Shown here: positions 1-64,000 of the stretch, piece by piece
Numbering within the stretch: the stretch's first letter is position 1
Layout: each line of letters starts with the position of its first letter
Source of the DNA: Cystobasidiomycetes sp. EMM_F5
Taxonomy: Eukaryota
DNA length: 64,000 bases
Direction: 5' to 3'
Assembly: GCA_051047955.1 (NCBI GenBank)
Contig: JBPGPT010000020.1
Location: forward strand, 186,001 to 250,000
Position numbers and translations under genes: made by a program
Notes under the pieces: generated by a model
Database searches by the model: none
Told to the model about the DNA's origin: nothing
The model's input: the letters and a program-made list of their open reading frames with translations, nothing else

Positions 1-984
1 CTCCATCATCGTTCGCCCGGACATCGAGGCATGCAACGATGCGCTTCGTGTAGCCGTTCCGACGTAGCTTCTCCTTGATTTCGCTACTATTTGCAGGCAG
101 GCTTACGATCTTATCGTGCGAGCGTGTGACTCCGTTTGACGAGAGCCATGCGTGTAGGATGTTTAGTCCGGCTTTCCCGCTCTTTTCAGGGTGGAATTGC
201 GTTGCAAAGACATTGTCTCGCTGCACGGACGAGACAAACAGCTCATCGCCGTACTGCGACACGGTATGTACCCAGTCGGATGATTGCGGATCGTATCGTA
301 CGGCATAAGAGTGGACGAAATAGTATGATGCACCGTCGTCTAAGAACCCGTATTTTACCATGTCTGCAGACTCTTGTGACGCCTCAGACGTCTTTAGCGG
401 GATTGCGCCATTCCAGCCCATGTGAGGAACGGCCTTGTTGTCTGTACTGAACTTTCTGATCTTTGCCGGAAACACGCTGAGCCCCGGTACGCCTGGTGCT
501 TCTTCAGATTCAGCAAACAGAACTTGCATGCCGACACAGATTCCGAAGCTAGCGTGCGGAAAGTGTGAGCCCAGCTTCCTCGTTTCAGATTTGATACAAA
601 GTCCTCACAATGGCTTGCCAGAGGCAATAAATTCCTTGAGTGGTTCTGCATAATTCTTATCGCGAAGTGCGTTGGTTGCCTGTCCAAATGCTCCGACGCC
701 TGGGAAGATGATTTGCTGGTAAGATGTGGATAGAATGAGCTCCTTGAATCAATATTCTTCCTCTCCGTCTGATGACACTCACGTCGGCTGCCTTGATGTC
801 CTTTGGTGACTCGGCCCATTTGTATTCGAAGCCGAGCTGGGTTATCGCGTTGGCGAGTGACCGGACATTACCAGCGCCATACGAGAGGAGGTATCTGCAG
901 GTATTTCAGCGTTATCGAGGGTAAGGTCAAGCTTCAGATTAGTTTGTATGATTTTTGGTCGATAGCGCAGTAGACTGACAGCAT
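1..984 (-). CDS. HIS7: Imidazole glycerol phosphate synthase (bifunctional hisH-hisF), 5' part; runs off the window start
   Basis: Manual splicing of the minus strand: 5-nt first exon ATGCT (984-980), intron 979-895, then YLLSYGAGNVRSLAN...IIFPGVGAFG...FGICVGMQ (catalytic Cys)...VPHMGWN...YYFVHSY...QFHPEKSG (His-Glu)...KRIVACLDVRANDDG (start of the cyclase domain). Confidence 0.95.
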
Positions 985-1099
985 AGTGATAAGACCGGTC
1001 AGAGACTCAACGTAGATTCCTAAACTTGTGAAACAGTGATGTAGATGTCGTCGGAGCAAAGTGTGTGCTTGCTTTGTGCTTTCCTCTATGTCGCTGATC

Positions 1100-1110
1100 G
1101 AGTCAGTCAT
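1100..1110. promoter_or_regulatory. Candidate Gcn4/CPC-1 (cross-pathway control) site in the HIS7-SER3 bidirectional promoter
   Basis: GAGTCAGTCAT reads ATGACTGACTC on the minus strand (overlapping TGACTGA and TGACTC), centred in the 232-bp gap between two amino-acid biosynthesis genes. Confidence 0.45.
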
Positions 1111-1216
1111 GCACGCCATCTGTCGGCCAAATTTACGCCCTGCACATCTCCAACTTTGTCTGAACGTCTGAACAACTCAGCTGCGTCTTGGGAATTTCCA
1201 AGTCTTGTAGCAAACC

Positions 1217-2962
1217 ATGTCGCAACCCATCGCCATGCCAAACCTGTCGGGGCTCAGCCTCTCGCAGCACCAGGCTGATGCTGCCGCCAGAGCTGGGTCA
1301 AGCTTCACCTCATCGAGCCCCGGCGACCACTTTAGTCCACCAAAACATCACTACCCTCTTCAGGCTACGTCCCCAAAAGCTTCTCTCGCTTCACCGCTTC
1401 AGCATATCCCACCTGGCGCGATTCCATTGCCCAAACGCAGCACAAATGGCTTTGCAGCAGACGCTGCAGCCAGTCTCACATCGCCCGGCGGGATGCAGAC
1501 CGGATCGTCTACTGGTTCTGTCAGAAGTCCAAGACAGCGCTCAATGAGCCAGATTATACCCCCCAAAACCTTGACACCCTTTGTCCCAAGAATGCCAGAA
1601 CTCGACGAAGAGAGGGCACAGCCGAAATGCCTGCTACTGGAGAATGTCAACGAGAGTGCTATCGAGATGTTTAGAGCTCAAGGGTATATCGTAGAGACGG
1701 AAAAGAGTGCGCTCGGAGAAGACGAACTCATAAAGAGGCTTATTGCTGGCAATTACTCTGCTCTGGGGATCCGCAGCAAGACTAAAGTGACCTCAAAGGT
1801 TATTGAGAGTGTGAAGAATGTGGGTTCTGGTCGACGTGTCCAAAGTCAACATTATACTAATACTCAAATCATAGCTCATTGTCATTGGGTGCTTCTGCAT
1901 CGGTACAAATCAAGTAGACCTGCTAGCTGCAGCTCGTGCAGGTATCGCCGTCTTCAACTCTCCTTTCGCAAAGTCGGTCACGCTCAGAGCTGCGCTTGTG
2001 TGCTGCATATGCTGACTCCTCGCAGCTCTCGATCCGTGGCAGAGCTAGTTATCTCAGAAATAATCGCCCTCTCTCGTCAACTATGCGATCGATCAACAGA
2101 AATGCATCAAGGGACATGGAACAAGGTATCCAAGAATTGCTGGGAGATTCGCGGCAAAACACTAGGAATCGTCGGATACGGCCACATTGGTTCTCAGTTA
2201 TCAGTCTTGGCCGAAGCAATGGGAATGACTGTACGGTATTTCGATGTCGTTCCCATCATGCCGCTCGGCTCAGCGCACCAGATCGAGACGCTCGATTCGC
2301 TGTTGGCCATGTCGGATTTCGTTTCGCTGCACGTCCCGGAGTTGCCGGAGACAATCGAGATGATTGGCGCAGAGGAACTCGCAAAGATGAAGAAGGGCGC
2401 ATACCTCATCAACAATGCGCGGGGAAAAGTTATTGATATCCCTGCGCTTGTCGAATCGCTCAAGAGCGGGCATCTAGCAGGCGCAGCTATCGATGTGTAC
2501 CCGAAGGAACCGGCAGCCAATGGCAACAACTTCAATGACGACTTAAATTCATGGTGGTCACGTCTAGCTGGGTGCAGCAATGTCATTCTGACACCTCATA
2601 TCGGAGGAAGCACGGAAGAAGCACAACGCATGATTGGCGCTGAAGTTGGTGGAGCACTGATCCGCTACATTAGCTTCGGAGCCTCCCTCGGTGCTGTCAA
2701 CTTTCCCGAAGTATCGCTGCGACCCATCATTCGCGACCAGATTGTCCGACTGTGCTTTACGCATCTGAATCAACCGGGTGTGCTCAAATCCGTCAATCAC
2801 ATCCTTGGGTCGTTCAATGTGGAAAGACAGCTGTCAGATTCCAAGGGAGATATTGCCTATCTCATGGCGGATATTGCGCATGTCAGCTCGGAAGACGTCA
2901 AGGACATCTACGACAAGATTTCGGTCCTGCCGGCGAGCGTTGCGACACGGGTGCTGTACTGA
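1217..2962 (+). CDS. SER3: D-3-phosphoglycerate dehydrogenase with C-terminal ACT domain
   Basis: Motifs GIRSKT, IGCFCIGTNQVDL (after removing introns 1820-1874 and 1973-2025), GIVGYGHIG Rossmann motif, INNARG, LTPHIGGSTEEAQ, HLNQPGVL ACT domain. Confidence 0.96.
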   Translation: MSQPIAMPNLSGLSLSQHQADAAARAGSSFTSSSPGDHFSPPKHHYPLQATSPKASLASPLQHIPPGAIPLPKRSTNGFAADAAASLTSPGGMQTGSSTGSVRSPRQRSMSQIIPPKTLTPFVPRMPELDEERAQPKCLLLENVNESAIEMFRAQGYIVETEKSALGEDELIKRLIAGNYSALGIRSKTKVTSKVIESVKNVGSGRRVQSQHYTNTQIIAHCHWVLLHRYKSSRPASCSSCRYRRLQLSFRKVGHAQSCACVLHMLTPRSSRSVAELVISEIIALSRQLCDRSTEMHQGTWNKVSKNCWEIRGKTLGIVGYGHIGSQLSVLAEAMGMTVRYFDVVPIMPLGSAHQIETLDSLLAMSDFVSLHVPELPETIEMIGAEELAKMKKGAYLINNARGKVIDIPALVESLKSGHLAGAAIDVYPKEPAANGNNFNDDLNSWWSRLAGCSNVILTPHIGGSTEEAQRMIGAEVGGALIRYISFGASLGAVNFPEVSLRPIIRDQIVRLCFTHLNQPGVLKSVNHILGSFNVERQLSDSKGDIAYLMADIAHVSSEDVKDIYDKISVLPASVATRVLY

Positions 2963-3188
2963 AAAGCTAGTGCTATAATAGTGTTAAATACGACTGTTGA
3001 TAGGTAAATGCGTAGACTATCTGGAAGCACATAATATCTTGAATGCTCGGAGAAGTCCATACTGCTGTTTTATGACTGTCACCGGTTGCCTTTTACGAAA
3101 TCCTGCAACAACGCTGTTACCATTTGAAGTGATCATAACTGCCATACCGTGACTGCCTGGAGCTGTATCGCGCTGAGCTGCCGCGAAG

Positions 3189-5165
3189 ATGGGCTTCTAC
3201 ATCCCGAAGGAGCGGGAGCAGAACCTCCGAAAGTACAGCTACTCTGGGCACGATGGCTCGCTGCTGTCCAAGTATGTCCTGACGCCGTACTGGAACAATC
3301 TCGTAAAGATATTCCCAATGTATGTCCACTGCGAATACCGTCGTCCTCGTTTCTGGGGCTGAAAAGATTCTGGTGTTGTCATAGGTGGTATGCCCCGAAT
3401 CTGATTACTCTCTCGGTACATACATGATTCTGGTCATTAGAGGCCCGAGAAGGAGCAGAGTGGAGGCGCTGACTGGGTCCCGTGTACCGCTCGTTTAGGG
3501 TCTAGCTTTCGTTTTCGTCAATTTCGCATCGATGATTTACTATGAACCCTCCTTGGCATGCCTGCCAAAACCAGTCCACAAGGTAGGAGATACTGCGCGC
3601 AATTATTTACCCACTTCTAACATATACTGTTTAGAGCTTCGGCGGACAATGGGACCCCCTCTTCTCCACTACGTCACCGTTGAAGAACGCCGCAAGCCTA
3701 GGAGGCCGACAAGTATTGTCTACATGGCATGGCAACATTTCAAACATCGAGAACAGCACATGTCCGCCCAGCTGGATCTACTTCTCGTAAGTCTCAATTT
3801 GGCAGATCGTTGGTCGAGAAGGTGATTGTATTGCGTTCCATGGTTATAGTTGGGCAATCTCTCTCTTCATCTATCAGAGTCTTGATGCCATTGACGGCAA
3901 GCAAGCGAGGAGAACTGGGTCAAGCAGTCCGTTGGGCGAAGTCTTCGACCATGGTAAGTCATCTATTTCTCTAGAAGTAACGTGTGCACTCATAACTAAA
4001 CACCTTGTCTTGTGCAGGCTGCGATGCCATTAATACGACTGTATGTCTGACAGCACTCGTCCATTCCGACGCTTGATCCTGATTGGCGCTACAAGCTTGA
4101 AGTTCTGCTTACCGCTGCGGCGATCAATCTTGGTATGGGATGGTGGACAGTTGCGTCTCAGCTCTTCACGCTAGCCAACTTCTACTTGACAACGTGGGAG
4201 GAGTACCACACTGGCGTGCTCTATCTTTCGGCATTTAGCGGGCCAGTCGAGGGTATCTTGCTAATTTGCGTAATCTACGCTTTGACTGGAGTATACGGTA
4301 CTTGATGCTTGTCAGGGGGATATAAACGCTTGTCTAACAGTAGTTTCGTTAGGACCTGGCTTTTGGGACCAAGGGATATTGACCCTGCTGCATCTGGATC
4401 ACCTGTCCATAGTCAAACAGCTTCACATCAAGAATCTTCCCCTCAACGAATGCTTCCTCACCTTCGGCGCTATTGCGCTTGTCTTTAACATCAGTAGCAG
4501 CTACGGCAATGTGTACAAGGCGACAAAGAAGAAGGGTCAGAGTGTGATTACGCCACTGCTGGGTCTGTTGCCATTCGTGATACACAGTCTGATTCTGCTA
4601 GCTTGGCTCGATGCGGTCGAGATTGTTCGGACGCAGTACCTTCTGCCTTTTGCCGTCTTTTGGGGTAATGATCTCGCCTGAAATGGCTAGGCTACAGCTG
4701 ACGTTGCAAACAACAGGTCTCTCTTTCGCGTACCAAGTCGGTCTCCTCATTACCGCTCATGTGTCAAAAGGACCCTTCCCATACTTTCACGTCTTACTCC
4801 TGTGGAGCGCTTTTGGTTCCCTCGATGCGAATCTTCCGAGGCTGTTTGGACGACCGCCAATACTCCAAAGCAGCGATGAGAAAGCAGTAATGTTCGTGAT
4901 CTGGAGTGCTGTCTTCGCATTCGCTGTGTATGCCTGGTTCGTCTACGATACTATCGATACATTCTGCGAAGTATTGGATATAAATTGCTTGAGCATAAAG
5001 TGGGCTTCTATCCCTATCTTCCGATGGCAAATAGGCTGAGTGTGATTTGAATGCAGATACTACGGCAAGCCGAAACCAGCCGGCAGCTTTGAGAAAGAGC
5101 CGCAAATCCCCGACCGCAAAGAAACGGCAGCTACTTCAGAGACTTTACGACAACGAAAGAAATGA
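3189..5165 (+). CDS. EPT1: Choline/ethanolamine phosphotransferase (CDP-alcohol phosphatidyltransferase), multi-exon
   Basis: Spliced MGFYIP...[21 protein letters not shown]...APNLITLS...[30 protein letters not shown] (CDP-alcohol motif)...TWEEYHTG; many TM segments; ends RQRKK. EPT1 and CPT1 cannot be distinguished from sequence alone. Confidence 0.92.
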
Positions 5166-5426
5166 AATCGACTGTTGAAAGCAAATATATGTTTCTGAGT
5201 ACTTTCCTTTAAGCTCAGATATACATAGTGCGAATACACGCGAATGACAAGACGTGCTAATAGAGAATGGAGAGGCCGAGAGGAAGCGGAACCATGGCAG
5301 TAAAAACGCATCGTGCATCTTGTTGTGTGGTACAAAGCAAGCGAGTATTTCAAGACACGCTTTGTGCGTCTTTTGCCATGACGCGTTCATTCCGGTCCTT
5401 TTCGACACGTCAACATACTGTATCGA

Positions 5427-6328
5427 ATGGCTGCACCAGACTGGGACTCGCTACGGCGCAGCGTGCGCAACCTCGAGAATGACCTCAACCAGCGTATATC
5501 AGACTATGCGAAGCTGGCCAACCAGCTCAGCACGGCATACTACAGCTCGCAGCTATCGAGCTCGGTCACGGGCAGCAGGGCGGATGCTCAACAGCTGGAG
5601 CAGGATATCAGCGAAATGCTGGACAAGGTGTGCGCAGACAATATCGCAGTAGTCTGACAAACTGCAGCTTACTGAATCAACTCTTGTTTCGCTGATTGTC
5701 GCAGCTGGCCAAATTGGTTGACGACATGACAGTGTTACTCGACAGTCGCGGTACAGCATCAACGAGCGCGATGAATCATACCCTAACGCGACATCGAGAA
5801 ATTCTGAGCGACTATCGCCGCGATTTTAAGCGAACGCAAACGCAGGTCCGGGATGCGGAACAGCGACAAAGCTTGTTGGGATCCGTGAGAGACGAGATCT
5901 CTGCCTTCAAGGCTGGAACAGGCGAAGACCCGTCTGATATGCTCCTCGCTGAGCGGAATCGGATAGATTCTAGCAACCGAATGACGGACGAGATACTAGA
6001 GTAGGCCGATGCATATTGGCAGATATAGATAAACAAGGCTGACATTCGCACCAACGCAGACAAGCATATGCCACGCGATACGAGTTTTCTCAGCAAAGGT
6101 CGGGTATAGGAAACATCAACACGCGTATGAAGGGTGTTATGAGTACGCGCGAACGATTCGAGCAATATAAAAGCGTAGACTAAAATGTCCGACGAATTGG
6201 CAGCGCAAGTACCTGGCATCAACTCACTACTAGGCCTCATCAACTCCAGACGGCGGAGAGAAACATTCATCTTGTGCGCAGTCACTGGAGTGTGCACGCT
6301 GATATTGTTATGGTATGTCATGCGGTGA
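5427..6328 (+). CDS. GOS1: Golgi SNARE (GOSR1 family)
   Basis: WDSLRRSVRNLENDL...HTLTRHREILSDYRRDF...LLAERNRIDSSNRMTDEIL...QAYATRYEF...VPGINSLLGLINSRRRRE followed by a C-terminal TM anchor. Confidence 0.92.
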
Positions 6329-6861
6329 GAGGAAATGGAAAGTCGAACGAAGAAGTGCAGAAATGTAGTATAGCGATATTGCAAGACGTCAATAAGGAGG
6401 CAAACGCGTCGAATGTTGGTGTTATCGTCGCCTTTTCTTTCTCCGCAAATACCACTACTAGACAAAGTAATAAACGATGCTAGACTAAGTAACAGCAAGC
6501 AAGACTTACTGACAAGAATACTCCTAAACTAGATAACATTGTACAAAACTGATCGTCCTTGTTTTGGCCTCTGACACGTCGGTTGGCCGTAAATTTTTGG
6601 GGTTGTTCCTCGAGACTCCGAGTCGATAGAAGTAGAATCGTGCAGAAGACAAGGAGATACTGAAATCATGCCAGAATACCTGAGATGGTCTCAAGTCAGC
6701 CGAAGAGATATTTGAAGGAACGAGCGCGACTTACAGATCGGAACGCCAAAAGCGCACGTACCGCTGCCGAATTGCTGCAATTTCCCTCACTGAAAAGCCA
6801 CATCGTGCTGTCCTAACAATCTCCGCCTAACAACTGCATGATACTCCATGCTTGCGTACTT

Positions 6862-8251
6862 TCACTCTGTGAGCAATCGACCCTTTGATCTCTTCCTGTT
6901 GCCGTAGTTTACAAAGTTCATCTCGAACGCTTGTGGATAGCCATTTGTAAAGTGCAGAGAGGGATAGTTGAGTTCGCCGTAAAAGGCTCTCAGTCCAGCT
7001 GCCTCCATACCCTCGTACCAAATATCGAAATTCTTGAAATTGTAGCCGACTGGCTGAACTTGGTCGACGTGGATTTCCATAAGTAGTTGGTCGACTGTAC
7101 GGCCTCTCCTCAATTAGCTCGCTCTCTTTACTTTGGGCAGCAGTACTTACATGGCAGTCTGTTCTTGCCGAATTCCGAAATTATATCGGGAATCACGTTG
7201 AATTCGGAGCCCTCCACGTCGACCTTGAGAATATCGATCCAGTCATGACCATTTTGCTTCATCAGCGTCTTGAGTGTGTAGAATGGATAGCCAAACTTTT
7301 CTTCGTTCTTCGACCCAATTCCCTATTGTCGACGTCAGCAGTTGTCTAAAACTACATACCTGCTGGGCAGACTCACAAAGCGGTGGAAATGGAAACGTTG
7401 CTGTTGCTCTAAATCGAGTGCAGCAATCTGAGGTCCAGGCTAGAAAAGAAAAACGCGTAACAAAACATGCTCGTAATCAGGCACTGTATTTTGGAGGCTC
7501 GAGCTGCCGAGTGGCGAGATGAGAGGTTGCTCACCCTATCTACAGAAAAGTCGTATGCGAATATTTCGCACTTTGTCCGCGTCAAGAGTTCTGCTTCCCA
7601 GCTTGATTCTTGAGCGACCCCGAAAGAGTAGACTACGCATTTGTCGTCCCTTGCAGCCATTATCCTGGGCAGTCCGCATACGTACTGTTGTTAGTAAAAT
7701 TGTTAATCAGCCTTGATCCTTCATGCTCTTCGATGATGTACGCACTTTACCGCCGTCGACTATGCGCCCTACGCGCTCAACCTCCCACGGACATGAGAAT
7801 GATGGGAGATAGAGATCCTGCGACAGTTGTCCATCTTAGCATTAACTCCGCCCAAAGACCTGGAAAGACTACTCACCCATACTGTGTACAACTGTCCAAG
7901 GCCGGGCTCGTCCTTGTCAGAAAACATTGCCATCTTGCCGCTCCCGCCCTTTTCTCTGATAAACTCGAGCCTCTTCTTCTTGCTCGACGACCACAGCTCT
8001 TCTGACCTGTCGACGGCAGCCGACACACTGACTGGTCCAAACGCAGGATACTTTTCTTCGCTGTTTAGCCCATCGCCCGCTCTTGACGGCGGGTATGTAT
8101 AGTAGGCCAGGCTATCGGGCATGGCGGTGCCGCGATTGAGCAGGAAACACAGCGGGATGGCTATGGCGGCGCATATTGTCGCGATAAAGAGTTTGGGATG
8201 CTTCTGCTTGAACGTCGCGAGCGCTGGGCTCAGCTGGATGGTCGCAGACAT
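6862..8251 (-). CDS. Type II membrane SAM-dependent methyltransferase-like protein (Methyltransf_22/METTL24-like)
   Basis: N-terminal TM (LFIATICAAIAIPLCFLL), then FSCPWEVERVGRIVDGGK, VCGL, CVVYSFGV...SSWEAELL...CEIFAYDFSV, WIDILKVDVEGSEF, DQLLMEIH. The 3' end is uncertain. Confidence 0.8.
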
Positions 8252-8689
8252 TTTGGTGCTGCTGCTTTTCGGTGTCTCCGGCTCTTTCGGCTTGGATGCA
8301 AGGTACGGAGAAAGGCGCGCAGAGTGCTGAGTGGGTGTGCAATTTGATGGGCAGCTTGAGAGATTTGAAAGCTGCAGTCTTTCGTGTATTTGACGGCTGG
8401 AAAGAAGGAAAAGGTCAAAGACTCGCTCATTTACGCGGTCTGCATTTTTATGTGCGTGGCGCGGAGGTCGATGTATCAACCACGCGTCTGGGCCTTGGCG
8501 GGGTTTGTCGGCGGAGAAGGCGATATTTACAGAGAATAATAAAGACCGACTTGATGGGTTATATTACAACGAATACCTGGTTGGGATACACACTGCCAAA
8601 TAATACTGACTAAATAACGAACTGAACCAGAATTATGACATTACCTGAACTGCAGCGAAACTAGCACGATAGACGAGAGAACGGAGCCA

Positions 8690-11605
8690 TCAATGATGAT
8701 GATGGTGATGCGCAGACGCGTCATCATGAGAGTGGGAATGCGTCTGATGGGTCGCGTGATTCACGGTGTGCGGATGCTCAGCGTGATCGTGAGCAGAATG
8801 ATCTTGACCACTGTGTTGACCATTCGAATGACCGTGATCGTGATCGTGCGAGTGTCCATGGTCATGATGAGAATGACCATGACCATGATCATGCGAGTGT
8901 CCGTGATGCCGACGATCCGTCTCGGCCTGAAGCGCTCGGCTCTCATCGAAGCGCGACACCTGTACAGTAAGCTCAAGCAGCCTCTGTGGTCCTCCCTTAC
9001 TCTTTACCCCCATACCTCCCTCGTCTCTCGCACCACTTCCTGACGTACTTCCGAGCACCGCAATCGTACACCTCTCTCTACACCACTCCGTCAAGCGTAG
9101 AATCTCCTCGTCGCCAGTCTCCTTCCGTACCTGTACATTCAACGTAACGACAGTTGTGACGGGTTCTTTGCTGCTCGTACTATTGTACGATAGTACGGGG
9201 AGTGATTTTCGGCCGAAAGCAGAGGATTTCAGTGATGGTTCCGATACGATCGGTGGAGGATGAGGGAGGAGTTGCCAGATATGCGGGGGCGGAACAAATT
9301 GTACACTCGAATGGTTCTCAATCTCCTCTAGTGCCCTTTGTAGATTCGCCATCGGACCAGTATTGTGATATGCGGGAGGTGCTGTTTGTAGAAGCGCACG
9401 GCCAGTACAAACGGCAGCAGGGTATGCCACGTAGAACATAGCAATACTTTGGAGAAGAGCGACCACTTTGTCGAGCGGCGCTAGTTGATGAGATGGGATG
9501 AAGACACTCGCGGCTGCTAAACCTATCGAGAAGGACAAAGCAGTAAGAGTGAAAGGATTAGCGAGAATAGCTCTTTGGACGAGGCTAGAGAAGCGCGTTT
9601 TGTTGGGAGAGTTTGAATTGCCCGAGTACAAATTGTATGATTGGAGGCCGACCGCTGCAATTGTGCAAGTATTAGTTACAGTCACATTCGATTTGAGCGG
9701 ACCGGATACTGACACTCAGAAAGAAGCAGATGGTTTTTGAGAAACACGGCGGTGAATACACAGCCTGCCACAGAGAGCAGAAGCAGTGTCGTCGGGATGA
9801 CGATGCCTCCATCAAAATCTAGCGAAGAGTTATGAGCCACCGAAATAGCTTCGCCGTGTCCCATCGTGCCATGCGCTGCCCCGTGCTCGCCATGACCACC
9901 CTCATCAGGACCATGGCCATGCAGGAGCAGGACATGCTCTATCGATTCCTTGCAGACGTACACTGCCGAGAATATCAGGTATACGCATTGCGAGAAGTGC
10001 GATAATGTGATGACCCGGGATGTGCTGCAGTATCGGAAACGATATCAGCCAAGGTACGATGCACACAAAGCGCTCGAGCGAAAGCGCACCCAAATGGAAA
10101 CCGAACATCGTTGTCTCCAGCTTTTCGACCTTGCATAATCTGCCATAACCGTTCGATACCTCTTGCGTTTCCTTCGACTACTACTGCACTGAGCGCAGCC
10201 ATACCATCGAAAGTAATGAGGTATCCCAAGCCTGTAACTGCTAACGATTCGCCCGTTTGCCCTGCTATCCATAGATTCGCACCGAGTACGATTTCCGCGA
10301 CGGCAATACACAACGCCAGCTGTGTTAGTATTGGTAAATGAAAGACGAGTGCAAACAGAAGCCTTGCTGGTGCAGGTAGGTGAGAGTATTTGGAGCCAAG
10401 GGATAGTGAAGGTATGAGTGACGGGTCGGAGGGAGTATGCCGATGCCGCCTTGTACTGGATGCGAGCGACGGAACTGCTTTGGGAGTATTTGGCGAAATG
10501 GCAGATCCAATGGATGAGATTGGGGAGATTGCATCGGTCCCTGGAGCGAGCAGACCAGGTCCAGAAGTACGGCGTGGGGTAGAATTGTCGAGAAAGGGAA
10601 AGAAGCTGCATGATGTGGGAGTGAAGTGTCAGTTGCACCGCATTGCTTACAATTTGTGGAATTACACACTTGTGGGACATAGAATGTCTATGATGGTGCC
10701 CTCTCCGCGACTGCGGATTCGTCCTTGTACTCTCATCACCTGTATCTATGGGTGCTGGCGCTCCATTCGCGAACCCCCATCCTTTAGTGCGAGCGCCCGT
10801 AATATCCACATTGACGCTGTGCTGCCTGTCCGCTTGTTCGTCCTGCTCATCGAATTGCACGGCCTTTAGTTGATAGCCTGGCAAGCCCTTCTGCTCCGGT
10901 CTCGGAAAGAAAACTGATAGATTTCTCGAATGAACGCGCGAATGCCGCCGACTGTGCTCCCTACGCTCTGCTGCCGTCATGCCTGCCATTGAAGTCTGCC
11001 CGATTGGCGATTGAGGCAGACTGCCAGGATTACTGCTTGAGGTGCCGCTACCTCTTCGGTCGTGGGTTCCCCTGACTGGAGACGTGCCATTCGCACCATA
11101 CATGCTCATAGAGTATGACGGACTGAACGGCGATGTCATTGGCAGGAATTCGTCTTCCTCTTCTTGCTGTAATTGGGGTGTTGTCGGTGGAGGTGGTGCG
11201 GTCGCAGAGGTCGACGAAGAATAAGACGAGGATATATTTGACGTGGAAGCTGTAGGACTAGTCCCCGCGTAGCTATCGAAGCTTGCCGCGTCGAGCAGCG
11301 GTTTCCCGTTTGCATTCACGTCGCTGCCAAACGTGGATTGGAGAGTATCGGATCCGCCCGTCATACTGGAAATGGACGATGTGCTTCCCCGCGTATGCAA
11401 TGATGGCTTTCGCGTGTGCGTTGTTTGTATTTGCTGACCGCTGCCATTAGCATTGCTGTTGCCTGTGCCAGGTGCAGGACCGTCGTTTGCTTCAAGTTCT
11501 CGGACAAGGCTCTTGACTCTGCCCACGTCAGTACATATTGTCAGTGTCAGTACTCAGTCTGTTGTCCAGCCGCCATTCCAGTGCTGACCTCCGATGTTTC
11601 GACAT
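8690..11605 (-). CDS. Cation diffusion facilitator (Zn transporter, Zrg17/Msc2-like) with long disordered N-terminus and His-rich C-terminal tail
   Basis: First exon MSKHR spliced to VKSLVRELE; RRHSRVHSRNLSVFFPRP; TM region GYLITFDG...RFPFG...YVCKESIEHVLL; His-rich loop; ALLQTAPP; PHIWQL; tail with HGHSHDH repeats. Confidence 0.78.
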
Positions 11606-11950
11606 TGCCCGTCAATGGCTTCGAGCGTCCAGCTTACAATAACGCGACGCTGAGCTGAAGACGGCCAGCGCACGCCAGGCTGAGGGCTTTGAGAGGCAGC
11701 TCAGCAGTATTGTCCAGCAGAATGTTGTCAGAATAATGTTAGATTTGTAGAAAATGCAACGCGCTTTGACCCTTATGGTGCCCCGATATAGCCGTGACAA
11801 TCTTACCGCCATTCCGACTGCAGCATCGACTAACATACAACGTCGTCCGGACACTTCTATTGCGTACATCTACGGTACTCGAACAACGGAATCTAGGACC
11901 AAAAGTTCTGCTATTGAGATTGCATCTAAAGACGGTATGAATATCGCAAC

Positions 11951-14900
11951 CTAGAGCTCGTCCGGACTGAGCTCGCCAGCACTGACAAAGTCCTTTTCGG
12001 TAGCAGTGTCAGTCTCGTAAGAAGAGCCAGCCGGTGTAGTCGGTAGGTACTGAAGGTAACAGGCCATCAGTACGAGAACAACACATTCGTCAAGACACCG
12101 TCCGCTCACTTCGCCAAAGTAATGCGCAGCCGTCGACCGAGGAGTACGCGGTGTGCGTGGCATGCGAGAGGTGTGCCCAGACATAAAGATGAACCACGCA
12201 ATCAGGCCAGTCCAGCCTGCAAATCGCGTCAGCGTGTGACACAAAGCTTGTCTTTAGTGGTGACTGACCTGTCTGGTGACTAGCACCGATGCCTTTTGCC
12301 GAGTCAGCGTGGAAGTATTCGTAAAACTATGCAACAATGTCAGTATCGGCTTGGCTTTCCCGCCAGTGCTACTCACTTGAACATGTTCACGGAAGTGGAC
12401 ATCCTTATTGAGCTTCTCGTTGCCTCCATTGTACGCTCTATTGCCCTCATGGTCACGCTGGAAGATGTTGATGATGCGATGTTGAATCTCCTCTGCTACA
12501 TTTGCAAGGTTCATCATATCACCAGAACCAGTCGGGCATTCAATTTTGAAGTCGTGACCATAATACTGATGGAATCGCTGCAGACTCTCAATGAGGAGGA
12601 ATGTAGTAGCTAGCCAGATTGGCCCTCTCCAGTTACTGTTTCCTCCAAACATGCCAGAGTGAGAGTCGCCAGGCCAGTAATTGACCTCAAAGTGCTCGCC
12701 ATTCAGATCCATACTGTATGGCTTCTCCTTGTGCTCCTTGGACAGAGAACGGATACCATACTCGGACAAGAACTCGTCTTCGTTCAACATCCGCTTCAAG
12801 ATTTTGCGAAGTCGGTCCTCGCTGGCCAGCGCAAGCAACTTTCGGTCGCCGCGACCTTTGGCAGCCATGTTCGCGATGTTGCGATTCGATATATCGCCTC
12901 GGTTCTGAATGAACCAGTCCATGCGCTTTCGGAAACCAGGGAACTTCTTAATGATGCCTGGCTCGAGCGTCAGGGTACCGTATAGCGGAATCAAGCCAAC
13001 TAGCGATCGGACTGGCATTTGCTCAGTGCGGCCATCCGGGAACTCGATCGCATCATAATAGAAGCCGTCCTCCTCATTCCACAACGAAGTCGCAGCGTGG
13101 TCGCCCGATCGGAAAGTCATTGCGTCAGAGATGAATACGAAATGCTCAAAGAATTTCGAAGCGATATCCTCGTATGACGGATTATGTTTTGCAAGCTCGA
13201 GTGCCATGTTGAGCATGTTGAGACAGTAAAAAGCCATCCAGGAGGTACCGTCCGCTTGACGCAGAGTACCACCGGTCGGCAACGGCTCGGATCGATTGAA
13301 GATGCCGATATTGTCGAGACCGAGAAATCCGCCTTCGAACACGTTCAAACCGCCGGCGTCTTTACGATTGACCCACCAAGTGAAGTTCATCAGCAATTTC
13401 TGGAATACACGCTCGAGGAAACCGATGTCTTCGCGTCCGTACATCTTGCGTTCTATCTTGAAGACGCGGAAAGTCGCCCAAGCGTGCACTGGCGGGTTGA
13501 CATCGCCATAGCTAGAGAGACGATGTTGTCAGTATGGTAGACGCCTCAGACGAAGTCACGACTGTACTCACTTCCACTCGTACGCGGGCAGGGCACCATC
13601 TGGCTTCATATACCACTCCCTCGTCATCAGCATGAGCTGATTCTTGGCGTAAGCAGGATCAACCATTGCAAGGGGGATACAATGGAAGGCAGTGTCCCAC
13701 GCTGCAAAGAAGGGGTACTCCCACTTGTCTGGCATGGACAGGATATCTTCGCAGTGCAAATGCCTCCAATCCCTGTTTCGTACCCATTGCCTCTCTGGAG
13801 GCGGAGGTGGCTGACCAGGATCTCCGGCGAGCCATTCCTTCTGAATGAAGTAGTAGAATTGCTTAGTCCAAAGCATGCCCGCGAGAGCCTGTCGCATGAT
13901 ATTTCGCAGGTCGTCCGTCAATGCTCCGGAATTGAAGCGCGAATAGAATTCATCGGCGTCATACTTGCGTTCTTGGATAGTCTCGTCAAAGTATTCCTCA
14001 TCGTAGCAAGACTCGTCTTCGTGCTCATCCTTGTCGGTCAGCTTGAGGCGAACCACACAGCACCCGCCTCGAGGCGGCACCCGATGGAAGACGTAGTTCG
14101 CACCAACCTTTGTACCTTTACGTTCCGGATTGATAAAGTTTGGCCATTTCGGTGCAGGTACTTCCGGCAAATGATACTTTGTAGTCGGCTGAGGTGTAGA
14201 TGGCAAAGAGTGCGGAGGATCGTCTTGATTATTGAGTTGTTCAAAGTTTTTGCCTGGCGAACCAGAGTCTGCACACGGAGCCAATTTCGGTTCGACTTCG
14301 AGATGATCTGCCGTAGGGGCAATCTCTCCTTCAGCCGGTTGCTCCGACTTTGGCAGTGGATGGCGATGTGAAAAGATGATGTGATCGTGAAAAGCGTCCT
14401 TGACATATGGGACTTGATTGACGCCTCCATACAATCGATGAAAGTTGGTATCATTATCGGTAAACATGAGCTCTGGAGCAACGCTTTCCTCGGAAATGAC
14501 TGGCTGCTGGGTTGCGGATCTCGATCTTTCACCTCTCCGGACCGGCTCAATTGGGCCAGGCGATTCATTAAAGTGGCAAAAGTATCGTCCAAGGGTTTCA
14601 TGGTTCATCTGGACAGTCGTCTCCGTCTTGGCCTTCATACTCGGCATCTTCTTGCCTGTCGGACGTTCTTTTGGCCAAGACCACGTATTTCTAAACCACA
14701 ATTGCGGAATGATGTGGAGGTCTGCGGGTTCAGGTCCACGATTGTAGGCTGTGATACGGATAGAGCAGCCATTCTCGTTTTGCTCGTCCTTGGCGTACTC
14801 GACAAAGATGTCCCAGTATCGATCGTCATCAAACGCATCAGTATCGGTAATTTCAAACTCGACGACATCTCGAGATCGTTGAGTAGATTCGCGAACGAGT

Positions 14901-16271
14901 TGTTCGTAGGGGTACTCCCGTTGAGGATACTTGTAGAGGTACTTCATGTAGGAATGGGTAGGGGTACTGTCGAGATAGTAGTACATTTCCTTGACGTCTT
15001 CTCCGTGGTTGCCCTGATGTCCAGTGACACCAAACAGCCTCTCCTTCAAGATGGGATCAACTCCGTTCCACAGCGCCAAGCCAAAGCACAATCGCTGATG
15101 ATTGTCAGACAGGCCGGCAAGACCGTCTTCTCCCCATCGGTACGCACGAGATCGAGCATGATCGTGGGGGAAGTGAGTCCACGCATCTCCATTGCCAGAG
15201 TAGTCTTCGCGAACGGTCGCCTGATCGCAAACACAGAGAAATATCAGGATGAATGAAGTTGCAAAAGATGACGAAGGCTCATACCCATTGACGCTCAGAT
15301 AGATACGGGCCCCACCGTTTCCAGTGCTTTGCTTTGCTCTCAGCTTCGTCCAAGCGACCTTCCTCGACAGATTTTTCCTCTTCGAATGGATTACGCTCTT
15401 CCTTGATACCAGGTGTAGGGAATGGCTTCATATTGTCTTTCGGATCGCGTTTGGACGAAGTGCTGCCGATAGAATCTACAGTCGAGCTGCGGGTGTGATT
15501 TCGCTTGTGTGGAAGGTGGCTGCGACCGTCTCTATCGAAATGATTCTGGCCGTTGGGCTGGGAAGATGTTTTAGCATTTGCGGAGGGCAGGGAACCAGAC
15601 TGGGGAATGTGCGTAGCATTGGATGAGGCAGTTGAGGAAGGAAAGTCTGGGACGTTTGTAAAGCTATCGTTTGAGCGGTTTGCGCTAACCGGAGACTGCT
15701 CTATTTCAGTCTCTGGTTCCCTCTCACCATCGTAGCCTGCTTCATCGTCGGTAGTCTTGCCGTCTCCGCTTGTCTTTGTGTTTGCCCTTGCGACTTGCCT
15801 GGCAATTGGCGGTCTCGTACTGAGCTGTCCGATGGAGGGTTTCGCAGTGATGGCACTTGAACCCGGCGATGATTTATCGACTTGGGGCGATGCTATCGGA
15901 GTTGCTTCGTTGCTCAGCGATGTACCTCCAGAAGTTCCATTCGCAGCCGAGCTGGCTCCCAGGAACGGCCTCTGACGACTCGCTGCGCCAGGCGGAATAC
16001 CGATACTGAGTGTATCGCTCCCTCGTCGTTTGCTTATCGGATCAATGACCTGCCCAGCTACGCCGTCCAGCTGCTTGTTGTCTGGCGCTGCAGACCCAGT
16101 CGACATTGACGCCATTGCCAGTCCAGGATTTGGGAGTTCCTGGGTCGGGGTTTTCGAGCCAGCGAGCGCGCCAGAGGGTACACCGCTGCTGTTGAGCGAT
16201 ACAGCAGTGTCCCTCGCCAGCACCCGGCTGCCCAGGCTGTCGATAGTCTTGCTGCTGCCCTTTCCAGCCAT
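11951..16271 (-). CDS. Glycoside hydrolase family 63-like protein (YMR196W/MGH1-like) with low-complexity N-terminal extension
   Basis: WKRWGPYLSERQW, RSRAYRWGEDG, HGEDVKEMYYYLDSTPTHSY, SMPDKWEYPFFAAWDTAFH, NPPVHAWA, FEGGFLGLDNIG, GGNSNWRGPIW, HQTGWTG across several exons. Confidence 0.9.
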
Positions 16272-16574
16272 CGCTTAGCCGTCCGATGGCCTCACGATAT
16301 CAAGCCAGAGTAAGTTTTGCGGCTGTTTATCTTGAGGGTTTGGGTGTTGCAAGCCTAATCAGTGTGGTTGTGTTCTAATGGCTGCACTGTCCCGCTTCTG
16401 CGCTGACCGCTGCAGCCTTCAGTCGTGAGGTTGCGAAAAAGCCTTCAACGACGTCAAAGTAAAGTCAACATTTCTGTGCCTGACACTCGCGTGAAAACAC
16501 GTTGAGGTTGCATAAATCACACAACGCTTGTAAGGCGTACGACAAGTCTAGCTTAATGACTTGACATTGCCTTC

Positions 16575-18353
16575 TCAGACTATCCCGGCAACTCGCTCGA
16601 CAAAGCCTGAGAGATCATACCCCGGAGCGAGAACGACTTGCAATAGCAGCTCTCGCTCTTCATCGCTACTCAACTGCTTGAAGAAGGCAAAGTCGTCCTT
16701 CGGATTGGCAGAAGGACCCCTGCGAAGACCCGGATACAGTGCTCGGCAGATTTTGTCGACCGCCGTCTTGCGAGGCACATCGCCAGGCAGATTACCAGTC
16801 AATGCGGCTCCGCCTGTTGCAGCGGTGTGCACCATATTTCCCATCATACGGTCGTCAACGGCTCTTGAAGGCACATCACCGCCTTCGATAATCAGAGTCG
16901 CGCCCGCCGCCGCTGTACCTGTACCAGCCTGTTCACCCAGTAAATACTTCTCAATCGCAGCGATGCTCGACATGGAGACGTTCGAGTTCGAGTGAGTATC
17001 CGATGCCTGATGAATTTGTCCCGTCGACTCTGTGTTTACTGAATGCGACACTTCGGGCGGGTTATGGCTCAAATACCCTTTAAAGGGAGCTTGACGAGTG
17101 GCTGAAGAAGCGAGAGGAGTAGCGTCTGCAAGGATGGGTAGTGCAGGCTGCAATCTCTGCTGAGTGCTCTGGCCTTCATACCGTGCTGATTGGCCGATGC
17201 CAGAATCTCCGGCAAGATCAGCAGACGGCATGGCCCAAGCGTACATTTGGGGTGGAAGGAATGATCGATGTTCTTGCTCATCCTGATTCCATCTGAGATT
17301 GGAAGGAGGCAGATAATGCGGTGTACTTGAAGTGATGCCAGTGCGACTCTGCTGCGTGAACGGAGGGGTCATCACAGAAGCTTGTGAAGCTGCACCCTGC
17401 GATGCCTCGACGTACGAAGGAAGTGGAGGAGACCACTGATTCAGACGCGGCAGTTGAGATTGTGAATCCGTATCTATTGGCATGTCAGACTGAAGGTCCC
17501 TCTGTCGGTACTTCTCCCTTGCTGATGTGGAAATCTGCGATTCAAACAGCATGTAATCTGGTCTGTTGTTGCTGGATGTCAGACGCGGTGTGGCAGCGGA
17601 TTGGTAAGGTGTGCTACGTGCTGGCATTTGCGATGCCTGTTGACTCTCAGTCAGGAGGGTCTGTGCATTATGGGGTAAATCGGCGGCCCGTGCACGCTTA
17701 TTCTTGGTTGAAGTGGCAGCAGATGGTACATAGGGTTTCAACCTGACGTTTGGATGAAGATACTGCTTTGCTAGAGTGTGCGTAGACGTGGCCCCGGCAG
17801 TCAGTACATGAAGCAGGGTGGAAAGGAATTGAGACTGAAATGTAGCAGTCTCGAAATGCAATTGTATCACTGATCGTTCTTGCCATTCTGGACGAGCGAT
17901 TGACCATGGTGTGACAACTTTGAAGCCTATTGACAGGCTATCGTGTATGATCAGCACTTTGTACTGTTTTGCGGGTTCGAGAGTCTCCGAGGGTTTTCGA
18001 ATGAACGGGATGAGATCAATACAGCACTGAGCGGGCATGGATCATTAGGTCGTTAGACCAAATTAGTTTTAGGACGCTACACACTTCCACCGAAGCGCCC
18101 AGCTTGACTTGGATGTCATTTGGGCGGAGTTGGAGGGTGATGTCGATGTCTTTCGAAAAGCTGTCAAAAGGATGTCAGCGGACACGATATTCAAATCCAA
18201 CGGAACTACTACTCGCTGATGTTTCCAGTCGTTGCCCTTCTTGACTACTGATGCTGTAGCATGTTCCGCGGGCTCCTTGTTTGTTTTGCTATCGATGATG
18301 GTCTTTGGTTGTACACTCAGCTTTGCGAGCGGGAGACTGAGCAGGACAGACAT
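16575..18353 (-). CDS. Putative meiotic double-strand-break protein Rec114/Rec7
   Basis: Two exons (intron about 18027-18080). N-terminal beta-rich block (LPLAKLSV...DWKHQ...SIGFKVV...VIQLHFET...FLSTL), disordered S/Q/P middle, C-terminal EERELLLQVVLAPGYDLSGFVERVAGIV resembling the Rec114 C-terminal motif. Remote homology judged by eye. Confidence 0.55.
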
Positions 18354-18456
18354 GGTCCATCAGGCGATATTGAGGATCAGATTGGAGCAGAAACAGGCCA
18401 TTCCCTCAGCCAGAGTGTCCATTTAGTATACTGCAGTCAAACATCTTTTACTCAAA

Positions 18457-18481
18457 ACGCGTCTTCACTCAATTTACGCGC
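18457..18481. promoter_or_regulatory. MCB-like elements in a divergent promoter
   Basis: ACGCGT at 18457-18462 and an ACGCG core at 18476-18480 in the 231-bp gap between the Rec114-like gene and the membrane-anchored gene. Confidence 0.35.
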
Positions 18482-18584
18482 TTCTGTTTGTTGACAATTG
18501 AGCTGCAAATTTGCAAGACTTGCTCGCATAAAGTAATGAAGACCATGACCTGCAAGCTGGTATCGAGGACATAAAGGCTGCGGT

Positions 18585-21500
18585 ATGGTCGGCGGAGGGT
18601 ACTCGTCAGACCCGACGAGCAGCACGCTGGCAAGCTCAAACGGCGAGAAACTGACATCCAGCCGGCAAGCAAGGCAGGGAGCAACGAATAATCATGGGAG
18701 TTACGACACATCGCCCAGCTCATTACACCACTCTCACCTCTCCATACCATCCGCCGGGACGCATGTGCTACAATCCACGCCCGCGAACTTGGCTTCGTCT
18801 CCCCAGGTCGCAAGGACCCGTGTGACCAGGACACAGAGCGATAGCAGACTATCTCTTCCTCCAGGATCGATAGTGCCATCCGAGCAGAGCGAAGTTGACT
18901 CGTCCATCGATGTAGACCGTGCCGACGAGGATATACCGCTCGAGCGCAACGAACGGCGCAATACAGATCATGCCATGGCCGGTGTGACTGCTTTCGATGC
19001 TGATAACGAAGTGGACCTCAGAGACGACGACAATCAAACTGAATACGCACCTGGAGTACCGGCTGCATCGCATTCAAATGCAAGACCCGCCGGGGTACGA
19101 GAGTACTGGAACGAGCTACTTGCAGGACAGCAAGCGGTGGATCAGAGAGCGCGTTCACTAGCAACTGGAGCTACGTCTCTAGGGATTGCGCCAGCGCCCT
19201 CGACAGGAAGCAGTACGCTAGTCGAGCATGATCACGCACAGTACATACACCCTACGAAACGTGTCTCTCCGCCTGCATATCTGCACGACAGACCGTCCTC
19301 CGCCCCACCCATACCTACACAATCCACACCGAGTCGTGTCGAACGTCAAAGCCAGACAAGGCGGAGATCGCCTCTGCATGAACATATAGCACGATTCGCC
19401 TCCCTCGATACTAGCGAGGAGCCATCTCGGTCGAGCAAAGATCGTTCGTCGTCTGTTACGCCTCAGGCATCCGCAATCAGTCATCTGCATCAGGAACTGT
19501 CGGAGCACTATGAGAATAGAGACGCAACGCCGCCTTCGGAAGTCGTGTCTCGAGTGCATGACATTTTCGCACGGCATATCCGGAGAGCATCACTCAATAA
19601 CGCTAGCATTACAAGACCGTTGACTGGCAGACCTCCAGTCAGTATCAATCTGTCAAATGGAGATTCTCAGACAGCAGCCGTATTAGCCCAGCCTCGTCAG
19701 TCTACACAGCGGCAGCCTAGGCAAAGACTACGAGACTTGTTGGCTGCGGAAGCCACAACTCCTCTGGCTTTAGCGCATCATCGCCAAGATTCTGCATCCT
19801 CGACTCGCGGTAGCGAGCATAGTATCACTCCTCTACATGTCCGTCAGCAACAGCGTCGGGAAGCAGCGAGGGCGGAACATAAGTCGATAGACACGGCCAT
19901 GTCTCGAAATAAGTCACCACAGCTCAATTCCACGCCATCGTATCGAGAGCACAGGCGGAATCCTTTACCACCACATAATGAAAGCGACCAGGAAAGTCAA
20001 GACGAAGGTCCACCCCCTCCACTAGCAGCTCGTTACGTTTCAGAATATCTGCAAGATGAGGCGGCTTCGGGAGATGAGCATCGCATCCCTCAATCATATA
20101 CCGATAACGCCTCCAGTGGAGCTCACTTGATCAGAGAGTGGCAGCAGCTCACTGAACGAACCGCTGCGCTGCGGTTAGAGGAGCATAGATACGAAGAAGA
20201 CGGAGACGGAGATATCGAGACAGATGGCAGCGATGGCGAAGACCCACATGAACTCATCGACGAAGAGATGGCTGAGGACGAGGAGGACAGCTTCTCGCCA
20301 AGTATGGGAGAAGACGAAGACCATCATGGTGATGTCGGGCAGGAAACGGCAGACGATGCGGACGTGCATGATCGGCCCGCAAGGCACGCTTTAGTGACCC
20401 CGAGCAACGACTGGCGAGCTGAGAATCGTAGATTTGCGGCAAATGAATCGGCTGCACGTATTCAGCGCCGTACTGCCAACTCTGAGACATTGCAAGAGCA
20501 AGAAAGAGTCAAGCAACGGGTTGTTCCGTCAATCTACACGGACCCAGAAAGAGCTGCTACCGCTGTTCTCCATGCTTCAGTCAACCGCTACGACTCTCCA
20601 TCGAAATCAGGTAGACTTACTCGGACGCCGCCTAAGACTCCACATCCGCCAGGACACTATGTCGCTGAAACGCCTGACGTGACATTACCTTCTCCGACTC
20701 ATCGCACTCACCACACAGCTTCGGCGCCTACCCTGACACCCTCCACAACAAGGAATACCGTTTCAACACCATATGCAATTGACAAATCTCGCTTACCCAA
20801 TCTGCCTGGCAGGTATGTCTCGCCCTCACCAACTAAGCATACCGCGCATCTACAGGTCACAAATTCACCTTCCCGTAATAATCTGACTCCGCCACGGCAT
20901 CCTCACCTAGTTAACGCGTCTCCAGAGTCGCGAAACCAGTCGAATACCAAGGCTATAACATCCGGCACCGGCCTTGCTACTGCTCTTGCGCGGCAGCCAT
21001 CTTTTGCAAGTCCTTCGCGTGTGAAATTGCGACCGCAGAATCGATTACAACTTGAGTCAGAACACGAAGCCTCCACGCGAGAAGCGCCTACTCCCGGATC
21101 AAATGAGGTCATCGGAGTGGAAGAAATTGACGATAATATCAGTCCGCACCGGCAACGCACAGCCAGCGGAGACAGTGTTTTGCAGACTTTACTTAGCGAC
21201 TTAGTTCGACCTCTGCGGAATCTGCTGAGCTCGCCTGCCAAGCTGCAAAAACCAACGCATGCCTCTCAAGATGAAGTCGATGCAGTCAGCCCGCAACGCG
21301 GAACACCTTCTCGGACCGATTCAAGAAGAGTTGAGGCCGAAGCCGACATCTTCAAGTCTCCACAGCGTAGGGTATGCAACAGCGCTCACTCACTTGCCAA
21401 GCTTAAGATAACTGGCTGACGCTATTTGCGCCCAGGCGGAACAAGAAAAGCTTCTACAGCAGCTCGCAGAGGCAGATCGACTGGATCGTACCCTCACACA

Positions 21501-22017
21501 ACGGCTCGAGGAGATGCGAAGTGCTGTAGACGAAATGAGCAGTAAACTGTCCCATCACGTAAGCACAGTTTTGACTCATTCATTCCGTCAAGAATCGAAA
21601 CGGCGACGCTTATGGCTGGTCGTGGTCGTGCTTGCCCAACTTGGACTGGCATGGATGCTATTCCGCGTTGCCAATGCTCGAGCAGAAAGCTATTTCCGCA
21701 CTACATACTATGATCCCTTCTCGCCTACGTCATTTCATCATGATTCTGCTTTCCTCTCATACATCAGTCCTTCCTCACATTTCCACAACTCTGCGACAGG
21801 GCTATTCCTGCCGGAGTACGTCCCTAATATGCAAACATCCATCGAAAAAACACGCACTTGGCATTTTTATATACGCTGTCTTTACATCTTATGGGACAGT
21901 ATAGTCTCGCTTGGCCTGGATAGCACCGGATTTCCCCATGGATCGTTTCTTGGACACACTTCTATCCTTTCATCAGTAGATCAGGTTTCTGCATCAATGC
22001 CGATAGTACCGACATAA
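18585..22017 (+). CDS. Large disordered protein (~1120 aa) with coiled coil and C-proximal TM; possible nuclear-envelope (KASH-like) protein
   Basis: 944-codon ORF spliced (intron 21372-21435) to AEQEKLLQQL... coiled coil, KRRR plus TM LWLVVVVLAQLGLAWMLF, TTYYDPF motif, ending MPIVPT. Many SP/TP sites. Confidence 0.7.
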
Positions 22018-22120
22018 GACGTAACGACTGCAGGAAGGACGCGTGTAGTTAGTATTAAGCAGCGGGGCATGGTGATTGCTGGATATTAGTTGAATAGGGA
22101 GGGTCTCGGCCTGCGAATGT

Positions 22121-22150
22121 TTTGTGTTGTTGTACTTTGTGTTGTTGTAC
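22121..22150. repeat. Short tandem duplication (TTTGTGTTGTTGTAC x2) between convergent 3' ends
   Basis: Exact 15-bp direct repeat seen in the sequence. Confidence 0.8.
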
Positions 22151-22265
22151 GTTGTACATGCTAGCACGTGTACATAGGCACACTCAAGAAGAACGTTCTT
22201 AGAATCAGCGAGGCGTCGACATCACGCGGGAGCCAAACATCTTTTGTTCTAAGTTTTAGCGAAAA

Positions 22266-23141
22266 TTACAAGCGGGAAGCTGGTTTTAACAAGGCCAGGC
22301 ATTCAATCTATGCGACCAAAGAAAGATCAATGGAGATTGAGTATTTAGAGGCAGGTTTGACTTACTTCTACAAGGGCATCTTTTGGCAGCCGTGCTACCT
22401 CCACACATGACCGGCAGGGCTTGTGCTCTCCGAAGTGTTTCGTATACACGGCGTTGAGTCCTGCAAAGTCATTCATGTCCTTCAGGAAGACTACGGCAAG
22501 GTGTCATTTCAGTGCTCATCCACAGTTGCGCTCAGAACATACCGGTAGTCTTGACGACTTTAGATAGATCACTTCCCGCCTCCGCTAGAATGGCTTTGAT
22601 GCTTTCGAACACGCGTTCCGTTTGCTCGGTAATACCGCCTGCATGCGCTACGAGTCAGCTTACAGCAACGTTCCATCGGATTCCCGCACCTTCAACGATT
22701 GTCAACGATTTCGGGTCAAGAGGAACAACGCCCGACAAGAATAGCTGCAGGTGAACGAAATGTTAGCATTCTGTCAGGATTTGCGTGATGTTCAGCCGCT
22801 CGCCAGTCCGAGATCCGTTTTGATTGCCTGGACTGTCATGCGTGTGGTCGGGTAGTAAGATCAGCTCCCGTACACAAGTGAAAACCAGCTTTCAGCAAGA
22901 GCTTGCCATAAGGACCCTACGTGTCTCTATCACTCAGTTATTTTGCTCTACGAGATCAACTATGCAATGTACTTACAATTGCTGAAGGAGCGCCATTCGT
23001 CGAAACGACCTCTCCACAGGACGACGAAGAAGACATCCTAGCTCTGTGTCTAAGTAACGGCTGCGTCGCGATACTCGTGAGCCTTGCGGTGTGCAGTTGT
23101 GGTGAAAGCAGCCTTGTTCGTAATATTTGTCGAGTTATCAT
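22266..23141 (-). CDS. RidA/YjgF/YER057c/UK114 family enamine deaminase (Mmf1/Hmf1-like) with mitochondrial presequence
   Basis: Spliced: [35 protein letters not shown]...[10 protein letters not shown]...[21 protein letters not shown]...[24 protein letters not shown]. Arg-rich, acid-free N-terminus. Confidence 0.9.
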
Positions 23142-23282
23142 GATGGGTAACGGGCAATGATTGTCTAGTCGGAGCATGCACGCAAGTTGGCTAACTTGTG
23201 TTTAATTCTGAAGCCATGTAGATAACAAGAACAGCTACCCTGTATACACCGAGAAAGTCTACAAAGCGGCCAGCGAATTCAC

Positions 23283-24002
23283 TCAGACGCAGCATTGCTC
23301 GTGGGAGCCTGATGCCGGTCGGATCATGAGAGTAGTAGTGTAATCCTGCTGCGCACCGGGCTTGTACTTCGACAGATCAACCGTGAAGCTCCCGACTTCT
23401 GCAAAGCCAAGCTTCGTGTATAGCGATACCGCGGCCGGACTGGCCTCCAGATATGTAAACACGCCAATTTCGTCTGCGAGAGCTAGACCGTACTCAAGCA
23501 GCTTGGTACCAACACCTTGCTTTTGGTAGTCCGGGTTGGTGAATAAGTTTGAAAGGCCTGTAGGGTAGGAGCGCTGTGAGCCAGCATTCCCTCATCACTC
23601 GCACACAAACATCAATGACTACGCACGGATATGTGCCTTTCCATCTGTATGGGTTTGCTGATGCTTGTAGAGTTCCAGCTTGAAATCATTCTTCAATTGT
23701 GTGTTTATGGATGGATGTCGACGGTGAGTCCTCGCGGGTACAGCTGCCTGCTCGGGCTCGCGGGAGATACGCCATTTAGCAAACCCGACGACGTCTTGTG
23801 GAGAGAATTGTTTGACTGCGAGCACCATCAACACTTTGGGATCCGTAGTATCCTTTCGATAATCGGCATCGGATTCGGCTTTGAGGGTGCTCGAATATCC
23901 TTGTGGATACAGAGCATCTTGCAGCGGTGAGCGAATTCCGAGGACAATGTCAGTGATGGCACCCGCGTCAGCTTCTGTCGCGAGCCGGAGTGTGAATGAC
24001 AT
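23283..24002 (-). CDS. GNAT family N-acetyltransferase
   Basis: MSFTLRLATEAD...VVGFAKW...intron...LSNLFTNPDYQKQGVGTKLL (Q-x-x-G-x-G acetyl-CoA motif)...YLEASPAAVSLYTKLGF. Confidence 0.9.
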
Positions 24003-24208
24003 TTGAAGAGACGCGATATCACGACTGGAATGGTGGTCGACAAGAGCAAAGCAGAGCGCAAGTAAGCGACATCTGAGCAGCTCTTGTCCGCTGCTCCGGG
24101 GCGCCCCGTCCGCCGGTTAGACGGGCTTGAGTTGGACTGACAAGGAAGAGGCCTGAGCGTCAAAGGCATGGTTGAACCTGCAGACTGACAAAAGAAGTGC
24201 TATTCAAG

Positions 24209-25755
24209 CTAAACATTGGCACAGCTATGGCCATCATTCGTCTGCACGATGTTATGCGCAGTCGTCGCATGAGTCGCCTCGTTGCGTGTGGAAGCCTCCT
24301 CCGCACGCTCTTCCCAATGCATTCCGCGTATCTTCGCGTACATAAAGTACATCGCGCTCCCTGCCCCCGCAATGAAACCACTCCACAAAGAACCGAACGT
24401 CTTGAAAAATGTGCACAATACGATACTCTGGCGAGACCCGTATTCAGCTTACTAAGAGAACAACTGCAAGACGGACCAGCTCACCGTCCCCACACCGCCG
24501 AGCCAATAGCAAGATACCGTGATCTTCGCGGCTGAAGCTGCTGCCCCACATCCACGGAGTATACCCGCATTCGCGTCTTGAACCGCATCTATAACGACTG
24601 CCAAAGCGAGGAGTATCGCCTGAATGAGCAGGTCAGCCGCTTTCTTTCAGGTTGTTGCGTACGACCTGGAGATCAATGCCGCTAGCTGGTATCGAGCCAG
24701 GAAGAGAAATATGGCTGCCGGTATTGACCAAAGGAGCGCAAACTTCTGTGAGATGGCTGCTGCCTCCTTGGCAAGGGCGGGCGCTCCGTCTCCCAATCGA
24801 TTACCGACGCACACGGCGGCAGCGGAAGAAATAGCATAGGTCACAGCGTTATTGTACGTTAACGTCAGGGAAAAGACAGCACTCGTAGCCTGCGCAGACG
24901 TTCCTAGGAACGCGGAAGCCAAATGTAGGGCGTCAAACGCATACCACTCTGCACATGTAGACCATATCCCGGCCAGACCAAGAACAATGTTTGGTCGCAA
25001 GTCGCGAAATATTGCTGTTGAAAGCCCTGCCCATGTAGCAGCATAGGCCAAAAGTAGAAGAAACTGTACGCCGTAGCTGATAACGCACGACAAAGGTCCT
25101 CCCATGAAACCGACATGATACGGAGATGAACCATGCACCAAAAAAATGTTCCCGGCGATGGAGATTGCGGTTCCTGCAGCAATGACCATGGTAGGTCCCC
25201 TAATTTTGCCGATGCTCAGCAAATATCGACGTGTACAGTGCAGCCAGCTCCCGCATGTGCTCGTCGCTGGATGGGATCAGCAGTCTGAACAGAACGTCTG
25301 CGTTCCAGCACGTGCCAAAGATAAAAGGCAGGTAAGACATGCACACCACGAAGGTGCGCATGGCGTATAAACTCGTCAGATAGGGATACTCTGACGTGCT
25401 AGCTGCATTGGAGAGGGTATCGAGTGCTGCGACGAGGCCAAGAATGGGCCCGAAAGCCAAGATGTTACTCGTCAATTGTCCAACATTGGCTGCGGCCAGT
25501 TCGGTCGTTCCAAGGCCGCCTAAACTGAACACGCTAGCTCCGACTATGGGGAAGCGCATCAAGTTCATGGCAATCATCGGTAGCACCACCCGTAGCAGCT
25601 TCTTCGTTTGCGAACCGGCTGGGGTATTATAGTTGATTTGGGCCTCGTTTCCCAGCAACTGGACATGGCCTGGACGACGTAGATGATGTTGGCGCAGCAC
25701 GAGCAGCCTCGAGCTCCTCGGGAGACGATAGGTCCATTTTCATGTTGTCAAACAT
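24209..25755 (-). pseudogene. MATE efflux transporter paralogue, apparently disrupted
   Basis: GLGTTELAAANVG...ALDTL, CAEWYAF, VGNRLG, GILRGCG are present. The frame breaks near 25230, where ELAALYT joins RRYLLSIG out of frame with about one TM helix missing versus the neighbouring paralogue. The upstream ATG is out of frame and there is a splice-phase mismatch near 24620-24665. Confidence 0.7.
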
Positions 25756-26045
25756 GTTTGTTGGGGCTAAATAAGCGAGCTGCGACATTGCGTTTGTAGA
25801 GCTGGTTTATTATTTGCCGACTCCAAAGCTAACAAGACGAGAAGCAGGATGCTTGGCTAATGGATGGACAGTCTGCATCCCGTCTTCTCAAGTCGAGTCA
25901 AAACAATCCCTTCCGTCGCGCGCAGACGTCCGACATACTCTGACATCCAAACGCCACGAGTCATTCTAAGCCTGCATCCAGCTCAGCTGGCTTGATTCAT
26001 TCCACTTGTTCTCAAGCTTCCTAGAGTATCTATCCATCCTCTCAC

Positions 26046-27770
26046 ATGGACGAACGTACAGAATTGCTGCCTAAATCTGCAGAGGATACCACGACTACAA
26101 CTCGTCATGAAGCAAAAGTCATTCTGGGATATGCCGTCCCTATCGCCATCACTACCACTCTGAGATACTTGGTATCAGGAGCTGCCGTCTTGGCTGCAGG
26201 CCGTCTCGGAACTCGTGAACTGGCTGCTGCCAACCTAGCCAACCTTACGTGCAATGTAACCGGGCTGGCCATAGTTGTCGGGATTGGTAGGCAGAAGTGC
26301 ATCAAAGAATCCCGAAGCGCCCTGAATTCTTCCGTCAATTTGCACAGCTGGAGCTCTGGACACCCTCTGCAATCAAGCCTCGACATCTCGGTCTCCCAAG
26401 CTGTCATCTCTGTATGCAATGCGATGCTTCATCGTGATGTGCATGGTCATGCCGATTCTGCTGCTGCTCAATTGGAATGGTAAACTCATCTTTCGGATAA
26501 TTGTCCCGAAAGCAGATCCGGAAATTGTTCGAATTGCAGTAACGTATATGAAAATGCTATCGCTAGGCACGCCTCCCATTGGAGCATACGAATGCATCAG
26601 GCGGTATCTGGCGAGCAACGGTATTCTAAAAGGTCCGGCTATTTCCTACGCGATAGGGGCCCCTTTAGCAATCTTCTTCAACTGGTTGTTTGTGCATGGA
26701 CCGTAAGCCCTTGAGAAGAAGGTGTCAGCACTAGGCTGACATTATGAGTAGCGATCGAACCAGGATTGGCATCTATGGCGCTGCCCTGTCGTCAGTGCTA
26801 GTTTACTGGGTACTATTGCTATTCATTCTACTCTACGCAATTGTAAAGACCCCACGACACACCTGGTATGGTCTATCGACCGACATCTTCCGCGATCTGG
26901 GTATCGTTATTCGCCTAGGAGGCGCTTCGATCATCTCAACCTGCAGTGAATGGTACGCATTCGAAGCCATCTCATTGATCTCGACATATTATGGTTCGAC
27001 GTCCCAAGCGTCAGTGGCGATCATGCTGTCCGTGAATGGCCTCATGTGGAGCGTCCCTACTGCTCTTGGCAGCGCGAGCGCAATCCGCGTTGGCAATTTG
27101 CTGGGAAGTGCACTCCCGCGCAAGGCTAGCGTTGCTGCCACTGCTGCACAAATCAGCGTTGTGTGCATCATGGCGATCGAATGCATCCTCCTTTTCATTC
27201 TCAGACGCGTAATTGGCAATCTTTTCAGCAACGATGAAGCAGTGATCAACAAAGTTGATGCGACGGTATGTAGACGAACTTATGGCAATCTCGTGTGCTG
27301 AAGTCTATTCTTTTTTGGGCGTGCAGATGTGGGTAGTTTGCCTCGTGTGCTTCTTTGATGGCGTCCAAGGCACTCTAACTGGCGTACTCCGAGGATGCGG
27401 CTTGCCAGAAGCCGCCGCGCAGGCCAATCTTTTTGCTTATTGGTGAGTATTCCGACAACCCGAAACAAAAGCAATCGAATGAAACTTGAACATCAGGGCG
27501 TTAGGCCTTCCCATCGGGTTGTTCATCACTATACAGTCAGAAGACATAACCGGCCTCTTCTTCGGACTTTTCCTAGCGGTATTCTGTACAAGCTCGGTGA
27601 TGGCATTCAAATTGCACAGGTGCGCCGTCCGGCTCTTTGCATCTCTAAGTCATGCTAATTCGCCTATCAGGAACGATTGGCGCGCGAGGTCGCAGGAAGC
27701 ATCAAGTAGAATCGCAGACTCAGACGCAAATGCAAACGCAGTTCATGAGAATGTCGGAGAAGTGGCATGA
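26046..27770 (+). CDS. MATE efflux transporter (appears intact)
   Basis: MDERTELLP...GRLGTRELAAANLA...GI|AGALDTLCNQA...CSEWYAFE...IRVGNLLG...FDGVQGTLTGVLRGCG...DWRARSQEA; introns keep the frame. Confidence 0.9.
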
Positions 27771-27873
27771 AAGCAAAAGTTTGGCGATTGGGCAAGCGTC
27801 AGTGGCAGTGCGCTTTTATGTAGAACATGACTAGTCCGCGGTGCGTTCGGTTTCAGAACATACCTAAAATGCT

Positions 27874-29370
27874 TTGGACGAATTGAACCGTGCATTGGAC
27901 TTTGACGTCATTGCGGTCTTGGCTTCGGAATACATGAAAATTATCTCGCTCTGTATACCAATGATTGGCGGTCACGAAGTTGTGAAACGCTACCTGGCCA
28001 GCAGCGGCCTTCTTGCGGGACCAATCATCGCTTACACTGTCGCCGCGCCGGTCTCCATCGTCCTGAACTGGCTCCTAGTTCACGGCCCGTACGTCTTGAC
28101 TGTCTTGGGCAGCACCATGTGACGTATGCTAATATATCACAGAGATCGTTATCGCATCGGGTTTCTGGGAGGGGCTGTCTCGATTGTGGTGACGTACACG
28201 CTGCTTTTCATCTTCTTGTCTCTTTATGCGTACTTCAAGGCGCCGCGAGATACTTGGGCAGGCATGTCGCTCGACATCTTCCGCGACCTAGGCATTGTCG
28301 CCAGGTACGGCAGCGCGTCCATTGCTGGCGTCTGCTCGGAATGGTACGCCTTCGAGATCTGCAGTCTAGCAAGCGCGTACCTCGGTCCCACTTCTCAAGC
28401 CTCTATAGCGATAATGATGACGGTCATGGGATGCATGTGGACCTTCCCTTCGAGTCTCGGCACAGCTACCGCCATCCGCGTCGGTAATCTTCTGGGAGAA
28501 GGCCGGCCTAAAACTGCCAAAACAAGTGCTCGAGCTGCGCAATACGGTGTCGGGCTCCTCATGCTCGTTCAGTGCAGCTTACTGTTCTTGTTGCGAACTG
28601 CCATCGGTCGTTTGTATTCTCACGATGAGTCTGTGATAACAATAGTCAACGCAACCGTAAGTTGACTTTGTTGCGCACCAGTCACCAACAACATCATTCT
28701 AATAATGCTCTTCCTCAGATGTGGATTGTTTGTCTGGTGGCCTACTTTGACGGCATACAAGGGTCGCTCGCGGGGGTGCTTCGAGGTACGAGGAAATGTT
28801 GCCGCAACATCAGCACCTTGATTTGATTCGCAAACTTGTTACAGGCTGCGGTCTGCCCGAGTCAGCGGCAAAGTTCAACCTGTTTGGCTATTGGTGAGCG
28901 GAAGTTCCTGGCAGGCAAAGCCCAGTTGTGTATTGGATGCTGACAATCGACCTTCAGGCTCTTTGGATTGCCGATAGGCGGATTCCTTACGTATCAGACT
29001 AGGAGTGTGGGAAGTCTTATGAGCGGTCTATTATTGGCTGTCGTTTGCGTTAGCGGTTTGATGGCAGTCAAGATATATCGGTAAGCGGGCTCTTCGTCAA
29101 CGGTCCAGTGGGGTCAGTAGGCTGATTCGTGCGATTAGCAACGACTGGTGCGCCCGTGCCGAAGAGGCTAGAATGAGACTGTCATTGTCGTGTGCTGGAG
29201 CTGACAGCGATGGCGAGGGGACAGTAAGAAAGTACGAAGGACAGTATTGTTACGCACACGGAAGATTGTCCGCATCAGTACTACTCAGATCTGTATCGCC
29301 CTTGTATGTTTGCGAGATCCAACTTGATCACTGCGGGCAGTTCCTCGGAGTCGGGGATCCCACCTCGTGA
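27874..29370 (+). pseudogene. 5'-truncated tandem copy of the MATE transporter
   Basis: Starts about 100 bp after the previous stop, at the equivalent of TM4 (LASEYMKIISL...KRYLASSG). In-frame TAA at 27865 and no N-terminal helices. The remainder (CSEWYAFE, IRVGNLLG, GVLRGCG) parallels 26046-27770 with mostly shared intron positions. Confidence 0.65.
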
Positions 29371-29661
29371 ACGGTACTCCGACAGGAGTATATGGAAGTA
29401 ACCTTGCCCAAATACATGCATGCACTAGCAGGATGCTTCCAATTCGATCCATGCTATATCGCACGACAGGCAGGAGGGGCTATACAAAGTTTGCCGAATG
29501 CGGCAATGCCTGCGACTCGAGCTCCCTGTCGATATCAACGCAACCGAAAGTGTCAATATCAGGAATGTCAAGGCTGGCATGAAAAGTGGTTACTCTGAGT
29601 GCAGGTTGAGCGGAGACTGACCACTATTCCCAACACCTGACAACGCCCGCCAAAAAAAACC

Positions 29662-31172
29662 ATGCATTCGTCCACTTTCTTCATCCTGACGGTTTCGCTG
29701 ACAAGCATAGCATCGGCGGCTCCCACTCTCAACGCTCGTAACAATGCTCAATCGCCTGCATCAGCGTTGTCTTTTGCTTTAAGGAGCAAAGCCTACGGTA
29801 CTCAACGCTTCAATCGACGAGCATTGCCGGCCAACGCCAACGACAACCCATTCTACTGGCTAGATGTACAAGACGCTATGCCGAACAATACATTGACCCC
29901 GAAAAGTTCATATAATCGCACTGTAGGCCTCGGCGTTGCTCCCGCAAGTCAGTAAAATGCGTATATTTGTGATGCGCGTCTAATCTCGCTTATGTATACA
30001 GCTTACTTTGTGGAAATGAGCATTGGAACACCTCCTCAGCAATATGCCACGCAAATCGACACAGGTTCAATGTACCTGTGGGCATTCGGGGATACTTGCA
30101 ACAACTGCAAGAGCAACACGGACCCGGACAAGCAAGCTCGTGTGGGATATAGCTCGTCATCGACGTTCAAGCTGTTAAGCAACGAAACACACGCTATGGC
30201 GTACGGTTCCGGCAAAGCAAAGGGTGTGTCTACTGGATACTCCAGATTGATTCTTTCCTGACGTGAATTATTGTCGAAGCGTACCTGGCATCAGACGTGG
30301 TGACGTTGGGTAATATGACTTTGGGAGCAGTGGATCTCCAAGCGGTGACGCAGCAGGAGTCCTTCGATGGGTGAGCCTCAACTAGCCTTTCCCCTCGCTT
30401 TACTTACATCCGGCCTTGCGTCAAATGGAATACAGTACAGAGTTCATCAGCCTCATGGGCATTTCCAACTACAAGAATGTCTCCGATCCACTATATTCCA
30501 CTACGGGAGCCGCCATGCTGGATAGGTTAAAATCACAGGGCACAATTCCGACACGCAGCGTGGGCATCGCACTAGGACGACCTGCCGACGGTACTCAAGG
30601 ATCGCTGACTTTCGGCGGAGTTGACCGTAATGCGCTCAAAGGTGACTTGATCCCCGCGTCTAACGTCTCGATAGACCATTTGTATCGCGTAAATATCACC
30701 GGTGTCAAAGTCGGCGAGTCAGCTATCGCTGTGAACGATTCGTTACATAATGCTGTTCTGGACACAGGTTCAAGTATTTTAACGGCCTCTGTTGGTGTGA
30801 ACATCGGGACTGATACGATATTCTGCCCCTGCAGCTGTTCTCTATCTGCCAACGGATGTTATCGATGCGATTGGTTCCCAGATCACGGGCTTTCACTTCG
30901 ATCCTAAGAAAGGGTATCTGTTGCCATGCAATACTTCTTCTGTCGTCCAGTTTACAATTGGGGGCACCGACTGGCCAATATCGACGAAAGATTTCATCTG
31001 GAGGCGCGCTGATCCTACGGGGCCAAATCCGAATGACATGTGTGTCTCGGCCATGTTTCCACAAGTTCAGGGATACACCCTCATCGGAGACACATTCCTA
31101 AAAAATGTGTACATGTATGTTGATTTGGATGCAGACACCATTGCATTAGGCAGATCCAGCTTAACAGCATAG
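29662..31172 (+). CDS. Secreted pepsin-like aspartic protease (A1)
   Basis: Signal peptide MHSSTFFILTVSLTSIASA; dibasic FNRR; YFVEMSIGTPPQ...IDTGS; YGSG flap; GSLTFGG; second catalytic VLDTGS|TVLYLP; LIGDTFLKNVY. Confidence 0.93.
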
Positions 31173-31376
31173 GCAAGTTCAGGCCAAGCTCGTTGGTGCA
31201 CAGCGGGCACAGGACCCGTATGCCACTGCATTGTAGGACTACTAGTAGAGATTTCGCATTCATCGTAGCGTATCGACGAGGATTGGGCACCCATCGAGGC
31301 TCGCTGCATTCAGTGAACCTCTAGTGATATGAAGATACACGCGCTTGTTTAATCTTTTCAAAGCCAGCACACCGGA

Positions 31377-33629
31377 TTACTCGAAAAACTCCGTAACCGT
31401 CTTTGCGAAAATGCTAACGCCTTCTCTTAGCTTGTCATGTGAGTCGTAGCTGAAGGCGAGTCGGAAGTGGCCGATACCGCTTTCCTGATCTGCGATAACA
31501 CCTGCGCTGGCAAGCATAGCTTCGTCCTCCTGTTGTCTAGCAACACTCAGTGTGGCCATAGCTTCGTCTGGTGCGCCAGCTCGTAGTCCATCGCCTGCAA
31601 ACATCCAGCCTGGCGCGATGAGGAGCTTATGATTGGCGAGTGCGACCCATAGATTGTTCATCAGGTCGCGCGTCATTTCCCTGCGCTTGGCAGCAGGAGC
31701 GTGTGCATCGAATGTCTTGTGATGACGTGCGTAAACGGTTACCTAAAGAATGCGCTGCTCAGTACTACTTTCCCTGTCATACTCGCAACTAATCTGAGAA
31801 GAACGCTTACCCAGACAAACATTCCTCCATCGGGCGGAACGAAGCTGATCAGAGGCTGTCGTCCCTCGCTAAGACCGAAAGAAGCAAGTTTCTCGTTGAG
31901 ATCCACCGTGTTGAGTGGCGTTCTCTTCGAAGAATCGTATTTCGCATAGCCCACATATCTCTTGACGCCTCTTTCGGAAGTGATAGCACCCTTTTCGCTC
32001 TGGAGCTCCACCTTGAATCCTTGTTCCAATGCATGAATAGCTACATCTGAATGTATGTTCAAGACTCAGCAACAAGCCTCTGCGAATAAGCGCACTCCAG
32101 CGTACCTCGTCTATCATGATACTGAGCTCTCAGACCACGCAGCCACCTGATCCATCCTTCCATTCCCCAAGTTTCGAGAATCTTGCCCACCACAACCTGT
32201 GCGAATCCTGAAGGTTGCTGAGTGGAAGTTTCCGAAGCTCGAAGGAGTCGCTCTGAGAATCGAGCATTCGACGTAATCCAACCTAGACGCGAGCCTGGTG
32301 CGACCGTCCTGCACAACGGGAGTTTGTCAGCCTACTTCGACATACAGAGGAGGAGAGGCACTGACTTGGAAAAGGTGTCCAGGCGAATGACGCGGCCTTC
32401 ATAGTCGAAGGTTAGGTAAGAGGGTGAGAGTGAGTTGATAAAGTCGCGATTGGCGCTGCGTAGACTGTCTCCATTCTTGGATTCAACTGCTGCATTTGCA
32501 TCGGTGAATTGCAAAATGTAGTACGGCTAAAAGTGACATATCGCGTCAGCTCATATGAAGGGTAGGGGAATAACCATCTTGCTCACATCGTCTTCGCACA
32601 GAATGACATCGTGCTTGACACAAACTTCGTAGATTTGTTGCTTTCGTACCTTGCCTGCCGTACCGCCTGTAGGGTTCTGACCTACTGGTACAGTGTACAA
32701 CAGGCGTGGCTTTCTCGCTCCATCGTGCTTGGCCTCATCCCATTCCGACAAGATCTTGTCCATCTCCTCTGGAATCAAGCCTTCGTGATCAATCGGGAGA
32801 GGTACGGGTCGAATGCCCATCGGCCATCCAGACTCGATGGCTGACGGATAAGAGTATGCTTCTACGAGAATACGGTCATTATGCTCGCACAGCGTTTCTA
32901 TGACTTTGTGCCAGCCGTCTGTCGCTCCGTCATCGACCAAGACTGCCCAGTCATCGTACAACGGGGGCGATAGAATGGTCGTCCATTCATGCAGGAAGTT
33001 CTTGAGGAACAGTAGTCCATCTGCTCCGCCTGAAGAACAATGAAAAGGATTAGTACATTCGTCTGTCTACAGTATTCGGCATCGCCCTACCGTACTGTAA
33101 GGCCGTCGCTAGCTGTAGGGAAGCTGGAGTAGGCTGTTTGGCATACTTTGGAACGGTAACTTGCTTATTTGATGGCTTGCTGAACCAAGAGAACCATCCC
33201 GACTTTGCCGATGTACTCGCTTGGTGGCGGCTCTCTTCATCGGTTGCGAAAGTGTCTGTACTGAGCACGTTGAGGGTGAGGCTGTCTAGAGGGAAGTAGG
33301 AGGGATCAGGGAGCTGTAAACGTGAGCGAGGGAGCAACATCAGCAATGTCTAGATAGCATATTGTTAGGTTTGTCAGCGTACACCACCGGCACTGTGAGA
33401 CACGAAATCGTTAGTAAGGAACCCAGTCTTGCCTTTCCGGCACTGCTCACAGTGAAATGATTCCAGGCAATCCCATGTACTTGCTGAATGTTTTCAGCGG
33501 GCTCAGCCTTCGAGCTTTGGCGAGTTCGGACAGATGATGCGAAAGATCAATAGCCATCCTGCCCGTCTCTGAGCGAGTTCCAGTGCTGCCATCCTGGGCT
33601 ACTGCTGTCAGCTGCTGTGCTCCGTCCAT
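31377..33629 (-). CDS. ARO8: PLP-dependent aromatic/aminoadipate aminotransferase (ARO8-like)
   Basis: IDLSHHLS...SL|AGG|LPDPSYFP...ALQYG...LLYTVPVGQNPTG...ILCEDD|PYY...RVIRLDTFSK|TVAPGSRLGW (PLP-Lys)...GGMFVW...HFRLAFS. The start could be the downstream Met at 33557. Confidence 0.88.
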
Positions 33630-33723
33630 AATTGTTAAGGATCGTCAGGATGGTGAACGGGTACTCATTGTCGCCACTATCAGAACTTCGGCAATGAAAT
33701 TGTCTCTGACATGATCCAGCTGG

Positions 33724-34923
33724 ATGGTCCAGCTGGCGTTTGCAGTCAGGAAACTGCTCGTACACCTTGATCCGAAGGGCTCTTCGACGCGTCTGCCCCA
33801 TCTTCCTTCTGATGGTCCCGTAACAGCTGCCCGCTCCACTCTGCGAGCTCGCTGCATTTTCCTGGTGAATATTACCATCCGACTGCTTATTGTATCCCTC
33901 CCCATCCTACTCGTCTGCTGGACATTCTCGAGCCGAAGGATTATCGAAATTGAAATCAGCAAGACATCCTGTCGGAATCTCTCGCCCTTCCTGCTGGCAA
34001 GACAGGGTAGACAGGGATACTACGCTTCGCAAGACTTCAAGATTGATCCTGTCAAAGGCATTTCAGACTCTCGAGCCGCCGTTACAATTCTCCAAGTTTG
34101 CGCCATTCCTCATCGCGATTCGCCATATTTGCGACAACTCATCGACAACCATCAAGCATATGCAATCAAATCGGGACTCGGCTACGATCTTGTGACGGGC
34201 GGGAAAGCCGATACATGGCAGAAGATTCGTGCTTTACGCGAAAAGATTGCACATCAGTTATCACTAGACGTCGAAGAACGGCTACAATGGATATTGTAAG
34301 GCTGTCGTAGCTGTTCTAAACATCCATCCTATCTGACTACCTGTCCAGCTTCACCGATATGGACACGTGGATTGTAGATACGGCTTTCCCAATTTACGAC
34401 TTCCTGCCTCCGTCGGATGAACCAGCTTTCATCGTCATTTCAAGGTAAGCTAGCGTTTCGTCGTTGAATGCAACGCAAAAATTGAACAGCAACTGTCAGC
34501 GATCACAATGGCTTGAATACCGGTGTCATGTTCTTGCGCATCGATCCGCGGACCATAACTTTCCTTGACAAAATCATGAACGCGTCCAGCAAGAATCTGC
34601 ACTTCGCAGAACAATCCGCCATGGCCAACATCGTACAACAAGACCGGATGGAAGAGCGTGGTGAAGTAATCATGGTCCCTCAAGGATGGTTTAATTCGTA
34701 TTGGGGCATCGAAGTCTATCGGCAAGGCATCAATGCCTTTCAGGTGCATTGGCCTTCGAGATCGTACAAACGGACAGGCATGTTTCCGCTGCTAGATCAG
34801 GTCCGCAGTGGACAGCTACGGCTGAGTGAAGAGGATCTTATCTCCAGGAGGGATGGCATGCGGAGGGAGGTCAACGATTTTTATCGAGCGCGAGCGGAGC
34901 GACGAGTGATCTCTCATGATTGA
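33724..34923 (+). CDS. Glycosyltransferase family 34 (MNN10/GMA12-like), type II membrane
   Basis: TM near the N-terminus; HQAYA...WQKIRAL...WIL|FTDMDT (DxD)...DHNGLNTGVMFLR...EQSAM...PQGWFNSY...VHWP. Confidence 0.85.
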
Positions 34924-35080
34924 TAGAACCCTTATACTCTGCTCGATCAAGCGCTATAGCTACAGTCGATATACAGAAGGCGATAGTCCTAGCTACAAGT
35001 AATAATGGCCATACTACTAACGTCAAGCATAGTGCATGGTATAGCTTGCACAGTGCGGCTCAACCCACGGGAAGGACGCA

Positions 35081-37076
35081 TCAATCGATGCCTATAGACG
35101 TCGCTCGGCTGTGATTGACGCTACTCATGAGCAAGCTAATGTCCAGCGATGTTTCTGCGGGCTCATTATCGGAGCATGTATTGTACATCTCGCTGTCGAC
35201 CGAACAGCTGATATCCGGCGGCGTTGCAGCAGGAGGCGGGACGTGAAATTGGTTGATGACTTTGGCTCCTATCCCAACTTGATCCATCGTAATTGTCCTG
35301 TCCAAGGCTTCTCGAGCTTTGCGGTTGAGGCTATCAAGCGTGCGCACGATATCTGCAAAGCACTCATCGCGGGAAAGAAGCTCCTCCCACGTCAGGTCGT
35401 CCTCGTCGACATCACTGTCACTCGTGACTGTACTGCTCCATTTACCAGCCCACGAACTCGCATCGGAATGAGGGGATAGCAACCCGCTTGAAGTAGACGA
35501 TGAAGTAGTAGCTAGCGATCGATTTCGTACAGCTTGTCGCAAGTCCCGCATCTCTTGCGCTTGTTTCGCTTTGCCCATTTCTAGCGCTGCATTGATGGCA
35601 AGCAGAGAGGCGTTTGTGATTTCAAGATCCAATATCTGCAGTCAACAATACGTGATAGAGTCAGTTGACTGTCTGCAATTATCTTTGGTGAAGACAACCA
35701 ACCTTTCTGTTCACTTTGGCATCAGCTTGTATCTTGACGTAAGCAGCTACCTCTGGCAGTACTGCCTTGATCGGCGAGCTTGACGTTGCTGGTATAACGA
35801 CGGATTGCGGTGTCGATGGACTAGGTGGTACTGCAGCTGTAGGCTCCATAGTCTTGCGCTTTCCGCCAATGGAGACTGATGAGATGCTGCTGGCTAGACT
35901 ATTGCTACGATGATGTGACAGCGCCGTCGGTCGAGAAGAGATAGTCTTGGACGGATCGAAAGTGAGTCTTGTGGAAGCGTTGGGCGGTGTCTGTGTTTGT
36001 GCGGAAGGATTGTGAGACGTCGAATTGCAAGATAAAGCGAGTGGAGGGTTGGGAGGTACACACGCTTTGATCGCTATTGGAGATGATGGTGTTGCTGTAA
36101 GTATAGGCGATCGTACGTGTGGAGGCCGCGACGGAGATTGTGGACGAGTCTCGCGTGAAGATACATTCAAAGCCACATTATTTGTGTTTGGGGTTGCAGG
36201 CCTCACGGGCGACAGCGGCCGTCTTATGGGCGAGGAAGGGCGTGAGGATGATATTGGTAGGCGAGTAGGAGATGCAGGTCGTCTCGCCGCGACAGCTGAT
36301 GTCGTCGGTGCTGCAGAAGCAAAGATGGAGCGGGATAGGTTACTTGGTGAGATGCTTGCAGACGGCAGCAAAGCACCGGCGGCAGGTGGACGGGTGGCAG
36401 ACTTGACTGGATCAGTGCGGATACTCCTCACTAAGGTAGGCCGCGAAGGTTGACGTTGGTCTCCATCCCCGCCTGAATCAGACAAGGGAAAGGCGTGCAG
36501 TCGCGGCGAGCCAGTCGTCGGTCCAGCGGACGCATGGGGTGCTCGGACACGAACAGTCGGCGATTCGGTAGACGGCGACTCTGCAGAAGCACCTCGAGTA
36601 CGTGCTCCAACGCCAGCCGAGGCAGACCATGGCGAGTGACTTGTGACTGGCGGTGTGCGACACCCAACCACGGGCGAGCCAGCCGGAGGATTATGATGGG
36701 GACTGGCTATAAACACCTTGGACGGGAGACTGACATTACTGCTGCCGTTGATGCCCAACACGCGGGCTCTGACTGCTCCAATGGGTGTTGTTGTTATTGG
36801 CAATCGAGCGACTGGCGATGTTGACGATGCAGCTGCAGCTCCAGGCTGGCCGTACCCTCTGGCTGTTGGCGTAGCAGCTCCCGCAGTCGGTGTGCTGAGG
36901 CTGCTGCTGCCATGGCTGCCATTGATGCTGGCGCTGGTGCTGGCTACCGGGCTGGCATTGTTATTGACGAGTCTGGCTCTTGAAACGGCTGGACTGAACC
37001 TTGACGCTGATACTGACGACGGCGTCGCTGCCTCAGACGGTGCCGTACGAGTCAGTACACGCCGCTTCTCGCTCAT
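35081..37076 (-). CDS. Ser/Pro/Thr-rich hypothetical protein with C-terminal coiled coil
   Basis: 465-codon low-complexity ORF spliced to ILDLEITNASLLAINAALE...KQAQEMRDLR, a coiled-coil motif I recall from fungal uncharacterised proteins. Confidence 0.75.
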
Positions 37077-37457
37077 GGTTCATGGTCTGGTGCAAGTGGA
37101 GACTCAGTCTGGTGCTAACCAATATGTGAGTTTACTATTCTCCAGGTTGACTCCCAAGCCATTCTCCCCAGATTCCAGCTTGCTACCCTGTTCGCAGAAG
37201 CACTGCACAGATCCCTGAGATGCTCTGCTTGGATTAGTGCCCCGGGCAGCAGGCGATGACAAGTGTCTGCGCACACACAGCCTAATCCTGCGAAAAAATA
37301 GTGTGGGGCACTCACCTGTTTCGTCCAGCGTATTAAATTGAAGAGGATTCTGTTCTCTCAGCTGCTCAGCACCTCCTACCGCGCAGACCTCGTGCTGAAA
37401 CTATCTCGGGTATCCCAATTTCTTCTGTTACTGCGCTCCATTCGACGGTCTTCCAAG

Positions 37458-37724
37458 ATGCCACTCGCGACAATGGCCGCTCTAATCACCGCGGGTGTCG
37501 CGACTCCGTTTGCAGCAGCTGCGGTCCCTGCAACCATCACGAGGTACATGGATAGAGAACCCAGCCAGCCCTCCTCCGGCTACAATCTTTCTCAGTATGG
37601 TCCAAAATCTGCATGGACTGCTACGGCCAACGCATGGAAGAATAGAGAACCTTATCGACCGGGATCTACCATTACACGCATCAGCATGGCCGGCGCAAGA
37701 AATAGTCCTACGAGGCGCGTCTAG
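37458..37724 (+). CDS. Small protein family member A (88 aa)
   Basis: MPLATMAALITAGVATPFAAAAV...WKNREPYRPGSTITRISMAGARNSPTRRV; TATTAAA at 37331; paralogous to B, C and D. Confidence 0.8.
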   Translation: MPLATMAALITAGVATPFAAAAVPATITRYMDREPSQPSSGYNLSQYGPKSAWTATANAWKNREPYRPGSTITRISMAGARNSPTRRV

Positions 37725-39269
37725 TTGTGCGTAATGCAAGGGTCAGCCTTGCTTAATCGATTACACACATCCTGTCCATTCTCTGCATTCTATTCAGTAT
37801 GTAATCTGATTGTTGTTGACCTTCTCGTCCTCCTTGCCCACTCAGATCAACGATGCCACGTACAGTTGGTGGGCTAAGCCAGCTACTGATATGTCTAGCT
37901 CAAGTAGTGCTGGCTAAGTGGGGCACGCAGCAACCCGTTGGCGAGCCAACCTGTCGAAGTAGCCCGTATGGCTGAACGAGTCGCTCGCGCTCGTTTTAGT
38001 AAGACTCTGTCAGCGTAAGACAGTAGGTGATTCTTAACGCCGCCTGCTCCTGTCAGGCAGGGTCGCCTCAGACTAGCAATGTTGTGAATTTCGTGATGTC
38101 CGCAGTCCTGTGTCCATCTACAAGACAGGCTGTCACAACCTAACCTATGCTTCAATGTTGCAACAGCAAAGCGCGATGACTCCGCATACCAACGTGCTCA
38201 TTGTAGCTGACGCGGGTCGGCACCAGATCAGGGCTCACGCTTGCTCATTTAGTCACACAGCCGTTACCTCGGACCACAAATAGGCACACATCACCAATGT
38301 CGCAAAAATCAGTCTGAGTGCTGCTGCCCGAACTATATCCCACAATGTTCCCTTTCAAAACACCGCATTGACACAGGAGCGGTCGAAATTGTATATCTCC
38401 TTTTGTCCTTGCGTGCATTACAATCTGAATGGACGATGCTACTGCTCTGTTCCCACTTATTTATACCGCAAAAACTATCGTCAGCCACCAGACACGGCCA
38501 TACAGTATCATCTTCGCTTAAATGGCCGGTCGACAAAATTCTATTCGACAAGGTCCAAGTCGCAGCAAGCAGATGTCGGCTTCTGCACCGCACAACCATT
38601 ACGTGTCGTTTGAAACAATGACAAGCGGTGCGGTCACTCCCTATACACTCAACACTGTCTCTACTACAACCACAAATAACGCACAGCCGACGCGCAGCGG
38701 CTCACAAGTCCGACTTGATACAGCAGCCGCGCATGGCGAGATAGGTAGCGCAGTGATGGCCAGATATGCTGCGAAAAATGACACTCACAAAGGACGGCAC
38801 AGCCTACTGTCGCTCGGTGCGCGCAATCGACAAGCTTAAGGCAAGACTCAATCTGGTCATCGTTATTATGCGGCTACCGGCCGCAATACTTCACTCGCGA
38901 TCGCTCACACACGCGCCTCATGTAGACTTCACCTCTCCAACAATAGTGTCTCGTTAAATTCCACGCTCACCGTCCGAACATTGCAGGCCTATACGCTAAC
39001 TAATCTGCACTTCAAAGTTGCAAAGGCGTCACGGGAGAATCGCAGGAGGGCTGTGTCAGTTCACTAAGCTCATACATGACTACTCTTTCAGGCATGGGAA
39101 TAATACATCGCCTTACGCATGTAAGCCGCGCTTTAGATCATTATAAAATCGCTTCGTGGTTCTTCATGCTTCTTTCTCTCTTCGTCATCTTGATCCATCT
39201 GACACACGCACCTTCACATCCAGCCATCTGAAGAACCCCCATCCGTCACCACCCTCGCGCTGTATTGTC

Positions 39270-39578
39270 ATGCCGGTCGCTACTGGCATTGCTGTGACTG
39301 TTGCCGCAGTGACGGGACCTTTGGCTATTTACGGCGCTGTTGGCAACGCTCAGCGGCACAGAAACGAGCGCAACCATGCAGCCCCTCAGAATCCTGCGAG
39401 TGCTGCACAAACTACAAGCAATGAGCACAGAGTGTCATTCTACAGCCAGTGGGGACCACAAGCCATCTGGGATTCCGCGACACAGGCATTCACGACCAGG
39501 AAACCTTACAAATCTGGAGCCACGAATACTCGCATAAGCATGGCTGGCGCGAGGGACAGTCCTACGAGGCCTCGTTGA
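39270..39578 (+). CDS. Small protein family member B (102 aa)
   Basis: MPVATGIAVTVAAVTGPLAIYGAVGNAQR...FTTRKPYKSGATNTRISMAGARDSPTRPR; TATAAAA at 39142. Confidence 0.8.
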   Translation: MPVATGIAVTVAAVTGPLAIYGAVGNAQRHRNERNHAAPQNPASAAQTTSNEHRVSFYSQWGPQAIWDSATQAFTTRKPYKSGATNTRISMAGARDSPTRPR

Positions 39579-39994
39579 TGCTGGAGACAGCCTTGGTTAC
39601 TCGATGTACACGCGCTATATGCTCAATTGATGCAGTATCACTGGCGCTATGTAGATCTCGTTAGCATGGCTGAATGTATTTGCAGACCGTCAAGTAAGGT
39701 CCACACACGCGCCCCTGAGAGACTACCTGACCTACCGAACATGATAAGCATCCAAAATGCCTTTGAGCAGTAACGCAATGCCCATCCCTCCAACATTTCG
39801 GCAGGATGCCGTTGACAAAGACGCGCGACACCCTTATAATCGATTGAGACGCTGCAGGCTCCTTTGATCTTGCTCACAGCCCGATGCCCCTTGAGTGTAA
39901 TATCTTGCATGTCGCTCCAAATTAACGCGCACTCTCAATCACCACCCGTCTCTTGCGAGCAATTAGCAATTCTCATCCCCAAGCCTCTGAGACG

Positions 39995-40285
39995 ATGCCA
40001 GTAGCTACTTCCTTTGCAATAGCTGCTGCGGCTTTCGCAACTCCGTTCGCCGCCACAGCCGTCTGGAGTAATGGAGTGCGCGCGGCAGGGTACAGAGATG
40101 GTGCAACTGCGCCTGCGCCGCAGATTTCCAATCATCCATCCACTCCGCAGCCCGGTATCCGTGAGCGGCTTAGCCAGTCTTGGAAGAACAGAACAGCATA
40201 CTCGCCACGGAACACGAACCTGCGCAGAATCGCTGGTAGCCGAATCAGTCCATTGAGAACGGGTCACGCCAGTGGCAGCCAGTAA
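39995..40285 (+). CDS. Small protein family member C (96 aa)
   Basis: MPVATSFAIAAAAFATPFAATAVWSN...WKNRTAYSPRNTNLRRIAGSRISPLR. Confidence 0.75.
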   Translation: MPVATSFAIAAAAFATPFAATAVWSNGVRAAGYRDGATAPAPQISNHPSTPQPGIRERLSQSWKNRTAYSPRNTNLRRIAGSRISPLRTGHASGSQ

Positions 40286-40931
40286 GCCGCGGTTGGAGAA
40301 CAGCAGCAACAGCTTCATTCAATATCTTGCTTTCCTTAGACATCATCGCATGTAGCCTTCACTTCGTTGCTTTTCGTTGATGTCCAAAGACGAGATTGCA
40401 GCGTGAACTCTGGTAGTGCGTGAGAGACAGTCTGGGGAGCCTGACTCCTGTCTTTCAATGGACGAGGTAATCAGTGTGCCGTCGCTTCATGGTGTCGACT
40501 GTGTCGTGCGAATGTAACGACTGTGGACCACGTGACAGCGTCATACTGAAACAGTACCTTACGTAGGTGGAGTATGGGTGATATGACGAGAGGACGTCTA
40601 ATCACATGTCAGTATAGCGATAGGTAAGACGTACAGGAACGGGCTTTGCGATCGTTTCTGCAGAACAAACGATCGAAAATGTCAGCTTGGTCAAGTGTAT
40701 GATGATGTTGCTTCAAGCTGGCGTTGGAACAGATTCAAAGCCTTTGTCCTGAAGTACGGATCAGGTGACGAGCCTGTCTTCAGCACACGTCACCGCCGCC
40801 TGTATTGCAGCAGCGCCAAATGCGGTGCTGCACTTGCGCCTCATAAGCGGGGACGGCGTATTGAACCTTGTTCGACTCATTGCTGGCGGCTTGGGTTCTG
40901 TCCACCATCCTCCTCCTTGACTTCCGCAAGC

Positions 40932-41170
40932 ATGTTCACTATACTCGCCTTGACTGCAGCACACCGTTAGCGGCCGCAGCTGTAGCAGGCAACGCGCAGC
41001 GCTTTTATCGCAACCGCGATCCTAATCATTCGCTCATTCAGATGCCCTCAATGCCATGTCCCACCCTGGCGGACGTAAGTGCAGCTTTCAATAATCGGAG
41101 GCCGTATAAGCCGGGCTCCAAGCGCATCAACCTGGCCGGTACGAGGCACAATCCACTAAGGCGGCGCTGA
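40932..41170 (+). pseudogene. Small protein family member D, frameshifted near codon 10
   Basis: MFTILALTAA then, in the -1 frame, TPLAAAAVAGNAQR...FNNRRPYKPGSKRINLAGTRHNPLRRR. Confidence 0.65.
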
Positions 41171-41339
41171 GATGAAGCAGGGTCACCCGGTCAACTCATG
41201 GAGTTTGCAGCGCTTTTGCTGAAGCCGACGCGGCGGAGATCGTCGAGCATACAATACGTAGTTTGCAAGTCATCGTTATTTTCGCCGCAGGATTTGGCAA
41301 TCGCATTAGCTCCAACAACCCCCTAACCAAGCATCCATG

Positions 41340-41990
41340 TAGAAATTACCTCTATGGAAGCAGAGTATCTTGCCAATAGTCTCCGTGATTGTCACAAAGC
41401 CCACAGCAAACAACCAAATCGTCGCACGCGTTTTCAGCAGAGCTGACGAGGTGGACTTGACAAAGTCGATGAGCACAGCTTCAGCGCCATCTTTGCCGTC
41501 GAGAAGTTAGACGTTGCGGCCGGCAACGTCAAGACACGCGAGATTGCATCAGTGCAGAACGACTTAAGCGGCGAACAGCCGATCCAGCTGGCAGTATGAT
41601 CTTAGTCAGCTCAGGAGTGGAGGGTTCCCTGCTGACTGACTGTGCGGTGAATTTCAGAAGCTTGAATGTTTCGGAAATACTTGTCAGCGTTAAGAGCCTG
41701 TATGTAATTGAGAACGAATTGTGCGATCAACGCATTTTGGCAGTCATTCTGATACGCCTGACAGCCTCGATCTTCAGCTTTAAAGCAGCGGATAGAGATT
41801 GAGTGCCCCAAAGACTTCAAATGCGCCGTATTAGCAGTGAGATACGGTATACGTAGTACCCCGCAGTGCACGCCCCCAATAGCGTTTACACATAGTGACC
41901 TCGTGCTCGTACGGAACGTGCTGCTCGTCGTCGGTGCGCTGGTTCCCATCTGTCGTCCTCCAACCGCTGTTGATTCCCAAACAATTTCGC
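41340..41990 (+). pseudogene. Possible decayed kinase-like paralogue of the 58325-59419 gene
   Basis: Collinear fragments in mixed frames: LYGSR(V)/YLAN, NQIVARVFSR, KSLYVIENEL, THSDLVLVRNVLLV. Confidence 0.35.
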
Positions 41991-42982
41991 GACGATGCGA
42001 TTCGACAGCAGACTGCCAGATTGACCAGCCAGATACACCCCAGAGCCCAGCTCTTCGTTAGCTGCGATGAGATGTATGCACTCGAGCTTGCATCCGGACG
42101 TCAGATCTCGTCAGATCTTCGAATCCCGACAGTCTTAAACGCTTTGCCGTTGTGAAGGTCAGACCCAAGCGAGACGGGTCTGGGGTGGAGCAGCGGCTAT
42201 TGGGATGGGCGGACAGGGAGCAGGTATTCGAGATGCTATCGTCAGGATGGTCCATTCCCTGTACCCCGTGCTGACGCTGATGTCGGACTGAAATCAAGCT
42301 TTAGCGAATACATACTTCGACAGCTTGCAGGCTGACGCATTGCTGCACGGCTGACAGCTTGTGCTGATGATGGAGTGAACGCTGACTGCATCAACGGGAT
42401 TTTCTCAGAGTAATGAAAGTTCTCCTCAGGAATGCGTCGCATGCGCGTAGAGACGCGTGTACTTTTGACAAGCGAGGGACGCGTTGAGCTATGCCCAGCT
42501 AGAGAGTGCATGACTACGGCGGACTATAGCATACCTGCCTTAATGACTTGCTTCTCTACCCACCACTGAAGAATATCTCGGATTCCTCGCTTTTCGCTCG
42601 CAAAGCACGAGCCACGCTCACTACTGCCATACCAGACCCGGCATACGTCGCCTGAACCGTCACGACATCTGAAACGACCGCGCAATCCGCAGAAGAATAG
42701 CTCTTCGCGCCTTCGCGTCTTGAGAGAATAATTTTACGTGCTCTGGAATCTCGTTTGGGACATTCCGCTGCAAACGAGAAGGGAACGACATTCCCATCTA
42801 AACAATAATAAACACGTCCTCTCGAGGGGGATTAGGGCCAGGAGCCTTGCAGACTTCGTCACTCTCCTTCTTTCCCCAACACACAGTCATTCTTTCAATC
42901 CGACCCTAGTCTGCTTCCACAGCACATTCATTGATTTCTCTCTTTCCTCTTCCCTTCTGCAAAGCTCAAAGTCCTTTACAAT

Positions 42983-45081
42983 ATGCGTTTCATCGCTGCA
43001 ACTCTCCCTCCTCTCCTCCTTCTGGCCTCATCCATCAAGGCAGATGACACTTGCACATGTGCTCCGTCCAACCAAGGCAGCATTGCCAGCGGAGTCACTA
43101 GCTACTACGACGGTACACAAAGTTCTCCTATCTACCAACCGCAGGCTGTTCAAGAAGTGCCAAAGGTCCAACCAACTGAGCAGAATCTCGTCAACGGCGC
43201 ACAGAATGCTATTGCCGGTCTAGCCAGTCAAAATGTCATTCCTCCTGGTAGGTCCCCTACCTCTGCATAGTTGAGGATTGATCTCTGATGTTTGTGTCAT
43301 CCACAGAATTGGCACAACCGCTTGCAAAGGCCGTTCAGGATGCGATTAGCCAACAAGCCGCTGCTCAGCGTGTAGTATACGCCGAGGCTGGTGCGACTAT
43401 CACGACAACTGTTACTCCAAGTGTCTCTTACGCCACCCAGGTATCTACCATCAGTGGCCAGAATGTCACTGTCACTGCTACGCAAACCATCACTGCTCTC
43501 CCACCCGGCGCCACCATCCTTTCCAACCAGACCCTTCTTGCTCTCGGTGATATCCAGAACTCAATCAACGATGCCATTGCTGCCGTCAATCTCTCCAAGA
43601 CTGGCCTTGATTCTGCCGCGCAAGCTGAACTTTCCAACTGCTTGCACGCTGTCATGTCGAATGGAGGTCTACCAGCTGGCTACTCCTGCATCTCGCAATC
43701 AGGCTCCACTCAAGCTGGTCTACAGGCTACGTTCAATAACGTCCTTGAGCAGTTCTTGGGCATACTGCCAGCCAAGATTATTGATGACCTGCAAGGCGCT
43801 GTCATGCCAATGCTTACCGGTCTGCTTCCCAACGAGCGCACCCTCTTGAACAACATCAACTCTGCAATGTCGTCCGTTGTCTCTTCCCTGTCTGGCAACT
43901 CTGTCACTGCTATCGAGATGATGCAATCCTGCTACAGCATGGCCATCAAGCAAAACTCCAACACCTCCTACCTCCAATGCTACATGTCTGATGGTGGTCC
44001 GTTCGCTACTTTGCAGACAGCCATGAACTCGGTCGTACAGCAATTCGTTGGCTACCTTCCCGGCACTGTTCTTGAGAGCGTCCAGAACCTCACCTCAGCA
44101 ACCTTGACTGCAGGTGCAAGCAACGGCCTCGGTTCAATCGGTACAAATCTTACTGCTCAGTTGGACAATGCTCTTTCTTCAGTCACCAGTGCATTGACCG
44201 GGAACTCTGTCACCTTGATGCAGCAGCTCCAGGAGTGCGCAAACAAGGTCCTGATCTCTGGTGACGCATCAGCAGCCAAGAACTGCCTCGTTCAAAAGGC
44301 CGCTGTCACAGCACAGACTATGGTCGACAGTGTTGCTCAACAGTACTCTGGCTACCTTCCGTCGTCTTTCTTCAGCGATCTCGTCCAAGTGCTGAACGGC
44401 ATGAGTTCGACTGGCAATTACTCTGCAGCTCAATTGACCTCCGCGCTCGACAAGGCCTTCAACAATGCCAACATGGGTCCCGCCTACGTGGGTTGCTTCA
44501 ATCAAGTGCAAGCTTGTGTGCTCAACAACATTCAAGTAACCGGAAACTACTCTGCGAAGTGCCCAGCGCCTGTAGCTGGCTGTCAGCTGATTGGCTCACA
44601 AAATTCGACCGCTCTTGGAGTCGCTAGCAACGCTACCGCATCGAACACTACCACTCTGTCAACAAACACGACTGTCCTGCCACCGTCTTCCGCTAATGTC
44701 GCCCTCGCTTCAAACGCAACCTCGTCCAGTGTTTCGAGTTCAAGCGTCATTTTGCCAGCATCTAGCAGCTCTGGTTCCATCGCCTCTTCGTCAGCACCTG
44801 CCTCCTCCTCTTCGTCTGCTTCTGTTGCTCCGGCGTCTGCATCAGGCAACAGCAGTGCATCTGTCGCACCATCCACTTCCTCTTCTGCGCCATCCTCATC
44901 CGCTGCGCCATCCTCGTCATCATCTGCAGCGCCCGCGTCATCATCAGCTCCATCTTCGTCTACTCCAGTCGTACCCGTGTCAAGCTCTTCGTCATCTACT
45001 TCGGTCTCGTCAACCGCGGTCGTGCGAAGAGGGCATAAAAAGCTTCGCATGTCGTATGCTGGACACTACAAGATGATCTGA
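42983..45081 (+). CDS. Secreted protein with ~100-aa Cys-paired helical repeats and Ser/Ala-rich tail
   Basis: Signal peptide MRFIAATLPPLLLLASSIKA; intron 43248-43306; three full and one partial internal repeat; long S/A/P stalk; many N-x-S/T sequons. Confidence 0.85.
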
Positions 45082-45322
45082 GATCACAAAAAGCCAAGAT
45101 TTGATGTTTGGGATGCGGGCCATTCCCCAATGCAAACGATGTAGTATATCGGGTATATAGCGATCGAAACACGCATGTAACCTCTTTGATGATAGCCCTA
45201 TGGTTTGATAATGTCACATTCATTTCCTGATTTGGGCTGCGAGCTTCGAAAGTCTTTGACAGTTTTGTGTTGCTACGAGGCCTCGTCAACGACTAACGGG
45301 AATCACCGACGACTAGTAATGG

Positions 45323-46812
45323 TCAGCCAAAGTTCGACCATTGTAAACCTTTCTTCCCTCGTTTCGCGGCTGCTGCAGGTCGGGCTTGTGAAGCAGGCGG
45401 ACGCCGGAGAACAGGGACAATTGGCGATGTATGCATTGGTTCATCTTGCGCCACTGGTTGTGCAGAGACTTTCGGAGTGGTGCTTCTGCCTTCTTTGTCT
45501 TTGTCATTTTTTGATGATAGTCGCTTCGACGACGTCTTGTCGGCTGCAATATCCTCAGGCGGTGTCTGAGGGCGTGAATCAGAAGAGACGGTAGCCATGT
45601 CCTTCCGCTTTAAGGGTGACTTTGAGGAGCGAGTCTCCACCACTTCAACAGGCTCTGAAGCGTCCGTATCAGAATCCTCAACAACAGCCATCTTGCCTCG
45701 CTTTTTAGACGATGTTGACTTAGGTTTGATCGGCTCTTCTTGTCCCATATCATCGCTTGACGAAGGTGGAGCAGCTTCTCTTTTCGACTGCTTCGTTGGA
45801 CTTGCTGACTTGCGTGATCTGGCAGCCGATCTAGGCGGAGTCGGAGTGCGCATGGTCGTGTCAGCGTCATCAACGGGAGAAGCGTCCCTTGCAGACGGAG
45901 CTATCGCATCTTTGGCAGCTCTGCTGGGCGAAGGTGGGTTACGGATAGATCGTTTGACGATTTCAGCTGTCCGCAATGTATGTGAGCTTTCTGGACTAGC
46001 AATGCCAAGTGCGCACGGACCTCTCTGCTTTTTTGGTACATGTTGTTTGGCCTGATCAAACCTTTGCAATGCTGTGAACAAGATGTTTGGAGGCAGGGTG
46101 TCTTGTTGTGCAGCTTCGTCAACAGCCTATCGTTGTCCGTGTAAGCATAATCATATTATGCAATTATCCCTCGCCCTACGTCTGTATACTCCCCCAAATC
46201 TATGGATGCGGAGCCAAGCACAGCGTTTGTCACGTCCAGCAGCGGCCTCAGGAGGAGATCGCTTATAACCCTCCAGCATAATTGTGGAGAAGCTCTGTCC
46301 AAACGGAAACGGAAGGGCAGGGATGGGAGACTGAGTATAATCTGCATCTCATCACTCCCCTTCTGTTCTAGAGACGCTACATTGTCTCCAATATCATGCT
46401 TTACAAAGTCTGATATTTCCGACAATACGGTGTCGACTGCTTCATGTTCGTCCATTTTGCTTATCCTTTGTCCATCAGACGAGGTAGACGAGTCTCGCGT
46501 GGATATGCGGACGCGTATATGTATTGCACGACTTCCAATCATGTTTTCGAAGAAGACTTCACCGCTTCGTAGCGAGACTGCCAGAATTAAGAGTTGCGAA
46601 TCGTTGTTGGAGCTGCAGTAGCACTTGATATGGATTGGCGCATCATCATAGGTGCATGAACTAGGTAGTTGAATCCATGCACTTGACGAAATTGAGCCAG
46701 CGAGCAGTTGTAGCTCGGCCTGGATGATCAAAACAACATCATTGTCAGGCTATCAAAAACAGTCAGCGTTTCGGGGTAATTGGCTCCCAACCTCTTCCAG
46801 CTCCATAGACAT
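45323..46812 (-). CDS. XLF/Nej1/Cernunnos-like non-homologous end-joining factor
   Basis: MSMELEE|...SAWIQL...EVFFE...LPFRFRL...ISDLLLRPLL head domain, disordered tail, terminal basic-GL-aromatic motif KRGKKGLQW resembling the XLF Ku-binding motif. Confidence 0.6.
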
Positions 46813-47121
46813 TGTCAGCAGTTACTCGTTAGCTGTTAGCTGCTTAATCGTTAGTTGCATGTTAGCCAATTGTCAGAAGGTCTTCAGGTCCCACAGGTCC
46901 GCGTCTGTGTTTTGCACCGACCAGTCCGCGTCGACAGCTGCCCCGACGATACTGCTCTGCATCCTGAATACTGTGACCAGCAATACACCGCACACCACAT
47001 TATAGGTCTGTCAGTCTCATAATTGGCCGTACTTTTCAGCTGAGACTGCCATCCAAAACGCGCTTTGAACGGCTGCAGGACATTCTAAACTCGCAGCAAG
47101 GGAACTGAGAATTGCGATATC

Positions 47122-48966
47122 ATGAGAGAAGTTATCAGTATCCAAGTGGGACAGGCAGGCTGCCAGGTCGGAAACGGTGAGTGCTGCTGAATGAGTCTGC
47201 CGTTTTGGCTCTCTGACCGTGTCGGACGCGGACATTCTGAGAGCGATATCGACAAAACAAGGCTGACTTTAAGGTTGCAGCATGCTGGGAGGTATGTTTC
47301 TGCTCATCCACACACGGTTTGCGATACTCTTTCCATCTGTCAAAGTGCCCATCACTGCCTATTGACCGGGCCTGCGCGCGACACCTCAACTTCGATCGCA
47401 TCTCGGACCTGGCTTTGCAGGCAGAATACCAAGGCTGACATTGATACGGCTCTTCTACAGCTGTACACTCTCGAACACGGACTCACCGCTGATGGTCGCA
47501 TTGAATCGCCCACTGGCAAGTCTGACGACGGGTGAGCTGAATCATCAGTACTTTCGACGCGAAAACAAAAGCTGAGCAAGGCATATCTACAGCTTCTCGA
47601 CCTTCTTTTCCGAAACTGGTTCTGGCAAATACGTTCCTCGTTCCATCTATGTCGAGTAACTCAAGTCGCAGTGCTTCTAAATGAAATCGCCCGCTGATTG
47701 TCGTGCGCAGTCTCGAACCAGGTGTAGTTGACGAGGTCAGAACTGGCAAGTACAGGTCTCTCTTTCACCCAGAGACTCTTGTCACTGGCAAGGAGGACGC
47801 TGCAAATAACTATGCTCGTGGTCACTATACTGTCGGAAAGGAGCTCATCGATGTCGTACTCGACCGTCTTCGAAAACTTGCCGATGCGTGTTCCGGTCTT
47901 CAGGGTGCGGACAAAAAATGCGACCATCACTTGATAGTTTACTGAAACGCGACGTACCGGTAGGCTTCTTCGTATTCCATTCTTTCGGCGGTGGCACAGG
48001 TTCCGGTTTCGGCGCCCTGCTTTTGGAGCGCCTCTCCACTGATTACGGCAAGAAGAGCAAGCTCGAGTTTGCCATCTACCCTGCGCCTCGCATGAGCAGT
48101 TCCGTTGTCGAGCCAGTATGTCTTCACAATATGCTCTGCATGCGATTCTCGCTAAATGAATTCTGCAAACTTCACAGTACAACTCCGTTCTCACCACACA
48201 TACTACACTGGAGCACGTCGACTGCTCCTTTATGGTAGATAACGAAGCGATCTACGACATTTGCCGACGCAATCTCGGCGTACAATCGCCATCCTTCCAG
48301 AACCTCAATCGCTTGATTGCCCAGGTCGTCTCCTCCATCACCTGCTCACTCCGCTTCGACGGTGCACTCAATGTCGATCTCAACGAATTCCAGACCAACT
48401 TGGTGCCATTCCCACGTATTCACTTCCCACTTGCAAGCTACTCGCCTATCATCTCGGCCGAAAAGGCCTCACACGAGCAGAACAGCGTTGCAGAGATGGT
48501 CTTCAGCTGTTTCGAGCCAGCCAACCAGATGGTTAAGTGCGACCCGCGTACCGGAAAGTACATTGCATGCGCCCTGCTCTTCAGAGGTGATGTCATCCCT
48601 AAAGACTGCACCGCTGCCATGGCTGCCGTCAAGACGAAGCGGACCGTGTCGTTTGTTGAATGGTGCCCCACTGGCTTCAAGCTTGGTATCTGCAACGAGT
48701 CGCCAACTCAAGTTCCAGGAGGCGACCTTGCAAAGGTCACACGATCCTTGTGCACGCTGTCCAATACTACCGCCATTGCGTCAGCCTGGGCAAGACTTGA
48801 TCAGAAGTTTGATCTCCTCTACTCGAAGCGCGCTTTTGTTCACTGGTTTGTCGGTGAGGGTATGGAGGAAGGCGAGTTTTCCGAGGCTAGAGAAGACTTG
48901 GCGTGCCTCGAGCAAGACTATAGAGAGGTTGCGGCCGATGAGGTGGCAGAAGGCGAGGAATACTAG
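47122..48966 (+). CDS. TUB1: Alpha-tubulin
   Basis: [29 protein letters not shown]...[14 protein letters not shown]...[11 protein letters not shown]...LVPFPRIHF...[17 protein letters not shown]...EGEEY; 11-nt micro-exon 47281-47291. Which alpha-tubulin paralogue this is remains uncertain. Confidence 0.97.
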
Positions 48967-49249
48967 AAGGCGGGACCCCGTCCTGCTGCGTTTCCCAAAA
49001 GACTGGTCGTAATCTGTCTTTCGTTAGGATTCTCAGGCGATCTGTGGTGCAAAATGGGGTGCAAACTTTGTCGTACTCCGGCTTGCAAACACACGTGCGC
49101 ATAGCATTTGGTTACGTCCTCTCTGCCATCCTTTGTTCTTCTCTATTAGTACAACAATCGTGATTTATGAAAAGTGGTTATTGATACTGTTCGATTTCCT
49201 ACGATGGTGCATCGCTGAATTAAACTCGTGCTCCTGTATTGCATCGTGA

Positions 49250-50140
49250 TCAACACTGCTCGCGATTCATGATGATCTCAAATGGCCATCCTGTTTCGTG
49301 GTCTTGTAGATTTGGCGGCATGAGTGCGGAAAGGACAGGTTCGTACTCATAAGGGAAGCCTACGTCCTCATACATGCAAGGATGGAGGAAGGAGAGCTTG
49401 TTGAGTCGATGATGAGCTCTGAATAACAAGTCGTCGTACGCGGAGAAGAGGGTCTGTGCGCCATCAACAGCGCCGGCGATGTGAACATCGTTAGCGGATT
49501 CCGCGCCCTCGTACTCGAACCGATGAGGCGGTGAGGAAGAGAGATACACGTTGACGGTGGAAGGAGAGCGAGTAAGGTGTTCGTACTCAATATCTGAATT
49601 TACGTCAATGTCAATGGAAGTCGATTCGAAGACCGTCTCCGCATCGGACATTTCGAGCTCGGCTCGCATATCTTGCGAGAATGTGTTGCTTGAAATATCG
49701 TCGGCCGTGTAGTCGTCAAGTTGGTTTTGGTATTGTTTCGCGTCGTTCTGGTGTTGATGTCTCTCGTTTGGATGGAACAAGCCCCAATCAGAGCACTGAA
49801 GAAGTCTTTGCTTTCGGTCTGCCAATGATAGTGATTGCTTGCTGCTTGTTACGTTGCTGATATTCGTTTCTGTGAGATGTGTCAGTTCATATCAAGGTCA
49901 TCAGTCAGTCCGCCATGAGCAATCACCAGGTCTGAGACCCATCCACGACAGGCCGCTCTTGGTAATCTCTTCCTCATCTCTGGCATGGCTGTACGCCCAA
50001 CCTGACCGAGTCGTATCCTGCCTGGCTGGCGCTGTCGTATTCTGATGCTCAACACCTATTAGCCCTCGATGATGTCGACGTCGAGGTTGGGCTGGTCTCT
50101 TTCGCTTCGACTTTATAAAGTTGACTGCCGCTCTGGCCAT
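49250..50140 (-). CDS. Hypothetical protein (basic N-terminus, acidic C-terminus)
   Basis: MARAAVNFIKSKRKR... spliced (gtgatt...ctcacag) to ...LADRKQRLLQCSDWGL...; two exons. Confidence 0.55.
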
Positions 50141-50575
50141 GATGCTGCTCTGCTGTTGGCATGCGCTGAAACTGGCGGGGTACTGATGCGAGATACGTTT
50201 ATGACATGACGCTGATGCAGGATATCGATTCATGCGCCACGATCTCCTGCAAGGGTACTGACCTATCTAGACAGGGCCGCATCTATCCAGTCACTAACAC
50301 CGGACACCTTGCCGTTCGTTCAAGCACCGTGTCGCCAAACATTTGAGCTTTTGTCCAGCTAACGGGCGAAGTCAGCTTTTCAAATCCGACTGACGGAGAA
50401 GGTCGAAAAGAAGTCAAAAGCGCTGTCAGGACCGAGTCCATGCAGACTTTCATCGTGCTCTATGACGCCGCTCCTCCTTACCTTGACTCTCATCCGCAAA
50501 TATTTCCCTATTTTGAAGCGTTGACCGCACAATTCCTTGCGCAGGCCGCATCTACCTGGACACCCTAACTCCAAC

Positions 50576-51764
50576 ATGGTAAACTTCAAAGCATTGTAAG
50601 TAACCCCATCCCTGCTGGGCTGCCTTTGCTAAATATCCAAATCTCGCAGCCTCCTCCCAAAAGTCGTCCAGTTCATTCTCATCTCCATCATACGCATGCT
50701 CAGTTGTGTCGGCTTGTGCTTGGTCATAGGAGCAGAGATCTATACTTTCGTACAGTAAGACATACATCCTGTGAAGTGCGCTCAACGCCCTGACCGATTA
50801 TGCCCGGTCTAGTAACATCAAAGGGTATGTCGCTGGCGTGCATTCTGGTGATATTGGTACGACAGCCCACGTTATCGATGGCAAGACTATCGTGGAGCAA
50901 GGCTGGTGCGGGTTTGTTCCCAATACAACCGTACCAACTCATACTGGAGGCATCTTCTTCTCGGTAAGTGCCATTGCACGCATTTATGGGCATTCTGTAA
51001 CTTGACGCATGTTCCTCTACAGACATTCTTCACCTTCATCAATGGTGACTCTTTTCATTTCACACTGCTGCCAACTGTGCTGACTGCAATGCCGTCCCCA
51101 GTCATCCTTTTGTTTTTCTTGCTTGTCTCGGAGGTTGCCCCTCCCCTTCCTGCACTCACTACCTTCTTCTTGCACTGGCTGCCATTCTTATCGAACGACT
51201 CATCAGTCGGTTTTCTCGGCGCTGCAATGATGTGGATTTCCACTAGCATTTTGAGCAGCAAGTAAGTGGACGCACAGACCTCCCCAACTCTGTCAGCTAA
51301 CACCCATCTCAACAAGTTCTGCACAATATTCTATAGTGTCTGCGTGGTTCCTGTTCGTCGTCGGTGTTCTCAATGTCCTCCTTGGCTTCATACTCGGACC
51401 GTCCGTCCGGCGAAAGCGTGAAATATTTGAGACAGACAAGTCCAGACTGCCTTCCTTCACAAAAGCTCCATCAGGAGGTTCGTCTTTAAGTAAACGGAAA
51501 GACAACGTTTCGTATCCACAGCCTATCGAGATTGGCTTTCTAACTCCCGCCGCTATGCCGCGTCAATCATACATGGCCACTAGACCTTCTGAGATGGTCG
51601 AATGCCGCATCAACGAAGCGGGACCAGTCGGTGTACATCGAAGTCGAAGTGGTAAGGGGATAGTAACGATCAAAACGGAGGCAGAGGAGATACCAGACAG
51701 CATTCATGCTAATGAGAACTTCGGACCGCCATCGTATGGATTAGGCGCTACTACTGCGCGATGA
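50576..51764 (+). CDS. Fungal multi-pass membrane protein of unknown function
   Basis: Spliced MVNFKA|FLLPKVVQFILISIIRMLSCVGLCLVIG...CGFVPNTTVPTHTGG...LLVSE...FLHWLPFL...GFLGAAMMWISTSILS...VSAWFLFVVGVLNVLLG; about five TM segments. Confidence 0.7.
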
Positions 51765-52005
51765 GTACATGTGTCCTGCTTAAGAGCTATCTCGTTGTAA
51801 ACCTCTTACACGCCTTAAATCGCAAATGCCAATCCTAATTCCCGCAGTCTGCTGTTCTGTCATTTGCCATCGACCCGTGCTCCTGTAATTAATTGGAGAG
51901 TAGCCAGCGGATGGAGGGAAGACAGGATCGTACGCAGGTGCAGGGGTGCCAGGAAGTGATGCCCGTCGATCCGCACGCGATTCAAGGTCAATCTGGTCTG
52001 AGGTG

Positions 52006-53082
52006 TCAGCTTTGCGAAAGGCAGAAGGCAGTTTCAGTGTCGCTCACATCTCGGGGCGTTGCGGGCGTCTTCTCCATCTTGGACATGAGCTTTTCAGCAA
52101 AGAATCGCAGGATTGCCCAAATCGATGCGCACGCTACGGCGACGGCCCAGAATAACGCTAAAGCATTCTCGAAGGAGTTGAGCTGCCATCGCGTTCCGCA
52201 AAGCTTACACGGCCAGACGACACCCGACAGCACATTGGTTAGACCTTGTTTTGCCGCTTCCTGGAGCTCGACATTGAAGAATTGGCGTGCGCGGTACACG
52301 AAGGGGTTGTTGCCTGTGCCTGGAAGATCCTTGGGATACGATGTCAGAACGACTATACGCATCTTGTTCACAAGGACTCTCACAACATAGACTGTACCGT
52401 CGACTTCGTCCGACATATACGTTATCAAACCGCTGCCATAGATCTCGAAGCCTTGGCCGTCGACAACGCCTGGCGTCTTGTACTGAATGTGCATGTTGTT
52501 TCGGTAGTCCTCGTTGAGGAGCTTCAGCGAGGACCATATGCCATGGTCTGCAGACCATGTCAGGTCAGATATAAACCCGACGAGCGACCTGTTGTAAAGT
52601 TTAACGCCTGCATATTGAGTTTGTCGGCTTCAGGTCCATTCATACCACAATAGGCTTACCGAGACTGGTCGACTATACACCTGGACCCTGCTAGAGTTTA
52701 CATCCAGAAGTTGACAATAATCCATTGCGTACTTGGTCGGTCTCTCGATTTGTGCCCAAGTGACAGCAGTGTACGAGAAGTTGGAGTTGGCATTCATGAA
52801 GCGTTGTCCTGCCGTACAAGGCAGATATTTTAGCAATCGTCGGGCACGAATGACAACCTCACACTCACCACTATACACTGTCGCAATGGAGCATTGCAGC
52901 GGGGCTCCAAATCTTGCCGCGCCGGCAACCACATCATCGCATACTGTGACCTTCCCCTTTGCAAAAGCAGTAAAGACCGCGACGCCGACCATCCCGAGAA
53001 TGATGCCCAGCCATCCGACCAGTGAGATTCGCGAAGAGTAGATGCGTTCGATGGGAGTGCGGAATTTCCAGAAACCGACCAT
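52006..53082 (-). CDS. Hypothetical membrane protein (N- and C-terminal TM with an extracellular loop)
   Basis: TM1 SLVGWLGIILGMVGVAVFTAFA; Cys-containing loop; TM2 ALALFWAVAVACASIWAILRFF; several canonical introns. Confidence 0.6.
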
Positions 53083-53487
53083 TGTGTCTCTAGGTCGCAC
53101 AGTCACACAGTGAGACAAGCGAAGTGCGAACGGGATCAGCACTTGGTGAGCTGCACATCACGCGGTTGTCAGACATCCCAGGGACGCGATGGTCAAATGC
53201 AACGGTCGTGTCAGGCCGGTCACGGGTGTTGAGTCACGATAAGTGTGTGCATCCCACGGCATGTACACTGCTAGCCAGCGCTACGAACACTTACACAGTA
53301 GCATACGAACAGTGCGATCATCGGGATAGACTACACCGTGACGCGTCTGCAGGTCTGTGCTTAGTAATAGATCTGAGCTCGCACCACCTCCGAGACATCG
53401 ATACCTGTTAGAACAAGCCTTTGTGTGTAGATACAGCGTAACTACATCTGCGTATACTTCAATTAATTACTCAACTCCATACAACTC

Positions 53488-54976
53488 TCAGTGAATGTTC
53501 AGGAGTCTGGTCAAGAAGGTCAGCATGCTACACATTGCGGCGCCCTAAAACAAGCTCACTTTGCCGCGTTGTTGTAGAGAACGTTGTCCCGGTCTACGTC
53601 TGCGAAGCCCGCATACTTTCTTACGTTGTTGGTTGATTGCACGACAGCACTAGGCACGCCGTACGGGTAATCGGAACCAAGGAGGAATTGAGACCAGGGA
53701 ACATCTTTTCTCTCTTGTCAGATCGTTTCAATAAAATGCTTGTGAAATTACAAGCCTACCGTAGCCACGGATGCCGGCCACCTGGTGGGGATATGTCGCG
53801 CCTGCTGAGTCGTAGTAAAAGCGGCTTCTCATGATATCGTACGTTTGGTTTACGAATGACGCTGGCTGTCCTTTATTCCCGACCAGGTAGGTGACAGTGC
53901 GGTCCCAAATGGCAGGAAAGTCACCGCCTGTGTGTGGTAGTATCCACTTTATGCTGTAGAGATAACTGTCATTTACGTTTTGGGGAGGCTTGTGGACACC
54001 CTACTTCGAATAGTTCTGCGGAACACCCGATAGGAGAAGGCTCGTGAATGTGCGCGCTGTTTCAGCATAAAATTCGATCTGTGCGACCGGGAGGGCTGTG
54101 ACAAAGTTCGCCTCGATGCGAGAAGTGGTTCCAGAGCAAGAGCAAGTGCTCATAAGGTAAGGCGTGTTCGGATGTACAAAAACGGTCATATTGAGAGCGT
54201 TGATGGCTTGGAAGATTGGCGTAAGGGTTGTATTTCCAAGGTAGACGCCGTCATGGTTGCTCAGAAGTGCGAATCCGATCGCACCGAGGCTTGTAGCACT
54301 AGTCCCCGCAACTGTCAATGTTCTTTAACGAGGGAGACTTGCAGCTTACTGACTGTTGAATCTCCAACAGCGATTCGTTGACGAACGGTAGAGGGAGAGT
54401 TGCGAAGAAGCTGAATCTGATCCACGCGGTCAAAGTCGTAGAGCTGCTTGACAACGATTGGCTTACTTATCGGGATATGAGCGTGTTAAATTAGCGGCAT
54501 ACTGAAGCAAGATCTTAGCGCAATACTGCACAAGCTCGGCGTAACATACCTCGTTGAGGCGCCCTGCGATGTCCGCTGCGAAAGTCGCGTTTCCATACTG
54601 TACATTTGCGCCAGGGGTCGAGGCGGACAGTATCGAGCTTTGCAATGTATATGAGAAGGATCACTTGTGCGGTTTCGAGTGGAAAGCACACTCACCGGCC
54701 GACGCCCTGCTGCTGCATTATGTTAAGGTGTGAGCTTACGTTCCATTGGGGAGTCGGATTCCCTACGAGACGGATTTAGTCCTCTGACAATTGAATTTGA
54801 AAACATGCAAGATTCTGACCGCCTGTAAACGGCACCATGGATCGATACCAGTCAGGCACAAAGTGAGAGTGCACGTCTATTGCATAAGGGATCGACGCTT
54901 GACGGGGCAGGGTATGGGCAGAAGCAACAGTAGCAGCGATAGCTGCAGCCAGGCCGAGTTTAGGAAGGCGTGACAT
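53488..54976 (-). CDS. Amidohydrolase-2 family protein (ACMSD/6-MSA decarboxylase-like) with signal peptide
   Basis: MSRLPKLGLAAAIAATVASA signal; IDVHSH (HxH); PTPQW; ILSASTPG; FFATLPLP; GVYLGN; VFVHP; ETART; PHTGG; FYYD; LGSDYPY. Confidence 0.88.
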
Positions 54977-55059
54977 GATAGCGCGACAGGCAAGTATGAG
55001 GAGGGAAGGACAGGACTGCTACGCAGCGAGAGGACGGGGGTGGGGGGACGAAAGCCGAG

Positions 55060-55713
55060 TCGCTTCCCGAAGGGTATTCCCGCAAAAAGTATGCGTCGGG
55101 CCGACTTATCAGACGGGCCGAAGGGATCATCCGGGGCTCCGCCTACTGCGGCAAACCGAATGAAGGTTTCGTGCGAAGTATTAGCGGCATTGAGAAGTCA
55201 ATAGAACGCTGCTGACCTCGAGCACGAAAGCGCCGTAAAAGTAAGGTAATACTGTACCCTGCAGATAGCGTGCTTTGCCATAAGCTAGCATCTCGTTGAA
55301 GATGGTATATGCTTTGGCAGGGTGGTCTACTCGAGCATACTTTGGCCGCATGGCTGATTCGTCGTCCCACGGCATCGATGGCACCTGCTCCTTGCTTTCG
55401 TTGTCCGTCCAATAGCATGTGCCAAACAGCTTGACGATGAGACGGTGTTCAGCCTCGCAGCCTGCGATCTTTGCGAGATATGTCAGAGACCCGAGCTCCT
55501 CGTTAAACGACAGCGTGCGCTCTGCCTCGAGCTGGCAGCCTTGTTCAAGTGAGCGAGAATTTGCTCTAGGAGACGAGGACGCAATGCCCATCAAAAGTGC
55601 ATGTTGTGCGACTGGAGAGTGGGAATGGCAGCATCGGCGAGTGCGATAGGTGCGTGGTAGGCTGTGATATCAGCTCCGAGCATAAGAACGGTATTGGGTC
55701 CATCTGGCGGCAT
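55060..55713 (-). pseudogene. Kinase-like paralogue relic (N-lobe only)
   Basis: Aligns to 58325-59419 (IPTL...RPRL, LEQGC, NEELGS, LIVKLF, PWDDESAM, EMLAY, LQGTVLPYFYGA) but has an in-frame TGA near 55591, a frameshift near 55550, and a TAG immediately after the shared intron. Confidence 0.75.
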
Positions 55714-55945
55714 CTTGTATGGTTAGTTAGACGCGAAGAGTCCTACGCAACGAGCAACTTGAACGCTAGTTGTCATGTTTGATTCCGATGCATGTTATGG
55801 AACAAGCGGAGATTGCGCTTGTAATTCGACAAAATGTGTTAAATACTCTGACTCTGCACCATACTGCAGCACGCAAATGCACAATTATCTGTACAAGAAT
55901 ATGAATGCGCCGTCAAGGCGTTGAACGCACACTCAAAGTCGAGAC

Positions 55946-56220
55946 ATGGATGATGCCGAGGACTGCATGATTGTAACCCTCCACTCAGACGTGGCTGCCC
56001 ATCATAGACCGGTCCAAACGCCAATGCGTCCATTCCCGCGCTGAGTGCGCTTGGTCTCGACCGTTCGAGGCCCCAAGGACGCTCACCTCGCCAGCCAACT
56101 CAGGGCAGGATGCCGCGTCAAGACTGAGAAGGCCCTCCATTTCAACGATGACTTAGGCTCATCCGTCTGCAGAGCGAGACTTCGCGCAAAAGTCAAGTTA
56201 GATGCGTACATCATATCGCC
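55946..56220 (+). pseudogene. Kinase-like paralogue relic, head-to-head with the previous relic
   Basis: MDDAEDCMIVTLHSDVAAHHRPV / ANASIPALSALGLD / LRAGCRVKTEKALHFNDDLGSSV in shifting frames, collinear with the family N-terminus. Confidence 0.6.
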
Positions 56221-56340
56221 CCTTCGTCGTAACGTCGCAGTTGTGTGACATGAGATTGCTCAAATGTCAGATCCCTTTCCGGTCGGACTCCTGTTCATCT
56301 ATCCTACGGCCTTATTGTCTACTGGGTCGCTCCGATAATG

Positions 56341-57881
56341 TCACATTTGCGCCAAATGCGCTTCGGTCTCGACTATGTACAGGTGCTCTTTGACCCAGGG
56401 ATGCTTAGCCAATTCTTCTACGCTTGGTCTTTGTACTGGGTCGAGACGGAGGCATAAGCGAATAAATTGGCCAGCGCAGTAGACAGCCGCTGCGTCCAGC
56501 TCGGGGGCGCTGTCCATTATCCACTTTTCGAGCCAGACTTCTTGCTCAGGATAGGGTGTCCTTAGATGTCCTGAGAGCAGAGACATTGTTCAGCATGTCG
56601 ATCGCTGGCGGCAGGACACTGATATGGCTGACCATCTTTATCAAAGAACTCGTCCTTGAGCTTCGACCGAGCTGTTAGACTGCGCGGAAAATGTGGCTCC
56701 TTTGAAATTTGCAGCATCTGCCTGAGGTGATTGAAGTCACACTCTCCCGCGACGTCCCTTTCGGCGTCTCCACCAAACCCTCCGAACAAGGGCTCTCCAC
56801 ACAGACAGGAATTCGTACGCCTGTACGTTCACGACTTCAATTAGCGCAAGGTACGATTGAGCAAGCCTAGTTCGGAGTATATGATACTCACGAGACAACC
56901 CAAAGCCCAAACGTCAACGGGTGTGCCAAAGCCTGCCTTGAGAACAACCTCTGGAGCCCGCAGCGCGATAGGCATCAACTGATCGGTCGTGGGAGGAGCA
57001 TCTGTGAGTTGAGCGTGGCCAAGATCGATGAGGCACGTAGGATGTAGATCAGGGCTGCCATCGATGCCATTCCAGCCGTGCTTCAATGGCTTCGACTTGT
57101 AAATCGGGCAGTCTCGGCCGTCGACTTCGACAGTCTGCACGACACTGTGCTGGTCTTCAGCCATTGCAGCTGAAATCTTCTCTTCCGCATCGTCTAGAAA
57201 GAAAAGGATATTGCTGCCTTTCAAATCTGTATAATCTGATCAGCAATCCGAATTCGGGCTTGTTGAGATATGGTCGAGTCGACATACCAGTGTGCACGAT
57301 ATTCTGGCAATGCAGGACACGAAGGCTGTCAATGCTGTCCAGTACAATTTGTTTGACCGTGAGCAATGGCAATCTTCGATCCGGTCGTGAACGACAAAGG
57401 TCGTCGACGCTGGTGGATAGAACGTCGGTGACGAGACAGAGGAAACTGTCGCTGGACTCCTTTTGATGAAAGTGGTCTCTAAGACAGTGTTAGCTATAAG
57501 TTGCGCAAATGTGACTTGCCCCGCACCGTAAGATGGGAAGATTTCTAGCTTGTGCCCTTTCCGAACGCGTTCGTAGATGGCGAGTTCTTGCAATATCCCA
57601 GCTTGAACAAGCTTTGTCGCATTGGCAGTCAGGATCTTGCAGGCGTAGTGTTTAGGCTCCGGACTGGCCTCGTCAGAGACAAGCCAGCAGGTACTGTATT
57701 GTCCAGACCCTAGCTTGCGCTGAATTTGATAGCGTCCACCAGTGCCCAGCCTGTCACCCAGCCGACACAACAGTGAATCTCGCATTGCCTTTGCGGCACA
57801 GTCCAGCATGGCGACAGCTCGCAACGGATGAGACAGCAGCGAACGGGACCTCACTACGCGAAAGCATTCGAGGATTCTCAA
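56341..57881 (-). CDS. SRPK/Sky1-like CMGC protein kinase, possibly frameshifted
   Basis: RYQIQRKLGSGQYSTCWL, ACKIL, LCLVTDVL, IVHT|DLKGSNIL, IDLGHA, LRAPEV, DVWALGCL, CLRLDPVQRPS; frame ambiguity near 57500-57560. Confidence 0.8.
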
Positions 57882-58324
57882 GCCGCAATATTTGGCGTAT
57901 GCGAGTCTCTGCTCAACTTGTCATGGTGTAGATACACAGTACGCAAAGAATGTCAATCTGGTCCCGCTGGAGGATTGGCCATGGTATACGTCCCACATCC
58001 TTACTCAAAGGGCATGCATATAGAATTCAAGGCTTAGAGACTAACGTAAGCCTTCATAACAGAGATGACGGAATCGAGCTTTGGATCGGCCCTACCTAGC
58101 ACGCCTCGCTTTGTGCCTTTCGCAATCATCTTGGACCGTCTAGTCCAGTACAACGATCTCTTACAAAGTCGGTACCTCCCTCTCGAGATACATTCGGACG
58201 GCCAAGCACGCAGAGTAGACCGGCGCAGGTTACCAATCTTGGGCCCACGCGGCCAGATCCAGTGGCAGAGGTAAAGCAAACATCTTGTCGACTTCGCTGG
58301 ACCAAAAGAAAGTGCGTCGGGATG

Positions 58325-59419
58325 CTAGCGACCTTCTCGAAGCTGTACAGAGGTCCCTTTAGATAGAAACAAGCTGCCACTTTCCATCGCCTTCGTCTGC
58401 CACTCCAAGACAGCGTCTCTATCAGTCATAGCGGATTTAGCGAATGCGTTGTGCAGGTCATGCACCATCCGATGAAAGTTCTCGATGTTGAGCCAAGCAT
58501 GCTTGTGCCGACCAGTCACCTTGGAGATTGAGCAACTCTGTGCGAGGTCAATCAGGACGATGTCGATACATGGTGGGTTCTCATTCAGGACCAGGGCGTT
58601 GCGGCCGGCTATGTCGTAATGAGCGATGTCACATGCGTGCAGCCGGACGTATGCAACCAGAATCTTATCGAGCTGGTCAGTACGGTAATTAGCTGTGTTT
58701 CCGTTACACCGGACTATCGCTCGTCAAATGCCTTACGACTCTCGATACGTCTTCGTGTCTAATGCTTCCAAAGAAGTCACGAGCAGTGACCGCTGCATCA
58801 AGCCACTCAATCAAGAGCACGTACAATGCGGGATTATCGTTGCGCTTCGGAGATTTGGGTGTCTTGATTGCCGCAAGCTGGAGTCAGTGCAGGACTCCTA
58901 TGACTTGAAGTCGCAGGGACCGACTCCGAGAGCGTGAGCGCCGTAGTACTGCGGGATAACAGTTCCTTGCAAGTGTCTTGCCTTGTGATAGGCTAGCATC
59001 TCAGAGTGAATGCCAAATTCTGGCGGATCATAGGTTCCGCTGTAGAAGCGTTTCTTCATGGCATCTTCGTCTCCCCATGGTATGGGCTGCTCAGCCGGAG
59101 GCCCCAACTCCGTTGTATCTTGCAGAAACCCCCGAGCAAACAGCTTTGCGACGATGCGTCCGCTGGTCGGGTTGCCAGGTTTGGAGCAGATATAGACTGC
59201 AGAGCCAAGTCGCTCATTGTGAGCAATAAGCTTGTCCAACCTGAGCTCGCAGCCTGGTTGAAGGTGCTCAAATTCGGGCAATCGCGGACGCTGACTTGTC
59301 GCGATATCGAGATTGAATTCAAGGAGTGCAGGAATGGGATCCTCAGCCTCTGGGATAGGTTGAAAGTCTCCAGGTATTCGCGACGCCAGTGTGATGGTGC
59401 ATTCATTCTTAAAGATCAT
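58325..59419 (-). CDS. Atypical fungal protein-kinase-like protein (appears intact)
   Basis: IVAKLF (beta-3 Lys), SEMLAY (helix C Glu), LQGTVIPQYYG; after two introns LYVLLIEWL, IAHYDIAGRNALV (HxDxxxxN) and VLIDLA (DFG-equivalent). The 3' end is uncertain. Confidence 0.8.
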
Positions 59420-60165
59420 GCTGCGTCGCTACGTTAGTAGGGACAAGGGCCTTTAGGTTCGAATAATTGCGAGGTCCGAGACGGCAGGTCGTCGTTCAAC
59501 GGCCGCTTTCGCAGCAGACAGTAGGGTCATTGCAGCATTCAGTGCATGTTACTCAGTTTTCTAAACCCGTGTAATATCATTTAAGCCGGGCCAATTGGCG
59601 AGCTGCCATCGGGCGTAGAATTGGCCATCTTTCCCCGCAGAAACTCTCCACAAACGACGGCTCAGACGGTAGCAGCTCAAACTAAGCACATTAACAATGT
59701 AATCGATGATCACTTGCTCATACCACATCCTGGCTTCCACGACTGCAATTCCTGTTACAAGCTGCCACCAGGGTGGAAAGCCTCCACAGGCTATGAGTGC
59801 ATCCTACGCAGGATTGGAGATACTTCGATTACATATGCGCCGTGTATGTAGCGGCTGCTCACTAAAAGTAGAAAAGCATCCACTTCGGCGATACTTTGAG
59901 TCCCAATTTCTGCATTGCTCTTACTGGGGCTCCGTTGTTGTCGCCGCGAATGTTCGAACGCCGCTTGAATCGGGCGTTTCAGTGGCCGACAAAAGACCTG
60001 TGGTCCCTGCCAGACCACTTCATCGACCTTGCCATTGTACAAACGCGATGGCTGGCTTCAAGGTCGCGCAGAGAGTCCTGCTGAACATGCCTGCGTGGAA
60101 GGATCGCGACTTCCAAGATAGACACTGTAATGCGAGGGTGATCCTCTTGATCCAGGAGACTCTGC

Positions 60166-62114
60166 TTAGCGGTCCAGAAGTCGCTCCACCTCCGCCTCCT
60201 CGAATGCCTCGAGATCGACGAGCTGTTTCTCAACCTTACCATCTATGCTGAACTCGTCCAGGAAGACTTGTCTGCCCATTCGTAGAGCCTGCAAGACCCG
60301 TCCGTCCTGCAGAGCAGCTGACCATGCCTGTTGGTCTTCCTTGACCTGGTCTGCTTTTGACAGCCATATCTCCAGCAGACCAAGTTTGACTACAGTAAAG
60401 CGAAGCATACTCTCGAAGGCTACTTGCGTCGGTGTACTTAAGGGCGCATCTTCCGCATTCAACATGCCTTCAGGTGTAGCAGTCCGGTTCCTGAACGTCT
60501 TCATCGCTCGAGGGGCCAATCCATTGCGGTCGACCAGATCTCTAGGTATCCGAGACAAGTAAGCAGTAATTGCTTCTTCGCAGCTCAGCGATAACAGAGA
60601 AACCGATGACCCGCTCTTGGTGTGTACATTAGTGTCGGCGGCTTTTGCGTGGCGTTGCAGATATCGCATGAGCAGTCTGATTTTAAACTCCGGCCGTCTT
60701 GGCAGCGCCATCTGTATGGATATCAACAGTCAGACCTGATCTCACATCAACGTCTCTTCGATAGAATGCACCTGTATCCACTCTTGTAGCGCATTCGCAG
60801 ACAAAGAACCGAGCTGCTCGACAATCTGCTGTATCATTGCGCCAGAGTCGAATTTCCCGGCATTGGCTAGTGACACGAGCTACGATGCAACTTTTTTAGA
60901 ATGGGGATACGTCAAAGCTATATGGAATGACTGACCAAGTCGAGCAGACGCAGAGACAGTTTTCGGTTTCTTCTGCAGGCAGTCGAGTCTTTGCCCTCGT
61001 TGGCATTCCAACGCGCAAACACCACGCGCAGCGCATCTTTGGCATCGGATGGCGGTCCGAAAGTAGATGCGGGGAACTGGGTGAGCAGTGATGGCGAGTA
61101 TGGCTTCGAGTCTGTTCGATAAGGCGCATTAGGTCAGGCCGATACAAAAGCGTTCCAGATGGCACGAGACTGACCTGCATTGCCATTCTCTGCGTTTTGC
61201 ACCACTTTGCGCTGTTCCATCTCCCATGCAGACAGCAGTAACTCGAGCAACGCCCACGCATTCGGCAATATGGCCAACTCTGCCTGTTTCCCCTTGTCCC
61301 TGGAAGACCCACTGGCCCGGCGTCTGGACTTGCCAGCTAAGACTTGCCATACATCAGAGCACTCGGTCAATCTGATTGCCGATTTCTGAAAGCGAGTCTG
61401 GTCTTCGAGCATCTGTTTCCGCTGATTCTCCGAAGGCGCGTTGTCGAGGTCGTCTGCCAAATTCCGTCGCAAGGGCTGCGCGCCTGCATACACGTCATCG
61501 TCTGCTCCTCTCTGTCGGATATCATCATCGGACACGCGTCGAGGGATAGCTTGCAGGATCCGCTCTGGACCGCATTCGTCGATCCAGTCTTGCAGAATTT
61601 GACGAGCGCGTTGGACTGCTGTTGTATGCGAAATGTAGTAAATGTCATGCTCGTCGGCCTGGTCGACCGGATTACGAAACTTGATGCATGCTTCGGGGTC
61701 GATGATAAGTGCAACAAGTTGCAGGATGTGGTTGCTAGAGGCCTTCTCAGCTAGTGCATGTGACTTGCTGTGCATCCCTCACACGTCAGGCAGATACCAT
61801 TGATTTGTTAGACCCTGCAGCAGTCCAAACACTTCTTCGACTGTATTTGTTGACCCAACATCAGCCAATTTACGCGTAAACAAGGCATGGAACTGGACTT
61901 GCAGTCGCCGTCTTCAAACACTGTGTCGACGAGGTTGACCAGAGCTGCATAAGGACCTTCTCAGCGATAACTCCTCCGCTTTGAGTGTGAATTGACTGGC
62001 CATACCCAACGGCATCTCGCTGGGAACCAGTCTATCAGCGGTAGTAGCATTCTTGCCAGTCTTGCCAACTCGTCGAGCTCTACTAGACCCTTCGCCGCGG
62101 TCGCTGTCCTGCAT
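60166..62114 (-). CDS. Hypothetical alpha-helical protein, possibly Nse5-like (Smc5/6 loader)
   Basis: Spliced LG|PYAALVNLVDTVFEDGD|FEEVFGLL...NHILQLVALIIDP...LTECSDVWQVL...AWALLELLLSAWEME; multi-exon, including a GC-AG intron. The function call is weak. Confidence 0.55.
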
Positions 62115-62238
62115 ATTTGGAATGCTCAGACTTGGTTGTAATACTTGTTTGATTCAAATTCCAAGCCCAGCTCTACTTTATGACTATGCAATATGCCTGA
62201 TTTCTGAGTATCCTGAAGTGCTGTCACCGCAGCCTGCA

Positions 62239-64000
62239 ATGTGGGAGCAGTCTCTGTCTGGCCTCATAAAGGTGGGCCGCGCTTGAAGGCTGTACTGCTG
62301 ATGTGTATTATCACTCATTTACTGGCATTGTATGTACAACCATCATCCAGGCCCTGCGAGCCAACAAGCGCGACGAGCACAGAGTCATCGCCCAGGCGTT
62401 GGCAGAGATTGGCGATGAAGTCCGCAGCAAGGAGTGGGATATAAAAGCAGCCGCAGTGCTCAAGCTGACCTATGTGCGTCGAGGCATGTTTGCAGCTCGA
62501 AGCTTTTCAATAACTAATGGTCTACCTCGATACGTCTCCAGCTCGAGATGCTGGGCCATCCAACCCTCCTCAAGCATTCATTCCCAGTCATCGAATGCAT
62601 GTCGTCGCCAAAGTTCCACATCAAGCAGATCGGCTACCTAGCAGCGTCACAATCGTTTGCAGCGAGTACCGAAGTCATCCTGCTCGTACACAACCTCATC
62701 AAGAAGGACCTTACGACATCAGCTCATCCGTCTACAGTCATACTCGCATTGACGTCGTTGCCGACGCTGCTCGAAGCGTCACCCCAACTCGCAGAAGATC
62801 TCCTACCAGACTTGCTGCGTATGCTCACGCACTCGAAACCCCCAGTTCGACGGATAGCAACGCTGGTGAGTGGAAAAGTATGGGCATTGCAACATTCGGT
62901 CGCCTTGGAATTCGGTCATGTCGAAAAGCTACGAGCAGGTCTGACCGACCCCGACCCGTCCGTCATTTCTGCGACCGTCAATGTTATGCTGGAACTCGCA
63001 CGTAGTCGTCCGGACTCTCTCGGTTCTTTACTCGGTCTGGCGCCTGATTTGTTTGACCTGCTCACCGAAAGCACAAACAACTGGATGCTCATCAAGATTG
63101 TCAAGCTCTTTGCGATTCTTACGCCCATAGAACCTCGATTAGTGCGGAAACTCCTTCCCCCTCTGACAAACCTCATCAGCAGCACGCCCGCCTTCTCATT
63201 GCTGTACGAATGCATTCAAACGGTAATCACTGGTGGTATGCTGTCCTCGTCCGGATCAAGCGAACAAGCCAGCCTGGCAACAACGTGCATCGACAAGCTA
63301 TCAGCCTTCCTGTCAGATTCGGATCAGAATCTACGATACATTGCCTTGAAAGGCCTGTCTCGACTACTGGCGACGGGTCACGCGCACCTCTTATCGCAGC
63401 ACTACGACGAGATTCTTACTTGCGTAGACGAGGAAGATCTCACTATCCGTTTGAAGGCTCTAGAGCTGATTGAACGGCTAACGGACCGCTCGACTTGCAA
63501 AGAGGTAGTGCGCCGCTTGTTGGCGCAAATATCGCCCAATACGCAGACGGGGAAAGGAAAGGGCAAGGCACACACAAGGTCACCATCGCAGCCGTCTGCA
63601 GCTGCAGCACTCCGCGCCATTTCCTCGTCATACGATAATGCTTCACCGTCAGGAATGGCTACAGACGCGCCAAACGCCATCATCTCATCTGCAGCCGTCA
63701 ATATGGCATTCTCAAATTACCGCTACAGATTACTTCTCCTCATCCTGCGACTGACAAGCCGGTCATCGGATGATGGCACACAACTCTATGTCAATATCTC
63801 GAATTTTGAATGGTACCTCGACAGCTTGGTTACGGTCGCGTATCTGTCGCTGTCATTTCCTCCTCCCGTGACGCCAGATGGTCAAGCGACTGTGGGCGCA
63901 CGAGTAGCCGAAGCATTGTTGGATGTCACTGCTCGGGCCACCAGCATTCGTGAGGTTGCAGTGAAGAAGATGCGAACGCTTCTAGTCAATGAGGCTTTCT
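62239..64000 (+). CDS. APL5: AP-3 adaptor complex subunit delta (runs off the window end)
   Basis: MWEQSLSGLIK|ALRAN...IKAAAVLKLTY|LEMLG...ECMSSPKFHIKQIGYLAASQSF...TNLIKKDL...NNWMLIKIVKLF...EPRLVRKL...DQNLRYIAL...NFEWY. Confidence 0.95.

Follow-up and report, generated by a model that had tools for sequence, protein, structure and literature searches.

A family of small cationic orphan proteins encoded by a tandem array in a Cystobasidiomycete yeast

In a 64,000-nucleotide stretch of DNA from a Cystobasidiomycete yeast, referred to here as the window, we find a family of small proteins that is real, yet smaller than first claimed. As judged from its sequence, the array that encodes it is a set of old tandem duplicates, with three intact copies (A, B and C) and one frame-broken copy (D). 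It lies in an assembly of 18.3 Mb in 253 contigs. Conservation among the copies is specific to the encoded protein, its strongest part is a cationic block at the C-terminus, and relatives outside the array were found in none of the protein, domain, structure or contig collections searched. For A–C we tentatively favor a role as secreted proteins, and this reading is weighed below against its alternatives.

Layout of the array

The preliminary description of the array had listed four co-oriented small ORFs. This stands for A, B and C, all intact on the plus strand, but not for D, which is not an intact ORF (Table 1). The spacing of about 0.4–1.5 kb that had been noted is borne out by the measured intergenic gaps of 1545 nt (A–B), 416 nt (B–C) and 646 nt (C–D). 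C is the most diverged member, and its C-terminus is longer by 6 residues. A further ORF at 38522–38839 was considered as a fifth member and rejected, as 109 of 1000 shuffles score equally well.

Table 1. Features of the array, in window coordinates.
Feature	Position	Strand	Description
TATA-like TATTAAAT	37331..37338	+	127 nt ahead of the A ATG; putative, from sequence only
Gene A	37458..37724	+	intact ATG-to-stop ORF, 88 aa, pI 10.9
A 3' flank block	37735..37766	+	matches the B 3' flank over 33 columns
Canonical TATAAA	39142..39147	+	128 nt ahead of the B ATG; pyrimidine-rich leader after it
Gene B	39270..39578	+	intact ATG-to-stop ORF, 102 aa, pI 11.2
B 3' flank block	39579..39611	+	matches the A 3' flank
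Gene C	39995..40285	+	intact ATG-to-stop ORF, 96 aa, pI 12.0
Copy D, broken	40917..41170	+	N-terminal part (ATG 40932) and body (40961–41170) in different frames

Upstream of the genes, the clear TATA-like boxes reported for A and B were found as such only for B, with TATAAA at -128, whereas in A just TATTAAAT is seen, at -127. C carries TATAAT at -160 and D no TATA-like box; across the window, TATAWA occurs at -200 to -40 of 4 out of 122 ATG ORFs of at least 80 aa. A purine occupies position -3 of the ATG in all four copies. Downstream, the block of 33 columns shared by the 3' flanks of A and B attains a score that none of 300 shuffles reaches. It is out of frame and shows no unusual folding, and we read it as either a probable trace of the youngest duplication or a putative 3' UTR element.

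Copy D had been counted as a fourth intact gene, a view that had to be given up, as its hydrophobic start and its conserved body are out of frame with each other. The family frame is open from 40865 to 41170 and has no ATG ahead of the hydrophobic block, and the ATG at 40932 sits in another frame that runs into a TAG after 12 codons. Among 79,746 stop-free 14-mers in the window, the 14 codons from 40917, read in this other frame, fall into the top 0.6% for their likeness to residues 1–14 of A–C; the 14-mer in the family frame is among the worst-scoring ones. That the N-terminal likeness resides in the other frame indicates a frame break at about 40958–40962. Note that an AG at 40958–40959, identified by eye, could serve as an intron acceptor; inspection by eye revealed no ATG exon that is in frame and followed by a good donor at the usual distance. 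In comparison to A–C, the body of D still shows a pN far below pS. D thus appears to be a true paralogue that is now a pseudogene or the product of an assembly error.

The array is preceded by a divergent gene, 381 nt from the ATG of A, for a Ser/Pro-rich protein that has no Pfam match, and followed at a distance of 1.8 kb by a gene whose signal-peptide-like start is accompanied by several Cys residues and which yielded no match. Exons of an aminotransferase, an aspartyl protease and a MatE protein lie 4–9 kb to the left and have no tie to the array; the nearest aspartyl protease exon is found at approximately 6.5 kb. As no gene for a processing enzyme, protease, transporter or receptor adjoins the array, no multi-part system is seen.

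Two other coding regions of the window were compared with database proteins. The exon of a glycoside hydrolase of family 63 is 63–68% identical to its top matches, mostly from Microbotryomycetes (proteins of at least 1083 residues compared). The best named match of a phosphoglycerate dehydrogenase frame is a Cystobasidiomycetes protein (P0131) at 89%, with Mixia at 55%. The two markers assign the window to Pucciniomycotina, and they are the basis on which we name the class, but no finer rank.

Conservation at the protein level

In every one of the six possible pairs, the protein alignment score lies above those of all 2000 shuffles (z 7.9–21.4), and none of the other five frames scores as high as the annotated one. 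Hidden Markov models (HMMs) built from three members retrieved the fourth with 40.5–60.8 bits, compared to at most 10.6 bits for the best non-member among 1342 frames. Over all aligned codons the six pairs show pS values of 0.69–0.79 and pN values of 0.39–0.45, and within the C-terminal block pN is 0.20–0.40. As the all-codon alignment was made on proteins and thereby favors a low pN, an ungapped block of 45 codons shared by A and B provides the firmer test. Here, pS is 0.64 and pN is 0.30 (Fisher p 0.0005), with a bootstrap range for pN/pS of 0.31–0.70. The changes at the 3' end of A and B had been described as mostly synonymous, and this is correct per site, but not for the raw differences in the block, 21.5 of which are synonymous and 30.5 non-synonymous.

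Between the copies, synonymous sites are near saturation, and the combination of a near-saturated pS with a lower pN points to old duplicates under protein-level selection. The frame-specific conservation and a pN below pS in six out of six pairs support the coding selection that had been proposed, and the dN/dS-type comparison between copies recommended at that stage gave a pN/pS below 1, as evidenced by the A/B bootstrap. With 16 long window frames as the training set for a codon-position model, the copies were further compared with 115 stop-free shadow frames. A and B each rank above 114 of these; C, in the top 7%, and D, in the top 10%, are weaker. A reading of the array as non-coding RNA was discarded: shuffled sequences fold at least as well as the 3' ends (z +0.3 to +1.8), the single Rfam match stays at 25 bits where the gathering score is 86, and the conservation follows the reading frame.

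Anatomy of the proteins

The N-terminal signature noted earlier is present in A–C, all of which begin with MP[LV]AT and also contain TP[FL]A or GPLA. Residues 3–24 are rich in Ala, Thr and Val, with Pro17 and Ala19 invariant, and form a hydrophobic stretch of about 22 residues with one Pro; conserved arginines follow just past it, at about 29 and 33–34. The subsequent linker is of variable length and fails to align between the copies. The conserved C-terminal block, in line with the original observation, was found in all four copies. A segment predicted to be amphipathic (helical hydrophobic moment 0.24–0.41) precedes [WF]xxRx[PA]Y and then AGxRx[SN]PxR, and an S-P-x-R sequence is present in the three intact copies. 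The part past residue 22 comprises 62–80 residues with a net charge of +7 to +10, and the pI of A–C ranges from 10.9 to 12.0. As had been stated, A–C are devoid of Cys, with a count of 0, and none of the four C-termini (TRRV, TRPR, SGSQ and LRRR) is a CAAX sequence. The body of D has 1 Cys, and N replaces S ahead of P-x-R. Internal repeats are absent, dibasic sites are not aligned across all four proteins, and those ahead of the C-terminal block occur only in B and D, each then followed by Pro. An AlphaFold model of B, based on a four-row alignment, contains only the helices 3–36 and 63–75 (mean pLDDT 50.5, pTM 0.18); this low-confidence model fits a disordered protein and has no fold.

A tentative model of secretion and its alternatives

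Our preferred reading of A–C, held with some reserve, is that of a weak cleavable signal peptide ahead of a Cys-free, mostly disordered and cationic secreted protein that would act via its conserved C-terminal block. The Ala-rich residues 3–22 would constitute the signal peptide and probably direct the protein into the SRP-independent Sec62/63 pathway; cleavage would take place after residue 22 (or 15). The released product would then be the Cys-free, highly charged and largely disordered part described above, with the variable linker as a spacer and the last 30–40 residues, containing the short amphipathic helix and the two motifs, as the working part. We infer that this block might bind an anionic extracellular target by its charge and its helix face, and candidates for this target would be polymers of the organism's own wall or matrix, or the membranes of competing microbes.

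The hydrophobic core of the N-terminal segment is Leu-poor and reaches a best 9-residue Kyte-Doolittle mean of 2.1–2.4, next to 2.0 for the adjacent signal-like gene, a single comparator. A weaker signal core leads to SRP-independent targeting to the ER. That it is the hydrophobic core that determines the ER targeting route is reported in a published study (PMC2120870). On the Wimley-White scale, the segment has a mean of 0.01–0.16 in the three intact copies. PMC4010795 gives 0.4 as the dividing value, and by this measure the segment would be too weak for an ER anchor. A site with small residues at -3 and -1 and a Pro at -6 is found at columns 22/23 in all four copies and at columns 15/16 in the three intact ones; this is weak evidence, as a common cleavage column also arises in 45% of 5000 shuffles of the N-termini. 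Several features count against secretion. A basic n-region is absent, with a charge of 0 and no Lys or Arg in residues 1–25 of the three intact copies, and the Arg conserved right after the hydrophobic stretch is reminiscent of N-anchored proteins. S-P-x-R is a proline-directed kinase motif that would fit a cytosolic location, and Cys-free, disordered and Arg-rich proteins would presumably be sensitive to proteases outside the cell. A more far-reaching proposal strikes us as rather doubtful, namely that Cystobasidiomycete yeasts have a hitherto undescribed class of secreted peptides, cationic and free of Cys, to which A–C belong and which diversified as a tandem array and escaped gene callers, with the C-terminal block as an antimicrobial or a cell-to-cell signal.

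The same N-terminal segment could alternatively remain uncleaved as a signal anchor in an organelle membrane, either the mitochondrial outer membrane or the surface of lipid droplets or peroxisomes, so that a cytosolic cationic tail would dock a partner via the conserved block, with S-P-x-R as a phosphorylation switch. We regard this, the leading alternative to secretion, as possible, if somewhat unlikely. Its Leu-poor, moderate hydrophobicity, below 0.4 on the Wimley-White scale in all three intact copies, is consistent with such an anchor, as are the single helix 3–36 in the low-confidence model of B and the S-P-x-R in A, B and C. The absence of positive charge ahead of the segment and the conserved Arg after it match mitochondrial signal-anchored proteins as PMC4010795 describes them. 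However, a flank (25–36) with at least three basic residues is found only in two of the four copies (B and D), with a net charge of 0 in A, the invariant Pro17 falls into the middle of the segment, D has lost the Ser ahead of P-x-R, and tandem orphan arrays are in general more typical of secreted families. Set beside the Tom20/Tom70 type of mitochondrial signal-anchored protein (PMC4010795), the array proteins share the single, moderately hydrophobic N-terminal segment with an Arg after it, but differ in having a basic flank in only two of four, a Pro in mid-segment and several copies, as well as in lacking a folded cytosolic domain.

The succession of a conserved leader, a variable spacer and a conserved terminal block would also suit pre-pro-peptides that are secreted and then processed extracellularly, so that a short signalling peptide from the C-terminus is set free and sensed or re-imported. 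A precedent from basidiomycete yeasts is Qsp1 of Cryptococcus neoformans, according to PMC7537855 a secreted pro-peptide that is matured by Pqp1 and needs Opt1. Like the Qsp1 precursor, the array members are small genes of a basidiomycete yeast and possible secreted pro-peptides with a terminal active part. We nevertheless hold this reading to be improbable. No dibasic site is common to all four proteins, the sites ahead of the block in B and D run into Pro, internal repeats are lacking, and neither a protease nor a transporter gene adjoins the array, the aspartyl protease exon being the nearest. Moreover, the array proteins are longer and highly cationic, the conserved block of about 30–40 aa is long against the 11 residues of mature Qsp1, three times its length, and the database searches gave no match.

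Search for relatives

Relatives were sought at several levels. Within the 18.3 Mb genome, each of the four proteins matches array members only, among the best candidates scored, so that distant copies could escape. A degenerate codon pattern for AGxRx[SN]PxR has 11 matches in the genome, compared to 7 for a control; of the 11, 4 belong to the array, and the remaining 7 loci were rejected as members with at most 6.1 bits on the family HMM.

Among proteins, a profile run against 5.8 billion entries yielded 707 candidates, of which B alone was a match. HMMER run in full on 1.84 billion representatives, with matches listed down to 37.6 bits, again led to B alone; this level is just below the member-to-member scores, which were obtained without filters. 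Four further proteins listed in this HMMER pass (P0003–P0006) were discarded, since their scores are sums over repeats and their best single stretch reaches 5.4–14.7 bits, compared to 128 for B. Pfam returned 0 families for each of the four members. NCBIfam gave nothing better than an E value of 0.07, PHROGs no match and the PDB no match at an E value of 10; in the Atlas, B had no match above 0.80, and A none that was both named and usable. Scans of metagenome contigs confirmed none of the 597 and none of the 69 candidates, and for viral ones 0 of 21 were confirmed. The one match in the genome contigs, from Actinoplanes (L024), was rejected as due to chance, as it covers a stretch of 58 codons, off frame, within an ORF of 713 aa whose helicase-type motifs we take to be RecQ-like. 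The search for relatives proposed at the outset, run here on this genome and on the collections above, gave the array only in the genome, B only among the proteins, and no characterised family.

An exact look-up in a collection of 15 billion proteins returned B once, as an unnamed entry (P0001). A and C are absent from it, and profile searches of the protein collections did not recover them under other starts either. The expectation that gene callers miss this family is therefore justified for two of the three intact copies. With only one intact copy in the protein collection, the blank in the databases is weak, and relatives in other fungi may be uncalled. The family might accordingly be a quickly evolving branch of one that has been described from other fungi, where its relatives escape the searches or lack annotation. 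This we judge distinctly improbable, given that the HMMER pass listed nothing but B down to its limit and that Pfam, NCBIfam, PHROGs, the PDB and the Atlas gave nothing usable. Coding selection, together with the lack of relatives in protein, domain, structure and contig searches, supports the description of a lineage-restricted family of small proteins. The literature searched, with subscription journals mostly outside its scope, holds nothing describing the small-protein family of the array. The family is apparently undescribed, and of a familiar general kind.

A decay of formerly coding and now silent duplicates, as the frame break in D could suggest, is very unlikely, as three open frames have survived a near-saturated synonymous divergence, a purine is kept at -3 of all four ATGs and the TATA-like boxes of A and B are at the same offset.

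Comparison with known systems

Tandem arrays of orphan small proteins are familiar in fungal genomes, and smuts, rusts and Microbotryum possess clustered, lineage-specific families of small secreted candidate effectors. With such clustered small secreted proteins of basidiomycetes the array has in common that its members are short, orphan, tandem and co-oriented, with a signal-like N-terminus and diverged middles. A–C differ from them in being strongly cationic and free of Cys, in the very weak signal core and in having the C-terminus as the most conserved part; no sequence match was found, and there is no sign of a host for the array. By analogy, the preferred reading of A–C as secreted proteins would make the array work most like these clustered orphan proteins, minus the usual Cys.

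Pheromone precursors, hydrophobins, Kex2 repeat proteins, MSDIN precursors and oleosins resemble the array proteins in their small size and some of them in a tandem or leader-core-follower appearance. A lipopeptide pheromone precursor of the a-factor type, as in Pucciniomycotina, is excluded by the absence of a C-terminal CAAX, and a hydrophobin by that of the eight-Cys pattern and of a Pfam match, so that both exclusions of the preliminary description hold. Kex2-processed repeat proteins of the alpha-factor type are out, as there are no repeats and the KR/RR sites do not align across the four copies. MSDIN cyclic-peptide precursors are defined by the MSDIN leader and a short core flanked by Pro, both of which are missing from all four proteins. 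In oleosins the hydrophobic hairpin is about 70 residues long and carries a proline knot, and the lipid-droplet hairpin that had been put forward is unlikely for a stretch of only about 22 residues with one Pro.

At present the array is, by what its sequence suggests, one more orphan array of candidate proteins, with no new mechanism. It does provide a well-supported protein family that is absent from annotation, in a thinly sampled class of fungi, and its conserved block is short and can be synthesised. If the proteins are secreted and active, basidiomycete yeasts, from which few such families are known, would gain one that is cationic and free of Cys; if they are anchored, they would represent a new organelle microprotein.

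An additional reading frame within the array

The small-protein genes A and B are separated by an intergenic region containing a 105-aa ORF with a coding-like score, having outscored 112 of 115 stop-free shadow frames in the codon-position model for the window. It is present in a single copy and has one entry in the protein collection, P0002, which carries no name. Faint words resemble the orphan cationic family A-D, and membership in this family was rejected as not significant, as 109 of 1000 shuffles reached an equal score. The ORF is possibly a separate orphan gene, or else a remnant.

Features in and around the A-D array
Feature	Position	Strand	Remarks
ORF between A and B	38522-38839	+	105 aa
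Intron-like stretch	37727-37797	+	~70 nt, GTGCGT...TTCAG; directly 3' of A stop codon
Upstream similarity, B	38906-38941		~35 nt; ~300-360 nt 5' of B
Upstream similarity, C	39702-39735		~35 nt; ~300-360 nt 5' of C
Gene 3' of array	42983-45081	+	~690 aa, two exons; signal-peptide-like start
MATE-like transporters	23619-28665	both	several copies
Related ORF	55181-55669	-	EMLAY...ARxLQGTV-like words
Related ORF	58898-59428	-	same words
Kinase-like ORF	57240-57920		between related ORFs

Flanking and neighboring features

The intron-like stretch, recognized by eye, resembles a 3' UTR intron of A and includes this gene's copy of the block common to the A and B 3' flanks. The similarity 5' of B and C, found in one of six upstream pairs (p ~0.05), may represent a common promoter element or chance.

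The gene 3' of the array found no match in a Pfam search; its product contains dispersed Cys residues, ends in a long tail rich in Ser and Ala, and has the look of an orphan protein of the wall or cell surface. In the transporter cluster one exon was confirmed as MatE; an adjoining ORF that we take to be GNAT-like had no Pfam match, and exons of an aspartyl protease and an aminotransferase lie to the right. The related ORFs, with the kinase-like ORF between them, give the impression that kinase-fold genes have expanded locally.
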